Shown: positions 1-64,000 of the stretch, one piece after another
Position numbering within the stretch: position 1 is the stretch's first letter
Layout: every line of letters starts with the position of its first letter
From: Eledone cirrhosa
Lineage: Eukaryota
Assembly: GCA_964016885.1 (NCBI GenBank)
Contig: OZ024747.1
Span: 70,928,001 to 70,992,000 of the forward strand
DNA length: 64,000 nt
Direction of reading: 5' to 3'
Notes under the pieces: generated by a model
Told to the model about the DNA's origin: nothing
Databases searched by the model: none
The model's input: the letters and a program-made list of their open reading frames with translations, nothing else
Made by a program: the position numbers and the translations under genes

Positions 1-36
1 AACGGCTTGAGGTCAGCTGTCGGGGTCTTACTGGTT

Positions 37-40
<4 letters not shown>
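1..40 (+). mobile_element. Short 3' terminus of non-coding PLE-like family D, cut by the window edge
   Basis: AACGGCTTGAGGTCAGCTGTCGGGGTCTTACTGGTTCCTA+(TA)n matches the arms of the element at 49140-49339. Confidence 0.7.
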
Positions 41-86
<46 letters not shown>

Positions 87-150
87 TAAAAGATTAAAGT
101 TTAAGCAAAGAATCGCTGCTTTCACCCTTAACGGGCTCTTCTGAAACACA

Positions 151-726
151 GTGGTTAAGGATTTCGAAGTTGATGTCATCCTCAATGCCCGTAAGTCAGT
201 GATTAATTTAGACGACTCTATTTGGATTAAAATATCTAATAGTACCCCATTCGACGTGAGTATGGGCACCAGCGATTCTCCGGAGGTTACTGATCTTATC
301 GGCCTGTTCCTTCTTTTCTCTATCAAGGAAGAATTCCCCAACGTAGGCGGTGGTTTGTACCGTGATTATGGTCTTTTGACCATGACTAAGTGCGGCCCAC
401 ATGCTTGCGACAGATTCAGAAAAGAACTCACAGCCTTCTTTAAAGGCTTCAACCTCTCCATACAGGTTGAGGCCAACCTCTCGGTCGTTAATTAACTGGA
501 CGTTACCCTCAACTTATCGAATGGCTTGCATTACCCGTATAGAAATCAGAATGATACGCTTAATTACATAAGTAAGCATTCTAACCATCCTGCCATCATA
601 ACCAAGAACCTGGTAAGAAACGTTTCATTAAGGCTTTCCCGTCTATCTACTAACGAGCATATTTTCAACGACCATTCCACATATTACAATGAACTCTTGC
701 TCGGAGTGGATTTGTCGATAAGGTAG
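151..726 (+). pseudogene. PLE reverse transcriptase C-terminal fragment (disrupted)
   Basis: FDVSMG..SPEVTDLIGLFLL and GLYRDYGL (YRDD with D>Y), then YISKHSNHP..I thumb-region motif after an in-frame stop at 493-495. Confidence 0.85.
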
Positions 727-800
727 CATATGCAGAGTACGAATATAGACCTAGAAGAAATAGATCCAGACGCATTATATGGTATAACCCACCATATAAT

Positions 801-1451
801 ATGGAGGTGGTAAGACCATTAGCTAAGATCTTTCTCTCCCTTATTATGAAGCATTTTCCCCTTACACATAAATATAGTAAAATTTTTAATAGAAATACTA
901 TTAGAATTTCTTACTCTACGACTCCTAACCTTGCACATAACATCACAGCTTCAAATTTAGCTAAACTACCTAGCTGTAGGAACACGTGCAACACTGTAGT
1001 TAGTACTAAATGTAATTATAGGAATCGGGTTGACTGCCCCCTATCCGGGAAATGCCTCTCTAGTAACATTGTCTACAAATGTAAGGTTGAAACACCCACG
1101 TCCCGTAGGGCCTACATAGGGTTAACCGCCAATAGATTCAAGCAGCGTCTTTACATGCATACCCATTCTTTTCGTTACCCTTTAAGAAGGAATATAACGT
1201 CACTTTCAGCTTATATCTGGAGTCTAAAAGACAACCACACCCAATATAAGTTACACTGGGAGATCCTTGCTAGGGCTACATCGTATAACGGAAATAAAAG
1301 ACCATGTGACCTCTGCGCTGCTGAGGCCCTAGAAATACTCTACGCCAAAGACCACATCTTAAACAAAAAATCTGAGGCAATTTCGGCTTGTAAACATAAC
1401 TTTCACAAAACTTTCCTGTATTACAGCCCCACATTATACCCTAACGGATAG
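801..1451 (+). CDS. PLE linker and GIY-YIG endonuclease domain, part of a disrupted polyprotein
   Basis: KIFNRNTIRISYS, CPLSGKCL, NIVYKC...AYIGLTANRFKQRLYMH, CDLC..E. Confidence 0.85.
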   Translation: MEVVRPLAKIFLSLIMKHFPLTHKYSKIFNRNTIRISYSTTPNLAHNITASNLAKLPSCRNTCNTVVSTKCNYRNRVDCPLSGKCLSSNIVYKCKVETPTSRRAYIGLTANRFKQRLYMHTHSFRYPLRRNITSLSAYIWSLKDNHTQYKLHWEILARATSYNGNKRPCDLCAAEALEILYAKDHILNKKSEAISACKHNFHKTFLYYSPTLYPNG

Positions 1452-2140
1452 TACGAACTATACGCGGATATTTTACGTCTTGATGTGGTAGCTAAGTATA
1501 TGTTATGTTTATACCATTACTTATTTGTATAGGTAAGTATATATTACCTGTATGTTTTGTGAAGATACGTATACTTTCACGTACGTATATTTGATTGTAT
1601 ATGTTATGGCGTATATATTATATTATATATTCTGGTACATATGCTAGTTATGTGCACACGTGCGTTTTGCGTCTGTGTGAGCATGCGGGTGCGTACGTAT
1701 GTAGGGTGTGTGTATATGTGTACTTTGTGTTTTGGTTGACGTTCGTCTCCGGACATATGTGTATTTACATGTAGGTATGTGTGTGCGCTCGTTATATACG
1801 TATTTATTTATTTATATACGTTTATTTAATTATATGTATACACGCACACACACACACACATATATATATATATTTTTTTAAATATATATTGTTATGTGTA
1901 TTTGGTGTATACATTCGTATGCGTGCGGGTACAGGCGTTGCGTCGGTTCTGTATGTGCGTGCGATTTTCTTTTTTTTGTGTGTACGTGCGGGTATTTGTA
2001 TACGAGTGTTATCGCGTATGATTGTGTATGTACGTACATGGATGCGTGAATGTATTTATTTAATTTCAATTACCTCTGTATTTTATTTACTTTATTCGTA
2101 ACTCTGAAGCCGAGAATCATTCGGTTTCCTAGTTAGAATT

Positions 2141-2411
2141 TTAGTCTACCACTTCAGTTATACCATTTACGTGGTTTTGGTTTTGCGTGCAATTGTTCTC
2201 TCAGATCCACTTATAACGTATTATCTTCGTCTTTTCCGTTCATTGCCAGAGAACGTCTCTATGAACCACTTAATAGAATATTAGTCTACGACTTCTTTTA
2301 TACCATAAACGTGGTTTTGTCTTTGCGTGTAATTGTTTTTCACCGCTCCAAATAATGACGTATTATATTCGTTTTTTTTTCGTTCTTTACCAGGGAACGT
2401 TTCCACGAACC
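2141..2411 (+). repeat. Two diverged ~140-bp direct repeats in the family A 3' UTR
   Basis: TTAGTCTAC..CGTGGTTTTG..CGTATTAT..GAACCA begins at 2141 and again at 2281. Confidence 0.75.
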
Positions 2412-2474
2412 AAAGTATCGTCTTCCTGTCTTCCACCCGTTGTAAGGTTTTCTGAAATATTCACTTCTGCGTTC

Positions 2475-2550
2475 ACAGATTGACTTTGTTAGTTTCAGAA
2501 GATCCCGTTAAGGGTGAAAGCAGCGATTCTTTGCTTAAACTTTAATCTGT
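2475..2550 (+). ncRNA. Variant type I hammerhead ribozyme of PLE family A
   Basis: Stem I ACAGATTGA..AGTTT / AAACT.TAATCTGT; core CAGAAGA (U4A); stem II CCC-GTTAA-GGG; GAAA; stem III AGCA/TGCT; predicted CUU site at 2536. Confidence 0.6.
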
Positions 2551-2659
2551 TATTTTAATAAATATTTGCCCTACGGTTCTTATATATTTGATATATATTT
2601 ATCCTTATCGAGCCCTCTTTGGACTTTAGTCTTCAAATTTAATATTATTACTATATATA

Positions 2660-2701
<42 letters not shown>

Positions 2702-2705
<4 letters not shown>

Positions 2706-2798
2706 AACCTACTGGTTCCTATTACCCACTCTACTACCCTAAGTATTGAGTACTTTGGTGCGTTATGGTCCACCTGATTCATTACCACATTTCCTTCG

Positions 2799-2800
<2 letters not shown>
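2702..2800 (+). mobile_element. Family D two-ended mini-insertion
   Basis: Inverted TAGGAAC followed by CTACTGGTTCCTATTACCCAC...TTTCCTTCGTT, matching 49248-49339; between (TA)n tracts. Confidence 0.75.
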
Positions 2801-2865
<65 letters not shown>

Positions 2866-2905
2866 ATATATTATATATATATATATATATTATATATATA
2901 TATAA

Positions 2906-4540
2906 GAGTATAGACATAGAATATTCGAAAATATTCTGTATGTTTATAATAAACATTTTGAAGACCTAATCGCTATAGAATAGAATACGTCACGTATTAC
3001 AATTAGATTCTCGATAAAAGCAAGGGAAGTAATCTACGCGTTTCATTCTTGTTAGAATTCATCAGGACTACATATCCAGTGCTTTTATCGAGAATGACAC
3101 AGCTAGAGACTTATAGAATACTTAGCTGTGTACTGGAACTGGTTTGAAAGAGCGGTTGCCGGTCCGGCAGAAATTAGAAATTGGAATAAATGCTCTGAAA
3201 TAGCGATATATATGTGAGTATAGACATAGAATATTCGAAAATATTCTGTATGTTTATAATAAACATTTTGAAGACCTAATCGCTATAGAATAGAATACGT
3301 CACGTATTACAATTAGATTCTCGATAAAAGCAAGGGAAGTAATCTACGCGTTTCATTCTTGTTAGAATTCATCAGGACTACATATCCAGTGCTTTTATCG
3401 AGAATGACACAGCTAGAGACTTATAGAATACTTAGCTGTGTACTGGAACTGGTTTGAAAGAGCGGTTGCCGGTCCGGCAGAAATTAGAAATTGGAATAAA
3501 TGCTCTGAAATAGCGATATATATGTGAGTATAGACATAGAATATTCGAAAATATTCTGTATGTTTATAATAAACATTTTGAAGACCTAATCGCTATAGAA
3601 TAGAATACGTCACGTATTACAATTAGATTCTCGATAAAAGCAAGGGAAATAATCTACGCGTTTCATTCTTGTTAGAATTCATCAGGACTACATATCCAGT
3701 GCTTTTATCGAGAATGACACAGCTAGAGACTTATAGAATACTTAGCTGTGTACTGGAACTGGTTTGAAAGAGCGGTTGCCGGTCCGGCAGAAATTAGAAA
3801 TTAGAATAAATGCTCTGAAATAGCGATATATATGTGAGTATAGACATAGAATATTCGAAAATATTCTGTATGTTTATAATAAACATTTTGAAGACCTAAT
3901 CGCTATAGAATAGAATACGTCACGTATTACAATTAGATTCTCGATAAAAGCAAGGGAAGTAATCTACGCGTTTCATTCTTGTTAGAATTCATCAGGACTA
4001 CATATCCAGTGCTTTTATCGAGAATGACACAGCTAGAGACTTATAGAATACTTAGCTGTGTACTGGAACTGGTTTGAAAGAGCGGTTGCCGGTCCGGCAG
4101 AAATTAGAAATTGGAATAAATGCTCTGAAATAGCGATATATATGTGAGTATAGACATAGAATATTCGAAAATATTCTGTATGTTTATAATAAACATTTTG
4201 AAGACCTAATCGCTATAGAATAGAATACGTCACGTATTACAATTAGATTCTCGATAAAAGCAAGGGAAGTAATCTACGCGTTTCATTCTTGTTAGAATTC
4301 ATCAGGACTACATATCCAGTGCTTTTATCGAGAATGACACAGCTAGAGACTTATAGAATACTTAGCTGTGTACTGGAACTGGTTTGAAAGAGCGGTTGCC
4401 GGTCCGGCAGAAATTAGAAATTGGAATAAATGCTCTGAAATAGCGATATATATGTGAGTATAGACATAGAATATTCGAAAATATTCTGTATGTTTATAAT
4501 AAACATTTTGAAGACCTAATCGCTATAGAATAGAATACGT
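2906..4540 (-). repeat. 310-bp hammerhead tandem array (retrozyme), minus-strand arm, ~5.3 units
   Basis: TAGACATAGA recurs at 2911, 3221, 3531, 3841, 4151, 4461; ATCAGG core complement at 3061, 3371, 3681, 3991, 4301. Confidence 0.95.
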
Positions 4541-7500
4541 CCTGATGAATTCTAACAAGAATGAAACGCGTAGATTACTTCCCTTGCTTTTATCGAGAAT
4601 CTAATTGTAATACGTGACGTATTCTATTCTATAGCGATTAGGTCTTCAAAATGTTTATTATAAACATACAGAATATTTTCGAATATTCTATGTCTATACT
4701 CACATATATATCGCTATTTCAGAGCATTTATTCCAATTTCTAATTTCTGCCGGACCGGCAACCGCTCTTTCAAACCAGTTCCAGTACACAGCTAAGTATT
4801 CTATAAGTCTCTAGCTGTGTCATTCTCGATAAAAGCACTGGATATGTAGTCCTGATGAATTCTAACAAGAATGAAACGCGTAGATTACTTCCCTTGCTTT
4901 TATCGAGAATCTAATTGTAATACGTGACGTATTCTATTCTATAGCGATTAGGTCTTCAAAATGTTTATTATAAACATACAGAATATTTTCGAATATTCTA
5001 TGTCTATACTCACATATATATCGCTATTTCAGAGCATTTATTCCAATTTCTAATTTCTGCCGGACCGGCAACCGCTCTTTCAAACCAGTTCCAGTACACA
5101 GCTAAGTATTCTATAAGTCTCTAGCTGTGTCATTCTCGATAAAAGCACTGGATATGTAGTCCTGATGAATTCTAACAAGAATGAAACGCGTAGATTACTT
5201 CCCTTGCTTTTATCGAGAATCTAATTGTAATACGTGACGTATTCTATTCTATAGCGATTAGGTCTTCAAAATGTTTATTATAAACATACAGAATATTTTC
5301 GAATATTCTATGTCTATACTCACATATATATCGCTATTTCAGAGCATTTATTCCAATTTCTAATTTCTGCCGGACCGGCAACCGCTCTTTCAAACCAGTT
5401 CCAGTACACAGCTAAGTATTCTATAAGTCTCTAGCTGTGTCATTCTCGATAAAAGCACTGGATATGTAGTCCTGATGAATTCTAACAAGAATGAAACGCG
5501 TAGATTACTTCCCTTGCTTTTATCGAGAATCTAATTGTAATACGTGACGTATTCTATTCTATAGCGATTAGGTCTTCAAAATGTTTATTATAAACATACA
5601 GAATATTTTCGAATATTCTATGTCTATACTCACATATATATCGCTATTTCAGAGCATTTATTCCAATTTCTAATTTCTGCCGGACCGGCAACCGCTCTTT
5701 CAAACCAGTTCCAGTACACAGCTAAGTATTCTATAAGTCTCTAGCTGTGTCATTCTCGATAAAAGCACTGGATATGTAGTCCTGATGAATTCTAACAAGA
5801 ATGAAACGCGTAGATTACTTCCCTTGCTTTTATCGAGAATCTAATTGTAATACGTGACGTATTCTATTCTATAGCGATTAGGTCTTCAAAATGTTTATTA
5901 TAAACATACAGAATATTTTCGAATATTCTATGTCTATACTCACATATATATCGCTATTTCAGAGCATTTATTCCAATTTCTAATTTCTGCCGGACCGGCA
6001 ACCGCTCTTTCAAACCAGTTCCAGTACACAGCTAAGTATTCTATAAGTCTCTAGCTGTGTCATTCTCGATAAAAGCACTGGATATGTAGTCCTGATGAAT
6101 TCTAACAAGAATGAAACGCGTAGATTACTTCCCTTGCTTTTATCGAGAATCTAATTGTAATACGTGACGTATTCTATTCTATAGCGATTAGGTCTTCAAA
6201 ATGTTTATTATAAACATACAGAATATTTTCGAATATTCTATGTCTATACTCACATATATATCGCTATTTCAGAGCATTTATTCCAATTTCTAATTTCTGC
6301 CGGACCGGCAACCGCTCTTTCAAACCAGTTCCAGTACACAGCTAAGTATTCTATAAGTCTCTAGCTGTGTCATTCTCGATAAAAGCACTGGATATGTAGT
6401 CCTGATGAATTCTAACAAGAATGAAACGCGTAGATTACTTCCCTTGCTTTTATCGAGAATCTAATTGTAATACGTGACGTATTCTATTCTATAGCGATTA
6501 GGTCTTCAAAATGTTTATTATAAACATACAGAATATTTTCGAATATTCTATGTCTATACTCACATATATATCGCTATTTCAGAGCATTTATTCCAATTTC
6601 TAATTTCTGCCGGACCGGCAACCGCTCTTTCAAACCAGTTCCAGTACACAGCTAAGTATTCTATAAGTCTCTAGCTGTGTCATTCTCGATAAAAGCACTG
6701 GATATGTAGTCCTGATGAATTCTAACAAGAATGAAACGCGTAGATTACTTCCCTTGCTTTTATCGAGAATCTAATTGTAATACGTGACGTATTCTATTCT
6801 ATAGCGATTAGGTCTTCAAAATGTTTATTATAAACATACAGAATATTTTCGAATATTCTATGTCTATACTCACATATATATCGCTATTTCAGAGCATTTA
6901 TTCCAATTTCTAATTTCTGCCGGACCGGCAACCGCTCTTTCAAACCAGTTCCAGTACACAGCTAAGTATTCTATAAGTCTCTAGCTGTGTCATTCTCGAT
7001 AAAAGCACTGGATATGTAGTCCTGATGAATTCTAACAAGAATGAAACGCGTAGATTACTTCCCTTGCTTTTATCGAGAATCTAATTGTAATACGTGACGT
7101 ATTCTATTCTATAGCGATTAGGTCTTCAAAATGTTTATTATAAACATACAGAATATTTTCGAATATTCTATGTCTATACTCACATATATATCGCTATTTC
7201 AGAGCATTTATTCCAATTTCTAATTTCTGCCGGACCGGCAACCGCTCTTTCAAACCAGTTCCAGTACACAGCTAAGTATTCTATAAGTCTCTAGCTGTGT
7301 CATTCTCGATAAAAGCACTGGATATGTAGTCCTGATGAATTCTAACAAGAATGAAACGCGTAGATTACTTCCCTTGCTTTTATCGAGAATCTAATTGTAA
7401 TACGTGACGTATTCTATTCTATAGCGATTAGGTCTTCAAAATGTTTATTATAAACATACAGAATATTTTCGAATATTCTATGTCTATACTCACATATATA

Positions 7501-8766
7501 TCGCTATTTCAGAGCATTTATTCCAATTTCTAATTTCTGCCGGACCGGCAACCGCTCTTTCAAACCAGTTCCAGTACACAGCTAAGTATTCTATAAGTCT
7601 CTAGCTGTGTCATTCTCGATAAAAGCACTGGATATGTAGTCCTGATGAATTCTAACAAGAATGAAACGCGTAGATTACTTCCCTTGCTTTTATCGAGAAT
7701 CTAATTGTAATACGTGACGTATTCTATTCTATAGCGATTAGGTCTTCAAAATGTTTATTATAAACATACAGAATATTTTCGAATATTCTATGTCTATACT
7801 CACATATATATCGCTATTTCAGAGCATTTATTCCAATTTCTAATTTCTGCCGGACCGGCAACCGCTCTTTCAAACCAGTTCCAGTACACAGCTAAGTATT
7901 CTATAAGTCTCTAGCTGTGTCATTCTCGATAAAAGCACTGGATATGTAGTCCTGATGAATTCTAACAAGAATGAAACGCGTAGATTACTTCCCTTGCTTT
8001 TATCGAGAATCTAATTGTAATACGTGACGTATTCTATTCTATAGCGATTAGGTCTTCAAAATGTTTATTATAAACATACAGAATATTTTCGAATATTCTA
8101 TGTCTATACTCACATATATATCGCTATTTCAGAGCATTTATTCCAATTTCTAATTTCTGCCGGACCGGCAACCGCTCTTTCAAACCAGTTCCAGTACACA
8201 GCTAAGTATTCTATAAGTCTCTAGCTGTGTCATTCTCGATAAAAGCACTGGATATGTAGTCCTGATGAATTCTAACAAGAATGAAACGCGTAGATTACTT
8301 CCCTTGCTTTTATCGAGAATCTAATTGTAATACGTGACGTATTCTATTCTATAGCGATTAGGTCTTCAAAATGTTTATTATAAACATACAGAATATTTTC
8401 GAATATTCTATGTCTATACTCACATATATATCGCTATTTCAGAGCATTTATTCCAATTTCTAATTTCTGCCGGACCGGCAACCGCTCTTTCAAACCAGTT
8501 CCAGTACACAGCTAAGTATTCTATAAGTCTCTAGCTGTGTCATTCTCGATAAAAGCACTGGATATGTAGTCCTGATGAATTCTAACAAGAATGAAACGCG
8601 TAGATTACTTCCCTTGCTTTTATCGAGAATCTAATTGTAATACGTGACGTATTCTATTCTATAGCGATTAGGTCTTCAAAATGTTTATTATAAACATACA
8701 GAATATTTTCGAATATTCTATGTCTATACTCACATATATATCGCTATTTCAGAGCATTTATTCCAA
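4541..8766 (+). repeat. 310-bp hammerhead tandem array (retrozyme), plus-strand arm, ~13.6 units
   Basis: CCTGATGAATTC recurs every 310 bp from 4541 to 8571 (14 cores); ends ATTTATTCCAA+(TA)n. Confidence 0.95.
4846..4888 (+). ncRNA. Type I hammerhead ribozyme (representative unit, repeats every 310 bp)
   Basis: GTAGTC-CTGATGA-ATTC-TAACAA-GAAT-GAAA-CGCG-TA-GATTAC: stem I GTAGTC/GATTAC, stem II ATTC/GAAT, palindromic stem III ACGCGT, GUA site at 4882. Confidence 0.92.
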
Positions 8767-9426
8767 TATATATATAAATATATATATATGTATGTATGTA
8801 TATGTGTGTGTGTATGTATATATGCATTTGTTTGAGTGTTATCATATGTACTAAATATTAGCCTGCAACAGGAATAACAACAAAAAATTCATGCTGTTGT
8901 GGCTTCTGCTTTGCGTGCGATGTTATTATTTACCAACAACATTGTCCTAGTTAGTACTCATTTTCATGACCACCAAATAATATCATTATCATCGTATGCG
9001 TGTTTTGACGACGACTCTGATGACGACAGTGGTGAAATTGGGATGCTGTATTATGAAGAGTTTTTGAGAATGGTAATGTAGTGCTTGTAGTAATGGTGGG
9101 TTTGTTACTTGGGTAGATGTTGTTCTATAATTGCATTAAAACTTTTAAATATCTTCTAAAATGTATTTCTTTGTAGATGTTTCATGTTTAAATCTGTGTG
9201 TATGAATAGATGCAATGCAATGCACTCGATGCAATGCTTATCGATATCTGCGATGGGTATACATATATGTTTTATACGTGAGTATTGAATATTTCTATCA
9301 TGTGTAAGTGTGTCTTTCTTAAGACTACGTTACTGCTGTGGTGGGAATGTGGATTTTTATATGGCTACTGGTACACGTTTCATACATATGTTTATGTGCA
9401 TAAATAAGTGTTTAGTGTGGTATTCG

Positions 9427-9685
9427 TATGGATATGAATATAACACGACTATGTGTGGATATACGTAGATATTCATATATTTATGTATGCATGTATATGA
9501 TTAATATGGTTTTCTTATGGATGTGAATATAACACGATTATATATGTATATACGTAGATATGCACATTTGTAAGTATGCATGTATATGATTAATATGGTT
9601 TTCTTGTGGATGTGAATATACCACGATTATGTGTGGATATACGTAGATACGCACATTTGTAAGTATGCATGTATGTGATTATATG
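9427..9685 (+). repeat. ~89-bp minisatellite, about 3 diverged copies
   Basis: TGGAT(A/G)TGAATATA(A/C)CACGA recurs near 9429, 9518 and 9607. Confidence 0.8.
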
Positions 9686-11336
9686 CATATATGTGCATAT
9701 ACACCGTGCGACTCCATTCTACTGCTATTTTACTGAATGGGAAATAATTAACCAATTTCAAGTTAATTCCGTGTGGTGAAAAGAATATCAGCCAATGTCT
9801 AACAATGTCCAGGTTTAATATGATTTGTGCCGAGATGAAACCTTATTTAAAAGGAAGACCGACAAAATAAAGAACTCTTTCATCTTCAGAAATGTTTAAA
9901 AGAAAACATGAAAGAAAAAGCTAATTGTTTTTTTTTTCTTCCTACATTTTCATCATATCCATTCGCGCATATAACATATTCAATAAACACACAAACACAC
10001 ACATACATATGTATCATGTGTATATATACTTGCGTATGTATATGTGAATATATACATATGTATATATTTACACATCCATACATACGTACGTACATTCATA
10101 CATATATATATATATATACATACATACATTTATACATAGAAACATACATAAGTATGTACATATATGCATGTATAAGTCACATCTAATAACTGTACATATA
10201 TATCAGTAAAATTCACAATGAAGCCAACACACTCGCACATATCAATACATACAATGATGTATATATAACTTTGCAAACATCTGTAAATGTGAAAGATGGA
10301 TGCGTTTTTACTAAGATACATACACACGCATGAATACACGCGCTCACACAAAAGAAACACACAAACACATAACACATACATCCGTATTTGATAAGTACAG
10401 TCACATATTTGTATGTAGAAATACATGAGAAAGAGCATACAATCGTGTATGGATATGTGTCTCATTGTATTAATAAATTTATTTTAAATATATACAAATA
10501 CATGTCTACTTAACATCAATAATGTGTGTGTACGTACATATATATATATATATATATATACATAGACACACACACACATCGTATGCTAAGTTTGAACATC
10601 GAACTCATGAAGTGCCGAAAGAATATATAAAGTTCATAGAAAATGTAGTATGAGAAAGCACAGAAAATAACTCTCAAAATATAATGAACATATTCCGATT
10701 CTAATCTGCATTCCGCCAAGTGAGCAATCTGATCCGAAAGTTGAGAAGATACTTATCGTTTAAGACTCAGAGCTAGTCATTTACGAAACACGTGGTACAG
10801 ATTTTAAATTATGTATTAAGGATGTTTTTACTTCTCTATTATAATCTTTTGAAACAATAATTTTCCAACGTTTATCCACATTTCATGAGTCTATGGTTCC
10901 AACCATATTACTACTTTTCTTTGCTTTCTGTAGTTACAATGCGTAATTTATTTTTTGAAGTTTCCTGTGTAGATAAACGCGATATTGCGCGGTAAGCATA
11001 TCAAAATGTAGAAAAATATTACTTCATCAAATATTACTTCATCAAACGTGACAGTTTTCATCAGTTGATATACCTCCCTTCTAACAAAATAGGAAAGAAC
11101 AATTAATTAATGAAATATGAACAATTCTAAATAATAATAAAGGTAACAATGAACCGGTTTGAAAGTCTGAAATCTTTCCCGTCGTAACAGAACCCATCCG
11201 GCCGGTATTAATAATGGATTTGACCTTCTCTAATAGCACTCTCTTCACCTTTAACATCTGATAGACGCCACCATGTACATTTCTCTAACTGTATCTGCAC
11301 AAATCCATTCATCCTCCCACACACATTGCCCATGTA

Positions 11337-11370
<34 letters not shown>

Positions 11371-11774
11371 TTATGACTTGTTCACTTTACCCACACATTA
11401 GGGTATTACATCCTCCACTTCTCCACTGACTTCCAGAATAAACAGACATACGCTCGTTCACAAGATGCTCACACATACATGCCTACACACGCCCTATGCT
11501 CTCATACTTCACATATATCTTTTTGTTTACTTATCTAACTTTACCTCTCTGGATGCAAAACGTTATTCTTAACAATTACATTATATCCACTTCTATTATT
11601 TTTCACTTTAACTTCTTTTTTTTATCCTTTCTTGAGTAAAGAGCCCTACCGGAAACGTTGAATTCTGCTTTGATCCTTCCCCCATAGTCAAATTATATTA
11701 ACTGAACCCTTTTCATCGTTGTTCCTTTGTTGATTTTTTCACGGGACTTTAGTTAAATATTCCTCGTGAATTTG

Positions 11775-11975
11775 TAGAGTCGTTAGAGTGTCGGACAAAT
11801 GCGCTGCAGTATTTTCCGACTTCTTACGTTCTGGGTTCAAATCCCAGTAAGATAAGTCAACGTCACCTTTCACATTTCCAGGGTCGATAAAATACAGTAC
11901 TAGTCAAGTTCTGTGGGCGGATTAATCGGATTTCCTCGTCACCAAATGGTTGGCCTTGTGCCTAAAGTAGTGATC
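11775..11975 (+). mobile_element. tRNA-type SINE, family 1
   Basis: B-box GTTCAAATCC, CCTTT..GGGTCGATAAAATA.AGTAC, GGCCTTGTGCCTAAA shared with many copies in the window. Confidence 0.7.
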
Positions 11976-13046
11976 ATTGTTACGTTGACATAGACAACCA
12001 GAATTACTGATATATTTATATCATTAATACTGAATATAACCACCCGGAGAAGAAGACGAGATGTCCATGGCTGGAGTGTGTGTTTAACGATGCAGCTTCA
12101 TGTCATAAATAAACCATATTTGTTTTATTTCCCGCGGGAGTAAAATAAGAAAATAGTTAATCATAGTTTAAGCTGGCGCACCACATTCGCTTCCTCTGGT
12201 ATTATGAATTACTTTACATTTATTATAAAGAGTAAACAAAACACTGTAGAAAATGTAGTCAAGAATATACGAAAGCAGCAGTGAAGATACGCAGGCTGTT
12301 GATAAAATGTTATTTAAAAGTAATTTTTTTAAGAGCTATTGCATAGAAACGAAGTTTTACAGCCAATATTTTCTAGAATAATTTGAGAACGATGCAAAAT
12401 ATAGAATAATCGGCGAAATAGACAGACACAAATAATGATTAAATAAAAAAAAAGTAAGAAAAAGGTAATGGATATTGTTAGTCGGTGTAGGATGTCAATC
12501 AAAATTGAACTAACTCAGCGTCGGTGACTGCCAGCGAAAATGAGGATTGCAAAAGAGAGAGGAACAAAGCAATGAAGATAGAAGGTGAATTTGTAATCTC
12601 TTTATCATATTAGTGTTTTATCTTATAGAAGGTTGCAGTTCTATTGAGTGGTTCAAAGCAGACTGAAATAGACACTAATAGCATTGTTGGAAAGAATTAT
12701 TTCACTGTGGGGATTGATACGCTCCAGCCATGACCTGAGTGTCTGATTTTATCATTCGAGTATTCAAGATTTAATTTAGTTGTTGGGTAATGTTTAAGCA
12801 TGCATGCATAAATTTACATATGATGTGTATTCAGCCAGTCATATAAAGTAACTAATCAATACGAACACACACACACACGTGTGTGTGTGTGTGTGTATGT
12901 GTGTATGTGTGTGTATGTGTGTGTGCGTGTGCGTGCACGTGTGTATATACATAGATGTCAGTTGTTCTATTGTATATATATCTAAGTAGGTATTCATTTA
13001 TCTCTCTTTCCCAAAATTACAATGCATAGATATTTACACCCACGCA

Positions 13047-13092
<46 letters not shown>

Positions 13093-13110
13093 CACGCCAC
13101 ACATACTCAC

Positions 13111-13157
<47 letters not shown>

Positions 13158-13422
13158 AGAGAGAGAGATCTTTGACCTCTTCCTTTATGCAATTCCCGTC
13201 TATTTAATATCATATCTAACACTGACTGACCATGTTAGAATTTGCCAAATTGTTCATTTCATGTCCAGTAAAACCTGTCACTGATAGAACCATCTGAACT
13301 AGAGAGACATTGAAGACTCTCCCTTTTCTTTTTCATTCTTTTCCCACATCTCTCGCTCTGATTCTCATTTCCTTGTCTCTGTTTATATTCTCTCTCTGTC
13401 TGTTTGTCTCTGTCTCTCTTCT

Positions 13423-13501
<79 letters not shown>

Positions 13502-14002
13502 CTTCCACACGCTTTTTCCTACAATCTCATGTCCTTAAGTGGGATCAGATATCTTTCATTTGCCCGTCATTTAGTCATTCTTCTTGGCTTCGCCCCCCTG
13601 TGAGATCAGTCTAACTGGTCATTCGTTTGCCTGTCCACTAGTCTGGACAGTCGTCAATATTTAAGGAAAAGCGTCGAAGAAATATAATGCTTAATGATTT
13701 ATTCATAATCTGTTGAAAGAGAGACCCTTTCTAATTTACGACTTTCATTTCGCCAACCAAAATTGTCTATAGTGCTGTGTATTGAATAACATTGTTTCCA
13801 GATGAATGTTTTCCAGAGAATTTTGGGTTTTATTTCGTTTAAGAGGATACATAACACAAATGTGATGGCAAATTGAACTAAAAAAATACCAAGGCAAACT
13901 GTATACTGGTCGTTAGACTTGCCAGAGGTAGCAGTTATGTGACCTTCAAATCCCTTCCTGCTGTCTTAGAAAAACAGTAAAATGTACATTAAATGATGTT
14001 GT

Positions 14003-14200
<198 letters not shown>

Positions 14201-14818
14201 CCTGAAAATTATATTAAGATAGCCATGGTTGAAATGCCTTTGATAATAGGTTTCTTCTATCATGGCGAATCTGGTACTAAACAGAAACTAAAATATATGC
14301 TACTTTTTGTTCTTGTCATGGTTTCTCCTTTTGTACCTATTTGTGCTTTTGACAAAACAGATTTCATTTGAGAGATATTTTTGCTTTAGCTTTCTTTTCT
14401 TTCTCTTTCGCAATATGCTTTGCATATCCTCTCCTCTCCCACTCGATGTTTTTACTTCACAGAACATAACTCTAGTTAAAACAAGTAAATGACATATTTC
14501 AACAATAGGTCACGAGGAAATCAATATACCCGTGGATAATGAAATATTGTTAATCAAAATAGAAATATAAACAAAATATCTCAGAATTTCTTAAAATAAA
14601 TAGAATCATGCTGAAAAAGCCACCAAGTTTACAAGAATATATATATATATATATATATATATACACCTTTTCCGTGAAACTACAAGCTTATATTTTACGT
14701 TTGGTTTAATCCTATTTCATTATTAACGACTAGCAATTCTTCAATAAATTCTGTCTAAATTTCGATGAAATGTTTTAGAGAAGACATTATCATTTTAATT
14801 ATTGACTTATAGAAAAAA

Positions 14819-15110
14819 TTCTTCTTCTTCTTCTTCTTCTTCTTCTTCTTCTTCTTCTTCTTCTTCTTCTTCTTCTTCTTCTTCTTCTTCTTCTTCTTCT
14901 TCTTCTTCTTCTTCTTCTTCTTCTTCTTCTTCTTCTTCTTCTTCTTCTTCTTCTTCTTCTTCTTCTTCTTCTTCTTCCTGAGAGGTTCGTGGACGCAGTG
15001 TTCTCAAGGACGCACTCCAGCAGGTCCTGTCAGAGACCACCGGCTCCAATTGATGCTTCTGGATCCCCAATGAGGCTAGCCAAGGTTATGGATATTATTC
15101 AACACGGAGG
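14819..15110 (-). mobile_element. Probable LINE (RTE-like) 3' end with a long (GAA)n tail
   Basis: Minus-strand frame LGIQKHQLEPVVSDRTCWSASL runs straight into ~53 GAA repeats; a DRxxW-type C-terminus with a simple-repeat tail is typical of RTE-type LINEs. Confidence 0.45.
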
Positions 15111-16730
15111 AATCGGATTTTGACTGCTTCTATTCGTGATTGTATTCCTTCAGCTATTACCCAAAATTGTTGACCATGGGTAAGGGCTGGCACGTATACC
15201 GAATTTAATATAGAGAGTTTGGTTTTTACATCTACCTCCCTTCTTCTCTTGACCAAATAAAAGATAAATGCCAGAGCCCTTCCTTCAATTTACCCAATAT
15301 GTCCAAAGGTTACTTTGCTAGTCATAAAAGCGAATGAAATAGCACGGTTGTTCAACCTACTAAAACAAAAACAACAGACAGAGTGGTCACTACTGATAAA
15401 TAGATGTAGTCATAAACGAGTTGTTGATGTGAAATAAAAGTACCTCCCATATAGTCAGGATCAGAAATACTATTGTAGGTAATATCCTTAGTAGATGGCT
15501 AACCAAGTTCACGGGGTAGCTGAAGAAACGTGGAGGTGCTTGCACACCTAGCTACCAACTTGCAATGCATTCAAAAGAATTGCGTTTAAAAAGTTCGATC
15601 ATTTCAAAAACTTTATTTGAAGTGTAATGGTTCGTTTGCTTATTGTTTTCATCTTGTTTAACACTACTATATAATTAGTTTATTTTCATCTTTACATTTG
15701 TTATAGGGAAGTTTGTTTGAAAATGCATTGGAATGTGATTGTAATTGGTACCATACATTTTGTTCGTAATCTGCTGTTCCTTTGAACATCTGACATGTGA
15801 GCATATTTGAAAGTCAACAGTGTCATTTGTATACATGATTGAATATGAACCAAACTAACGAAGCAAGCTCTATATCACGACAGATATAAATACTGTGCAA
15901 AATTGGGTTTTCAAATAAATGAGAAATGGGAATTGGGTAGAGTTAGATTTGAAATCAAAGAATTTATACGTTTTCTTCCTTACAAAATTGAACAAAGTTG
16001 TGATCATCGCGAAATAGTGTCAGCTTCGTTAGATAGTTTCGTATTCACAGACACATCACAGCTCGCGTTCCATTTTAGATTATTCATTTTCATCATATCG
16101 TATAGAAATTTACAATCATGATCATCATTATCTTGTACCTGAAAGAATGAACACAAATAACGTAAAAGCATTTTATTTGGAGCAAATTGTTAAAACCTTC
16201 TGGTGGTTAAATTAAAAGATGTTAGTTACTATTTGAAGTTTATGATCAAGTCATTATATTTTATGTTTTTAATCACACTTATCCTATGATTCATATTAAT
16301 GACAGTCATTCTTATCAGAACTACAAGAATGTTTTATTCTATAAATTGTTTAATTGTATTTGAAGATTTTACGTATTTTCTGATCTAGAGGAGGGTAACT
16401 TTGACGGTGGAAAAAATAGATAGATATAGCTGCATTTGTAGAACTGATATTCTCGAAGAGAAATATAACTCCATTGATGAGTTTCAGCATCGTTTCTCCT
16501 TGGTTTAAATTCGCTCGATTGCACATATAGAAACGTCTCTGACAAGGTTTGAACTTTGTCACGTTTGCTTTCATGTATATTATATATATATACAGCTAAC
16601 TTATTCCGAATAGATATCTGAGATATATAGTGAATAAAGGAGTGAAAGAAAAAGTCGTGGATCTGGAGGAGGATTGGCTAAGGTATACGTGCATATTAAA
16701 TAAAAAAAAGATAGTTTATATATATATATA

Positions 16731-17230
16731 CTAGCTGTCCCGCCCGGCTGGCGCCTGGCTAAGTATACCGGCATTTTATCTTTTCAGGATTCCCCCTTCA
16801 CTCCAGTGCAAAGATACCGCACGCCCTCTCAAGTCAGCGAAGGTGTGTGTGTGTGTGTTGGTTAACGTGTTCTAATGTTTTAGAATTCTCCATTTCAGCA
16901 GCAAGTACGTTAAAGAAAATTAATAGTTACAACTATAAAGGCTGAACAGAGAACACATTTTTTTAACAAACTTTACAATAATTTGTACAACCATAATGGA
17001 AATTCCAAGTAACAGAAAATACATAAATTACATTGTTAGAGCCTCGGAGTATACAATATTTTTTGTTCGGCCCTCGGGAGCAAAGATGAAGAGATTGTTT
17101 CGCGAGCTCACCATAGAGCATCCTACATATAATTGACCATGGGAGAAGCATGGTTTTCCCAGATGAAGGCCAGCCACTTTTAGGGTTTGACCCTGAGCTT
17201 TGTTGATGGTAATCGCGAAGCTTAGTCTTT
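16731..17230 (-). mobile_element. Helitron 3' part
   Basis: Minus strand ends with a GC-rich hairpin region then CTAG|T at 16731; helicase C-terminus lies upstream. Confidence 0.85.
17028..17230 (-). pseudogene. Helitron RepHel Pif1-like helicase C-terminal fragment
   Basis: LSFAITINKAQGQTLKVAGLHLGKPCFSHGQLYVGCS...TKNIVYSEAL. Confidence 0.9.
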
Positions 17231-17405
17231 CTGTTGCTCTAGTTACATTTTTTCTTCTGGAAAATCTGATCTCGTGACTTGTCTGGGACTTTTTGGGTGG
17301 CATATCGGTAGTAACAATGACGATAAGCCGTCTGTGCTTTCGTGAAATAAATACGTTTGTTTTTTTTTATTTTTGTGTATGCAAAAGTATCTGTACACGA
17401 ATATA

Positions 17406-17489
<84 letters not shown>

Positions 17490-17513
17490 TATCTATATAT
17501 ATATATAAATATC

Positions 17514-17803
17514 ATTAAAGTTTAAGCAAAAAATCGCTGCTTTCACCCTTAACGGGATCTTCTGAAACAAAAAAAATCAATCTGTGAACGCAGAAGTAAA
17601 TATTTCGAAAATCGTTGCAACTGAAGGAAAACAGGAAGACGATAATTTGGTTCGTCAAGACGTTCCCTGGCAATGAACGGAAAAAAAGCGAAGATAATAC
17701 GTCAACAATGAGAACAATATTTTCTCTAGGGTTTTATATATTTGATATATATTTATCCTTATCGAGCCCTCTTTGGATTTTACTCTTCACATTTATTATT
17801 ACT
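17514..17803. mobile_element. Family A two-ended terminal insertion
   Basis: Minus arm (17514-~17715) includes the hammerhead-like motif; plus arm (~17730-17803) is the long terminus ending ATTATTACT; flanked by (TA)n. Confidence 0.8.
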
Positions 17804-17804
17804 A

Positions 17805-17876
<72 letters not shown>

Positions 17877-18096
17877 CGTTTCTGAATTTGTTTAGCAAGA
17901 TTCTTTATCTGAAATCGTGTGTTGAAACCGATATTGTTATACTTTGGGAGGGTCATGTTGCCAATAAGAAACACACGCACCAGTTGCTTTCACTTCAATT
18001 TATTATATATTTATAAATTTATAAATTTACAAATCTACAAACTTATAAATTTCTGGTTGGTTGGTTGGTTCCACAACCAGATAGTTGTTTATATAT

Positions 18097-18141
18097 AGTC
18101 ATAGTCCTTTCGTCACACACTCTGTGACCTCTTCAGTGACT
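18097..18141 (-). ncRNA. Minimal type I hammerhead ribozyme, family B 3' UTR (minus arm)
   Basis: AGTCA-CTGAAGA-G-GTCAC..GTGAC-GAAA-GGAC-TA-TGACT. Confidence 0.75.
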
Positions 18142-18345
18142 GGGGATTCCTTTCTTTGTTTCTGTGCCTTTCCTTTCTTCTGTCCTACGCCATTTTGTTT
18201 TTGTGTGTGCGTTGTGTGCTCAGTTTGCGCATGCGCCACATCCGGGTGTCTGTGTTTGTTTGTGTTCATTTATCTATTTGTTTATTTATTTACATGTTGT
18301 TGGTTGGTTGTTTGTTCTATGTGTGTGTGTGTTTTCATTTTGTCC

Positions 18346-20168
18346 TTAATTGTAAGTTGTGATGTTGCTGTTCCACTCATATTTTCTATTTAATTTTGGT
18401 TGTAATTCTTTTATGCTTACTGCCTCTGTAATTTGCCTAAACATTGCATCTTTTCTGTGTGTGGATTCTATTTTTATTTCTATGTTCTCTAATTTACCCT
18501 TGTGTTCTATCTTAGCATGTTGGTAGAGTACAGATGATTCTTTATTATCTTGAAGGTCTCGCCAGTGTTCATTTATCCGTTCCCCTATACTACGAGCTGT
18601 CTCACCTATGTACACTATATTTTTGTTTCTACATTGTCCTTCAGTACATCTTATGCTATACACTACATTTCTAGTTTTACAGTTAAAATGGGGGCTTATT
18701 TTACAGGTTATACATTTCTTATCTATACATGAGGGTCTTTGGAACGGGTATGTCTTGCTAATAATGTTTTTACGGAGGTACCTGGTCTTTCTACTATCTT
18801 AATATTGAGTTTATGTTTATTTAGGGCCCTTCTAAATTTGTAGGCTAGTTCACCTCTAGGGGTTGTATTGATGAACATTACACTCTGGTATTTATTGCTA
18901 TCATACCATGAGTTTATTCTATTGGCCTTGTTCCTAGTTCTTTCTATTCTATTCCAAAATTTGCTCCTATACAAGGGGCTTGTCCCATTTATGTCATTAT
19001 TTACCATTTTTTGCCATTTGGTTCTGGCTCCTCTATACACTCTGATTCTATCTCTCTGATTGTAGCCAGAGAACTGCATACGGTGGATGAAGTGTTGTAT
19101 GTGTCTCTCTAGTTCTTCGGGGTTGCACATGCGGGACACATTTCTCATCACCCGTACCAAATCCGCAATCAGTATGTTGATTTTGGTATGGTCCGAAATG
19201 GCCGAGTTTCGGTGGATCAGATGTTTGGAAGTCATGGGTTTGGCATAATGGGAATGGAGGATTTGTTTTTGGTTGTTAATGGTATCTAACCAGAGCTCTG
19301 TGTCTAGTACAGGTAATCGATGGTTGGGGTGTCTACTTGGGTAGTCTATAGTAACTCTAATGCTCTGGTGGATGGAGTTTGCTATTTGCTGGATGCTTTC
19401 CATTGTGTTTTTCTCTAGTTCCTGACTGTTCTCTAGTGGGGGTGTCTTAACTACAATGTTTATATCATCTACGTAGCGGGAGTACATTATCAGGGTTAAG
19501 CTGTCTTCTAATTGTTCTTTAAGTTTAAGTTTAAGTCTACTGTCCCACCATACCATGAATAAGTTAGCTATGTCGCCTGCAATGCTAACACCAATGGCTG
19601 CTCCTTCCTCTTGGGCATATGTTTTTCCATTAAATTTGAACATATGTTCAAATGGTAGGTGGTCTGCCTCTTGCTGGTCTTGTAGGGCACAGGTTGCTAA
19701 GGTCATAAGTGTCTAGGTAACTATTACTATGGGTAAGCTTAAGTAGAAGTCCCAGCTCACTGGTATCAATCCCACGGAACTCAACCTTGCTCTCGCTGAT
19801 CATTTCTACGCATTTCTCCACAGCAAAATCCACGTCAATAGATGGATACAGGGACACAACATCCATACTGCCTATTATGCAGTTTGTTAGGTCCCAAGAT
19901 CGGTTACCCACGCCGATTCTGCCGAGGAGGTCCTCCGTGCTGTCACATACATCTGGGGACATCTCAATGATGGGGCGTATGATCAGGGAGAGGAAGTAGG
20001 ACAGTCTGTAGTTACTAGCAATGTTAGCTCCACAGACTGGCCGTGTTGGTGGTCCCGCGACAGGGTCACAGCCCGTTTTATGGTCTTTTCGAAGCCCATA
20101 CAACGCCGGCACGTCATTGTTCCAGGCCTGGAAGTTGTTGGCAGTCCTTTTGTTGGGCTGCATTATAT
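18346..20168 (-). pseudogene. PLE RT + GIY-YIG, disrupted copy
   Basis: Same protein as the plus arm, plus extra upstream RT motifs PALYGLRKDHK and RPVCGA; ~135-bp deletion near 19650 and frameshifts near 18720-18770. Confidence 0.9.
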
Positions 20169-21940
20169 CATACGCCCCATCATTGAGATGTCCCCAGATG
20201 TATGTGACAGCACGGAGGACCTCCTCGGCAGAATCGGCGTGGGTAACCGATCTGGGGGACCTAACAAACTGCATAATAGGCAGTATGGATGTTGTGTCCC
20301 TGTATCCATCTATTGACGTGGATTTTGCTGTGGAGAAATGCGTAGAAATGATCAGCGAGAGCAAGGTTGAGTTCCGTGGGATTGATACCAGTGAGCTGGG
20401 ACTTCTACTTAAGCTTACTCATAGTAATATTTACCTAGACACTTATGACCTTAGCAACCTGTGCCCTACAAGACCAGCAAGAGGCAGACCACCTACCATT
20501 ACCTCAATGGCCAAGAAAACCCACACAGATAGATGGAACGCGTGGACCAGAGCCATACGGACACCCGAAAACCACGATGAACTGAAGAAAATGATTGCAC
20601 ATGCGGTAGAGGCCAGCATAAAATTAACCCTTAAGGAACATATGTTCAAATTTAATGGAAAAACATATGCCCAAGAGGAAGGAGCAGCCATTGGTGTTAG
20701 CATTGCAGGCGACATAGCTAACTTATTCATGGTATGGTGGGACAGTAGACTTAAACTTAAACTTAAAGAACAATTAGAAGACAGCTTAACCCTGATAATG
20801 TACTCCCGCTACGTAGATGATATAAACATTGTAGTTAAGACACCCCCACTAGAGAACAGTCAGGAACTAGAGAAAAACACAATGGAAAGCATCCAGCAAA
20901 TAGCAAACTCCATCCACCAGAGCATTAGAGTTACTATAGACTACCCAAGTAGACACCCCAACCATCGATTACCTGTACTAGACACAGAGCTCTGGTTAGA
21001 TACCATTAACAACCAAAAACAAATCCTCCATTCCCATTATGCCAAACCCATGACTTCCAAACATCTGATCCACCGAAACTCGGCCATTTCGGACCATACC
21101 AAAATCAACATACTGATTGCGGATTTGGTACGGGTGATGAGAAATGTGTCCCGCATGTGCAACCCCGAAGAACTAGAGAGACACATACAACACTTCATCC
21201 ACCGTATGCAGTTCTCTGGCTACAATCAGAGAGATAGAATCAGAGTGTATAGAGGAGCCAGAACCAAATGGCAAAAAATGGTAAATAATGACATAAATGG
21301 GACAAGCCCCTTGTATAGGAGCAAATTTTGGAATAGAATAGAAAGAACTAGGAACAAGGCCAATAGAATAAACTCATGGTATGATAGCAATAAATACCAG
21401 AGTGTAATGTTCATCAATACAACCCCTAGAGGCGAACTAGCCTACAAATTTAGAAGGGCTCTAAATAAACATAAACTCAATATTAAGATAGTAGAAAGAC
21501 CAGGTACCTCCGTAAAAACACTTATTAGCAAGACATACCCGTTCCAAAGACCCTCATGTATAGATAAGAAATGTATAACCTGTAAAATAAGCCCCCATAT
21601 TAACTGTAAAACTAGAAATGTAGTGTATAGCATAAGATGTACTGAAGGACAATGTAGAAACAAAAATATAGTGTACATAGGTGAGACAGCTCGTAGTATA
21701 GGGGAACAGATAAATGAACACTGGCGAGACCTTCAAGATAATAAAGAATCATCTGTACTCTACCAACATGCTAAGATAGAACACAAGGGTAAATTAGAGA
21801 ACATAGAAATAAAAATAGAATCCACACACAGAAAAGATGCAATGTTTAGGCAAATTACAGAGGCAGTAAGCATAAAAGAATTACAACCAAAATTAAATAG
21901 AAAATATGAGTGGAACAGCAACATCACAACTTACAATTAA
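20021..21940 (+). CDS. PLE reverse transcriptase / GIY-YIG endonuclease polyprotein (5'-truncated; genuine frame from ~20258)
   Basis: GSMDVVSLYPSI, QEEGAAIG, MVWWD, RYVDD, LPVLD, CIDKKCITC...C linker, NVVYSIRC...YIGETAR..EH; the first ~78 codons are junction-derived. Confidence 0.92.
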   Translation: MLAPQTGRVGGPATGSQPVLWSFRSPYNAGTSLFQAWKLLAVLLLGCIISYAPSLRCPQMYVTARRTSSAESAWVTDLGDLTNCIIGSMDVVSLYPSIDVDFAVEKCVEMISESKVEFRGIDTSELGLLLKLTHSNIYLDTYDLSNLCPTRPARGRPPTITSMAKKTHTDRWNAWTRAIRTPENHDELKKMIAHAVEASIKLTLKEHMFKFNGKTYAQEEGAAIGVSIAGDIANLFMVWWDSRLKLKLKEQLEDSLTLIMYSRYVDDINIVVKTPPLENSQELEKNTMESIQQIANSIHQSIRVTIDYPSRHPNHRLPVLDTELWLDTINNQKQILHSHYAKPMTSKHLIHRNSAISDHTKINILIADLVRVMRNVSRMCNPEELERHIQHFIHRMQFSGYNQRDRIRVYRGARTKWQKMVNNDINGTSPLYRSKFWNRIERTRNKANRINSWYDSNKYQSVMFINTTPRGELAYKFRRALNKHKLNIKIVERPGTSVKTLISKTYPFQRPSCIDKKCITCKISPHINCKTRNVVYSIRCTEGQCRNKNIVYIGETARSIGEQINEHWRDLQDNKESSVLYQHAKIEHKGKLENIEIKIESTHRKDAMFRQITEAVSIKELQPKLNRKYEWNSNITTYN

Positions 21941-22144
21941 GGACAAAATAAAAACACACACACACATAGAACAAACAACCAACCAACAACATGTAAATAA
22001 ATAAACAAATAGATAAATGAACACAAACACACACAGACACCCGGATGTGGCGCATGCAAAAACTGAGCACACAACACACACACAGAAACAAAATGGCGTA
22101 GGACAGAAGAAAGGAAAGGCACAGAAACAAAGAAAGGAATCCCC

Positions 22145-22189
22145 AGTCACTGAAGAGGTCATAGAGTGTGGGACGAAAGATCTATGACT
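22145..22189 (+). ncRNA. Minimal type I hammerhead ribozyme, family B 3' UTR (plus arm)
   Basis: AGTCA-CTGAAGA-GGTC..GAC-GAAA-GATC-TA-TGACT with palindromic stem III AGATCT. Confidence 0.75.
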
Positions 22190-22347
22190 ATATATAAACA
22201 ACTATCTGGTTGTGGAACCAACCAACCAACCAGAAATTTATAAGTTTGTAGATTTGTAAATTTATAAATTTATAAATATATAATAAATTGAAGTGAAAGC
22301 AACTGGTGCGTGTGTTTCTTATTGGCAACATGACCCTCCCAAAGTAT

Positions 22348-22422
<75 letters not shown>

Positions 22423-22423
22423 A

Positions 22424-22497
<74 letters not shown>

Positions 22498-22502
<5 letters not shown>

Positions 22503-22835
22503 TGTAATAAACAACATAAGGCAATTATTCCATTTACCAGTGGTTTCTTAAAAACAAAATATTTTGCTTTCAATCATCAGAATGAAAAAATCCTGGTATG
22601 TTTATTGAACTTGGAATTTAAAAACAACGTTTTTAATGTTGTTTTTAAAATCCAAATTCAATAAACAGACCAGGATTTTTTCATTCTGATGATTGAAAGC
22701 AATTTTTTTTGCTTTTAAGAAACCACTGGTAAATGGAATAATTGCCTTATGTTGTTTATTACATAACTATTAAGCTCTGTTACCTACATAGAGCACTCTT
22801 TTTTCCTGGACTTTTCCGTCGGAATTACTTCATTC
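22498..22835. mobile_element. Family E two-ended fold-back insertion with ultra-minimal hammerhead-like core
   Basis: ~130-bp inverted arms around ~22634; CTGATGA-TT-GAAA in both arms; right arm has an extra ~65-nt tail; microsatellite flanks. Confidence 0.7.
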
Positions 22836-22846
22836 ACACACACACA

Positions 22847-22922
<76 letters not shown>

Positions 22923-22988
22923 TAATTATTGAGAGGGCGTGCGGTATCTTTGCACTGAATTAATTAAAATTTGGTTAGAAGCGAAGTC

Positions 22989-23112
22989 AATGCAGACATG
23001 CAGCCAGACAGACAGATATTATAAGCATGCGAAGTTATAGCTATGTATCTAATGCAGACAGCCAAACATGCAGAGACATATTATAAGGGCCCGAGGTTAT
23101 AGCTATGTATCT
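22989..23112 (+). repeat. ~61-bp tandem duplication
   Basis: AATGCAGACA...TATTATAAG...GTTATAGCTATGTATCT occurs twice. Confidence 0.6.
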
Positions 23113-23164
23113 ATCTAAATAGACAGACTAAGAAAGAGAGAGGAATGTTGTATATGCGGAAGTG

Positions 23165-23365
23165 TTGACATTTGAAAATTTTAAAGGAGTGAATATTTAA
23201 ATAAACGATAAAATATCTTTAGTCTTTTAACGAAATTTACAAGACAAAAATACCCTCACTTTCTTACTTGGAAAAAGTGACATCTATGGTGCAAATTTGG
23301 TGCTTTTTGGTCCAGCCGTTTGGCGAAAAGTTTGTTACATACATACGGCCGTCAGCTTTATAATA
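23165..23365 (-). mobile_element. Probable non-autonomous Helitron-like 5' region
   Basis: Minus strand TATTATAAAGCTGA..GTATGTATGTAAC..AAACGGCTGGACC..AAATTTGCACC resembles the 5' ends of invertebrate non-autonomous Helitrons. Confidence 0.45.
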
Positions 23366-23372
23366 TAATATA

Positions 23373-23472
<100 letters not shown>

Positions 23473-23550
23473 GCATATACATACGGATTTGTGTGCTTGG
23501 GTGTATGTGAGTTTATGTAAGTGTGTTTGTGTGTGTGTGTGCGAGTATTT

Positions 23551-23608
<58 letters not shown>

Positions 23609-24339
23609 TATTACGGAGTGTGTGTTAGAAAGTGGAAAGAAAGAATATTAGAATTTGTGTAAGTGAAAGAAGAAACAATAATGGAAAAAGTTAGTGAAAA
23701 GAAAGTTTGGAAGGATTGATTAGATAGAGATCGAGATAGCAGAGAGAAAGAATGTGGCGGATAGCGAGAGTGTTGGGGAGATGAAATGCGAGAAGATAGT
23801 ATAAGAAGACACAATGAATGATTAATGTAGAATGAAACACTAGGTACAAATCTTCAATTTTAATAGACATGTGTATAATCATACTTATTTTATCATTCTG
23901 AAAATTCCTCCACGGTTGATATAATAAGTTAGTAATCTATGATGGTTGGTTGGCAGAATTTTTAGAGCGTTGGATAAAAATGTTTTGCGGAATTTTTCTG
24001 GCAATTTATGTTCTGAGTGCTCTAGCAGATGTGGCTATTTTGTATCTAACCGACAATATAGTGTATGGGAAGGAAGGCAGAAAACCACCTTTGAGTTTTC
24101 CAACAAGAATTCTATGTTATGTACATAGTGCTTATGAAGGAAGACACCACGAGTATTTTTTTTTCCTGATGATGCAAAAAAGAAAGAATGAAAACTCGTC
24201 AACCTACTGTACTATTTGCACGTAAATGGACGTAACTAAACGCATCAAATGATTTTGCTCGACGCTCTAGCGGTTCGAAAACATATCATGATGTAACAGA
24301 TGCATACTGGTTAAGAGAATCACTGGAATACTAATCTAA

Positions 24340-24520
24340 ATATCTTGAAATATTAGTTACGTCTCTTCGGGTTCTGAGTTCAAATACCAGCGAGGTTTAT
24401 TATGCCTTTCATCATTTGGGCTCAATGTAATAAATACTTGTCTAGTACTATAGCAGATTTAATAGACTCTGTACCTTCACATAAAATGTCTGACCTTCTG
24501 ATTACATTAGACATTATTAT
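24340..24520 (+). mobile_element. Diverged SINE family 1
   Basis: GTTCTGAGTTCAAATACC..GCCTTTCATC. Confidence 0.55.
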
Positions 24521-25144
24521 TACGGAGTAAAAAGCAAGAAAAATAGGAAAAGGGGTGATGAGAAGTCAGAGAGGGAGAGACAGGGAGGTTTTAGAAAGTG
24601 TTGGGGAGGGGAATATGGTATAATGTAAGAAATTGAGAAATACTGTGAGTCAGAAAAAATAAAACAATGAAAGAGAAAGAAAGGGTAAAGAATGGAAAAT
24701 AAAGGAGAGAAATATAGGCGGATGAATACAGTCAGTGAAAAGAGACGGTGAAATATGTGATTAAGATGTAAATGAAAGTAGTAAAGACGATGGAGATAGA
24801 AAGAGAAGTGTAGAGAATAGTAAAAAGAAAGAGAAACGGAATAAACTTGGAAAGAAACTATAGAAGACATATGGTGAAAGAGAAAAGATTGAATGAGAGA
24901 GAAATGAAATGAAAGAAGATTGAGGATTGTTTGAGAGATATAGAAAAGCGAAGTGAGAGAGTGAGAGAGAAAAAAGTTGGAAGTTGTAATCAAGATGGAT
25001 TGGTGTTAAGTTGGTGAGTAACATAAAATGGATCAGTTAAAAGTTGGGTTTGGTTTCAGTGAAAGAATGATGGCTGCATAGTGGCTGAAGCTTCGGAAGT
25101 AGGTCGAACTAGTAAGATGGACAGGAATTTCAGAAGACGTTGGA

Positions 25145-25495
25145 TGATGTTGATGTTGGTGGTGGTGGTGAGTGTGGTGGTGGTAGTGGTGGTGGTGGTG
25201 GTGGTGGTGGTGGTGGTTGTGTTGATGTTGGTGGTGGTTATGTTGGTGGTGATGGTGGTGGTGATGGTGGTGGTGATGGTGGTGGTGGTCGTCGTGTGTG
25301 GTGGTAGTGGTTGTATTGGTGGTGGTAATGCTGGTGGTGGGTGTGTTGTTGGTGATGGTGGTGGTGATGGTGGTTGTGTTGGTGGTGAAAGTAATGATGA
25401 TGATGAAGAGAAGAAGAAGAAAGAAAGAGAGGATGGAAGAAGTGAGAATGGTAATAATGATGACTATTGTTGATGATGATATTGATGATGATTGT
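25145..25495. repeat. Compound (GGT)n/(GAT)n low-complexity tract
   Basis: Direct reading of the sequence. Confidence 0.85.
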
Positions 25496-26312
25496 AGTAT
25501 TGAGTAAAGTAATGGTAGATCTGGGGAAGCTATTGATTGCAAAGGGTAAAAAAAAACAAAAAAAAACATTTGAGTGCATTTGTTATGTTCTCTCTGGGTA
25601 GAGAGGGAGAAAGAGAAAGTACGAGGAGAGTAATGATAAATTATAGGAGAAGCTACAATCGAGAGTGAGAGGAGAGCAGAGGGGTGTATAGAGCAGTAGT
25701 GAGAGTGAAAGAAAGAGAGATGGGGATAGAAAATTAGATAGAACAATGTAATGCAATAGAAAGAGCACACGGGAGGGGGGTGAGAATAGAGTGAGTAAGA
25801 GAGGGGAGGACGGTGAAATAGATAGAGAAGAGGGGTGAGGGTAAGAGAAGAGGGGTGGGAGAGAGAGAGAGGAGGTAGTGAGAGAGATAGTGTGTGTGTG
25901 TGTGAGTGAGATGGGGGAGAAGTGGGAGAAGAGGCCACCAATATAAAACTTCTAAATGTCACAGATTTTCGATTTATGATACTCCAATTTTGTATGCGCC
26001 TTTAAGAACTAACTAAACGGAAATTCTCAGCTTTAGACGAAACGTCCTTCCGTATTGCAATACAATGACGTTGTGGGACCTCTTGTATACACGTGTGGAC
26101 GTCCAAGTGTGCAACGATAGGTAGCTACATATATATGGCGATATGCATTCATACTCATTTACACATATCTACGCACAAACATGCAAACTTTCGTACATAT
26201 CCATACCGTAGAAAATTTGTAAATACACATATATCCAAGAATATAAAAGCAACCATGAGTATAAATATAAATAAGACAGATATATTTGCGTACATGCATC
26301 CTTATATATATA

Positions 26313-26707
26313 CGAGGGCAAGCCCAAAAGTAAGGTCTCCTTCCGATATTGCAACTTCCGATATTGCAACTTTTCCGTTAAAATCCTGTGGATGGTGCTT
26401 CTGGAAACCTTAGAGAGCATCCAGAGTGATCCGCTGATCTTTACGCATGTTTTCCTCGGGAGGAGACCTTACTTTTGGGATTGCCCTCGTAAATAATAAC
26501 TGCGCGAAATTCGCACTTGGCGGCAGCGTTCAATGGGAGCTCCATTCTCAACGGTTGCGAAGCCAAGATTGAGCATCCCAGCGAAGCGCGCGCATGCTTG
26601 TTTGGGAGTGAAGGAAGCACCAATCACAACAGTATTGCAAACAGCCGTACGAACAGTTTCTCTGCGTCCCCATCGCTTTGGAGACCTTACTTTTTGGATT
26701 ACCCTCG
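26313..26707 (-). mobile_element. Internally deleted Tc1/mariner derivative with three TIR copies
   Basis: TA|CGAGGG...AAAAGTAAGGTCTCC TIR at 26313 and inverted at 26489 and 26707; transposase fragments MELPLNAAAKCEFRAVI (ATG at 26545) and VSRSTIHRILTEKLQYRK. Confidence 0.85.
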
Positions 26708-26715
26708 TATATGAA

Positions 26716-26915
26716 AAGAATCAGGACCTTGACGGCTGAGGTCCAGCCGTTTCGTCAGCTGGATCTGAACTGTTCGGATCTCGCTGTCAAAACAGTCGAA
26801 GCTCAGTCGTCGGGGTCGGTCCTGAATCTCTTCATAATACCCACTCTACTACCCCAAGTATCGAGTCCTCTGGTGCGTTATGGTCCACCTGGTATCTTAC
26901 CACACCCTCTTTGTT
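26716..26915 (+). mobile_element. Diverged family D fold-back element
   Basis: Imperfect hairpin centred near 26772, then TACCCACTCTACTACCC..TGGTGCGTTATGGTCCACCTG tail shared with the 2702 and 49140 copies. Confidence 0.7.
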
Positions 26916-27120
26916 ATATATGTGTGTGTGTGTGTGTGTTTCTGAGGAAGACGGCCGATTGAACAGGGATTTTGAGTCTAGAATAGGTAGTAACTTAAGC
27001 ATTACCATGCTAGTGGGTACATCGATCTCCATCGATCAATCGACCCATTGAAACGACGGTAAACAATGAACTAACTATCTACCTCCACCTGACTTCTGTA
27101 TTTTTATTGTTCTATGCACA

Positions 27121-27161
<41 letters not shown>

Positions 27162-27189
27162 ATACATATAATTATTTATATACATACAT

Positions 27190-27256
<67 letters not shown>

Positions 27257-27869
27257 AATATTATCTGGTGCTTTCACTTAAAATTATTATAGGCAAGAAT
27301 ACTTAGTAGACATAGTTATTGTTTTCAGTAGATATGTCTTATTATAATAGATCCTATATAAATATAGTAGTAGAAATCTACCAACCATTTACATGCATAT
27401 ATATTATTCTGTTTGAAAATGATCATTGAATTATTCCAGCAGTTATAAGATTTTGAGAGATTTTGATTCTATGCTTAATCCCTTGCGTGGTTTTCTCTGT
27501 CCTGTGGAGAGCTTCTCATATTATTGGTCAAACATATGCGCTTTAGCAATAACTGATGTTACCGATGTTGCATCACCACTAAATACGAAATATATATATT
27601 TCAACGAGAATGTCCTTTAATCTGATTATAAAGATTAGATTAGATCCGCTCCACCCACTAAGACCTAAACAAAACTACTTTGTAAGTTCGTACAATTCAC
27701 GTGTACACGCACGAACAGCCATACACACACACAGAAACATACGCACACACGCACACACACATATAATAATATATATGTGTGTGTATGTTTATATATGTCC
27801 ATATGTCTATATATATTTATATTTATACATATATTTGTTTATATAGATATATATACATTTGTGTGTATA

Positions 27870-27920
<51 letters not shown>

Positions 27921-29657
27921 TATATAATTTATATAATTTCATATATATATTATTTATCTGCTTACATATATACATACACTACGGAGGTTTGAAGAAGTTT
28001 CAAACCTGTTTATGATCTATTATAAAAATCAAATCACTTATCTCTCAATAGTCGAATACCCTATAAACTGTTGGTTCTATTCAGCAGGAGCATCAGATTA
28101 ACCATATTACCGGTGTTTCGTTATCTTATGTTAATGGTTTCATGTTTTCCTGCGACTATAACTTGTCAGGTTCTAGTTTTCCCTAGATTTACCAAGTGTA
28201 CCGAGAAGGAGAGAGAGTTTAATCTGTCGCTCTAACGACAATCTTTCGCCTATACCATGGAAAAATTGTCGAATTTCCGATACTAACATTTTTTTCTTCC
28301 GAGAACGTGTAGAAGTGTTCTTAAATAAGTTATTAATATTTATATAATAATGTCTAACTTTCTTGTTTGATTATTTTTTACTTATTGTTTTTTTAGTATT
28401 CCGTTAAATATTGAATTGTAGCCATCTTTTGGGATGTAAATTGATTTACATAAAAAAAGTTTTATCTTTATGTATAAATAATGTGCCTTTGTAAATGTAC
28501 ATAGCCAAATCGAAACATATTTTTCCTTACTACCATTGCCAAAATTGCAATTCCTGATTATCAAAAAATATTGATATTACAGTTAATGTTCTCTGAAACA
28601 CAGAAATACTACTTTTTCTCGCACCATTCAACTAATTTCTTGGCTTGGAAAGAGGATAAAAAATGACATAAAATATGTCGTTTTCTTCTGAAGCAGAATA
28701 TTAATCTTGATGCAAACTAAATATATTTTTGCTCGACTACTTTTTGAACTGGAACGCATGAAACCTGAGATATATGTCGCCGCAAGTAAATACTAAGCTA
28801 CAATTACTGCATGGTCATACCAATAACTATAAATTAATGGTGCTTGGAATTTCTACGGAATCCTACTTCAAGAAAATCGGTCATTCGGAAGGGAAATTTA
28901 AGGTAACTTCTCCGATGTTCCATAGTCTTTTAAAGGTAGCGTCAGCGCTTTCATAAATTATAATGATTAAGCATTCAGCTTACCTAAGGGATTGCAATGT
29001 CCTTCATAATTTCTTCGTCTTTAACAGAGACCCTAACCATTCATTAGCATTTCTTCGAAGAAACATAGATACCGTCTGAAAATAACTTGAACATTATTTT
29101 TCACAACATTGAACGCAGGAAGAACAAAACACAGATCTAATAATCTCTCTGACAATGCTGCAGTATCAATCATTGGCAATGAGATCATGGAACAATTTTC
29201 GTGTAAATATAAAATGAAGTATATTGTCAATATACCGCCTTAAAGCAGGCATCGTTAACATGAAATTATAGAAAAACTTTTAGAGAAACCAAATTTTCTG
29301 TAATGTCGTCCAAAGATTCTTTTAGGTCATTTTTCAAAATTTAGTATTTTAGATGTCACTTTCCTTTTCTATAACATGATATTATACTGTTCAGTGTCTA
29401 ACATTGTAGAAGATTTGCTGTACCTACCAACACACACAGATGCACACATTCAAAAACATATATATATATACACAAACCACACACATATGTGTAAATATCT
29501 GCGCACACAAGCTTATATATATATATATATAAATATATATATATATACACACAGACACATACACACACACACACATTTATATATATATATATATACATAC
29601 TTATATATATATATATACATACTTATATATATATATATATATATATATACATACATA

Positions 29658-29762
<105 letters not shown>

Positions 29763-30143
29763 CATAACACACACGCGCGCACACACAGATACAAACGTGC
29801 ACACCCTCTCATATATAATATGTGCATGAGTGTAATGGTAATAATAGTGACTGCTATAATAGATTGCACATTTAAACTACTTCTACTAAACACTAAGTCA
29901 CTTGCCGGAGACAAAGATCGATGACTACATATAGAACTATGGCTATTCTATTATATTAATAATAATATAAAATTATCCATATTTCAAAATAAAATATATA
30001 CTGTACAATCTTCATTAATCATATGAATTAATTGCACTCACTACAACTGAAATAAAATCAACTTGCTATTAAAAGTTTTGGTGAATTTTATATAACCTGA
30101 TGTCAGATTTCAGTAAGGAAAGATCTAGTTTCGATCCACGTAC

Positions 30144-30190
<47 letters not shown>

Positions 30191-30192
30191 TG

Positions 30193-30349
<157 letters not shown>

Positions 30350-30666
30350 ACGTGGATATATATATATACACATACATACATACATACATAAACTTAAGAA
30401 GAGTAATAACGAAGAGAAAAGGCAACGAACAAAAACAAGACAAAACGAAAAAAAAGATCTTTTGAAGAAAGCACTTTAAAAAATGTTTTTGAAATTAAAA
30501 ACACAAACGAAAGACACAGAACACCAATGTCTTCAGCCATCGAGTTGAACTTCTGGCTGTTTTGACCCCTACCGACGGTACTGCTGGTTCACCCACGGTC
30601 ACAGCGTCTAACACAAGCCAAAGCGTTGTTCGTGGATTAAGATACAAGACAAAACAATTACACACC

Positions 30667-30719
<53 letters not shown>

Positions 30720-32349
30720 AAATGAAAGGTATAGAAATTGTTTTAGCGAGAAGCTAACAGTATTCCATAACATATATATATATATAATATATAATACGAT
30801 ATTAAACAAATGGAAACTATATTTATAAAACCATATTTATTTCATTATACATATTTCAGGGATACCATATTAAAAATATGGCATGCCTTCTTCAGATAAA
30901 ATACAATATATAAGCACTTTTATAAATAAATTTGACGTACCATAGAATTTTGAACAACTTCCATTTAAAAAAGTTGGTTTGGTAGTGAGATGTTTGTAAA
31001 TATTTAGTGTTAAGTACAGTTAGAAAAGAAAGACGGAGAGAAGGAGTAAATGTATGTAAAGAAAAACAGAGAGAGATAGAGAGAGAGATATGGGAGAGAG
31101 AAAAATAGTGAGGAGGTGAAAAATGAGAGGCAGCTGAGGTAACAGATGAATAATAATAATTCAACATGCAAAATGAGAGATTTAGGGGGGAGGGAGTATT
31201 GTAATTATTTATTTATTTATTTATTTAGTTATAGTGTTAAGGAGACGGAGAAAAATAAAAATAAAAAATAACTAAAGAGAAAACAGTGATACATAGATTA
31301 CATCATGTATAGAGGGAGGAGAAGAAAGCTATATCTAGATAGAAAGATGACAGATTTACAACTTTACGTTATGTTCTATCAATTTGAATTATCAATTTAT
31401 ATGAATTGGGTATTATACTGTAGATATCAATATTCATGAATGAGACATAGATATATAATGTGTGAAAAATAATGACCATATGTTTAGTTTAAAAATTCTT
31501 AGGTCGATATATTAAAAACCTGAGATAAAACTTCAAAATACATAAGTATATATGTACTTTCCGGAAAAAGAAAGAAAGAGAAAAAGAGAAGGTCATCTCA
31601 AGTTCTAGTTGACACTATCGATATACACGTGAGCATACGTGATCAGCTCTGTAATTTCTCATTTCACATGAAAAAATTTTCCCTTGCGTTATAAAAGATT
31701 TTACTATATATATATATATATATATACATACATACACATACATAAAAATACAATATATATTAATATTAATATTCCTGCCCTACCATACATGATTATCGTT
31801 CATGTATAGAATAGACAACAGATATCAATATATCAAAACGCTAAGAATACTTTCATCACTCCCTAGAGTGTCTAGGGCTTTAAAAAACACAGTATGCCCC
31901 CATATCAACCACAGAAATCAACCCTTCCGATTTATCTGACAATACATTGCCAAGTTCATTAGAAGCAATCAGAATCAAAAGCAAACAAAAAACCAAAATT
32001 ATTCAACAAGACTTATTTAGCAGAAATCATTTAAAAGATTTAGGAGACCCTGTTGTTCTACAGATGCTCTTATATTTAGTATAGAAGTTTATCTAGCGTA
32101 AAATTTATTCAATAGATTGGGAGCATCAACATTTAAGGGTAGTTTAATTACATCATTAGTATATATTTATGAAGAAGGTTTAAAAAGAAAAAGTTGAAGG
32201 AATCGAAAGATTTATCGTCATGTTTCATAAATTAATTAAATAAATATCTTAACTAAATATACTACATTTTAAATTTATATTTAAACGTTGAGTTCAATCT
32301 ATGTCTGCAGCAACTGAATAAAACTTTTGCATATATAATATATAATATA

Positions 32350-32385
<36 letters not shown>

Positions 32386-33565
32386 TTCTATTTTCCCTTA
32401 CTCTGGTAACCTATTTTGAAAATGTATACAGGACGCACACATTTCTAGTTATCTTTTGCCTTAAATATATAGGTTATCTGCGTCTAGGCAAACTTGTCAA
32501 AATATTTTTTGATATATATATTATCTGATAGAATTTTATTTACAGAATTTTTACCTTAAAATTGTGCGCCAAATATTTCGATTTTCATAAATACCATACA
32601 AGTGACATGACTACGTTATGAATGAAATTTCCACGTGACCAATTGTATGCTAGAAATAGAACCCAATTATTTTGTCCCTTAAACAACACTGTAATATTAA
32701 GTAAGGACACTCTGTATAATTTACTCCTCCCTTCTCACGAAGAGATAGTTCGAAAAGAGTTTGTCAAATGTATGCTCCATTAAAATTAACGTGGAGCTAA
32801 ATAACAGCGACCGTATAAAGTTTCGTTGTTCTGACAAGTCAAGAATCTAACGTTTTAATCCTTTGTTATTAATCTAAAACCGAGGAAGAGAGCGCGAGTA
32901 ATAGTGTTTTGTTGTCAGTTTCGTTGCAGGCTAGTATAATGATTACACTCAAAGTCAATTCACTTTCTCACTCACAGATTTTCGACAGAATCCTTGAACA
33001 TCAGATTCTATACTCACCACGGTGACACAACCCGACGGATTTCTCTTAGACTGTCTGTTGCTGACCTCACCAGTTTCTATCTATTTTGGACGTTACTCTT
33101 TCCTCACCTTACGCCACTGTTTTGACTTATCTTAAAGGTTCACACTAAGAAATTATAATGTTTCAACTTAATATGAGACTGTTTATGAAATTTTAAGAGA
33201 AACAACGTTGACAGAAACTGTAACAAATAAATTAGAAGAGAAAAAAAAAGCGATTAAAAATTTCGCATGGCGAATGGTATGGCAAGTGGTTGAGATGACA
33301 GGGTAACAATTGCAAAATATTCGACGTATAGACATCAGAGATATACAGAGCAGGTAAATTTAGGTCGAGTCAACAAAGGAGACTTTATGTGGTTTCTTGA
33401 CCTGCTATAGTAGCATACAAAAAAGGACACATCGTATAGATTTTAGTGAACCCTTATCACGATTGTAGATACTTAATATGATTGATAAGAGCTGATATGA
33501 GGCTAAACAGCAAATTTAAGGAAGATTACCAAGAATGCTAATTCAAATTGGGGCGCAAACATGCA

Positions 33566-33598
<33 letters not shown>

Positions 33599-33736
33599 CT
33601 ATATATGTATATATACGTATATATTTTAATGACATGGTTATACAATGGCTATATCATTGACAGTCTCCATGTGACATCCTCAGATGCTCATACAATTTTT
33701 TTTTCTTTCCTGTATATGCCCAAAGTGTGTATTATA

Positions 33737-33781
<45 letters not shown>

Positions 33782-34641
33782 ATTCAAAGCATGCTAACAT
33801 GCATAGATTGGGGGATGATTTGATATATTTCCTTTAGATACAAGTTCGTTAAGTAACTAGAGGACGTGGTTTATTTTAAACGAATGTCCGTTGCAAAATC
33901 CCCTAAACATTGTTACATGTGTCTTAGAGAGCCAAATAGATAGAACCCATTTTCCATAAGCGATAAATATATATATACATATATATATGTGTGTGTGTGT
34001 GTCTATGCGTGTACGCACATGTATGTATTATGCATATATGCATGCATGTATGTATGGATATATGCCCAACGAAGTGTGCATATATCAACTCATTTATGTG
34101 TATCAAACGGAATAATGTGTACACAATGGCTGGAAGATGTATCGCGCTGATACTAAATGTTAATGTAAATGAATAGAGGATTACATACAAATAAAGGCGG
34201 GAGAAGAGATTCAATGTAAGGGACTGGGTGTAGTTGGTAAGTTGTATGGGGGACGGAATTCCTGAGCGTTCATTTTTGTATTCCGATGTGTGGGAAACGG
34301 AAATATTCACAGCAGGTAGCAGAGTGAGTAGTGTAACTACTTCTCTTGGTTATACAACGTAGTGATGGCAATAGATCGGTACACTTGTTGCCTTTAGATC
34401 AGCAAACATTTGATGTTGTATGTGTTTCAATATATGTGCCTGCGCGTATTTTCTTGTATATGCGAATGAACCTAAGCATGTGTTTGTGCGCCTGGTTCGG
34501 AGTGATGGCTGGATGTATGTAGCGAGAGACAAGAATAGGGATAAAGACCGCATCTAGGATCTGAGAATACGGAAGAGACTGATGTTTGTAATGCGTCTAC
34601 GGTTCAGATCATAAGCAAAAGCAAGCACACATACATACATA

Positions 34642-34761
<120 letters not shown>

Positions 34762-34831
34762 CATATATATACATATATCTATATCTATATATATTTATAT
34801 ATACATACATATACATATATATATATATACA

Positions 34832-34866
<35 letters not shown>

Positions 34867-34937
34867 TTATATATATATACATATATATATATATGTATGT
34901 ATGTATACAGAAAGAGAGAGAGAGAGAATGAGAGAGT

Positions 34938-34973
<36 letters not shown>

Positions 34974-35584
34974 AACACGCGCGCAGCGCGCACACATGCA
35001 CACACTCACATCGATAGATAGGCATGTATGTATGTGTGTGTGAGGAGGGGTGTTTGCATATACTTTTGTCTCTGTGTGTAACGACAGGGAGAGGGGGGGT
35101 GAGAGTACAAGACAAGGGACGAGAGAGGCAAGATAGACAGAGGTAGAATGAGATATTTACTGAAAGTAAATTAAGTAAGCATATATACAACTGCTCGGTT
35201 ATACAACACCGTAATGATAAGAATTGTTATATTTGTTATGTTAAGATCAGTAAACAGGTGAATACACTGACATGCATGTATAGAGAGGAGACAGGCGTAC
35301 AGACAGAGAGGCATGTTGTTAAAGGAGTAGAATTACAATTAATATTTACTTTGTTTACAATGTTCATTAGGAAATTGTAATCAGCGCATATTTCAGCAAT
35401 ACCCTCACCCACACACGCAAACACAAACACAAATACACCCATATACACTCATAAGTACACACGCATACGCACACATACAGACACATACCACACATGTATT
35501 AAGACGCTTAACCAAACACACACGTACACATTTAAACGAATATGCACAGACACAAATACGGATATGTCTATAGTAATGTATATA

Positions 35585-35616
<32 letters not shown>

Positions 35617-35656
35617 CATATATATATATGTATGTCTTAAGCCAGAAGGATCATTT

Positions 35657-35879
35657 GGCCGGTGCTTATTCCAGTTTCATGGCGTGAAGCGACTGAGAGT
35701 ACAAGACAGGATGCCAGTCAATCGCAGGGTTAAACCCCCGCCTATTGCTGGTATTCATTTTCAGCTGAGTATACTGGTGCAACGTGAAATGAAGTGTTTT
35801 GCCCAAGAACACAACACGCAACCCAGGAATCGAACCCTCATTATGATCGTAAGTCCAACACCCTTTACCACTAGGCCAC

Positions 35880-35880
<1 letters not shown>
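35657..35880 (-). mobile_element. tRNA-derived SINE, family 2
   Basis: A-box TGGCCTAGTGG, B-box GGTTCGATTCC, body TGTGTTCTTGGGCAAAACACTTCATTTCAC. Confidence 0.8.
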
Positions 35881-35955
<75 letters not shown>

Positions 35956-36976
35956 GCGTGTATTTGTATGTGTCTCTATGTGTGTGTGATGGGGATCTCC
36001 TGTGGTTCAAAAAGATATCTCCCAGTGAAGGATGTCTTGTACCTTCTATATTTCAATTGCTCTCTACACTCCTGATATTATGAGTGACCGGGAATTACAA
36101 TCAGAATTATTATGATCCAACAGCAAATGTATACCGGAACAAATGGTCAATTAAGATTGTGTAGATTAAATGTTTCACAGCGGAAAGATTAACACTACGC
36201 AGTTAGCTCTGAGTTACATGCGCTTATGTAGGCAGGCATATATACGCGCATCCACATGCACAAATCATTCAATATGCAAAATCCTTGAAATGACATCCAA
36301 ATATCACAAGTATACCAATTACACAGCCTCTGTAAATCCGCATAATTTGTACACACGGAAAACCGGTTTTCCTGGTTTCTCAGTGGTAGCTGGACTTTTC
36401 TCCTTATTTTCTACTCATTGCGTGAATTCGAATAGCCTCGTATCGCTTTGATGCAAAGCCCTTTACTTAAATATAGATGGGGTACGTATCAGCGAGACAT
36501 TGATTGCCAGGATGCATGCTCCTGTACACATTCTTGGCGACGACGCACTCTATGGATATTTTGCTTGGTATTTACAATACTTCCAGATTAGTGACCGTTT
36601 AAGCTCCTACAGTTAGTACACCAGTGCAATGTTTGTAAATCGCCCTTTCGATACCTATACAGTGACTTTTACGTCTCACCTTCTTCGCAAACATTTCGAC
36701 ATCATCGACTGAGAGGTACGAAGTGTCTGACTGAATTTCGGATTGGCTTTTCAGTTTTTTTTATTGATTAGGCTTAAATTGTTCGAGTTTTCTGTATTTT
36801 TCAAGTACATTGTTCACGAATCTAAAAGGGGTGAAAGTAAAAGAATCACTAATACATGACATTTCCACTTGCTCGTCTCTTACGTGCGTTGTTCACCGGT
36901 ACATGTACACATGCATATGCACACACACTGACATATATACAAAAACTTACAACATACATATATACATCTATATATC

Positions 36977-37045
<69 letters not shown>

Positions 37046-37047
37046 TT

Positions 37048-37199
37048 TTGCTTTTATCGAGAATCTCAAATTGTAATACGTGACGTATTCTATTCTATAG
37101 CGATTAGGTCTTCAAAATGTTTATTATAAACATACAGAATATTCTCGAATATTCTATGTTTTTCTTCACATATATATCGCTATTTCAGAGCATTAAATC

Positions 37200-37202
<3 letters not shown>
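37048..37202 (+). mobile_element. Solo 5'-truncated fragment of the 310-bp retrozyme
   Basis: Matches 8614-8766 with a few substitutions and ends at the same TCCAA+(TA)n. Confidence 0.9.
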
Positions 37203-37275
<73 letters not shown>

Positions 37276-37339
37276 TATATACATATATATAACTAATATC
37301 TACATCTATCTATCTATTTCTCCTCCTTTCCCTCTATTT

Positions 37340-37491
<152 letters not shown>

Positions 37492-37570
37492 TAGCATACA
37501 CACATATAGCGAAACGCAATAAAATACAATATAAAAATAAAAAATCTAAAAATGATTTACCACCAACTTC

Positions 37571-37602
<32 letters not shown>

Positions 37603-39254
37603 AACTCCTAGCACTGTGAATATTGATTTCTTTTGATTTCCTTCAAGTCGATCAGTTCTGTTAAAAAAATATCGTAAAACATATATACACACACATATAT
37701 ATATATATGTGTGTGTGCGTATGTGTGTGTGTATATATATATATGTGTGTGTGTGTGTGTATATGTGTGTGTATATATATTCCGGTGCCATTAAAACACT
37801 ATTAAAGATAATTGTTATGTTATCAAGACTGACACCAGGGCCCCTTTTCGGTAAATTTAAGGGTCATCATGCGTGATGTAATTACAATTGATATTGGCAA
37901 AGAGAAAAAAAAAAAATGTGAGTGAATGAAAAAAGAGAAAAAAAAAGAGGAGTAAAAGAATAGAGGAAAAAAGACAGGGAGTAAGAATAAATGGGAGAAT
38001 GGGTGCAAAATAAAGAGAGTGGGAAAGTGAGAGAGAGATAGTGAGAGAGAGGGAGAGAGGGAGAGGGAGAGGCAGAACAGAAATTAAGTGGAAAAGGGAA
38101 TGGAAGAATGAGCGAATGGGTGGAGAATGAGAAACTGATAAAATGAAGGAGAGGGTACGGGAGAGGGAATGGAAGGGGAGGGAGACTGGGAGAGGGAGAG
38201 GGAGAGGGAAGTGGAGGGGGAGAGAAAAATGGCGATGACAAGTTAGGGTTATCAACTATAAAAGGAACGGCAACAGAATAAAAAAACGACAAAGAACAAG
38301 GATCTGATATCGAAAGTGAAGATGGTGAAGTGTGTGTGTATATATGTGTGCGTGTATGTGTGTTTGGGTGTGTGTATGTGTGCGTGTGTATGGTTGTGTG
38401 TATGTGCGCGTGTGTGTGTTCATGCGTGTATGGTTGTGTTTATGTTTGTGTATATGTGCATGTATATGTGTATGGGTGTATGTATGTGCGTGTGTGTATA
38501 GTTGTGTTTATGTGTGTGTATGCTTGTTTTTATGTGCGTGTATGTGTGTATGGGTGTGTATGTGCGTGTGTATGGTTGCGTGTATGTGTGTGTGTGTGAG
38601 TATGGGTGTGTGTATGTACGTATGTGTATGGTGGGTTTTATGTGTGTGCGCGTATATGTATGTGTGTATGGGTATGTGTATGTGCATGGTTGTGTTTATG
38701 TGTGTGCGTTAGTGTGTATGTGTGTGTGTGTGCAGGATGCAGGCGTGCCTGTGTGTGGTAAAGGTATGTGAGAGAGTGAGAGGGGGGGGAGACTGAATGA
38801 TATGAGGATGGGGTGGTGGAAGGGGAGAGTGCAATGACAATGATGATAACAAAATAGACATGTTAAATAGAAATCAACTAAAGTAAAACAAAAAGCAGAG
38901 AAAAAAATCTAACATAAAAAGTTAAAAAAACATAAAAAACAGTAAGGTCAACAATAACAATAAAGCAGCAACAATAATAACAATAATAATACTGTTGATT
39001 ATTTTATTGGTCACAAGGGCAACGAGAGAAGGACTCACAAGAGACTGGATATAATCATAACAGGCGATATGATGGAACTTTAGAATAAGTGTCAATAGCA
39101 AGAACAACTCTCTCTCTCTTTCTCTCTCACATACACACTCTCTCTCTCTCTCTCTCACAGACATACACACACACTCTCTCTCTATGTGTATTGGATCTCC
39201 GTCTGTTCTGACGACGAATGACAACAACAATAACAACAATAATAACAATAATAA

Positions 39255-39725
39255 CAATTGTTTCTACTTTTGGCACAAGGCCAGCAATTAGCCCAGTACA
39301 TTACTGGTACTTTATTTTATCGACTCCGTAAGGATGAAAGGCAAAGTTAACCTCAGTAGGATTTGAACTGAGACCGTAAAGGGATGTAACTCTATGCTGC
39401 AAAGCATGGCGTCCGACCCTCTACCGATACTGCCAATCCAAATCCAATAATAATGATAATTATTTCTAGTTTTGGCACAAGGCCAGCAAATATCCCAGTG
39501 TATAACTGGTACTTTATTTCATCGACCCTCGTAGGGATGAAAGGCAAAGCTAACCTCGGCGGGATTTAAACTCGGAACGTAATTAATAATGTTTTCTGAT
39601 TTAGATACAAGGCCGTATGGATGAAAGGGTAAAAATAGTTTTTGATTTAGGTACAAGGCCAGCAATTTGAAGGGAAGGAGAAAGTTGAATAAATCTGGTA
39701 CTGGTACTTTATTTTATCGACCTCG
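39255..39725 (-). mobile_element. Cluster of 3-4 SINE family 1 copies or fragments
   Basis: Repeated GGCACAAGGCCAGCAA..CTGGTACTTTATTTTATCGAC..GGATGAAAGGCAAAG..GGATTTGAAC. Confidence 0.8.
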
Positions 39726-41012
39726 TGCAATAATATGTCAATAACGAAGCTTTTACATTGTCGCTTGACATGCTAAAAGTAGCAGTACTATTTGTTCCAG
39801 ATCCCACACGAAATGGCATATTGCGTAATGTAATAGTAGAATTATAAAAGAGAGACAGTCATATTTGGAACGTCTGCTCGATCATGAATGATTTGGGAGA
39901 TGAACAACAATGACTATAACAATAGCAATAACAATAATAATGATATTAATTAGTTTATTGGCCACAAGGTTAACGGATGCAAGCGATGTACTGGAAAATC
40001 GAAAAAAAAATGATACCTAAACGTACACAAAACCACAAAAAAATGTAGTAAATAAAGCCACAAGAAAAATATAATATAAATAAGTGGAAACATCAAGGAC
40101 AGCAGCAATAACAATTTACAACAACAATAATATTGATATAATAACAATAAAAAACAATAATAACAATAATAGCTCTGTGCTAGAACATCAAGAAAGCAAA
40201 CGAACAACACAACAAAAAGGACAATAAAATGATAGAGAACAAAAAAAAGGAATCCAAAAAGAAACGAAAAAAAAACAAAAAAAAAACAAAGAAGCGATTT
40301 CGAAAAATATAAAGAATATGTATATGAGGAAAAAAATGGGGAAAAAATGGAAAAAAATACCCCAGAAAATAAATAAACAGATAAATAAGCACGGGGCGGA
40401 AGAAGGGCGGAATGGAAGAAAGAAATCCGTAAAATATATATATAGCTAGAAAAGGAAAATAAAAGTGTTAAAACACACATAATACATATATATATATATA
40501 TAAATGTGAGTGTGTGTGTTTGTGTGTTTGTGTGTTGTATAAAGAGAGAAAAACAGAAACCGAAAGGCAGAGACAGGGAACAGACGGCTAGAAATGGTAG
40601 AAAAAAAAAATTGCGAAAAAATATCAGAAAAAATAACAAGAGAAATATCAATAAATATTTTAAAAAGAAAAGTACAAATCATACAAAAACCGAAAACGTA
40701 AAATGATTACGAAAAAGGAGAAAAAAGGGAAAAAAAGCGAAAAAAGTGAATGAATAAATGAATAAATGAATAAATCTATAAATAAATATAGCAGGCGTGA
40801 AAAAAAGGGGTTGGTGGCGGACATAACAGAAAATATAGAGTAAAGAATGTCAGTATAATGGTGGGAAGTGGTGTGGTTAGGAATTGGATGGCCACGGTCG
40901 GAAGGAGGTATCAAAAACAAAACAATTGGAAATCAATAAACAAACATGATACGAGGTACTTAACAGAATACATACATTCACACAAACACACACACACATA
41001 CATATAGAAATA

Positions 41013-41058
<46 letters not shown>

Positions 41059-41186
41059 AAGCATATATCGAAACATACATACAAAAGAGGTAGATATGTA
41101 TTTTCATATAATGGGCAATTGAATATATAAATATGAATGTAATATGTATTTTTTCTATATATGTATGAATACATACACACACACAG

Positions 41187-41233
<47 letters not shown>

Positions 41234-41331
41234 AATACATACTAACTCACAAACATACATATTCATATACACACATACACACAGCTAGATTTAACAGGTA
41301 TATAGTCATCTCCACACTACATAAGACATAC

Positions 41332-41392
<61 letters not shown>

Positions 41393-41679
41393 AAATGTGT
41401 TTACATACTGACACACTAAACAGTTCACTTTCAATTTTACGTGCTTCTGCCTCACCTTGTCACACCAATCTATCTGTTCATTTGTTTCGCTCTCCACAGC
41501 TTTAAACAGCGTTCCAAACCATTCACCTATTTCTTATCTCCTCTCCACCATCTCTTACTACTCCCTCCTCCCCCTTTCTAGTTCTATTTTTTTTTACTGT
41601 TATTTTGTTGTTGCTATTGCTATTTTCTATTACTGCCGTTGGTGTTGTTGTTGCTGTTGTTGTCTATCATGTTGTTATG

Positions 41680-41757
<78 letters not shown>

Positions 41758-43093
41758 CACATACATGCACATACATATATATATATACATACATACATAC
41801 ATACACACATATATATATATATATATAGATCACTACTACCAACACAATCTCTCACGGCTAAAGGGAGGAAGGGCGTCGGGGTAGGTTGAGGCGAGAATTG
41901 ATTGACGGAGATGGTGGAGAACGGAGATGGTTGACAAAGGTTGCTGAAGGTTGGTTGAGGCTGGTCGAGGCTGGCGGAAGCTGGTGGAGGTTGGCGAAGG
42001 CTGGCAATGTCAGCGCCAGAGCTGTTCTTGTTTGTGACACCATATTGTTGGGGGAGGCAGTCTTCTTGAATTTTAAATATTTGGATACCTCTTAGCTGAG
42101 TGTTCGGAAACCACAATTAATTTACAATGACATTGTCCCGATTAAACTGAAAAGCTGAGATTAAGTAGATTTGCTTATTTGATCACATGAAATACGCAGG
42201 ATAGCATAAAAAATAGAAGGCAAAATAAAAACAACGGAGAGAATAAAAAAAGGAGATAAAGAGAAAAAATATAAAAGGAAAGTAAAGAAAAGAGTAAAAA
42301 TGGCGCGGCTGTCGCCATTTTAAATTGATTCTTAAAGGGACGCGTCAAGTTGGTGTTATATACAAAGAGAAATTAAACTGTTCAACAGAAAACCGTTACA
42401 GAATAAGTTAATGGAGGAAACAAAATGTTATATATCATTAATGCTAATGAAGACCGCTCCCAGTATAAATATTTTTTATATTGGTTGCATACTTTTTTTT
42501 CATTCTCGTTGATTTTACGAGCTGACACAAATTGATATCATTAATTTGCTATATTAATAGAAAATATATGTATCTATCGCGTTTCTTTGCTTGTTCAACG
42601 TTCTATGTATCTATTTAACGGTCTAACGTTCATAGAAAAAAGAAATTGCGGTATATTTATGTGCTGTGACAAGAAAACATATATATATAACGTTTCGCGT
42701 ATTGCTGTTTCAGTCTCCTATGAAGGGATTTTTCCAGCGTCGTTCAATATTATGGCTCCTCAGGGTGTACCGATTTACCTTAACTTTCCCCTTTTACTAA
42801 ATTGATCTAGCTGGCGTATACTATGGCTAGTCTCTCAGAATTCTAACGATTATATTTGCGTTTGTGTATGTTCTACTTGTTTATAAAAGGATTCCGGTGG
42901 TCCATATTTTCAATTCAATTTTTACAGCTTGGGTGTGTTCGATAACACAACAGACTGTATATTGATTAAGGTTGGAGAAAATGAGATAATTTAATCAGGA
43001 TACGATACACAAAACTGTTGGTATTTGAAGCAGTCGTTTCGATAAAACTTTATTCTATAGTGTTTAAATATTTATTATTGTTTTTTTATGTAT

Positions 43094-43232
43094 AGAGTTA
43101 CGGTCCTTGCCATTCTGAGTTCAAATCCCGCCGAGGATAACTTTGCCTTTCATCCTTACAGGGTCGATAAAATAAAGTACCAGTAATGCACTGGGTATTT
43201 GCTGGCCTTGTGCCAAACGTAGAAACAATTAT
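43094..43232 (+). mobile_element. SINE family 1 (5'-truncated)
   Basis: GAGTTCAAATCCCGCCGAGG..GGGTCGATAAAATAAAGTACCAGT..GGCCTTGTGCC. Confidence 0.8.
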
Positions 43233-44289
43233 TGTTTATTGTTAATTTTAAGTGATATACTTGTTGTTGTTTATCGTCAGGGTTTCCAGGTTTGGTCAGC
43301 CTGCAATTTTGTACATCAGCGATAATATCTGTAATACGGTATGGTGTGGTTTTGAGAGAGGTTTTGCTATTACGAGAGGGACTAAATACCACGTTTAGAG
43401 GTTCAGTCGTGGTATATATCTCACTTATTTGTTTGTGTGTGTTGAGGGCCATGCGGGGGAAGAGCTCGGTATAGCTGAACTTAGTCATGGACGTTGAGCT
43501 GCACTTCTAGATACCTTGCGTCACTAGAGCTAGTTGTAAGGAATAACAACATGATTTCACTGAGGAAATCAGTTATTGATTAACGAACATGCTATCAAAA
43601 AGATCTATGTTGAGTACTCTAACAATTGTATATTGATGTTAAGGACGTATTTATGTGTTTATATACGTTACTGTTGCGTTTATATACGTTACTGTTGCTT
43701 CACCAACTTGAGCACTCGGTGCATAGGTGGGTCCGTTTAAGTATAGTACGTGGTGTTATATACGTGGTGTTATATATGTGGTGTTATACTATGGTCGGTT
43801 TCTTTCATAAGCAGAGTGTAATATTAATAATTGCAAATTTCACATTGTTTCTTCGGTTTGCAATAGTGGTACATAAAAAAAGTGGTAAAAAAAAAACACA
43901 AACAAAAAAGAACATTGTAATTAAACCTAGGTGTACTAGACTTTTGAGAATAAAGTGTCTTCCTAACGAACAAACCGCAGTGCCAGTGAGAGGCTCTCAC
44001 GTTGATCACCATTCTGATGGCTATATGCATTCCCATTTCAGCTAAATATTTGAAATCATGGCGACAAAGGAAAGCCTGAATAAATGCATTGCATAGTTCA
44101 GTTTCTTCATTTTCCATTCCCATTTGAATTCCAAATAAATGCTTCTTAGTCCATTCGTAAACTCGATAGCAACATTGCAAGTCGGTATCACAACAATCGA
44201 CATCACTCATCTTTAAGAAATGACGTTGAAGAAATGGGAAATAACAGCTGATAACATCGCTTCTATTGTTGCCATCCAAATATACATGA

Positions 44290-44344
<55 letters not shown>

Positions 44345-44384
44345 TTCTCCTTCCCTCACTTCTCTCCCTTACATTATTTTCGTT

Positions 44385-44520
44385 GCGTAGTTTAGTGGTT
44401 AGAGCAAATTGAGTTAGATTGACAAACATGAGGTGGTGAGTTCGATTCACGGCCCGGGCGATGCCGTGTGTCTTTGAGCAAACCATTTGGTTTCATATTG
44501 TTCCAATTTACTCAGCAGCA
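44385..44520 (+). mobile_element. SINE family 2, diverged
   Basis: TAGTTTAGTGG A-box, GAGTTCGATTC B-box, TGTGTCTTTGAGCAAA. Confidence 0.6.
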
Positions 44521-44925
44521 GAAACTTAACACTTTTAGTAGTATCCTGAAATAGATGCATTAATTTGCATATTATTTGTTTACTACTTTGCAATGAAAGT
44601 TATTGGACTTGATAAATACGTTGAAACTTTGCTAAAATAAATCATTTCCCAAAAAGTATTTCTCTCCCTAACAATTCATGTCTCGTTAATGCTCAATTTT
44701 TTCTGTTCATGAATATGATATTGCACCTTCTGCTGTTATCCCCCTGAAAAAAGAAAGGAAATACACGTGCATACACACACACACATATATATATATATAA
44801 TATATATATGTGTGTGTGTGTGCGTATGCGTGTGATAGTATGTATCTATATATATACAGTATATATATATATATATATATATACATATATATACATATAT
44901 ATATATACATATATATGTATATATG

Positions 44926-45011
<86 letters not shown>

Positions 45012-45527
45012 AAGTGTTGCTTTTTTTCTTTTAAATTTTGTTTATTGAAAACACTATATTGTTCAAAAATCTTTGATTAAATATATTTTTCATATCTTTC
45101 CAGTCATTTATATTTTGTTTTGAAACATTACTTTTCCCATTATTCATTTGTACTTCAAGATCTTTCCAATCTTCTCTTTTGAATGGAATCGTTTTAATAG
45201 TGGTTGGTATTGCTGTTTATATTGTACACCAAATTCAATGAAACTACGCCGTATCTCTGTTACGTTCGCTATGTTCCAATTTGAATTTGTTTGGACATTG
45301 CTTTAATGTTCAAAGTTGTTTCTAATAATCAAAATAATTCGGATATTGTATCTCATGAATTTAAGCTATACAGAGCAGTCGGTCACATGGGATTGGATAT
45401 TAAAGCGGCCGGGACTCAATGTACTGAAATGGATGAATATTGTCTCTATATATTGAAAGCCATGGGTTTCCCAAACCAAGTACACACATACACACACACA
45501 CACACCAACACACACACATATAAATAA

Positions 45528-45564
<37 letters not shown>

Positions 45565-45565
<1 letters not shown>

Positions 45566-45600
45566 TAGCAGAGGTACCCGGAAATACTCGGGTATTTTAT
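45565..45600 (-). mobile_element. Helitron 3' terminus (extent to the right not determined)
   Basis: Minus strand TACCCGAG-TATT-TCCGGGTA hairpin, then CTAG|T into (TA)n. Confidence 0.6.
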
Positions 45601-46728
45601 GAAAGAGATAATATTTTGACACATTTGACCAATAACATAGTGTCACCAATTAAGTATTTTCACTAAAGTAGGAATTATAGCAATATTTTTGTTGGCATTT
45701 GTTTAGTGCAAGATCTAGATAAAAATATTATTAGTTTTGTCTAGTGGTGTTTTCCTTGAATTCTACTCCCTTTTTCAATCAGCATATACAATGTTTTACC
45801 CATAGATAAATCGTCTTATTTGTTGTCAGTTCGACAGCCAATTCTCCCTGTGAACTCAAATCATTATAATCTACTAATTTCTGTCCATGTTATTGTAATC
45901 TTTCTAAAACTTCAATAACGTAAGAAATTTAATTCTTACATATATTGATCGTATCTCATCTACAATAACAGAAATTTAATTCTTACATACATTGATTGTA
46001 ATTCATCTATAATAACTTTAGTTAAACTTTAATTGCTCTACATTTTGTCATTTACATTACCTTGGTGATTTCTGTAAGCAATGGTGATATCGCACGTACT
46101 GTTTCCGAAAAGTATGTCTTAATTGTCTATATATTAATTGTCCATATAGTGCCTCACCCCTATCTTTGTCTATACACTCATTAAAGTATATGATTTATTA
46201 CATCTATATATATAAGCAATATCATTATTCACTTAGCATATTTTATTTCGCTAATCGTAATATTCTACACTTCTTTTATATATTAATAATTATATATAAC
46301 CTTACACATTCTCTTTTTCTCTTTCTTTCTCCTAATCTATATTTTCATTTAGTTAAATATAATGGCGTTTCTGTCATTCAAATCCAGTATCTGGTTTTCA
46401 CAACTATTTGAGTCACGTTATTTCCCAGATAATATGAAATATTTGCAATATACAGACGTTTTTCCCTGAAATTGCTTGCTTTCGAATATTTTAGTATCTT
46501 TTATGAAGGATCTGCAGATACAAGATTAAGAGAAATTCATGTTTAATGGCAGATTGCTCGAGTCAATGCCCATGTTGTAATACATATGTGTATCCATATA
46601 TAGTAGTAATGAAACTTGAGCGGGTGTTTCACTATTTCACATTTTCATTTATGTGTTGTTAAAACATTGGTTTCCAATGTATTATGTATATATATATACA
46701 TACACACGCACATGAACGTACAAACAAA

Positions 46729-47135
<407 letters not shown>

Positions 47136-47141
47136 TATATC

Positions 47142-47188
<47 letters not shown>

Positions 47189-47411
47189 TTCCTACATGCA
47201 CGCACACACACATTCATATATATATATTTATATATTGAGAAAGAGAGAGGGTGAGAGATGTACATAAACACACTACAATGTTCAACGTGTTATTCTTATT
47301 TAATCAGGTGTGTGGTGCTTCTAACCTGATCTTAGCATTTCATTTATTAACAAATTTGCAATATATGCATATTACACATACATACATATATACATTCATA
47401 CATTCATGCAT

Positions 47412-47489
<78 letters not shown>

Positions 47490-47526
47490 ATGTGTGTGTG
47501 TGTGTGTGGGTGTATGTATATATAAG

Positions 47527-47561
<35 letters not shown>

Positions 47562-47565
<4 letters not shown>

Positions 47566-47720
47566 ATAATAATAAATTTGAAGACTAAAATCCAAAGAGG
47601 GCTCGATAAGGATAAATATATATCAAATATATATGAACCGTAGAGCAAATATTTATTGAGTTTCAGAAGATCCCGTTAAGGGTGAAAGCAGCGATTCTTT
47701 GCTTAAACTTTAATCTCTTA

Positions 47721-47727
<7 letters not shown>
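47562..47727. mobile_element. Family A two-ended terminal insertion
   Basis: Minus long terminus at 47562-47657; plus arm from AGTTTCAGAAGA to TTATTTTAAT. Confidence 0.85.
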
Positions 47728-47772
<45 letters not shown>

Positions 47773-47775
47773 TCG

Positions 47776-47832
<57 letters not shown>

Positions 47833-48973
47833 TCGCTAACACTTCGTTTTCAGTAACCACACAACCTCGCCTCCTAACCCGTATTTTTGTATATATATAT
47901 AAAGGTATATGGTTACGACATAACTGTGAGTATGTGTGTATGAATGTGTACATGTCTATAAATATAAAAACATGATGCATACACAGTTGTTTGTTAAAAT
48001 TAATCCATATATACCTGTTTGTATCGATTAGTTAGAGTGCCATACAACGAAAAAAAGACAGATATCATAGCAGACCACATTATGTGGTATATAAATGAAG
48101 TAAATGGTTAAGGAATTGTATTGGCCGTTTACAGAAGACAGTAGAGCAAAGAAACAAGGAATTTCTACAAATTGGACCTATTGCTAGATAAAGATTGATA
48201 TCTTAGAAGATGGCTGGCTTCCTGATATATACGCGTTGTTAACGTGTGTGTATGTCGGGGTGGGGAAACGGATGGAAGTGGGTGGGTGAAGAAAGCTGTG
48301 TAATAGTTGTCGCTCCATAGAGATGGCATGTTGCGTGTATAACTGCTAAATTTATTGTAATGTAATAAAGTGTCTAGATTGCAGAGACAACCGTGTAACC
48401 ATAGTCGCTGCACCAGTTGAGTTAGTAAGAAAAATGAGTTTGACATCCCTTGAGACACAAGCTTCAGCCAAGAGGAAAACATGTTCACCTTTATAGAGCT
48501 TAAATTTATTTAGATATAGCTTCTCATTTCTCCATTAATTGATTTCCTTTTCCCTTATAATTGAGCAGCAAAACATTCAGCCTATTTTTGCAAAGACGAT
48601 TTGTGGATGTCTGTGGACAGTTGCTGTGTAAAATAGAGAAAACATGTTAAAAATATAATTCGGCTTTTCTGTCAGAAGAAAGCTGTGACAACGACGACTA
48701 TATATCTTGTGTAGGTGTTCTTCTGCCTGAATGGTAGTCAACCTACACATTAAAAACCATAAATACATGTTGCGCATGAGATGTAAGTAGTAGTACATTA
48801 TCATGTTATTCATTTTTTTTCTATATCTGATTTCAGATAAAAGTGCAGTTGTTTCGTGAGTAAACACAGAGTTCATGAGAGATGTTTAATCACCTGAAGA
48901 AATGAATGAATGAATGTGTGTATATAAATATTCATATATATTCATATCTATATATATACATATATATATAAAT

Positions 48974-49083
<110 letters not shown>

Positions 49084-49139
49084 ATTTATATGTATATATA
49101 TAGATATGAATATATATGAATATATCTATCTATATATAT

Positions 49140-49339
49140 AGGAACAAGTAGGACCCCGACGGCTGAGCTCAAGTCGTTTCGACGGGTAATTCTGGACTGC
49201 GTCCAGAATTAGCTGTCGAAACGGCTTGAGCTCAGCCGTCGGGGTCCTACTTGTTCCTATTACCCACTCTACTACCCTAAGTATTGAGTACTTTGGTGCG
49301 TTATGGTCCATCTGGTTCCTTACCACATTTCCTTCGTTA
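49140..49339 (+). mobile_element. Family D fold-back element
   Basis: ~59-bp inverted arms around 49199, then an ~80-nt tail; (TA)n flanks. Confidence 0.8.
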
Positions 49340-49360
49340 TATATATATATGAATATATAA

Positions 49361-49390
49361 TAGTAATAATAATAAATGTGAAGACTAAAA
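49361..49390 (-). mobile_element. Tip of the family A long terminus
   Basis: TAGTAATAATAATAAATGTGAAGACTAAAA matches the start of the 47562 and 51592 copies. Confidence 0.6.
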
Positions 49391-49431
49391 TACACACACA
49401 CATATATATATGTATGTATATATATGTATAC

Positions 49432-49509
<78 letters not shown>

Positions 49510-49589
49510 TATATAGTACACTTCTGTAGTATACATTTCTCCATACTTGCATCCTCGTTCTACTAACTGTCGTTAATGAACGCGGATTA

Positions 49590-49790
49590 ACAGAAACGTT
49601 AGAGCGTCGGACAAAATGTTATGAGGTATTTAGTTACGGCCCTTTACCTTCTAATTTCAAAGCTCGCCGTGGATACGTTTGCCTTTCAGCCGTACGATGT
49701 TGATCTAAGGGCAACAGTAAAGTACTGCAACTTATATAATCGGCTTTCCTCCACCCACAAATTGATATCCTTGTGCCTAAATTAGATATA
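49590..49790 (+). mobile_element. Diverged SINE family 1
   Basis: CGTTAGAGCGTCGGACAAA..GCCTTTCA..CCTTGTGCCTAAATTAG. Confidence 0.55.
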
Positions 49791-51544
49791 ATTATAGGCA
49801 AATTGGAGCTATATCTCTCATGTGATTAATGTATGTTATTTCACTGTATTCTATTTTGTTTTTTTTATTAATATCATAAATTGAATATTTGGAAACCTCT
49901 CAATTATAGAACTTTTCAAATCCTATCTAATTCGTAATGTGTACTAAGAAGACAGATTGTAATTCACCTTCATTTACAGAAGATTCTTACTCATGTATTG
50001 ACTATTTATCCCTGTTAACATTCGTCTTATTTTTAGACCTTCCTCTCACACATTCAAAATAATGTACTACGTGTACTATAAGTTTCACTGCCAATCCGAA
50101 GCATAAGTGACTCATTTCGTCATCGAATTTAGAGTAATTATTTCTAAATCTTACTTCCATGCCTGCTTTCTCAATGTATGTTCTGGAATTTTCTCTTCAA
50201 CCTTCGTGTCACTTTTTATCCCCCCACAGCTTCCGTGCCCCCCCCTCTCTCTCTCTAATATCTCATCTTAGTATTTTATTCATTCTGAAAGCAATCTAAA
50301 AAGTTAAGAGTGACATCACTTAGTGTTCGTGAATTTTGTCAACGGTGTGTGTAAATGTTCTACATTCTTATTGACAGGTAGACAGATAGATAAATTAGCA
50401 AACAAATAGGATAGTTTAATAATATATTCAATACTGACTGAAAGAGAAGTAAAGAAACAGGCAGAAGTTTTACATAATTAATGCAATCCTTATGATTCTT
50501 TGGAATTCTTCACACTCTAAAAGAACTCGTGCACAAGATTATTTGTAAAACATATATTTCCTTTTACTAAATACCCATCAGCTTTCTTTGATATTCGCAA
50601 ACCCTCATAGAAACAGAAGCAAGAATCCTAATTTGTGATGTATTTTTTACTTTTCACTTTTTCATATTTTTCTTGCTTCCAGTCACTGGAATTTAGCTGT
50701 ATTCAAGCACTGACGCCAAAGATATAATCAACAATATCATGCCAGGTAGGATTTGAACTCACAAAATAAAACTACATCGCTCTACGATGCAACTCTTTAC
50801 TTTTAAAATGTTCTTCAATTATGGCAATACTGCCGTACTATCGACGTATAATAAATTTCTATTCCAGGAAATTGGTCTTCCTAACTGCGAATTGCTTTTT
50901 AAACTTGGAATACAGTTTTACAAGTACTCTCAATTTAGATTGTAGGAATACATATAACAATTTGTGAACTCTCCATTTGTTTTTATTAATATTAATTAAA
51001 TGTCGCATTTCTGTATTAAGTAAACACTACAACTGACGTAAAACAGGAAGTTGTGGCATCCCAGCCTTTTTACAGGACATTAGTAGTGAAAATGAGATGA
51101 AATGAAATCAAATGAAGGGGATTTGATTCAATTGTGAGGAAAAACCTTGTCACAAATGCTAAGAATTTTAGAAGAAGGATGTAGTTTGCTGAATCGAACA
51201 TTACTAGTTTTCACTTTATTAGACCCAATTTGTACGAAATGTAAGTCACCATTTCACAAGTTTTGAATTCAAAATCGTAAGATACAGAAACTAACTATGG
51301 CAAAGTAGTTCATCCAACAAATTTGGCCTCCACAATGTAAACAAAAATTTAAAAAAATGTTCGGTAAACCTATACGTACATATATATATATATATATGTG
51401 CATGTATATATGTATATACATACTACTGTACGTCTGTATACATATATATATAATTTTATATGTATGTACGTATAAATACTTATATTTAAGTATCAGCCGT
51501 ACTAAGAGTGAGAAATGAAATTTCATTTTTTCCATATTTATATA

Positions 51545-51591
<47 letters not shown>

Positions 51592-51595
<4 letters not shown>

Positions 51596-51825
51596 ATAAT
51601 AATAAATTTGAAGACTAAAATCCAAAGAGGGCTCGATAAGGATAAATATATATCAAATATATAAGAACCGTAGAGCAAATATTTATTAAAATAACAGATT
51701 AAAGTTTAAGCAAAGAATCACTGATTTCACCCTTAACGGGATCTTCAGAAACTCAGTTTCAGAAGATCCCGTTAAGGGTGAAAGCACCGATTCTTTGCTT
51801 AAACTTTAATCTGTATTTTAATAAA
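51592..51825. mobile_element. Family A two-ended terminal insertion
   Basis: Arms meet at AAACT-C-AGTTT (51749-51759); long terminus on the left, short on the right. Confidence 0.85.
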
Positions 51826-52264
51826 TATATATATATATATATATATGTGTGTATGTATATATTCAGGTCAGGCTTCTGTGCTCTACTGGTACCATGTTAC
51901 CATGTAAACTAGTACAACAACTGGGAGTTTTCCAAGGGGAAACATTTTTAGTCCGAGGGGACAACACGTGGCCTCTGTTGATTATCGCGTGCGTACAACT
52001 AGAGAGTAGTTCAGTTATACTCACAATATGAAATCCGATATATAGGGACAATTAAATCACTTCCAAGGTAACTCTATCTCGTGTAATTATTTTTACACTC
52101 TTTCCTACGTTCCTCTACACACTATACGTCTCATTCTACATTTCCTCTTACATCTCTCTTATTAACACCTGATTCTGTTACCTGAATATTTACCCCTCTG
52201 CATCGTTGAGGCTTCCTAAACAACCAATTTTATTATTCCAGAATGCTTTAAGCAAATTTCAACA

Positions 52265-52345
<81 letters not shown>

Positions 52346-52569
52346 CGTGTGTTGCGTTGAAGCAAATAACTTTGTGTATACTCTGGGAATGTATCTTACA
52401 TTGTCCATGGAGTGCGCTGAGATACAACCGGTACTGGCATTGATAAATATGCTGGGTTCGTCAACCCTTATTATTATTATTATATATATGTAAAAGGTAA
52501 ACAGAAATAACAACACAATCGGTACAGTATATGGAAGGAATATATATATATATATATACACACACACGC

Positions 52570-52630
<61 letters not shown>

Positions 52631-53694
52631 CGTGTATGAAAGCAGTTGATTTTTATAATAAAGTTAATACACATATATATATGCATATAATTGTAGAAAC
52701 AACATAACTATCCATCAAGCTAAACAGCAAAAAAAAGTGTCCCAAGCCCTAACGGATTAAGTAACATATTTAGAAGGTGGGTGCGTCAGACATCCGTTCA
52801 TCTTGCTTTCGGTAACACCATGGTTTTGTAAAGATCATTTAGCTATCCAGACAAAAATATCTAACTAAATTATTGAATTCATTTGACAACGCTAAAAAAC
52901 AAATATCCCCCCCCCCCAAAAAAAAAGGTATAATCGAGAGTATTGATATTACATAAACTGATTTTATCACTCAGTAAGGGATGAAAGACTATGTTCAACT
53001 CGGTGGAAGTTTAATTGTAGAAGAACGAACGTAATAAAATATTTCATAGATCTAGTCCTCCACAGATTCTGCAAGCTCTCCGCCCTTAAATATTATAACA
53101 TTCATTACTATAACAAGGCAAAAGGAGAATATTTTGAATAAGATTGGTTATAGTCAATTTAATTGGTTCCAGTATCTTACTGGTGATTATATTATCGATA
53201 CTGAAAGGATAAAAGGTAAAGTATCCCTGACTGGATTTTATTTCACAAACGGCAGATACCAAACTAGATAGCGTTAAACTTCTACTTGATCTCTCTACCG
53301 TTTGCGTTAATTCCACCACCCTTAAAAACCAGCTTATTAATCAATCATTTAATCAAAACTTCTCTTTCTGTTTATATTTACGGATCACGCTACTTATCAA
53401 AGTCAATCTACCAATATATTGATCTCGATATTTGTCAGATTAGCAATATTTCAGTGTCGTTGCGAATGAGCCGAGTCGGTGAAACGGTTTTGATTCCTGA
53501 TTGAAGCCAATTCATGTTCAATCCCATAAAAATACAGTGCCTTTATGAAAAGTCAAATGAAACTAATATCAATTCAAATTCAAATCTCACAGAGCAATCT
53601 TTAAATCCTTGGTGAGCTGGATCTATTAGCCAAAGATTGCCTGCCCATTGTGTTGTATGCTAGTCTCATTTTCTTTTGCTATACATTTATAGTT

Positions 53695-53950
53695 ACGTGG
53701 TCTATTGCTTAACGTTTTTAGATTACGATTATAATGTTGTGAGTTCGATTCCTTGATGAGATGGTGCACTGTGTTCTTGAGCAAAACACTTTATTTCACG
53801 TTACGCCAGTACATTAAGTTGAAAATAATAATCCAGCAATATCTAGGGTTAACCCTGCGATGGAAAGGCATTCTCTCCAGGAGAGAGTCATACCCACAGT
53901 CGCTTAACGCGGATGAACACTGAAACCTGGGATAAGCACCGGCCTGATGG
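53695..53950 (+). mobile_element. SINE family 2
   Basis: GAGTTCGATTCC, TGTGTTCTTGAGCAAAACACTTTATTTCACG, AACCCTGCGATGG, GGATAAGCACCGGCC. Confidence 0.7.
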
Positions 53951-54419
53951 CTTGGTACACACTATACATTTTAATACATTTGCAATGAAAATAATTTATT
54001 CACAATATTTATGCACTGAGGCTAAATCATCATGAGCTCAATGATTGCATCATTTATATAACGTCTTGACAAGTAAGATGGACACCTCTGAATATGTATC
54101 ACATATAACAGACTTTTTTGTCGGAGTATAACATTCTCCGTATTTGCCATAAGACAAAAAGTATATTGATGTACAATTATACTAGCGACTGAAGGAAACT
54201 ACTCAGAGGCACCATCCACACGATAGATAACAATTTATGTTTCCTACCATATTTAATGTATTAAGGAAAATATCGAATTAATTAATCAACAATAGTTACG
54301 TACGTAAAAAATCTTTGACTAATAATATTTTAATCTGATTTTCGCAAGTAGGGGCAGCAATCGTAAATATGTTTCGGTCCCATTAAACCACATCAACGTC
54401 CATACCATCATAATGATGT

Positions 54420-55080
54420 CTAGTATAGGCACAAGGCCAATAATTTGGCAGGAGGGAAAAGTCGATTGAATCGACCCCAGTACGTTACTGGTGCCTTATT
54501 TTATCGACTCCGGTAAGGATGAAAGGCAGAGTTAATCTAAAGGCAGGATTTGAACTCAGACCATAAAGGGCCGTAACTCATGGTGTCCTACGCCCTACCA
54601 ATACTGCCAATCCATCGCCCTCACTCCCATATCATAATAAGGATTTCTTGTATGGGCACAATGCCAGTAATTTGGTGGGAGGGGAAATCCGATTAAATCG
54701 ACCCTAGTAAGTTACTGGTACTATATTTTATCGACCCCGTAAGGATGAAAGCAAAGTTAACCTCGGCGGGATTTGAACTCAGACCATAAACGGAGGTAAC
54801 TCTATGCTTCAAAGCATGGCGCCCGACCCTCTACCGATACTGCCAATCCACCATTACTACCATAATAAAGATTTCTAGTATAGGCACAAGGCCAGTAATT
54901 TGGGGAAGGGGAAAGTCGATTAAATCGACCCCAGTACGTTACTGGTGCCTTATTTTATCGACCTCGTAAGGATGAAAGGCAAAGTTAACCTCGACGGGAG
55001 TTGAACTCAAACCGTAAAGGGATGTAACTATGCTAGAAAGCATGGCATCCAACCCTCTATTGATACTGCTAATTCACATA
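54420..55080 (-). mobile_element. Three head-to-tail SINE family 1 copies
   Basis: Units of ~225 bp at ~54420, ~54645 and ~54872, each with GGCACAA.GCCA..ATCGACCC.AGTA..TTGAACTCA. Confidence 0.85.
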
Positions 55081-56224
55081 CTATAATAATGAGAAGAGAA
55101 TCATTGATTTGTAACCTTGAGCTTCAGTATGATATCCGCTATTCAATATCTAGAATTATGTTGAGAACGCGTTATTACAAGATGCGACCAAAAGGTAGAT
55201 TTAATCCCCAAATAAATTTAAGTAATTTCCCTTACGTAGCTGCATTTTTAAAAAACAAAATGACATTTACTCTATCCCATTTCTTAACTATGAGTGAAGG
55301 TATCATAATTGAATGTTTAAAAAGTTAACTTTGCAATCATTAGATCACAGGTTCGATTCTGTTCTGTGGCAGCTTGAACAAGTGTTATTATAGCGTTTGG
55401 TCAACAGAAATATTTAAAGTGAAATTGGGTTGTCGGAACTGGCTTGAAAACTCATTGGATGGACTGTATCTAATTCAAAGGACCACCCTTGTCACACTGT
55501 CACGCTGAATCTTTTTAAGGATTATGTTAAAAGTATACGTGACTATGGAATGTTCTGCCAGTTACGTGGTAATTTCAAGAACAGGCTCTTCCGTTGTTCG
55601 TAAAACTGGAACATCCATCGTCGAAACCGCCGGAAAGCCATGAAATTCTACAATATTTGCGTATAGTCGAATGAAGCCATCATAAAATAAGGTAACGTTT
55701 TCTACATGATAGCGCTATATGCCTGATCTTTAGCCGAGAACTAATGCTCTTTGGAAATAGCAAAGATATTCTGTCAAATTTCAATACTATAAAATACTGT
55801 CTTTGGCCTAGTTAAAAGAAACAAATATTTATGTAATGCATAGATCTTCGTAGGTTTGCAATCTTTAGACAGACTTAGCATGACAGTGTGTGGCAAAGTT
55901 GGTCCATTGAATTATAAGTATAATCGATCTGACGGGCTCCTCAAAGATTGTCAGCCCGACCTCCTTCAAAATAATTTAAAAAGTTTTACTAATTAGCATA
56001 CTAGATATTGTAACTAAAACCTAACCATGTTACGTTGACGTCATGTCATTATACTTATGCCATATGAACCAATCAATTTCGATTGGTAGAATATTAATAG
56101 ATATTTTAAGCTCTAGACGTATTTGCATGACAATCCGGGAATATGGTTAAAGAGAATGTATCAATGATTTACTAAAATTGAAATTAATCTTCAGATATCA
56201 ATAGCTAATTAATAATTGATTTCT

Positions 56225-56430
56225 ATTAATCAGGTACAAGGCCAGCTTTTTGTAGGGGGTGTTATTATAACTGAGTTATTGAAAACCCAATGAAATGATT
56301 TACTGACACTTATTTTATCAACCTCAAGCAGAAAGGTGTCATAGGCGACACTTAAACTCAAAGCTACAAAGTGATGAAATTAAATGGTATAAGGCATTTA
56401 GTCTGGTGCTCTATTGTTTCTATCAATTCA
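56225..56430 (-). mobile_element. Diverged SINE family 1
   Basis: GGTACAAGGCCAGC..TTATTTTATCAACC..TTAAACTCA. Confidence 0.5.
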
Positions 56431-56583
56431 TTGCCTTCAATGTTTAATGTATTATTAATAAACTTTCAATAATGATTGTCACCGCTCTGCGAGCAATTAG
56501 ATGATTTTAATTAATTCTATTAACATCAACACCAACATCACCAACACTACCACCATCACTACTTTCACGATTCTCATCATCAT

Positions 56584-56614
<31 letters not shown>

Positions 56615-56786
56615 AGCATCAACATCGTAGTCGGTGTCCCTGTCGTCGCCGTCGCCAATTGCGTTGGCATTTTGACATCAATCGAAAGCTCTGGCCTGAC
56701 GTTTAATATTCTAGACTTCTTCGAGTTCCAACTTCACCTCCGCCTTTCATTTTTATACATCATCTAGCAAACCTGTATTAAGCTAT

Positions 56787-56879
<93 letters not shown>

Positions 56880-57456
56880 CATATATATACATATATATAT
56901 ATATACACACATATATATTTATATATCTATGACATGCCTAGGACTAAATAGGTATTCTAGTATTTTTTTATGTGAATCTTCTGTTTTCTGTTCAACAATA
57001 TATTTAAATTGGATGTTAAATGAAACTCTTATATATATATAAATATTTTCTAACTTTTTAGCGAACAAATTAGAAACTCGAAACGATATAGTTCTGATTG
57101 CGTCAAATTCGGATATAAATAAATAAATAAATAAATAAATAATATGAATGCCCAGTGTTTCTGGGGTGAAATTGTGCAATACCTAATGCTTAATTAGTCT
57201 AGGTTTTGCAAACACTTCGACACGTTAGCAGAAAAAACGGTGATCTCTCGTTTCGTTGTGTTTTGTATTGTTTCAGCTTGGCATCTGAAAAGAGGATATA
57301 GCCCCAAGTTCTCATGGAGTAAAACATTACTTTGTCTTGTTTCATTTGTCATCATTTATCCTTCTTATTTTTCTATCGCATTGTACCGCCTTTAAAAAAT
57401 ATTATCGATTTTACTACATATCACACAATGCATCGTATTAACTATACTTATATATG

Positions 57457-57561
<105 letters not shown>

Positions 57562-57995
57562 ATTGGAAACTTAGTAAAATCGAATCTCTGGCGGTTTGCA
57601 AGCAAATTCGGCCTACTTATATGAAATGATGAGTTAGCAAAGCACTCGATAAGGTAGGTCCTTAGAGTAATAACATACGTTTAAATAGCTTGACAAATCG
57701 AACATTGTGGTAGGCAAAATCTAACACACAATAATATACCAAAGTAACGATAGAACTAACAGGTTGAGAAAAATACACCTCGACAAATCAAAGGATTATA
57801 CGTTTAAAGTGTTTCTTTGAATACGAAATCAAATATCAGACTTACGTGACAAGCAAGCTCGTGGTATTCATGATCGAACAGAGGATTCAGTTCTTCAACA
57901 GGTTTTCGTTCTACCAAGGACGTGGTGATAGGCTAAATGTTGCCGCTAGTTGCAGCGTATCGTATCTATAGCTGTCACGTGTTAATTCCAGCATG

Positions 57996-58029
<34 letters not shown>

Positions 58030-58095
58030 GCCAGGTGGTGCTATTAGGTTAGACATGGCCTGGGCCAGTATTGGCCGAAACCTATCAAAGTGAAA

Positions 58096-58166
<71 letters not shown>

Positions 58167-58175
58167 ATATATATA

Positions 58176-58503
58176 TATTGTTATACTTTGGGAGGGTCAT
58201 GTTGCCAATAAGAAACACACGCACCAGTTGCTTTCACTTCAATTTATTATAATAAATTTATAATTTTAGGAATTTATAAATTTCCGGTTGGTTGGTTGGT
58301 TCCACAACCAGATGATTGTTTATATATTGTCAAAGTTCTTTCGTCACACATTCTGTGACCTCTTCAGTGACTGGGGATTCTTTTCTTTGTTTTTGTGCTT
58401 CTCCTTTGTTCTGTCCTACGCCATCTTGTTTTTCTTGTTTTTCTTGTTTTTCAACACACGTTTTCAGATAAAAAATCTTGCTAAACAAATTCAGAAACGA
58501 AAT
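58176..58503. mobile_element. Family B two-ended terminal insertion
   Basis: Minus arm matches 17931-~18200, with the hammerhead at ~58328-58371; plus arm 58449-58503 is the reverse complement of the 17873-17927 tail. Confidence 0.85.
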
Positions 58504-58527
58504 ATATATATATATAGAGAGAGAGAG

Positions 58528-58629
<102 letters not shown>

Positions 58630-59338
58630 ATGTATGTATATATTTACTCCATCTATATACGACTTACGTCCAAACGAACATATATTTTATTAGTGATTGT
58701 ATATTCTGTCTCTTTTACCTTCTCTTTCTCACTTCACCTTCCGTGCATACTTTCTCTTCTTGGCTAATTTGTTGGGCTTTGTCTTTATTCTTCTTTCGGG
58801 TTGAAGCATATTGGGGTAAAGCCAATTTGATTTGATTTCTAAATAGTCGAAATAAGTATTGTCTTGTGTTCATTTGCTACTGTTCCATGTTCAAGGAAGC
58901 TAGTGGTATAGGCCTAAAAGCATTGAACAGGACCTCCTGAGGTAGAGTGATGAAAAGGAACCGTACAGTGTCTCATGCGTTTTCCCGTTATCTTCGCTCA
59001 ACATTTTTATTCATTTTATAAGATTTTGGCTACGCAAGACATTTTTTTTAATTTCCGCTGGTGTTTCGCTCTCTCTCTCTCTCTCTCTCTGAGTGGAAAC
59101 AATGATGAGTATTGATATACATGGGACATGAATCCACATCATTGCTCCGGCAAATAAAATATTTAGGTTCGAGTCCCATGTACGTCAATTCTCATTCATT
59201 TTTCCATTCAGAGGGTTTTTTAGAATCCCAACCAACAGACTAATTTTATGTAGTCAAATAGAGCATAAACACATGTTAGTACCTAATTTTCAAACTCGCT
59301 AGCCGTTTGTAAACAAAGCCTGTGTGTGTCTCCCTATA

Positions 59339-59856
<518 letters not shown>

Positions 59857-59883
59857 ATATATATATGTATACATGTATATATA

Positions 59884-59933
<50 letters not shown>

Positions 59934-59950
59934 TGTGTGTGTGTGTCTGT

Positions 59951-59993
<43 letters not shown>

Positions 59994-60010
59994 TGTGTGT
60001 GTGTGTCTGT

Positions 60011-60051
<41 letters not shown>

Positions 60052-60987
60052 TGTGTGTGGGGGGGGGGGCTGTAGTATATGATGGGCTCAAATGCAGATG
60101 GAACTCGGATCTCGTAGTTCAGAAGCAACATTCTTATAAACACGGTCATGTTTCCGCCTATCTATATATGTGTGCGCATATATTAACATATGCATTTACA
60201 GATAATATTTTATAGTAATTCAAAAGGAAAGGGAAAAGAAAAGAATAAGAATATACTAGTGCAAAAAGGGTAAAGTAATGGGAGGAGAATATTAGTGATT
60301 CAGTCTGATGAGAAATAACATACTAGCATGCATAGTGAGTAACTAATAGATGTATTGGTAGATACCATGTTTAACGGGATCGAGCTGATAAAGCGGAAGG
60401 GAATTGAGTGGTTGAGTGAACTTGGGTCGGTGGGGAGATGAGGAAAAGTAGATGAAGATATAGAAGAGATGATATTCAGAGAGATATTGGAATGAAATAG
60501 AGAATATGGTTGTGGGTGGGGTGTAATCATGTATTTACAAGAGCGAAAAAAAAGAAGAGAAAATCTGAGGAGGAAAGGACTTATTCATAACAAATGAAAT
60601 CAAACGAGAGAAACGCCCAGTACCAGTATATTCACATACACTTCTTACACATACACACAGACACTCATAGACATATACAAATAAAAACGCTCACACAAAT
60701 ATTTATTTATGTATTCATTTATTTACACACATATATAAACAGAAACACAAAAACGAAGGATAGTCATAGAGATTTATAGATGTTTATATATATTATATAT
60801 ATAATGTATGTATCTATATGTATATATGTTATATTTAATGTATGTATCTATATGTATATATGTTATATATAATGTATGTATCTATATGTATATATGTTAT
60901 ATATAATATATGTATCTATATGTATGTATCTATATCTATATGTATATATATATATATATGTATATGTGTGTGTGTGTATATATATAT

Positions 60988-61024
<37 letters not shown>

Positions 61025-61189
61025 AATGTAAGTATACATACGTACACACACATGAAATAATTATTTTATTTTGTTTATTACATAACTATATATATATATA
61101 TACATATATACATATATACATATATATATATATATGTATATATATGTATATATATATATATATATACATATATACATATATACATATAT

Positions 61190-61220
<31 letters not shown>

Positions 61221-61222
<2 letters not shown>

Positions 61223-61544
61223 CATATGTACGTATGGTTTATATCGAACATTGATAATAATGTTCGATTCGTTTGTAAACAAATTCGCTCGGTATGCAAA
61301 TGAGGCTACTCAGCCGATGTGTGCTTAAGAAAATATTATATATTTTCAACCTTTCAACAGACTAGCAGAGGTATACAGTCCAGTTGAAGGGTAATGACCC
61401 AGAAACATGTTGATTGTTCCTCAAAGCCAGTATTGAACCAACAGGTGACGATCAGTCACCGGTACATCTTCAAAGCGGGCCGTTTCTTTACAAATGAATC
61501 GAACATTATTATTAATGTTCGATATAACCCATACGTACATATGT
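61221..61544. mobile_element. Element with ~57-bp terminal inverted repeats in TA-rich DNA (MITE-like or two-ended)
   Basis: TACATATGTACGTATGG..TCGAACATT..AATGTTCGATTC.TTTGTAA mirrored at ~61488-61544. Confidence 0.65.
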
Positions 61545-61690
61545 ATATGTATATATTTGTTTGTATGTAAATATATATATATGTGTGTGTATATGTGTGT
61601 GTATATTCTTACATTTATCTATCAATTGTGTCAGGGTGAGAAATAAAATTATGAAATTATAATTTTACAGATACATATATATATATATAA

Positions 61691-61729
<39 letters not shown>

Positions 61730-61740
61730 TATATATATAT

Positions 61741-61801
<61 letters not shown>

Positions 61802-62143
61802 TGTGACAAGAGTCATATAATAAGAAGTACGAGAGAAAAGGCATGATATTGCATAGATAGCAGTGAGGGTAATGTGGATGTTTGACATACTGAGAGAGAG
61901 ATGTGTATGAGTTGTAATGAATCATTGGAATAGGAGATAGCTTAGTATATAACGTGTGACTGAAATATATATAGATCAACTGATGAATTAAGAGCCATGT
62001 AGACGGGAAAGAGTGAGAGAGAGAGGGATGAAGGAAAGAGAGAAAGGTAAAATGATTGGAGTAAAGTGGGACCGATGGGGAGACAGAAATGGACAAATAT
62101 TAACCTTCACATAGTTGTGAGTTTCATTATTTTATTAGCTCAA

Positions 62144-62334
62144 GGGCGGTGGATTGGCTGTATCGGTAGAGGGTTGGACGCCATGCTTTCCAACATAGTT
62201 ATGTCCCCTTATGATATAAGTTCAAATCCCGCCGAGGTTGACTTTACCTTTCATCCTTACGGGGTCGATAAAATAAAGTACCAGTAATGCACTGGGTAAT
62301 TGCTGGCCTTGTGCCTAAAGTAGAAACAATTATT
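62144..62334 (+). mobile_element. Near full-length SINE family 1
   Basis: GGCGGTGGATTGGC start, GTTCAAATCCCGCCGAGG, GGGGTCGATAAAATAAAGTACCAGT, AT-rich tail. Confidence 0.85.
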
Positions 62335-62521
62335 TTATTGTAAAATATAATAAGCACAATAGACTGAGAGGGAGAGAGGAAGAGAGTGTGAGTTGAGAAA
62401 AGTTGATTTTTTAAATGACTTAAGAATGTTTGTGTTCTTTAAAGAATTTAAGGGAAGAACGAGCTAATTTGATGTCCTCTGTCTCTCTCTCTCCACACAT
62501 TCTCTCTCACACATACAAAGA

Positions 62522-62618
<97 letters not shown>

Positions 62619-62875
62619 CATTACATTCAAAGTTATAGATGTCATAATCTCGAACATGCGTCTTGTCTTCCAAAATAAGCTCCAAGTAGAATTCTTAGAA
62701 TAAATCCGAGCTTTTAATCATTACAAAATAGTGAATGTCATATATACATGTATATATATCTAATGATATAAATGTACATTAGAATATATCAAACTTTAAC
62801 AGGAGACAATCTGTATAGACTGCAAGAATACATATTTCGTTACAGTATCATATTAAAATCTAACAAAAATTTTAA

Positions 62876-63224
<349 letters not shown>

Positions 63225-64000
63225 ATATATATATATGTGTGTGTGTGTGTGTTAAGGTATCGATACATTTTAAATGTATAACGATCATGATTCTCAAGGA
63301 AGACGCTGAATGAACCTTAGTTCAGAGCATCAATTATACAAGTTTAAAAGGTAAATGTAGAGAGAAAAAGGCATATATCTTTTGAATAACACATATCACT
63401 CTTTACACATATGTAAATCAAATAATATGTGGCAGGAAAAATATATATACTATATATATATATATATATATACAAATAAGTATGTTTTGAAAAAGCGAGC
63501 AAGTTTAATTTAGAAATAGGTTTCGCCGTGTTTTTGACTCAAGAAATTTTAGCCTGATTGTGGGGTTTAGAACCCTCAAAGAAATGGAAAAAGAAAAGTA
63601 TTGACGTGCATGTACGTCAATACTCATCTGTTTCCTTACATATATATACTAGGATCATTACAGGATTACTGGATATACGAACAATCATGTAAGCAGATAA
63701 ATTAATTTTTTGCATAAGAGAAGCCCTCTAATTTATGAGGATTTCTGATTTATGGATGCGATTAAACATGAGAATGTTTTAATAATTTATTTTTCATATA
63801 TAATTGCATAAATGCAAAATATCTGTACAAATGACGTATAGGATTAAATATATCAGAAGGTTTGGTGAAAGAACTATTAACAGAGATAAACGTACGGTTA
63901 AAATACAGGATCTTATCGTATAAATGTAAGAAATGCCTTGTATGAATATATATTTATATATATATATATATACATATGTATATATATATATATATATATA

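Follow-up and report, generated by a model that had tools for sequence, protein, structure and literature searches.

A young, dispersed 310-base hammerhead repeat of Eledone cirrhosa, probably copied by a Penelope-like (PLE) enzyme from one RNA circle through both strands of its target

How a short non-coding repeat carrying a ribozyme came to lie in TA-rich DNA as two long arms pointing away from each other is the question raised by a locus within a 64,000-nucleotide stretch of the Eledone cirrhosa genome (contig OZ024747.1; this whole stretch is referred to here as the window). The original prediction described a tandem array with a 310-bp period, about 19 units and only two substitutions; the period holds, 18.9 units are measured between window positions 2906 and 8767, and the substitutions at 3649 and 3803 are exactly two in the whole array, both in the minus-strand arm. 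The tandem repeat is real, but the supposed single head-to-tail array is in fact two inverted arms placed back to back, as follows:

2800..2905, no strand: left (TA)n target, ending in ATATATATAA (2896-2905)
2906..4541, minus strand: inner-primed arm of 5.3 units with 5 complete hammerheads; its outer end falls at unit position 129
4539..4541, no strand: arm joint, a 3-base microhomology GTC corresponding to unit positions 44-46 and 277-279
4539..8767, plus strand: tail-primed arm, inverted relative to the first, 13.6 units, 0 substitutions, outer end at unit position 165
8742..8767, plus strand: one-sided tail, unit 140-165, present only at the right outer end of the insertion
8768..8820, no strand: TA-rich right target flank

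The GTC at 4539-4541 is common to both arms; the joined arms lie inside (TA)n, and the outer ends of both adjoin (TA)n, that of the minus-strand arm being ambiguous with the adjoining TA run over unit positions 129-139. The sequence ATATATATAA at 2896-2905 matches 8768-8777, a candidate target-site duplication of 10-11 bp that is tentative because of its low complexity. The plus-strand arm holds 13 complete hammerheads and one truncated at 4542, where half of the 5' stem I strand was lost at the joint.

The type I hammerhead that had been claimed for each complete unit, with a predicted cut after A4882, was recovered: the motif GTAGTC-CTGATGA-ATTCT/AACA/AGAAT-GAA-ACGCGT-A-GATTAC is present in every complete unit. 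One representative unit contains the following:

4846..4888, plus strand: representative type I hammerhead, predicted cut after A4882 (GUA)
4883..5192, plus strand: cut-to-cut unit, the predicted 310-nt monomer or circle
4895..4910 (unit 13-28), plus strand: 5' strand of a long stem of 16 bp, pairing with 5132-5147 (unit 250-265)
4960..4998 (unit 78-94 and 97-116), plus strand: twin hairpin, kept in older sister families
5005..5047, plus strand: two putative reverse-transcription start sites per unit

In the hammerhead at 4846..4888, stem I is GTAGTC/GATTAC, the core is CTGATGA, stem II is ATTCT/AGAAT with loop AACA, and stem III is the palindrome ACGCGT; the core of a type I hammerhead (CUGANGA ... 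GAAA ... NUH, three stems, stem I open) is present. The Rfam hammerhead models did not recognise it, with no match at gathering score and the best match, Hammerhead_HH9, scoring 23 bits (E 0.026) where the cut-off is 52. The motif is not due to chance, since the unit has a folding z of -4.4 and an exact match to the ribozyme core turns up 13,497 times across the genome, compared with 0 for the reversed control. Folding suggests that stem III forms solely between two copies, its pair probability in the monomer being about 0, and that the circular monomer is self-paired and leaves its hammerhead unblocked, with both stem I and stem II in place. The minimum-energy fold of a two-ribozyme RNA is a double hammerhead with pair probabilities of 0.87-1.0, which, along with covarying stems, speaks for the dimeric hammerhead with palindromic stem III that had been proposed. 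Among 10 sequences from 4 subfamilies (the older sister families), 8 of 13 hammerhead pairs are altered on both sides, compared with 0-3 in slid controls, a count that is not a probability because the rows are related.

The unit has a GC content of 34-35% and codes for no protein: its longest ATG frame, read on the circular unit, is 30 aa, and an open reading frame for reverse transcriptase and GIY-YIG is absent, so that it is not an autonomous Penelope-like element (PLE). Scans of the unit found no octamer and, on the ribozyme strand, no Pol III A box, a simple scan returned a single one-mismatch B-box-like word, and a sigma-70 scan, irrelevant to this element, stayed at chance level. The inner start site would lie at about unit 123-139, which reads AUAUAUAU, and the tail start site at about unit 165, separated by a PLE-type tail of ~26-40 nt (26 nt on the shortest reading); the twin hairpin, which precedes both sites, is a candidate recognition signal for a PLE protein. 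A single 340-nt contig (310+30) was obtained from each of three runs of unknown kind; as a tandem DNA array and a circle give the same contig, these were not used as evidence.

The genome-wide search suggested by the original prediction returned ~1,700 dispersed arrays rather than a single locus, and these, with the intact core and the covariation in sister families, favour the proposed identity as a recent retrozyme. When loci were picked purely for sequence identity, 18 of 20 had two divergent arms; among 93 picked for their end motifs, 75 had them, about 13 are single-armed and none is convergent. The outer ends fall at about unit 165 and about unit 120-139 in 72 of the 75 two-armed loci, and where loci were selected by their tail, the opposite end was the inner site in 32/32 uncut two-armed cases. 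Targets across loci are (TA)n or AT-rich; strict target-site duplications of 14-47 nt occur in 7/72 loci against 0.7 in controls, superseding a looser test (31 against 22 in controls). The arrays carry 34 array-wide haplotypes among 69 loci, with no change at any conserved core base except N7 (unit detection tolerated no more than one mismatch near the cut), and, on the ribozyme strand, they show an A>G bias. Both arms bear an identical haplotype in 42/47 loci, where chance would give 12%, and a private variant is present in both arms in 4/25. The arms differ in the other 5/47 loci (L230 at three sites, L184 at one), which suggests more than one template, or a changing template, in some insertions. 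Inner joints are spread across the unit (KS p 0.13), only 2/146 lying within 10 nt of the predicted cut, and microhomology of at least 2 bases is seen at 26/34 clean joints as opposed to 18% at random.

Directly observed are the two-armed architecture, the positions of the ends, the microhomologies, the haplotypes common to both arms and, at some loci, target-site duplications. From these it can be proposed, with a probability of roughly two in three and from sequence data, that a young and dispersed 310-base hammerhead repeat without coding capacity was copied by a PLE enzyme from one RNA circle via both target strands. On the best reading the repeat is a new member of the animal non-LTR retrozymes, its RNA likely being a circle; the retrozyme class itself is already published, and the two-armed PLE-type architecture is the most informative part of the locus. 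A read-through transcript would self-cleave through double hammerheads to release 310-nt monomers, which a host ligase may circularise, the lone circle then possibly being stable because stem III cannot form in a single copy. A PLE protein (reverse transcriptase/GIY-YIG) could bind the twin hairpin at unit 78-116 and make a staggered cut through both (TA)n strands, after which priming may start close to unit 165 from one DNA end and at the inner site from the other. Both cDNAs would circle the template for up to 27 turns, and their 3' ends may be joined by microhomologies of 2-5 bases or by filler DNA. The earlier suggestion that the array records rolling-circle reverse transcription gains support from haplotypes that span whole arrays and from the absence of any cluster of joints at the cut site. 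A fuller version is quite conceivable, yet tentative: each insertion may be a snapshot of one 310-nt ribozyme circle on which a PLE dimer made repeated rounds of copy, starting from the two ends of a staggered cut. The conserved twin hairpin and the 26-nt tail after it would serve as a loading signal through which a whole clan of non-coding circles hijacks the enzyme, and A-to-I edits on the circle would be written as array-wide A>G. If so, the arrays would be direct genomic evidence that an animal circular RNA undergoes rolling-circle reverse transcription.

An alternative that appears unlikely keeps the same two-strand PLE priming and takes as its template a linear multimer that was never cut, the transcript of a source array built as a pLTR-like partial tandem; the hammerhead would be slow or incidental and the circle unneeded. 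In the available portions of PMC11167929, PAc inserts from unprocessed RNA and insertion did not require hammerhead cleavage; 8/9 Xenopus retrozyme dimers likewise showed no cleavage when assayed. Joints away from the cut fit such a template equally well, and the single-unit variants that recur in L148, L152 and L153 fit either a multimer template or later local duplication. However, the array-wide haplotypes, including private variants carried by every unit of the two arms, require a one-unit bottleneck followed by long copying, and arms reach 27 units. Moreover, any multimer is predicted to fold preferentially as the double hammerhead, whose core has been kept intact.

Far less probable is mobilisation by a LINE enzyme (of RTE, CR1 or L1 type) through twin priming, a process that yields 5' inversions with microhomology. 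A 260-bp piece at the L199 joint presumably, by its motif, resembles a LINE endonuclease. However, what marks a LINE-mobilised SINE is not seen: poly(A) and a 3' repeat tail are absent, the ends are internal unit positions, and internal Pol III boxes are lacking apart from the one-mismatch B-box-like word. Two fixed internal starts with a one-sided tail are, in the available text of PMC8557442, unseen in non-LTR TPRT, and the coding PLE(s) within the same window show the same insertion footprint as the 310-bp arrays. Scarcely credible, too, is an ordinary satellite spread at the DNA level by extrachromosomal circles or unequal exchange, or an assembly artefact from fold-back reads: the unit is known from DNA, and the window joint from the assembly, yet ends are fixed and strand-polarised, arms are never convergent, joints are unique and non-palindromic, target-site duplications are present, and the ribozyme shows both covariation and the A>G bias of its strand. 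Least credible is fold-back self-priming of one cDNA, or antisense-template priming as modelled in the available part of PMC3846280, by which the second arm is copied from the first; it would account for shared haplotypes and the one-sided tail, and a few joints do coincide with hairpins of the unit itself, but it was rejected, largely by arm lengths that favour priming from both strands, as the inner arm exceeds the tail arm in 32/71 loci (by more than one unit in 20), and the offset at the joint is 20 nt or less in 11/71 loci against 9.4 expected at random. Across loci no difference in length between the two kinds of arm was seen (Wilcoxon p 0.14).

Several known systems can be compared with this element. 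Animal non-LTR retrozymes, in the available portions of PMC7229834 (Cervera and de la Pena 2020) and 10.64898/2026.07.22.740005 (Li, Clavereau and Pollet 2026), are likewise dispersed tandem units of 150-450 bp with low GC (<50%), a type I hammerhead each and no protein, duplications (where present) of more than 4 bp and PLEs in the same genome. A circle mobilised by PLE enzymes is proposed there, and in the latter paper the mechanism of return to the genome is still to be elucidated. These elements are described as head-to-tail, whereas most arrays here are two divergent arms with fixed starts, and no passage on inverted arms, tail or orientation was found in the two main texts. Published retrozymes, in the same portions, have circles on northern blots and, in Xenopus, pLTR homology, whereas the present element is known from DNA alone. 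Its hammerhead resembles those of newt and axolotl satellites (HHR_Amex1, in the available text of PMC7229834) in that stem III is very weak and ends in a palindromic tetraloop, a type expected to cleave efficiently only as a dimer; those are unrelated in sequence and were assayed, whereas the hammerhead of the 310-nt unit was folded in silico only.

Similar in architecture are insertions of endonuclease-bearing (EN+) PLEs, which in the accessible sections of PMC11167929, PMC8557442 and PMC3846280 share an inverted 5'-truncated copy, a one-sided tail of ~30 nt (30-40 bp), two internal starts, AT-rich or (TA)n targets, extension of both strands, and duplications of ~8-10 bp or more; among these features, PMC11167929 reports the tail, the pair of internal starts and the extension of both strands from in vitro work, and PMC8557442 reports the inverted copy, the tail at one end only and the preference for (TA)n. 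The present element differs from them in having no ORF, in that each arm is a multimer of the 310-nt unit, and in lacking homology to three coding families. Non-autonomous Chlamys elements such as MRC1 (again in the available text of PMC8557442) are similarly non-coding PLE passengers with multicopy head-to-tail insertions; unlike the present element, most Chlamys are without hammerheads, and the non-autonomous ones have a 3' end in common with an autonomous family.

The ~1,700 young arrays, with their fixed start sites, single-template haplotypes and candidate hairpin, provide exact predictions for in vitro testing and also bear on the origin of inverted arms and one-sided tails in PLE insertions. 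An RNA circle copied into multi-kilobase arrays at TA repeats would also be relevant to RNA-templated insertion tools. As for the partner enzyme, homology to the 310-nt unit was sought in three coding families, two of Neptune type and a further one with GIY-YIG, and revealed no PLE partner, BLAST to Neptune ends giving weak, low-complexity matches. A wider partner search, covering other stem II sequences with the same stem III, hairpin patterns and three-family protein searches, returned only non-coding sister families. The neighbouring PLE has a weak Pfam match, to RVT_1 only, and Neptune tails are ~45-60 nt long.

The window array is an animal non-LTR retrozyme on every testable feature, as originally predicted, and it belongs to a real, young retrozyme family bearing the insertion footprint of Penelope-like elements (PLEs). 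Tandem Repeats Finder returns two blocks of period 310, at 2896-4541 (5.3 copies) and 4539-8767 (13.6 copies), in agreement with the predicted period and number of units (about 19). The array had been read as one tandem series; in fact the two blocks are reverse complements of each other, and the inverted arms meet at 4539-4541. The only substitutions are the two already noticed (3649 and 3803), both in the minus arm and none in the plus arm, and TA repeats adjoin the array at both outer ends. The window features discussed here are as follows.

Features of the window
4539-4541: joint, a GTC shared by both retrozyme arms
82-2640: degraded PLE; GIY-YIG frame at 693-1451, short inverted left arm
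2134-2412: 140-bp tandem within the degraded PLE
near 2480-2530: hammerhead-like motif of the degraded PLE
17876-22354: Neptune-type PLE, two-armed and inverted, in (TA)n, arms 97-99% alike
20012-21940: open frame of the Neptune-type PLE, 642 aa
~18102-18136 and ~22150-22182: the Neptune-type PLE's own hammerheads
near 17.5k, 47.6k, 51.7k and 63.1k: further end fragments

The plus strand carries 14 hammerhead cores, one of which lost part of stem I at the joint, and the minus strand another five. The unit motif is, as claimed, a complete type I core by sequence, with GUA preceding a predicted cut after 4882; the Rfam check proposed alongside returned nothing at gathering score, HH9 giving 23 bits (E 0.026). 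In the modeled minimum-energy structure, a two-ribozyme transcript (4836-5202) would form a double hammerhead, with pairing probabilities of 0.91-1.0 for the ACGCGU palindrome, 0.87-1.0 for the crossed stems I and ~0 for the monomer stem III. The unit has a folding z of -4.4, and stems I and II remain formed in its predicted circular fold. A comparison of 10 sequences, taken from the 310-nt family, its 312-nt subfamily and a pair of older families, shows two-sided changes in 8 of 13 hammerhead pairs; the palindrome is among them, reading ATGCAT in place of ACGCGT. In two scans, both of which accepted only units with a nearly intact motif, the 34 array-wide haplotypes (combinations of unit variants carried throughout one array) change the conserved core at N7 only; their common changes leave stem I paired, or else fall within loop II or at the foot of stem II. 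A decayed hammerhead-like motif at 30210-30239 (minus) resembles the unit in core and stem II.

The proposed genome-wide search found the exact core 13,497 times in the 3.0-Gb assembly (control, 0). Outer array ends cluster at a tail site (~U165, in positions of the cut-to-cut unit 4883-5192) and an inner site (~U120-139), and forward-strand junctions with TA number 848 and 1,004, respectively (reverse-strand counts being inflated by overlapping matches); together, these counts give an estimate of ~1,700 dispersed arrays of ~8 units each, and the median in our sample is 7.5 units. Two divergent arms were present in 18/20 loci picked solely by identity to the unit, and ends at U163-169 and U121-139 in 18/19, window array included. 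A second sample of 93 loci from contig C1, selected by their end motifs (52 drawn from the two junction lists combined, 39 by tail only, two from the core list) and thus missing arrays with neither motif, comprised 75 divergent, 18 single-stranded and no convergent loci. Of the divergent loci, 72 had tail and inner ends, two were clipped by the fetched region and one was odd; in the tail-selected subset, the inner site lay at the opposite end in 32/32 uncut two-armed loci. Seventeen single-stranded loci were inspected, revealing a tiny tail arm in two, a short inverted piece in one and an N gap at the end of another. The 312-nt subfamily shares this layout, and a 155-bp piece of it (U12-164) at window 37048-37202 stops at the tail site in TA.

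Read on the ribozyme strand, each outer end is a 3' side, which fits the polarity predicted for priming of a cDNA by each end of the cut DNA. Inner joints are dispersed across the unit (KS p 0.13), only 2/146 lying within 10 nt of the predicted cut site. Among 48 joints with both arms at least 400 nt, 14 contain inserted bases, and 26 of the remaining 34 show microhomology of at least two bases (18% at random). A strict test found 14-47 nt duplications in 7/72 loci (23 testable) vs. 0.7 in shuffled pairs; one locus at a non-TA site (L192) has a clear 15-bp duplication. Foreign filler of 114-272 bp lies at or near the joint in three loci (L199:5262-5521, L153:1450-1721, L226:879-992); the first has further copies elsewhere in the genome and presumably resembles a LINE endonuclease fragment.

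The PLE literature shows a PLE protein that cuts and extends both strands of AT-rich DNA, with reverse transcription starting at two internal sites separated by a 30-40-bp tail (PMC11167929), and describes insertions with an inverted copy, a one-sided tail and a (TA)n bias (PMC8557442, PMC3846280). The window's PLE at ~17876-22354 has the same two-armed, one-tailed form as the retrozyme array, with a ~60-nt tail on its left arm only. We take it to be Neptune-type, clade names being assigned from sequence motifs. Its family has intact frames of ~1,280 aa and 20,430 first-look candidates; the GIY-YIG family of 82-2640 has 62,542. Neither family, nor a second Neptune-type one, has homology to the unit, and Neptune-type tails are ~45-60 nt, so no partner PLE is identified among the three. 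At four loci (L081, L145, L170, L212), arrays sit in a TA run right at a Neptune-type PLE end, a nested use of the same targets. Nearby, an open frame at 17028-17366 (minus) has no Pfam match and presumably resembles a Helitron/PIF1 helicase C-terminus.

PLE mobilization and circle copying have been proposed for retrozymes in the main texts of PMC7229834 and 10.64898/2026.07.22.740005, where described arrays are head-to-tail, in contrast to the divergent arms here; a term search of those main texts turned up no mention of inverted arms or tails. Literature titles and abstracts yielded no two-armed or cephalopod retrozyme, although both papers' supplements could contain examples. The retrozyme class itself is already known.

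There is good indirect evidence that both arms derive from a single circular template. One haplotype is common to both arms in 42/47 loci with full units in each (random pairs, 12%), and in 4/25 loci a variant unique to the locus occupies all units of both arms. With 34 haplotypes among 69 loci, new variants must turn array-wide in a single step, for which a monomer circle would be the simplest explanation. The five discordant loci are three older arrays (1-2 units per arm), L230 (three sites) and L184, where U276 is A in the tail arm's four outer units, G in its innermost unit and G in 6/6 units of the inner arm, possibly an edit or a switch of template while copying was under way. Under fold-back copying the inner arm should be the shorter one, but it is longer in 32/71 loci, and joint offsets are random. 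On short branches, array-wide changes on the ribozyme strand comprise 15 A>G vs. 3 T>C (p 0.002), the 15 representing eight sites, with nine at U20 and U276, and long branches skipped, vs. 5 and 9 for single-unit changes (Fisher p 0.01). Given this clustering, the skipped branches and the tolerance of G-U pairs as another possible source of the bias, editing of the template from A to I is a lead only.

A twin hairpin (U78-116) lies immediately 5' of both inferred start sites and is probably the binding signal for the PLE protein. The U78-94 pattern has 1,798 matches genome-wide (control, 32), in a search whose four-base loop excludes the 310-nt family itself. Among 14 sequences, 6/7 U78-94 pairs are invariant and 5/8 U97-116 pairs are altered on both sides, a fair test for the latter only, as rows were selected by the U78-94 sequence.

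Several older families, also non-coding, whose hammerheads differ from that of the unit, terminate at the homologous point. At least three such families (L232-L291, L382-L385) have stem III variants ACGCGT, ATGCAT, ACAGCTGT and ACAGAATCTGT, carry the hairpin module in common and stop at the corresponding, homologous tail position, one with its tail sequence almost unaltered. Finally, a dispersed, partly tandem ~228-bp repeat in the window (54400-55090, 39208-39582, 43090-43280, 62140-62350) is probably a SINE.

Follow-up and report, generated by a model that had tools for sequence, protein, structure and literature searches.

A hammerhead retrozyme family in Eledone cirrhosa: a branched fold supported by covariation, and inverted arrays that point to twin-primed copying of a circle

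Introduction

How animal retrozymes return into the genome is an open question. In the founding paper circular RNAs were proposed as templates and Penelope-like elements (PLEs) were named as candidates (PMC7229834), and a 2026 preprint ties retrozymes to PLEs by co-occurrence and distribution together with pLTR similarity, insertion anatomy not being part of its available text (bioRxiv 10.64898/2026.07.22.740005). The locus considered here lies in a 64,000-nucleotide stretch of the Eledone cirrhosa genome (assembly GCA_964016885.1, contig OZ024747.1; called the window below, with positions counted from its first letter) and raises this question along with a second one, as an original prediction had assigned to its hammerhead-bearing repeat unit a branched, viroid-like fold under selection for RNA structure. 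What kind of element is this, is its fold conserved, and how did it come to be inserted? The main interest proved to lie in the last of these, that is, in the anatomy of the insertions.

Anatomy of the insertion in the window

The window contains one insertion of a 310-bp unit, made of two arms placed back-to-back and flanked by (TA)n runs, and in addition a fragment of a related unit some way downstream:

2894..2905, plus strand: probable target-site duplication of 12 bp, left copy (a TA run of low information)
2906..4541, minus strand: left arm, 5.3 units of 310 bp, with the RNA 3' end outermost at unit position 191 (site 1)
4539..4541, no strand: inversion junction, a 3-nt overlap GTC common to both arms
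4539..8767, plus strand: right arm, 13.6 units all alike, with the RNA 3' end outermost at unit position 227 (site 2)
8766..8777, plus strand: right copy of the likely 12-bp target-site duplication
37048..37202, plus strand: 155-nt fragment of subfamily B (unit of 312 bp), with one arm only and its end at site 2 in (TA)n

Every unit of the array carries a hammerhead motif, the GC content of the unit is 34.5%, and no open reading frame of at least 110 amino acids was found over the array. Variation is very scarce, there being none in the right arm and just two one-off changes, at 3649 and 3803, in the left. The first of these does turn a stem I G-C pair into G-U, as had been proposed, but it is present in one unit only and, as a sporadic transition, has little evidential value; likewise, the variant in the 37-kb copy (C at 37144) does fall in the UUCG loop, but it is one of about nine subfamily differences in a fragment that is 94% identical to the unit and belongs to a second young subfamily, B. 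As evidence of structural selection both were therefore rejected, the one being a one-off change and the other a subfamily marker. Units of subfamily B (312 bp) show 15–23 differences each; two changes in stem I keep its pairing (G-U to A-U and U-A to U-G), while position 39 becomes part of a U-U pair. When A and B are compared, 4 of 14 differences lie in paired positions and most of the others in loops, an avoidance of pairs that is weak and not significant (p 0.065).

The hammerhead motif

The unit shows the canonical type I hammerhead layout, with a CUGANGA core, GAAA and NUH, a helix I of 6 bp, a helix II of 4 bp and a short palindromic helix III. The last of these is a single base pair with a palindromic CGCG cap, and GUA is the predicted cut site, with cleavage expected after 4882:

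4843..4889, plus strand: type I hammerhead motif (below the Rfam HH9 gathering score; judged from sequence, fold and covariation)
4843-4845 / 4889, plus strand: loop 1, TAT / T
4846-4851 / 4883-4888, plus strand: stem I, GUAGUC/GAUUAC, 6 bp
4852-4858, plus strand: hammerhead core CTGATGA
4859-4862 / 4869-4872, plus strand: stem II, AUUC/GAAU, 4 bp, loop TAACAA
4873-4876, plus strand: hammerhead GAAA
4883..5192, plus strand: predicted self-cleaved monomer, for which ligation to a 310-nt circle is proposed (from sequence and a linear fold with paired ends; cleavage predicted)

The monomer had originally been drawn as 4821–5130, which gives the right unit length in an arbitrary rotation, whereas the self-cleaved monomer would run from 4883 to 5192.

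The same layout is described as the canonical metazoan type I form, active as a dimer (PMC4209133). As a profile match it scores poorly (Rfam HH9, E 0.003, 23 bits against a gathering score of 52), and there were no Rfam matches at the gathering threshold in the whole window. Together with the U-U pair that subfamily B and other frequent variants have at the base of stem II, and with one study in which 8 of 9 predicted Xenopus retrozymes showed no in vitro cleavage (bioRxiv 10.64898/2026.07.22.740005), this weak score was counted against the retrozyme explanation.

Comparison across related families is informative about the loops. Older relatives were found in the flanks of three fetched loci, and searches yielded two families, C (28 full units, 61% identical to the window unit) and D (29 full units, 57% identical), which are 70% identical to each other; 34 of 124 distinct units (4 A, 6 B, 12 C and 12 D) were aligned. 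Loop 1 has the same form in 34 of 34 copies from all families, a 3-nt 5' strand opposite a single U that follows the 6-bp stem I, and loop 2 has six bases in all families, most commonly of the form YAAYNA (UAACAA, UAAUAA, CAACCA and CAAUAA being the commonest). This 3-nt/1-nt loop 1 presumably matches that of the Schistosoma Sm-alpha ribozyme. Loop–loop contacts are established in type I ribozymes (PMC6155905, PMC3088659), and a putative tertiary contact between loops 1 and 2, which is an ordinary idea and had been raised in the original prediction, would be plausible here and fits the kept loop sizes. In the core, family D has U3 together with A8 in 12 of 12 copies, a covariation already described (PMC4209133).

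The predicted fold

Folded as a circle, the unit is predicted to adopt a branched structure with 7 hairpins and 57% of its bases paired, at a z-score of -4.2 that none of 150 dinucleotide shuffles equalled; the shuffle test suggested at the outset thus came out in favour of a structured RNA. The principal elements are:

4822..4910, plus strand: extended stem I arm, comprising a 16-bp helix (4822-4837/4895-4910), a CT/CT loop and GGA/TCC (4840-4842/4890-4892)
4919..4933, plus strand: AATACG/CGTATT hairpin with a 3-nt loop, in families A and B only; C and D carry a different hairpin
4941..5027, plus strand: multiloop closed by ATAGCGAT (4941-4948) and ATCGCTAT (5020-5027), with hairpins at 4961-4977, 4980-4999 (UUCG) and 5000-5017
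5031..5078, plus strand: AGAGC/GCTCT helix around a long unpaired stretch (site 2) and a GCC hairpin (5058-5070)
5096..5130, plus strand: helix of ACACAGCTA (5096-5104) and TAGCTGTGT (5122-5130), in register in families A and B only

All the strings and helices named in the original prediction were recovered in place, with some corrections of detail. The strings of the hairpins ATACGT-G-ACGTAT and TGCCGG-A-CCGGCA are present, but loops of 1 nt cannot close and loops of 3 nt are predicted instead, while what had been called a GGA/TCC internal loop is correctly located but is actually a helix of 3 bp with an internal loop on either side (TAT/T and CT/CT). In the circular fold the pair probability averages 0.96 for the 16-bp helix, 0.92 for GGA/UCC, 0.99 for stem I, 0.91 for stem II, 0.88 for the UUCG hairpin, 0.92 for the GCC hairpin, 0.98 for the ACACAG helix and 0.64 for the long-range pair.

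The linear fold gives z-scores of -4.73 on the plus and -4.77 on the minus strand, with none of 100 shuffles as good on each strand. Most of this signal resides in unit positions 1–90, the ribozyme arm (z -6.9), the remainder (positions 91–310) giving z -2.1 with 4 of 200 shuffles as good. Among 23 other 310-nt stretches of the window 22 lie between -2.1 and +1.4 and the last is a DNA foldback, so that the fold beyond the first 90 nt stands at the edge of the window background; this was counted against the explanation offered below. In the linear fold of the cut monomer (4883–5192) the two ends of the RNA are paired with each other by the extended stem I, an arrangement that would suit ligation; RtcB has been found to circularise other animal retrozymes in vitro (PMC7229834).

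Covariation across families

Within the young family covariation is not possible, as the copies are nearly identical, and the pair tests accordingly look to C and D, using a structure defined from the window unit alone and, for helix p values, a null in which the same number of changes is placed at random. In the 16-bp helix family C keeps 14 of 16 pairs with 11 of 32 positions changed and 4 two-sided changes (p 0.008), and family D keeps 14 of 15 with 15 of 30 positions changed and 6 two-sided changes (p 0.00015); if the register is shifted by 1–4 columns, just 5–9 of 13–14 pairs remain. Stems I and II taken together keep 9 of 10 pairs in both families (p 0.005 in C and 0.002 in D), and the UUCG hairpin keeps 8 of 8 in both (p 0.04 and 0.006). 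Over all 83 pairs, 85.3% of cells pair, compared with 33–49% when partners are slid by 1–3 columns, and 29 of the 83 have a two-sided change, compared with 6–11 in the slid controls. RNAalifold arrived at this arm as well, 24 of the 51 pairs that it predicts having two-sided change, and families C and D themselves fold at z -5.5 and -5.8. The conserved helices contain 11 G-U pairs and no A-C mismatches, an asymmetry that points to the plus strand as the one that would serve as RNA.

Other parts of the fold behave differently. Both the GCC hairpin and the long-range pair persist in C and D, though with almost no sequence change and hence too few differences for a covariation test. Two candidates for conserved helices were rejected: the ATACGT hairpin keeps 1 of 6 pairs in C and likewise in D, and the helix beginning at 5096 keeps 5 of 9 pairs in C and 3 of 9 in D, where other hairpins occupy the place. 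Among the private changes of old family C copies 31 of 55 break pairs, suggesting that selection acts on source lineages and that resident copies decay.

Taken as a whole, the compensatory changes support a branched fold that would be conserved across three families in this genome, with the proviso that covariation from three lineages only implies few independent events. Selection on RNA structure, as the original prediction had it, thus gains its support from families C and D and not from the two variants then adduced. That retrozymes fold as self-paired circles was already known, and what is new in this respect, ordinary as it may be, is the backing by covariation across three families.

Array architecture genome-wide

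Two motif patterns gave 4,085 and 10,327 exact matches respectively in the genome, or about 14,400, with none for the reversed controls; both patterns require an intact ribozyme, and this sampling favours young and longer arrays. A set in chromosome order was assembled from contig 1 by fetching 11 of the 12 places listed for pattern 1 and 15 of the 15 for pattern 2, giving 26 loci, from which one (L115, a lone unrelated motif match) was excluded to leave 25. In the genome as a whole, loci of the family are dispersed over many contigs and have unique flanks.

Of the 25 loci in chromosome order, 21 are divergent inverted arrays and 4 are single-armed, convergent arrays being absent. In 20 of the 21 divergent loci one outer end falls at unit position ~188–201 and the other at ~216–232 (mostly 225–232), about 35 nt away. 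A further set of 21 loci, a biased sample since it was picked by best match, gave 19 divergent arrays, 18 of them with one end per site; in subfamily B 11 of 14 loci are divergent and 7 of these 11 have one end per site, and in families C and D the array ends lie at the two corresponding sites. The stretch thus delimited may be described as a tail:

5012..5047, plus strand: 'tail' delimited by the two favoured 3' end sites (unit positions ~188-201 and 225-232), which are the probable start sites of reverse transcription; it falls within the best conserved part of the unit

Array ends mostly abut (TA)n. Where the target is informative, direct duplications of 12–15 bp were seen (L033, L114, L122 and L132), while at L031 and L117 the copies in the flanks are inverted, not direct. 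The inversion junctions were placed using 22-mers, as 16-mers match the inverted repeat of the unit itself. Among 51 junctions, 11 contain filler bases and one is a rearrangement; of the 39 that are left, 28 have an overlap of at least 2 nt, for which 18% would be expected by chance. Junction phases span the whole unit, with 2 of 102 junction ends lying within 3 nt of the ribozyme cut site, and arms reach about 17 units in length, running through as many as 13–17 cut sites.

In the contig 1 set the two arms of an insertion have the same haplotype at each of the 20 two-armed loci, with 14 haplotypes overall (in one locus only 74 positions are shared); at L048 the arms are of two haplotypes, and in subfamily B they differ in 3 of 9 two-armed loci. 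Variant 135A occupies each of the six units of a single insertion (three in either arm) and is otherwise found in just two single places, and a number of further rare variants are likewise present throughout both arms. Variant 97T, in contrast, occurs in 7 multi-unit places and so marks a lineage and is not a private variant. Shared haplotypes, the distribution of 135A and arms that cross cut sites are together fitted best by one monomeric circle copied from both ends of the target, and so point to twin-primed rolling-circle reverse transcription of one circle.

Relation to known elements

The unit has the testable features of animal non-LTR retrozymes and lacks those of viroids. Non-LTR retrozymes of coral, mussel and axolotl likewise consist of tandem units of 150–450 bp with low GC, one type I hammerhead each, neither LTR nor coding frame, and a predicted self-paired circle in which the ribozyme is free to fold (PMC7229834); here too the copies are dispersed, non-coding and below 50% GC, with target duplications longer than 4 bp (12–15 bp). 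The axolotl ribozyme HHR_Amex1 shares the one-pair stem III with a palindromic tetraloop, and HHR_Amex2 the U-U at the base of stem II seen here in subfamily B. The differences are that expression and circles were demonstrated for those elements, whereas for the present family they are predictions, and that the available text of that paper mentions neither arms set back-to-back nor a pair of fixed 3' end sites, a preference for (TA)n or haplotypes shared within an insertion. No description of back-to-back retrozyme arrays was found in the literature searched, of which coverage was partial and included few subscription papers. In Xenopus, 24 of 57 families are linked to a PLE pLTR (bioRxiv 10.64898/2026.07.22.740005), whereas no such link was found here.

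Newt satellite 2 and Schistosoma Sm-alpha resemble the unit in layout, in that they are type I with a 6-bp helix I, a 4-bp helix II and a weak palindromic helix III favouring dimeric cleavage, and they have a loop–loop contact of the kind that may form in the unit (PMC6155905, PMC4209133). The Avsunviroidae are comparable in size, branched fold and possession of a hammerhead, but the unit is encoded in the genome in thousands of copies, is 57% paired and has a ribozyme that is not blocked by self-pairing. Its minus strand contains no CUGANGA, unlike the hammerheads of both polarities that define that family; nor were signs found of infectivity or RNA-to-RNA replication of the unit, and the viroid property of having no DNA counterpart is absent. 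The word viroid-like, as first applied to the unit, therefore describes its shape and nothing beyond it.

The likeness to PLEs concerns the manner of insertion. PLE insertions (Penelope/Poseidon, Neptune and Naiad) have an inverted 5'-truncated copy and a tail of 30–40 bp at one end only, some targeting (TA)n, and their tandem and inverted structures have been called unexplained (PMC8557442). Their repeat carries a hammerhead. With a purified PLE protein of the anole, for which a dimer is predicted, cutting and extension were seen on the two strands of AT-rich DNA, and synthesis began at two neighbouring internal sites in the RNA, between which the tail lies (PMC11167929). An inverted partner copy and a one-sided tail are what the 21 of 25 divergent loci, and the 20 of those 21 with one end per site, display. 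The differences are that the present unit has no ORF, that both arms are multimers of a short unit, and that its hammerhead is canonical, not minimal. Young PLE-type elements with the same insertion anatomy are present in the window itself; one, at ~17875–22351, has a reverse transcriptase match (E 0.0004) and a minimal hammerhead. By eye its C terminus appears GIY-YIG-like. There is no DNA similarity between the unit and the young PLE of the window, and two targeted patterns for a PLE parent sharing sequence with the unit gave 0 and 1 matches, the one being a copy of family C.

How the arrays may have arisen

Taking together the motif, the predicted fold, the covariation, the array anatomy, the end sites, the shared haplotypes and the target duplications, the element is in our judgement probably a non-LTR retrozyme with a conserved branched fold, the circle of which is copied by PLE-type twin priming. 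Also counted against this view are the two helices that C and D do not keep in register, the lack of a match to a parent PLE in the patterns searched, the loci whose arms differ in haplotype, the sharing of 97T among arrays, the inverted flank copies at L031 and L117 and the four single-armed loci. On this scheme a multimeric transcript would cut itself into monomers that are ligated into 310-nt circles, the long stem I arm likely holding the cut ends together for ligation and bringing loops 1 and 2 to face each other. With a stem III that is palindromic and a single pair long, analogy with known relatives suggests cutting as a double hammerhead in the multimer and near silence in the monomeric circle. 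A PLE protein would then nick the two strands of its target, a (TA)n run or AT-rich DNA, 12–15 bp apart, and each free 3' end would prime on the same RNA circle, one per site, at sites ~35 nt apart; both enzymes may travel round the circle several times before the two cDNAs are joined through a microhomology of a few bases, in what is the presumed order of events. The more specific claim, that what the arrays preserve in the genome is double rolling-circle reverse transcription, a PLE dimer priming both strands of one target cut on one circle at two fixed sites, with the conserved tail domain as the recognition signal of the enzyme, is one towards which we lean slightly.

A variant of the same idea keeps the retrozyme and the PLE-type twin priming but takes as template a long multimeric RNA that was left uncleaved, transcribed from a master array that may be missing from the assembly. 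Slow cleavage is made plausible by the weak stem III (PMC4209133), the anole PLE used unprocessed RNA in vitro, with ribozyme cleavage unnecessary (PMC11167929), arms of up to about 17 units are within the range of existing arrays, and 97T is common to several of these. It is nevertheless rather unlikely: for the insertion filled by 135A there is no other source array in the assembly, further rare variants occupy both arms in all their units, sporadic unit-specific changes are rare and their ordered recurrence is not seen, and the covariation kept in ribozyme core and stems implies that cleavage matters. Alternatively, the enzyme might be that of a LINE (of L1, RTE or CR1 type) working by ordinary twin priming, with a TA-like stretch of the unit annealing to the target. 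Twin priming with junction microhomology and duplications of 12–15 bp is known for L1, and site 1 adjoins ACATATATAT, which is able to pair with (TA)n. However, the second primer of L1-type insertion anneals internally at random, whereas the arrays end at set positions, one at each of the two sites (20 of 21), and site 2 matches the target over only 1–2 nt. The pattern equals, moreover, the PLE tail (PMC8557442) and is common to the PLE-type elements of the window, and an origin through LINEs seems quite improbable.

A more radical proposal dispenses with selection on RNA altogether, the helices being by-products of DNA processes (template switching, correction between arms) in a recombining satellite and the inversions DNA rearrangements or assembly foldbacks. 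It can appeal to the equal folding z-scores of the two strands, to the 16-bp helix being a perfect inverted repeat in family A and to a genome rich in foldback elements. It is already weakened by the G-U/A-C asymmetry (11 to 0), by helices in C and D that are imperfect yet fully paired, by the U3-A8 covariation in the core, and by loci that are scattered over many contigs, each in unique flanks, with ends at set positions, junctions in random phase and duplicated targets, and we regard it as very improbable indeed.

Significance

With a young family of thousands of near-identical insertions, fixed starts, shared haplotypes and young PLE-type elements in the same genome, the questions of how retrozymes are mobilised and how PLE insertions get their structure become directly testable in this organism. 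If the reading of the arrays as products of double rolling-circle reverse transcription is true, animal retrozymes would move as circles by means of PLE enzymes, and the inverted, one-tailed structure of PLE insertions in general would be explained.

Other mobile elements in the window

The retrozyme array shares the window with several other repeats and frames, as follows:

145-2800: older PLE-type (Penelope-like element) remnant, adjoining on its left the TA run in which the retrozyme array sits
17028-17366 (-): frame resembling, by eye, the C-terminal part of a Pif1-type helicase
17875-22351: young PLE-type element with two inverted arms, sited in (TA)n
18136 (-) and 22150 (+): minimal hammerheads of the young element
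20012-21940: ORF of the young element, with an RT match and a GIY-YIG-like end
22499-22849: foldback element flanked on both sides by (TA)n
54633-55077: SINE-like repeat, two 228-bp copies in tandem

Within the older remnant there is a hammerhead-like remnant near 2496, together with a frame at 693-1451 that was judged by eye to be GIY-YIG-like and for which there was no Pfam match. A Pfam search at E 0.01 likewise gave no match for the frame at 17028-17366, whose likeness to a Pif1-type (Helitron-like) helicase was judged by eye. The SINE-like repeat may be one that occurs in octopus genomes. Each arm of the foldback element spans about 130 nt, just one side carries a further 80 nt, and the folding z is -31; the element bears the PLE-type insertion signature.

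Retrozyme copies outside the window

At two loci elsewhere in the genome the TA sequence flanking the insertion on the left recurs on the right in inverted orientation (L031, 57 nt with 10 informative steps; L117, 22 nt with 4), in contrast to the direct duplications seen at other loci. At a third, L048, the arms differ in haplotype (the variant set usually common to both arms) and have 23 nt of filler between them, the picture of an insertion derived from two templates.

In the diverged retrozyme family D all 12 copies carry a U3-A8 core variant, stem III is a 12-nt palindrome, and the UUCG hairpin has a GCAA cap instead. An example copy is:

L183:1549-1867 (-): family D retrozyme

When window 4821-5440 was compared with sequencing runs from three other organisms (X4, X5 and X6), each gave one 340-nt contig that spans the whole retrozyme unit and a further 30 nt and carries 2-4 differences. 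These contigs may reflect related species, carry-over between libraries or RNA.

A candidate helper

The inverted arms of the young PLE-type element are 97-100% alike, but only the left one ends in a tail, which is about 55 nt long. This element is a candidate for the helper family, that is, the proposed source of the enzyme mobilising the retrozyme.

Follow-up and report, generated by a model that had tools for sequence, protein, structure and literature searches.

Paired fixed ends and uniform inverted arms in insertions of a retrozyme-like 310-nt repeat of Eledone cirrhosa

Introduction

Animal retrozymes were defined by Cervera and de la Pena (2020; PMC7229834), and a circular RNA template and mobilisation by Penelope-like elements (PLEs) have been proposed for them (PMC7229834; 10.64898/2026.07.22.740005). 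In Xenopus, kinship between a retrozyme and pLTRs was described by Li, Clavereau and Pollet (2026, bioRxiv 10.64898/2026.07.22.740005), whose preprint favours later local satellite amplification. EN+ PLEs carry a 5'-truncated inverted copy at the 5' end and a 30-40-nt tail at one end only, prefer microsatellites, and in Adineta duplicate ~8-10 bp of the target; among Chlamys elements, non-autonomous tandem ones such as MRC1 have also been described (PMC8557442, PMC3846280). The origin of the inverted arms and one-sided tails of PLEs has been called undefined (PMC8557442), and views based on endonuclease resolution or self-priming are given in PMC3846280 and PMC8557442. For the Poseidon element of Anolis (PAc), Frangieh et al. 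(2024, PMC11167929) found in vitro that both strands were cut and extended, that the tail was delimited by two internal sites, both lying downstream of the hammerhead cut, at which reverse transcription (RT) started, and that targets were AT-rich; a dimer was predicted. Internal initiation for a PLE is already published (PMC11167929). The two strands were not seen to differ in their start site in vitro, and the parts of that paper covered here do not discuss head-to-head products, circles or retrozymes.

PLE mobilisation of retrozyme circles has so far been inferred from co-occurrence and phylogeny. In L1 twin priming, both target strands prime synthesis on a single RNA, and microhomology between the resulting cDNAs unites them as an inversion. 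There the internal position of the second primer varies, and each arm is copied from a different stretch of a linear RNA. Here we analysed a 64,000-nt stretch of the Eledone cirrhosa genome (the window; contig OZ024747.1, positions 70,928,001 to 70,992,000), together with related copies genome-wide.

Results

Organization of the array in the window

The window contains an inverted, two-armed array of low-GC, tandem 310-nt units. Positions within the unit are given as phases, phase 1 being the first base after the predicted hammerhead cut. The features of the array were as follows.

4539..8767, plus strand: arm A, 13.6 identical 310-nt units, 3' end at phase 164/165
2906..4541, minus strand: arm B of the same insertion, inverted, 5.3 units, 3' end at phase 129
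4539..4541: point where the arms meet head to head, overlapping by 3 nt
8566..8608, plus strand: predicted type I hammerhead in the last full unit (from sequence, folds and motif scan)
8732..8741, plus strand: site B in the last unit, phases 130-139, ACAUAUAUAU, the end of the partner arm in most insertions
8733..8767, plus strand: tail of ~35 nt, in arm A only, ending at site A
2800..2905: (TA)n flank where arm B ends
8768..8790: (TA)n flank where arm A ends

Arm B carries two single-unit substitutions, and it ends ~35 nt earlier in the unit than arm A does. A six-frame scan showed no long ORF over the arrays, and at all loci examined the arms held units only, with no RT/GIY-YIG ORF such as an autonomous PLE would carry.

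The motif scan and the fold agreed on a hammerhead core (CUGAUGA...GAAA) with stems I-III in the 310-nt unit. In the last full unit, stem I pairs 8566-8571 with 8603-8608 (GUAGUC/GAUUAC), CUGAUGA lies at 8572-8578, the triplet is GUA, and the predicted cut falls after 8602. An Rfam scan of the array unit returned no family at the gathering threshold, so the hammerhead is called from its motif and fold. Thirteen variants chosen in the hammerhead domain kept pairing (6), lay in unpaired positions (5) or broke a pair (2), and none of the 13 fell on an invariant core base. From the analogy with axolotl motifs (PMC7229834), the short, palindromic nature of stem III suggests that cleavage would depend on dimers. 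Three runs recorded under other organisms (X4, X5 and X6) each held a single 340-nt contig of one haplotype matching window positions 8293-8760. Such a length (310 plus 30) is expected if a closed loop is assembled, but equally if the source is a tandem DNA array.

Two end points, one in each arm

The initial annotation had proposed that the unit is mobile, that its copies share an end, and that RT starts at one fixed internal site rather than at the end made by the ribozyme. Mobility was borne out by 13,367 ribozyme-core matches genome-wide. These read through the cut site, against 0 (TA)n junctions at the cut in the genome. Junctions of end A to (TA)n numbered 647, and those of end B 914, a few internal matches included; both counts are for the forward strand, as reverse counts double-count. 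The shared end point is thus fixed, and the genome-wide distribution of 3' ends placed none at the cut. What did not stand was the single site. A second end, B, lies ~35 nt earlier both in the window array and genome-wide, which ruled out one fixed end; the apparent RT start is fixed and internal, but at two sites, one per arm. When ends were strictly measured, A ends lay at phases 163-169, with phase 165 in 37 of 51 (a figure biased by picking on A), and B ends at phase 130 in 22 and phase 139 in 18 of 52.

Pairing of the two ends was read directly from insertions picked in different ways. The full-unit pick, which was blind to ends, took the first 20 of 21 arrays among the 150 listed of 389 matches, plus the window. 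It gave 20 two-armed insertions, 19 being A+B, one B+B-like (L034) and none A+A, with A ends at 163-172 and B ends at 121-139; two further insertions were single-armed. The A pick took the first 41 distinct A junctions, and all 38 that were two-armed within the fetched stretch had a B-class partner (38/38); among the others, L105 is single-armed and L086 is interrupted by an N gap. The B ends of L088 and of one edge-cut A-picked insertion were taken from the list of B junctions. The B pick took 13 B junctions of the same region without an A match. An A arm was present in 7 of these 13 (six ending at 166-172, and a 10-nt A arm in L188), 6 were single-armed, and none was B+B. Five loci picked by ribozyme core comprised two A+B, two single and one rearranged. 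Overall, 58 two-armed insertions stood against 4-5 single-armed or unresolved ones (61 loci), and 57 of the 58 paired one A end with one B end, leaving a 30-40-nt tail on one side. TA runs flank nearly all ends, and the only 8-nt TA run of the unit is at site B. Two near-duplicate insertions, L101 and L192, lie 1.5 kb apart beside an N gap and are possibly an assembly duplicate.

Inner junctions, arm lengths and targets

The 5' ends of 114 arms were scattered round the unit (Rayleigh p 0.15). Two of the 114 lay within 3 nt of the cut, where 2.6 were expected, and run-off at a ribozyme-made 5' end was therefore not seen. A mild cluster of 5' ends was present 13-22 nt past the cut, with p 0.013 at 10-nt width and 0.13-0.19 at wider ones; it counts against the explanation that we favour below. 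Inserted bases were found in 12 of the 51 strictly measured inner junctions. Where there were none, 26 of 39 junctions overlapped by at least 2 nt, compared with 18% expected (p 4e-11). The inter-arm junction of L092 (3599-3870) holds 272 nt of unrelated GC-rich sequence.

Neither arm was consistently the longer. Among 57 insertions, B was the longer arm in 28 and A in the other 29, and the difference exceeded a unit in 20/57 in favour of B and in 23/57 in favour of A. The extremes included a 10-nt A arm beside a 104-nt B arm (L188) and an arm of 27 units (L088). No correlation was found between the lengths or the stop phases of the two arms (rho 0.22, p 0.10). Coupled stopping of the arms was thereby ruled out, and the two RTs would not be simply coupled, which again counts against the favoured explanation.

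Target duplications enclose whole two-armed insertions at two loci, with 14 bp in L031 and 12-15 bp in L203. Candidates of 12-14 bp in 6 of 50 rows are weak, most of them lying in imperfect microsatellite, and duplications are unreadable where the target is pure TA.

Haplotypes of the two arms

Haplotypes were compared in insertions with at least 2 units in both arms, excluding phases near the two ends. Of 37 such insertions, 36 had a haplotype common to both arms, against a mean of 7.3 and a maximum of 17 after shuffling; in the A-picked set this held for 25 of 26. There were 13 haplotypes, 10 of them seen once, and each of these ten was uniform along both arms. Variants confined to a single unit numbered 68, against 6 of intermediate frequency. 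Among 36 non-fixed substitutions that could have been mirrored in the other arm, 4 entries, in 2 loci, were. The sharing of haplotypes and the variant spectrum fit one monomer copied repeatedly from both sides. The earlier suggestion of a circular or multimeric template likewise agrees with these arms: such a template requires copying through the cut site many times, and 89 of 114 arms hold at least 2 units. A pure monomer template leaves two loci unexplained, L103, where a variant is in 9 of 13 units, and L112, where a variant is mirrored at the same rank in both arms; both count against the favoured explanation.

The truncated copy, its subfamily and a 320-nt relative

A second, shorter copy in the window had drawn attention to the family. 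Its features were as follows.

37048..37202, plus strand: 5'-truncated, single-arm copy of a 312-nt subfamily, starting 11 nt beyond the cut and ending at A
37203..37291: (TA)n run at the 3' end of the fragment, the putative target
36980..37047: (CA)n, then short (TA)n, on the 5' side of the fragment

The fragment starts at phase 12, adjoining the mild cluster of 5' ends, and is without the hammerhead core; no second arm was recognisable in 36980..37047. As the initial annotation had noted, it stops at TCCAA followed by a TA run, the point where the array also stops (8766), which lies 164 nt beyond the predicted cut (8766-8602). The base directly after TCCAA is T in the array and A in the fragment. 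Aligned with the last 153 nt of the array unit, the fragment was 94.2% identical over 155 columns (E 6e-65), with 7 substitutions and one 2-nt insertion. These differences had been taken as divergence, a description that does not hold. The substitutions are marks of the 312-nt subfamily, and the fragment is identical (155/155) to copies in 4 of 10 other examined insertions of that subfamily, which ruled out an old decayed copy. Its diagnostic 35-mer had 25 exact matches across 11 insertions, many at 312 nt spacing. By itself the fragment is an ordinary truncated arm. Under the favoured explanation, we propose that it is an arm A halted within one round, with arm B nil or lost.

Since the fragment is identical to subfamily copies, its differences from the array give no date, and the earlier argument for mobility at different times loses that basis. 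The claim itself is likely to be correct on other evidence. Between units of one insertion, the difference is 1.05% for the 312-nt subfamily (3 insertions) and 0.07% for the 310-nt family (12 insertions), and a relative of ~70% identity has the same ends; mobility at several times is therefore likely. From these unit differences, the 312-nt subfamily looks older on average than the 310-nt family. Its two-armed insertions numbered 10: in 8 the A+B pair was typical (the B end came early in one of these), and in 2 the A end was shortened.

The relative has 320-nt units, 820 exact matches to a 35-mer, and both ends, A and B. In its loci (L156-L185), UUGAUAA replaces CUGAUGA and the arms are mostly short; L176-L181 is one long array of heterogeneous units. 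Among 30 loci of the relative, none in the output listed had an ORF attached in the same element. In L167/L168 (~1340-1830) a tandem of 163-nt units without the ribozyme half ends at A, and a variant alternates between neighbouring 163-nt units, as a dimer template would give. The degenerate core of the relative and the 163-nt tandems indicate that cleavage is not needed for all tandems, which counts against the favoured explanation.

Penelope-like elements in the genome

Our search for a partner PLE combined a GIY-YIG search, a hammerhead scan, flank alignments and a tail survey. The GIY-YIG search gave 10,596 candidates, and long ORFs with RT and GIY-YIG occur in the genome. Among 40 GIY-YIG loci of these candidates, no partner with clear sequence kinship to the retrozyme was found, which counts against the favoured explanation. 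The tail survey revealed many PLE-type families with tails of ~38-135 nt. The PLE-type elements of the genome have the same layout, an inverted arm and a tail, and the tail is family-specific (65 nt in L143, L147 and L151). L138 (1370-7730) has an intact 1096-aa RT/GIY-YIG ORF, an inverted arm and a 38-nt tail. L138 was the best lead for a partner, and a weak one: about 20 nt around end A show a likeness between it and the retrozyme, with none upstream; the p value of 0.003-0.009 is that of one comparison chosen after seeing ~15 families. No hammerhead was called in the L138 pLTR, and no PDB relative of its ORF was found. An intact 830-aa PLE-type ORF with a long-stem-II hammerhead was present in L115 (6439-8928, minus strand) and L141. 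L115 was rejected as the partner, its hammerhead being different from that of the retrozyme; a retrozyme insertion appears to be placed in a TA run of the 3' region of the L115/L141 element.

The window also has a Penelope-like copy at 17805-22475, with RT frames at 20012-21937 (plus) and 18726-19712 (minus), a hammerhead-like motif near 18102 (minus), head-to-head arms 97% alike and a ~60-nt tail on one arm. Unrelated hammerhead-like motifs lie in short TA-flanked elements at 22535 (minus), 22731 (plus), 30199 (minus), 30846 (minus) and 59510 (minus), and the pair at 22535 and 22731 is itself head to head.

Proposed mechanism and alternatives

From sequence comparisons, we consider it probable (about 0.62) that the family is a non-LTR retrozyme inserted by a trans-acting PLE RT-endonuclease that primes both cut strands at A and B, likely on a circular monomer. 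We are confident of two-strand priming at two fixed sites; given such priming, a circle is the probable template. In favour of a PLE stand the richness of the genome in GIY-YIG/RT elements, the inverted arm and tail that such elements share with the family, and the cutting and extension of both strands by PAc in vitro from two starts that bound its tail (PMC11167929). Transcripts of an array would self-cleave, and the monomer would be circularised. Cutting of AT-rich DNA by the enzyme would be staggered and would produce 3' overhangs of ~12-15 nt. One overhang would start at site A with 1-3 nt of pairing and the other at site B, often aided by pairing with AUAUAUAU. Each RT would then circle the monomer a variable number of times. 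Finally, a few bases at the 3' ends of the two antisense cDNAs would pair, each cDNA templating the other, and this mutual templating would generate both second strands and the inverted structure.

The same priming at A and B could have used a linear, uncleaved multimeric array transcript instead of a circle, a reading that we judge rather unlikely. PAc insertion in vitro was independent of HHR cleavage, with unprocessed RNA as the main substrate (PMC11167929), and 1 of 9 Xenopus retrozyme dimers was cleaved (10.64898/2026.07.22.740005). The insertion of the degenerate-core relative and the variant at the same rank in both arms of L112 point the same way. However, the ten once-seen haplotypes, uniform over all units of both arms, would demand a one-unit bottleneck; the paucity of mirrored substitutions (4 entries in 2 loci, of 36) and the 27-unit arm of L088 also speak for a circle over a linear multimer. 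Given L103, L112, the degenerate core and the ribozyme-free 163-nt tandems, a linear multimer or template jumping retains some probability.

Two further alternatives concern how the arms arose, and we hold each to be improbable. If short PLE-type two-arm copies came first and grew later by unequal crossover or slippage, the two inverted arms would have to expand separately yet stay identical. The 68 single-unit against 6 shared variants do not favour such growth, nor do the arrays of 5-20 units that match the window unit exactly and lie on several chromosomes. Some exchange is indicated by the six intermediate-frequency variants, some in non-adjacent units (L088, L092), and the shorter arms in older subfamilies, at the loci seen, would suit later growth. 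Alternatively, there may be one RT start only, the inverted arm being a fold-back product of self-priming and the short end being set by endonuclease resolution at an AU/TA run. Site B, with the only 8-nt TA run, does resemble the target, and a fold-back would also yield shared haplotypes and short junction homology. Yet a fold-back arm cannot outgrow its template, whereas either arm exceeds the other by over a unit in many insertions (20/57 and 23/57) and the 10-nt A arm of L188 faces a 104-nt B arm. Nor would fold-back alone account for a second arm that is attached to the opposite strand of the target and accompanied by a target duplication.

Discussion

Beyond this family, we tentatively suggest, at somewhat less than even odds, that PLEs have an obligate split of two internal start sites, one per cut strand, and that on a retrozyme circle both become rolling-circle RT. 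On that suggestion, one event would write two opposed concatemers, and the cDNAs would prime each other. If this is true, split start sites would account at once for three features of PLEs (the inverted arm, the one-sided tail and second-strand synthesis), and animal retrozymes would form their arrays in the act of insertion. With around a thousand insertions, very young and carrying markers, this 310-nt passenger allows direct tests of which strand starts where and of whether a circle is re-read.

The family resembles animal non-LTR retrozymes in its non-coding, low-GC, ~300-nt tandem units with a predicted type I hammerhead, its unit length lying within the 150-450 bp of that class. The parts of the retrozyme papers covered here contain no mapped insertion ends, inverted two-arm insertions, tail or (TA)n targeting. 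We found no literature on two-armed retrozyme insertions or on pairing of one site per arm; supplements and subscription journals may show such copies. Kinship with pLTRs was shown for Xenopus retrozymes, whereas no pLTR kin was found among 40 GIY-YIG loci here. Our data favour arrays made at insertion, in contrast to the later amplification favoured by the preprint (10.64898/2026.07.22.740005).

The likeness to EN+ PLEs lies in the inverted 5'-truncated arm, the one-sided 30-40-nt tail, the AT-rich or (TA)n target and the target duplication. Unlike them, the 310-nt family is without an ORF and both arms are multi-unit, and nearly every two-armed copy here has the tail on one arm and not on the other. 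The length data oppose the self-priming account of EN+ PLE inversions. Compared with PAc, two start sites are again used, but genomic copies indicate that here they are divided between the two strands; with no strand difference in start site, PAc alone does not predict the strict A+B pairing, which counts against the favoured explanation. Unlike in L1 twin priming, the second site has a constant position ~35 nt away from the first, and one and the same unit is copied over and over in both arms. The feature is itself of a known kind, and its paired ends and uniform arms are a new, testable readout of PLE/retrozyme insertion.
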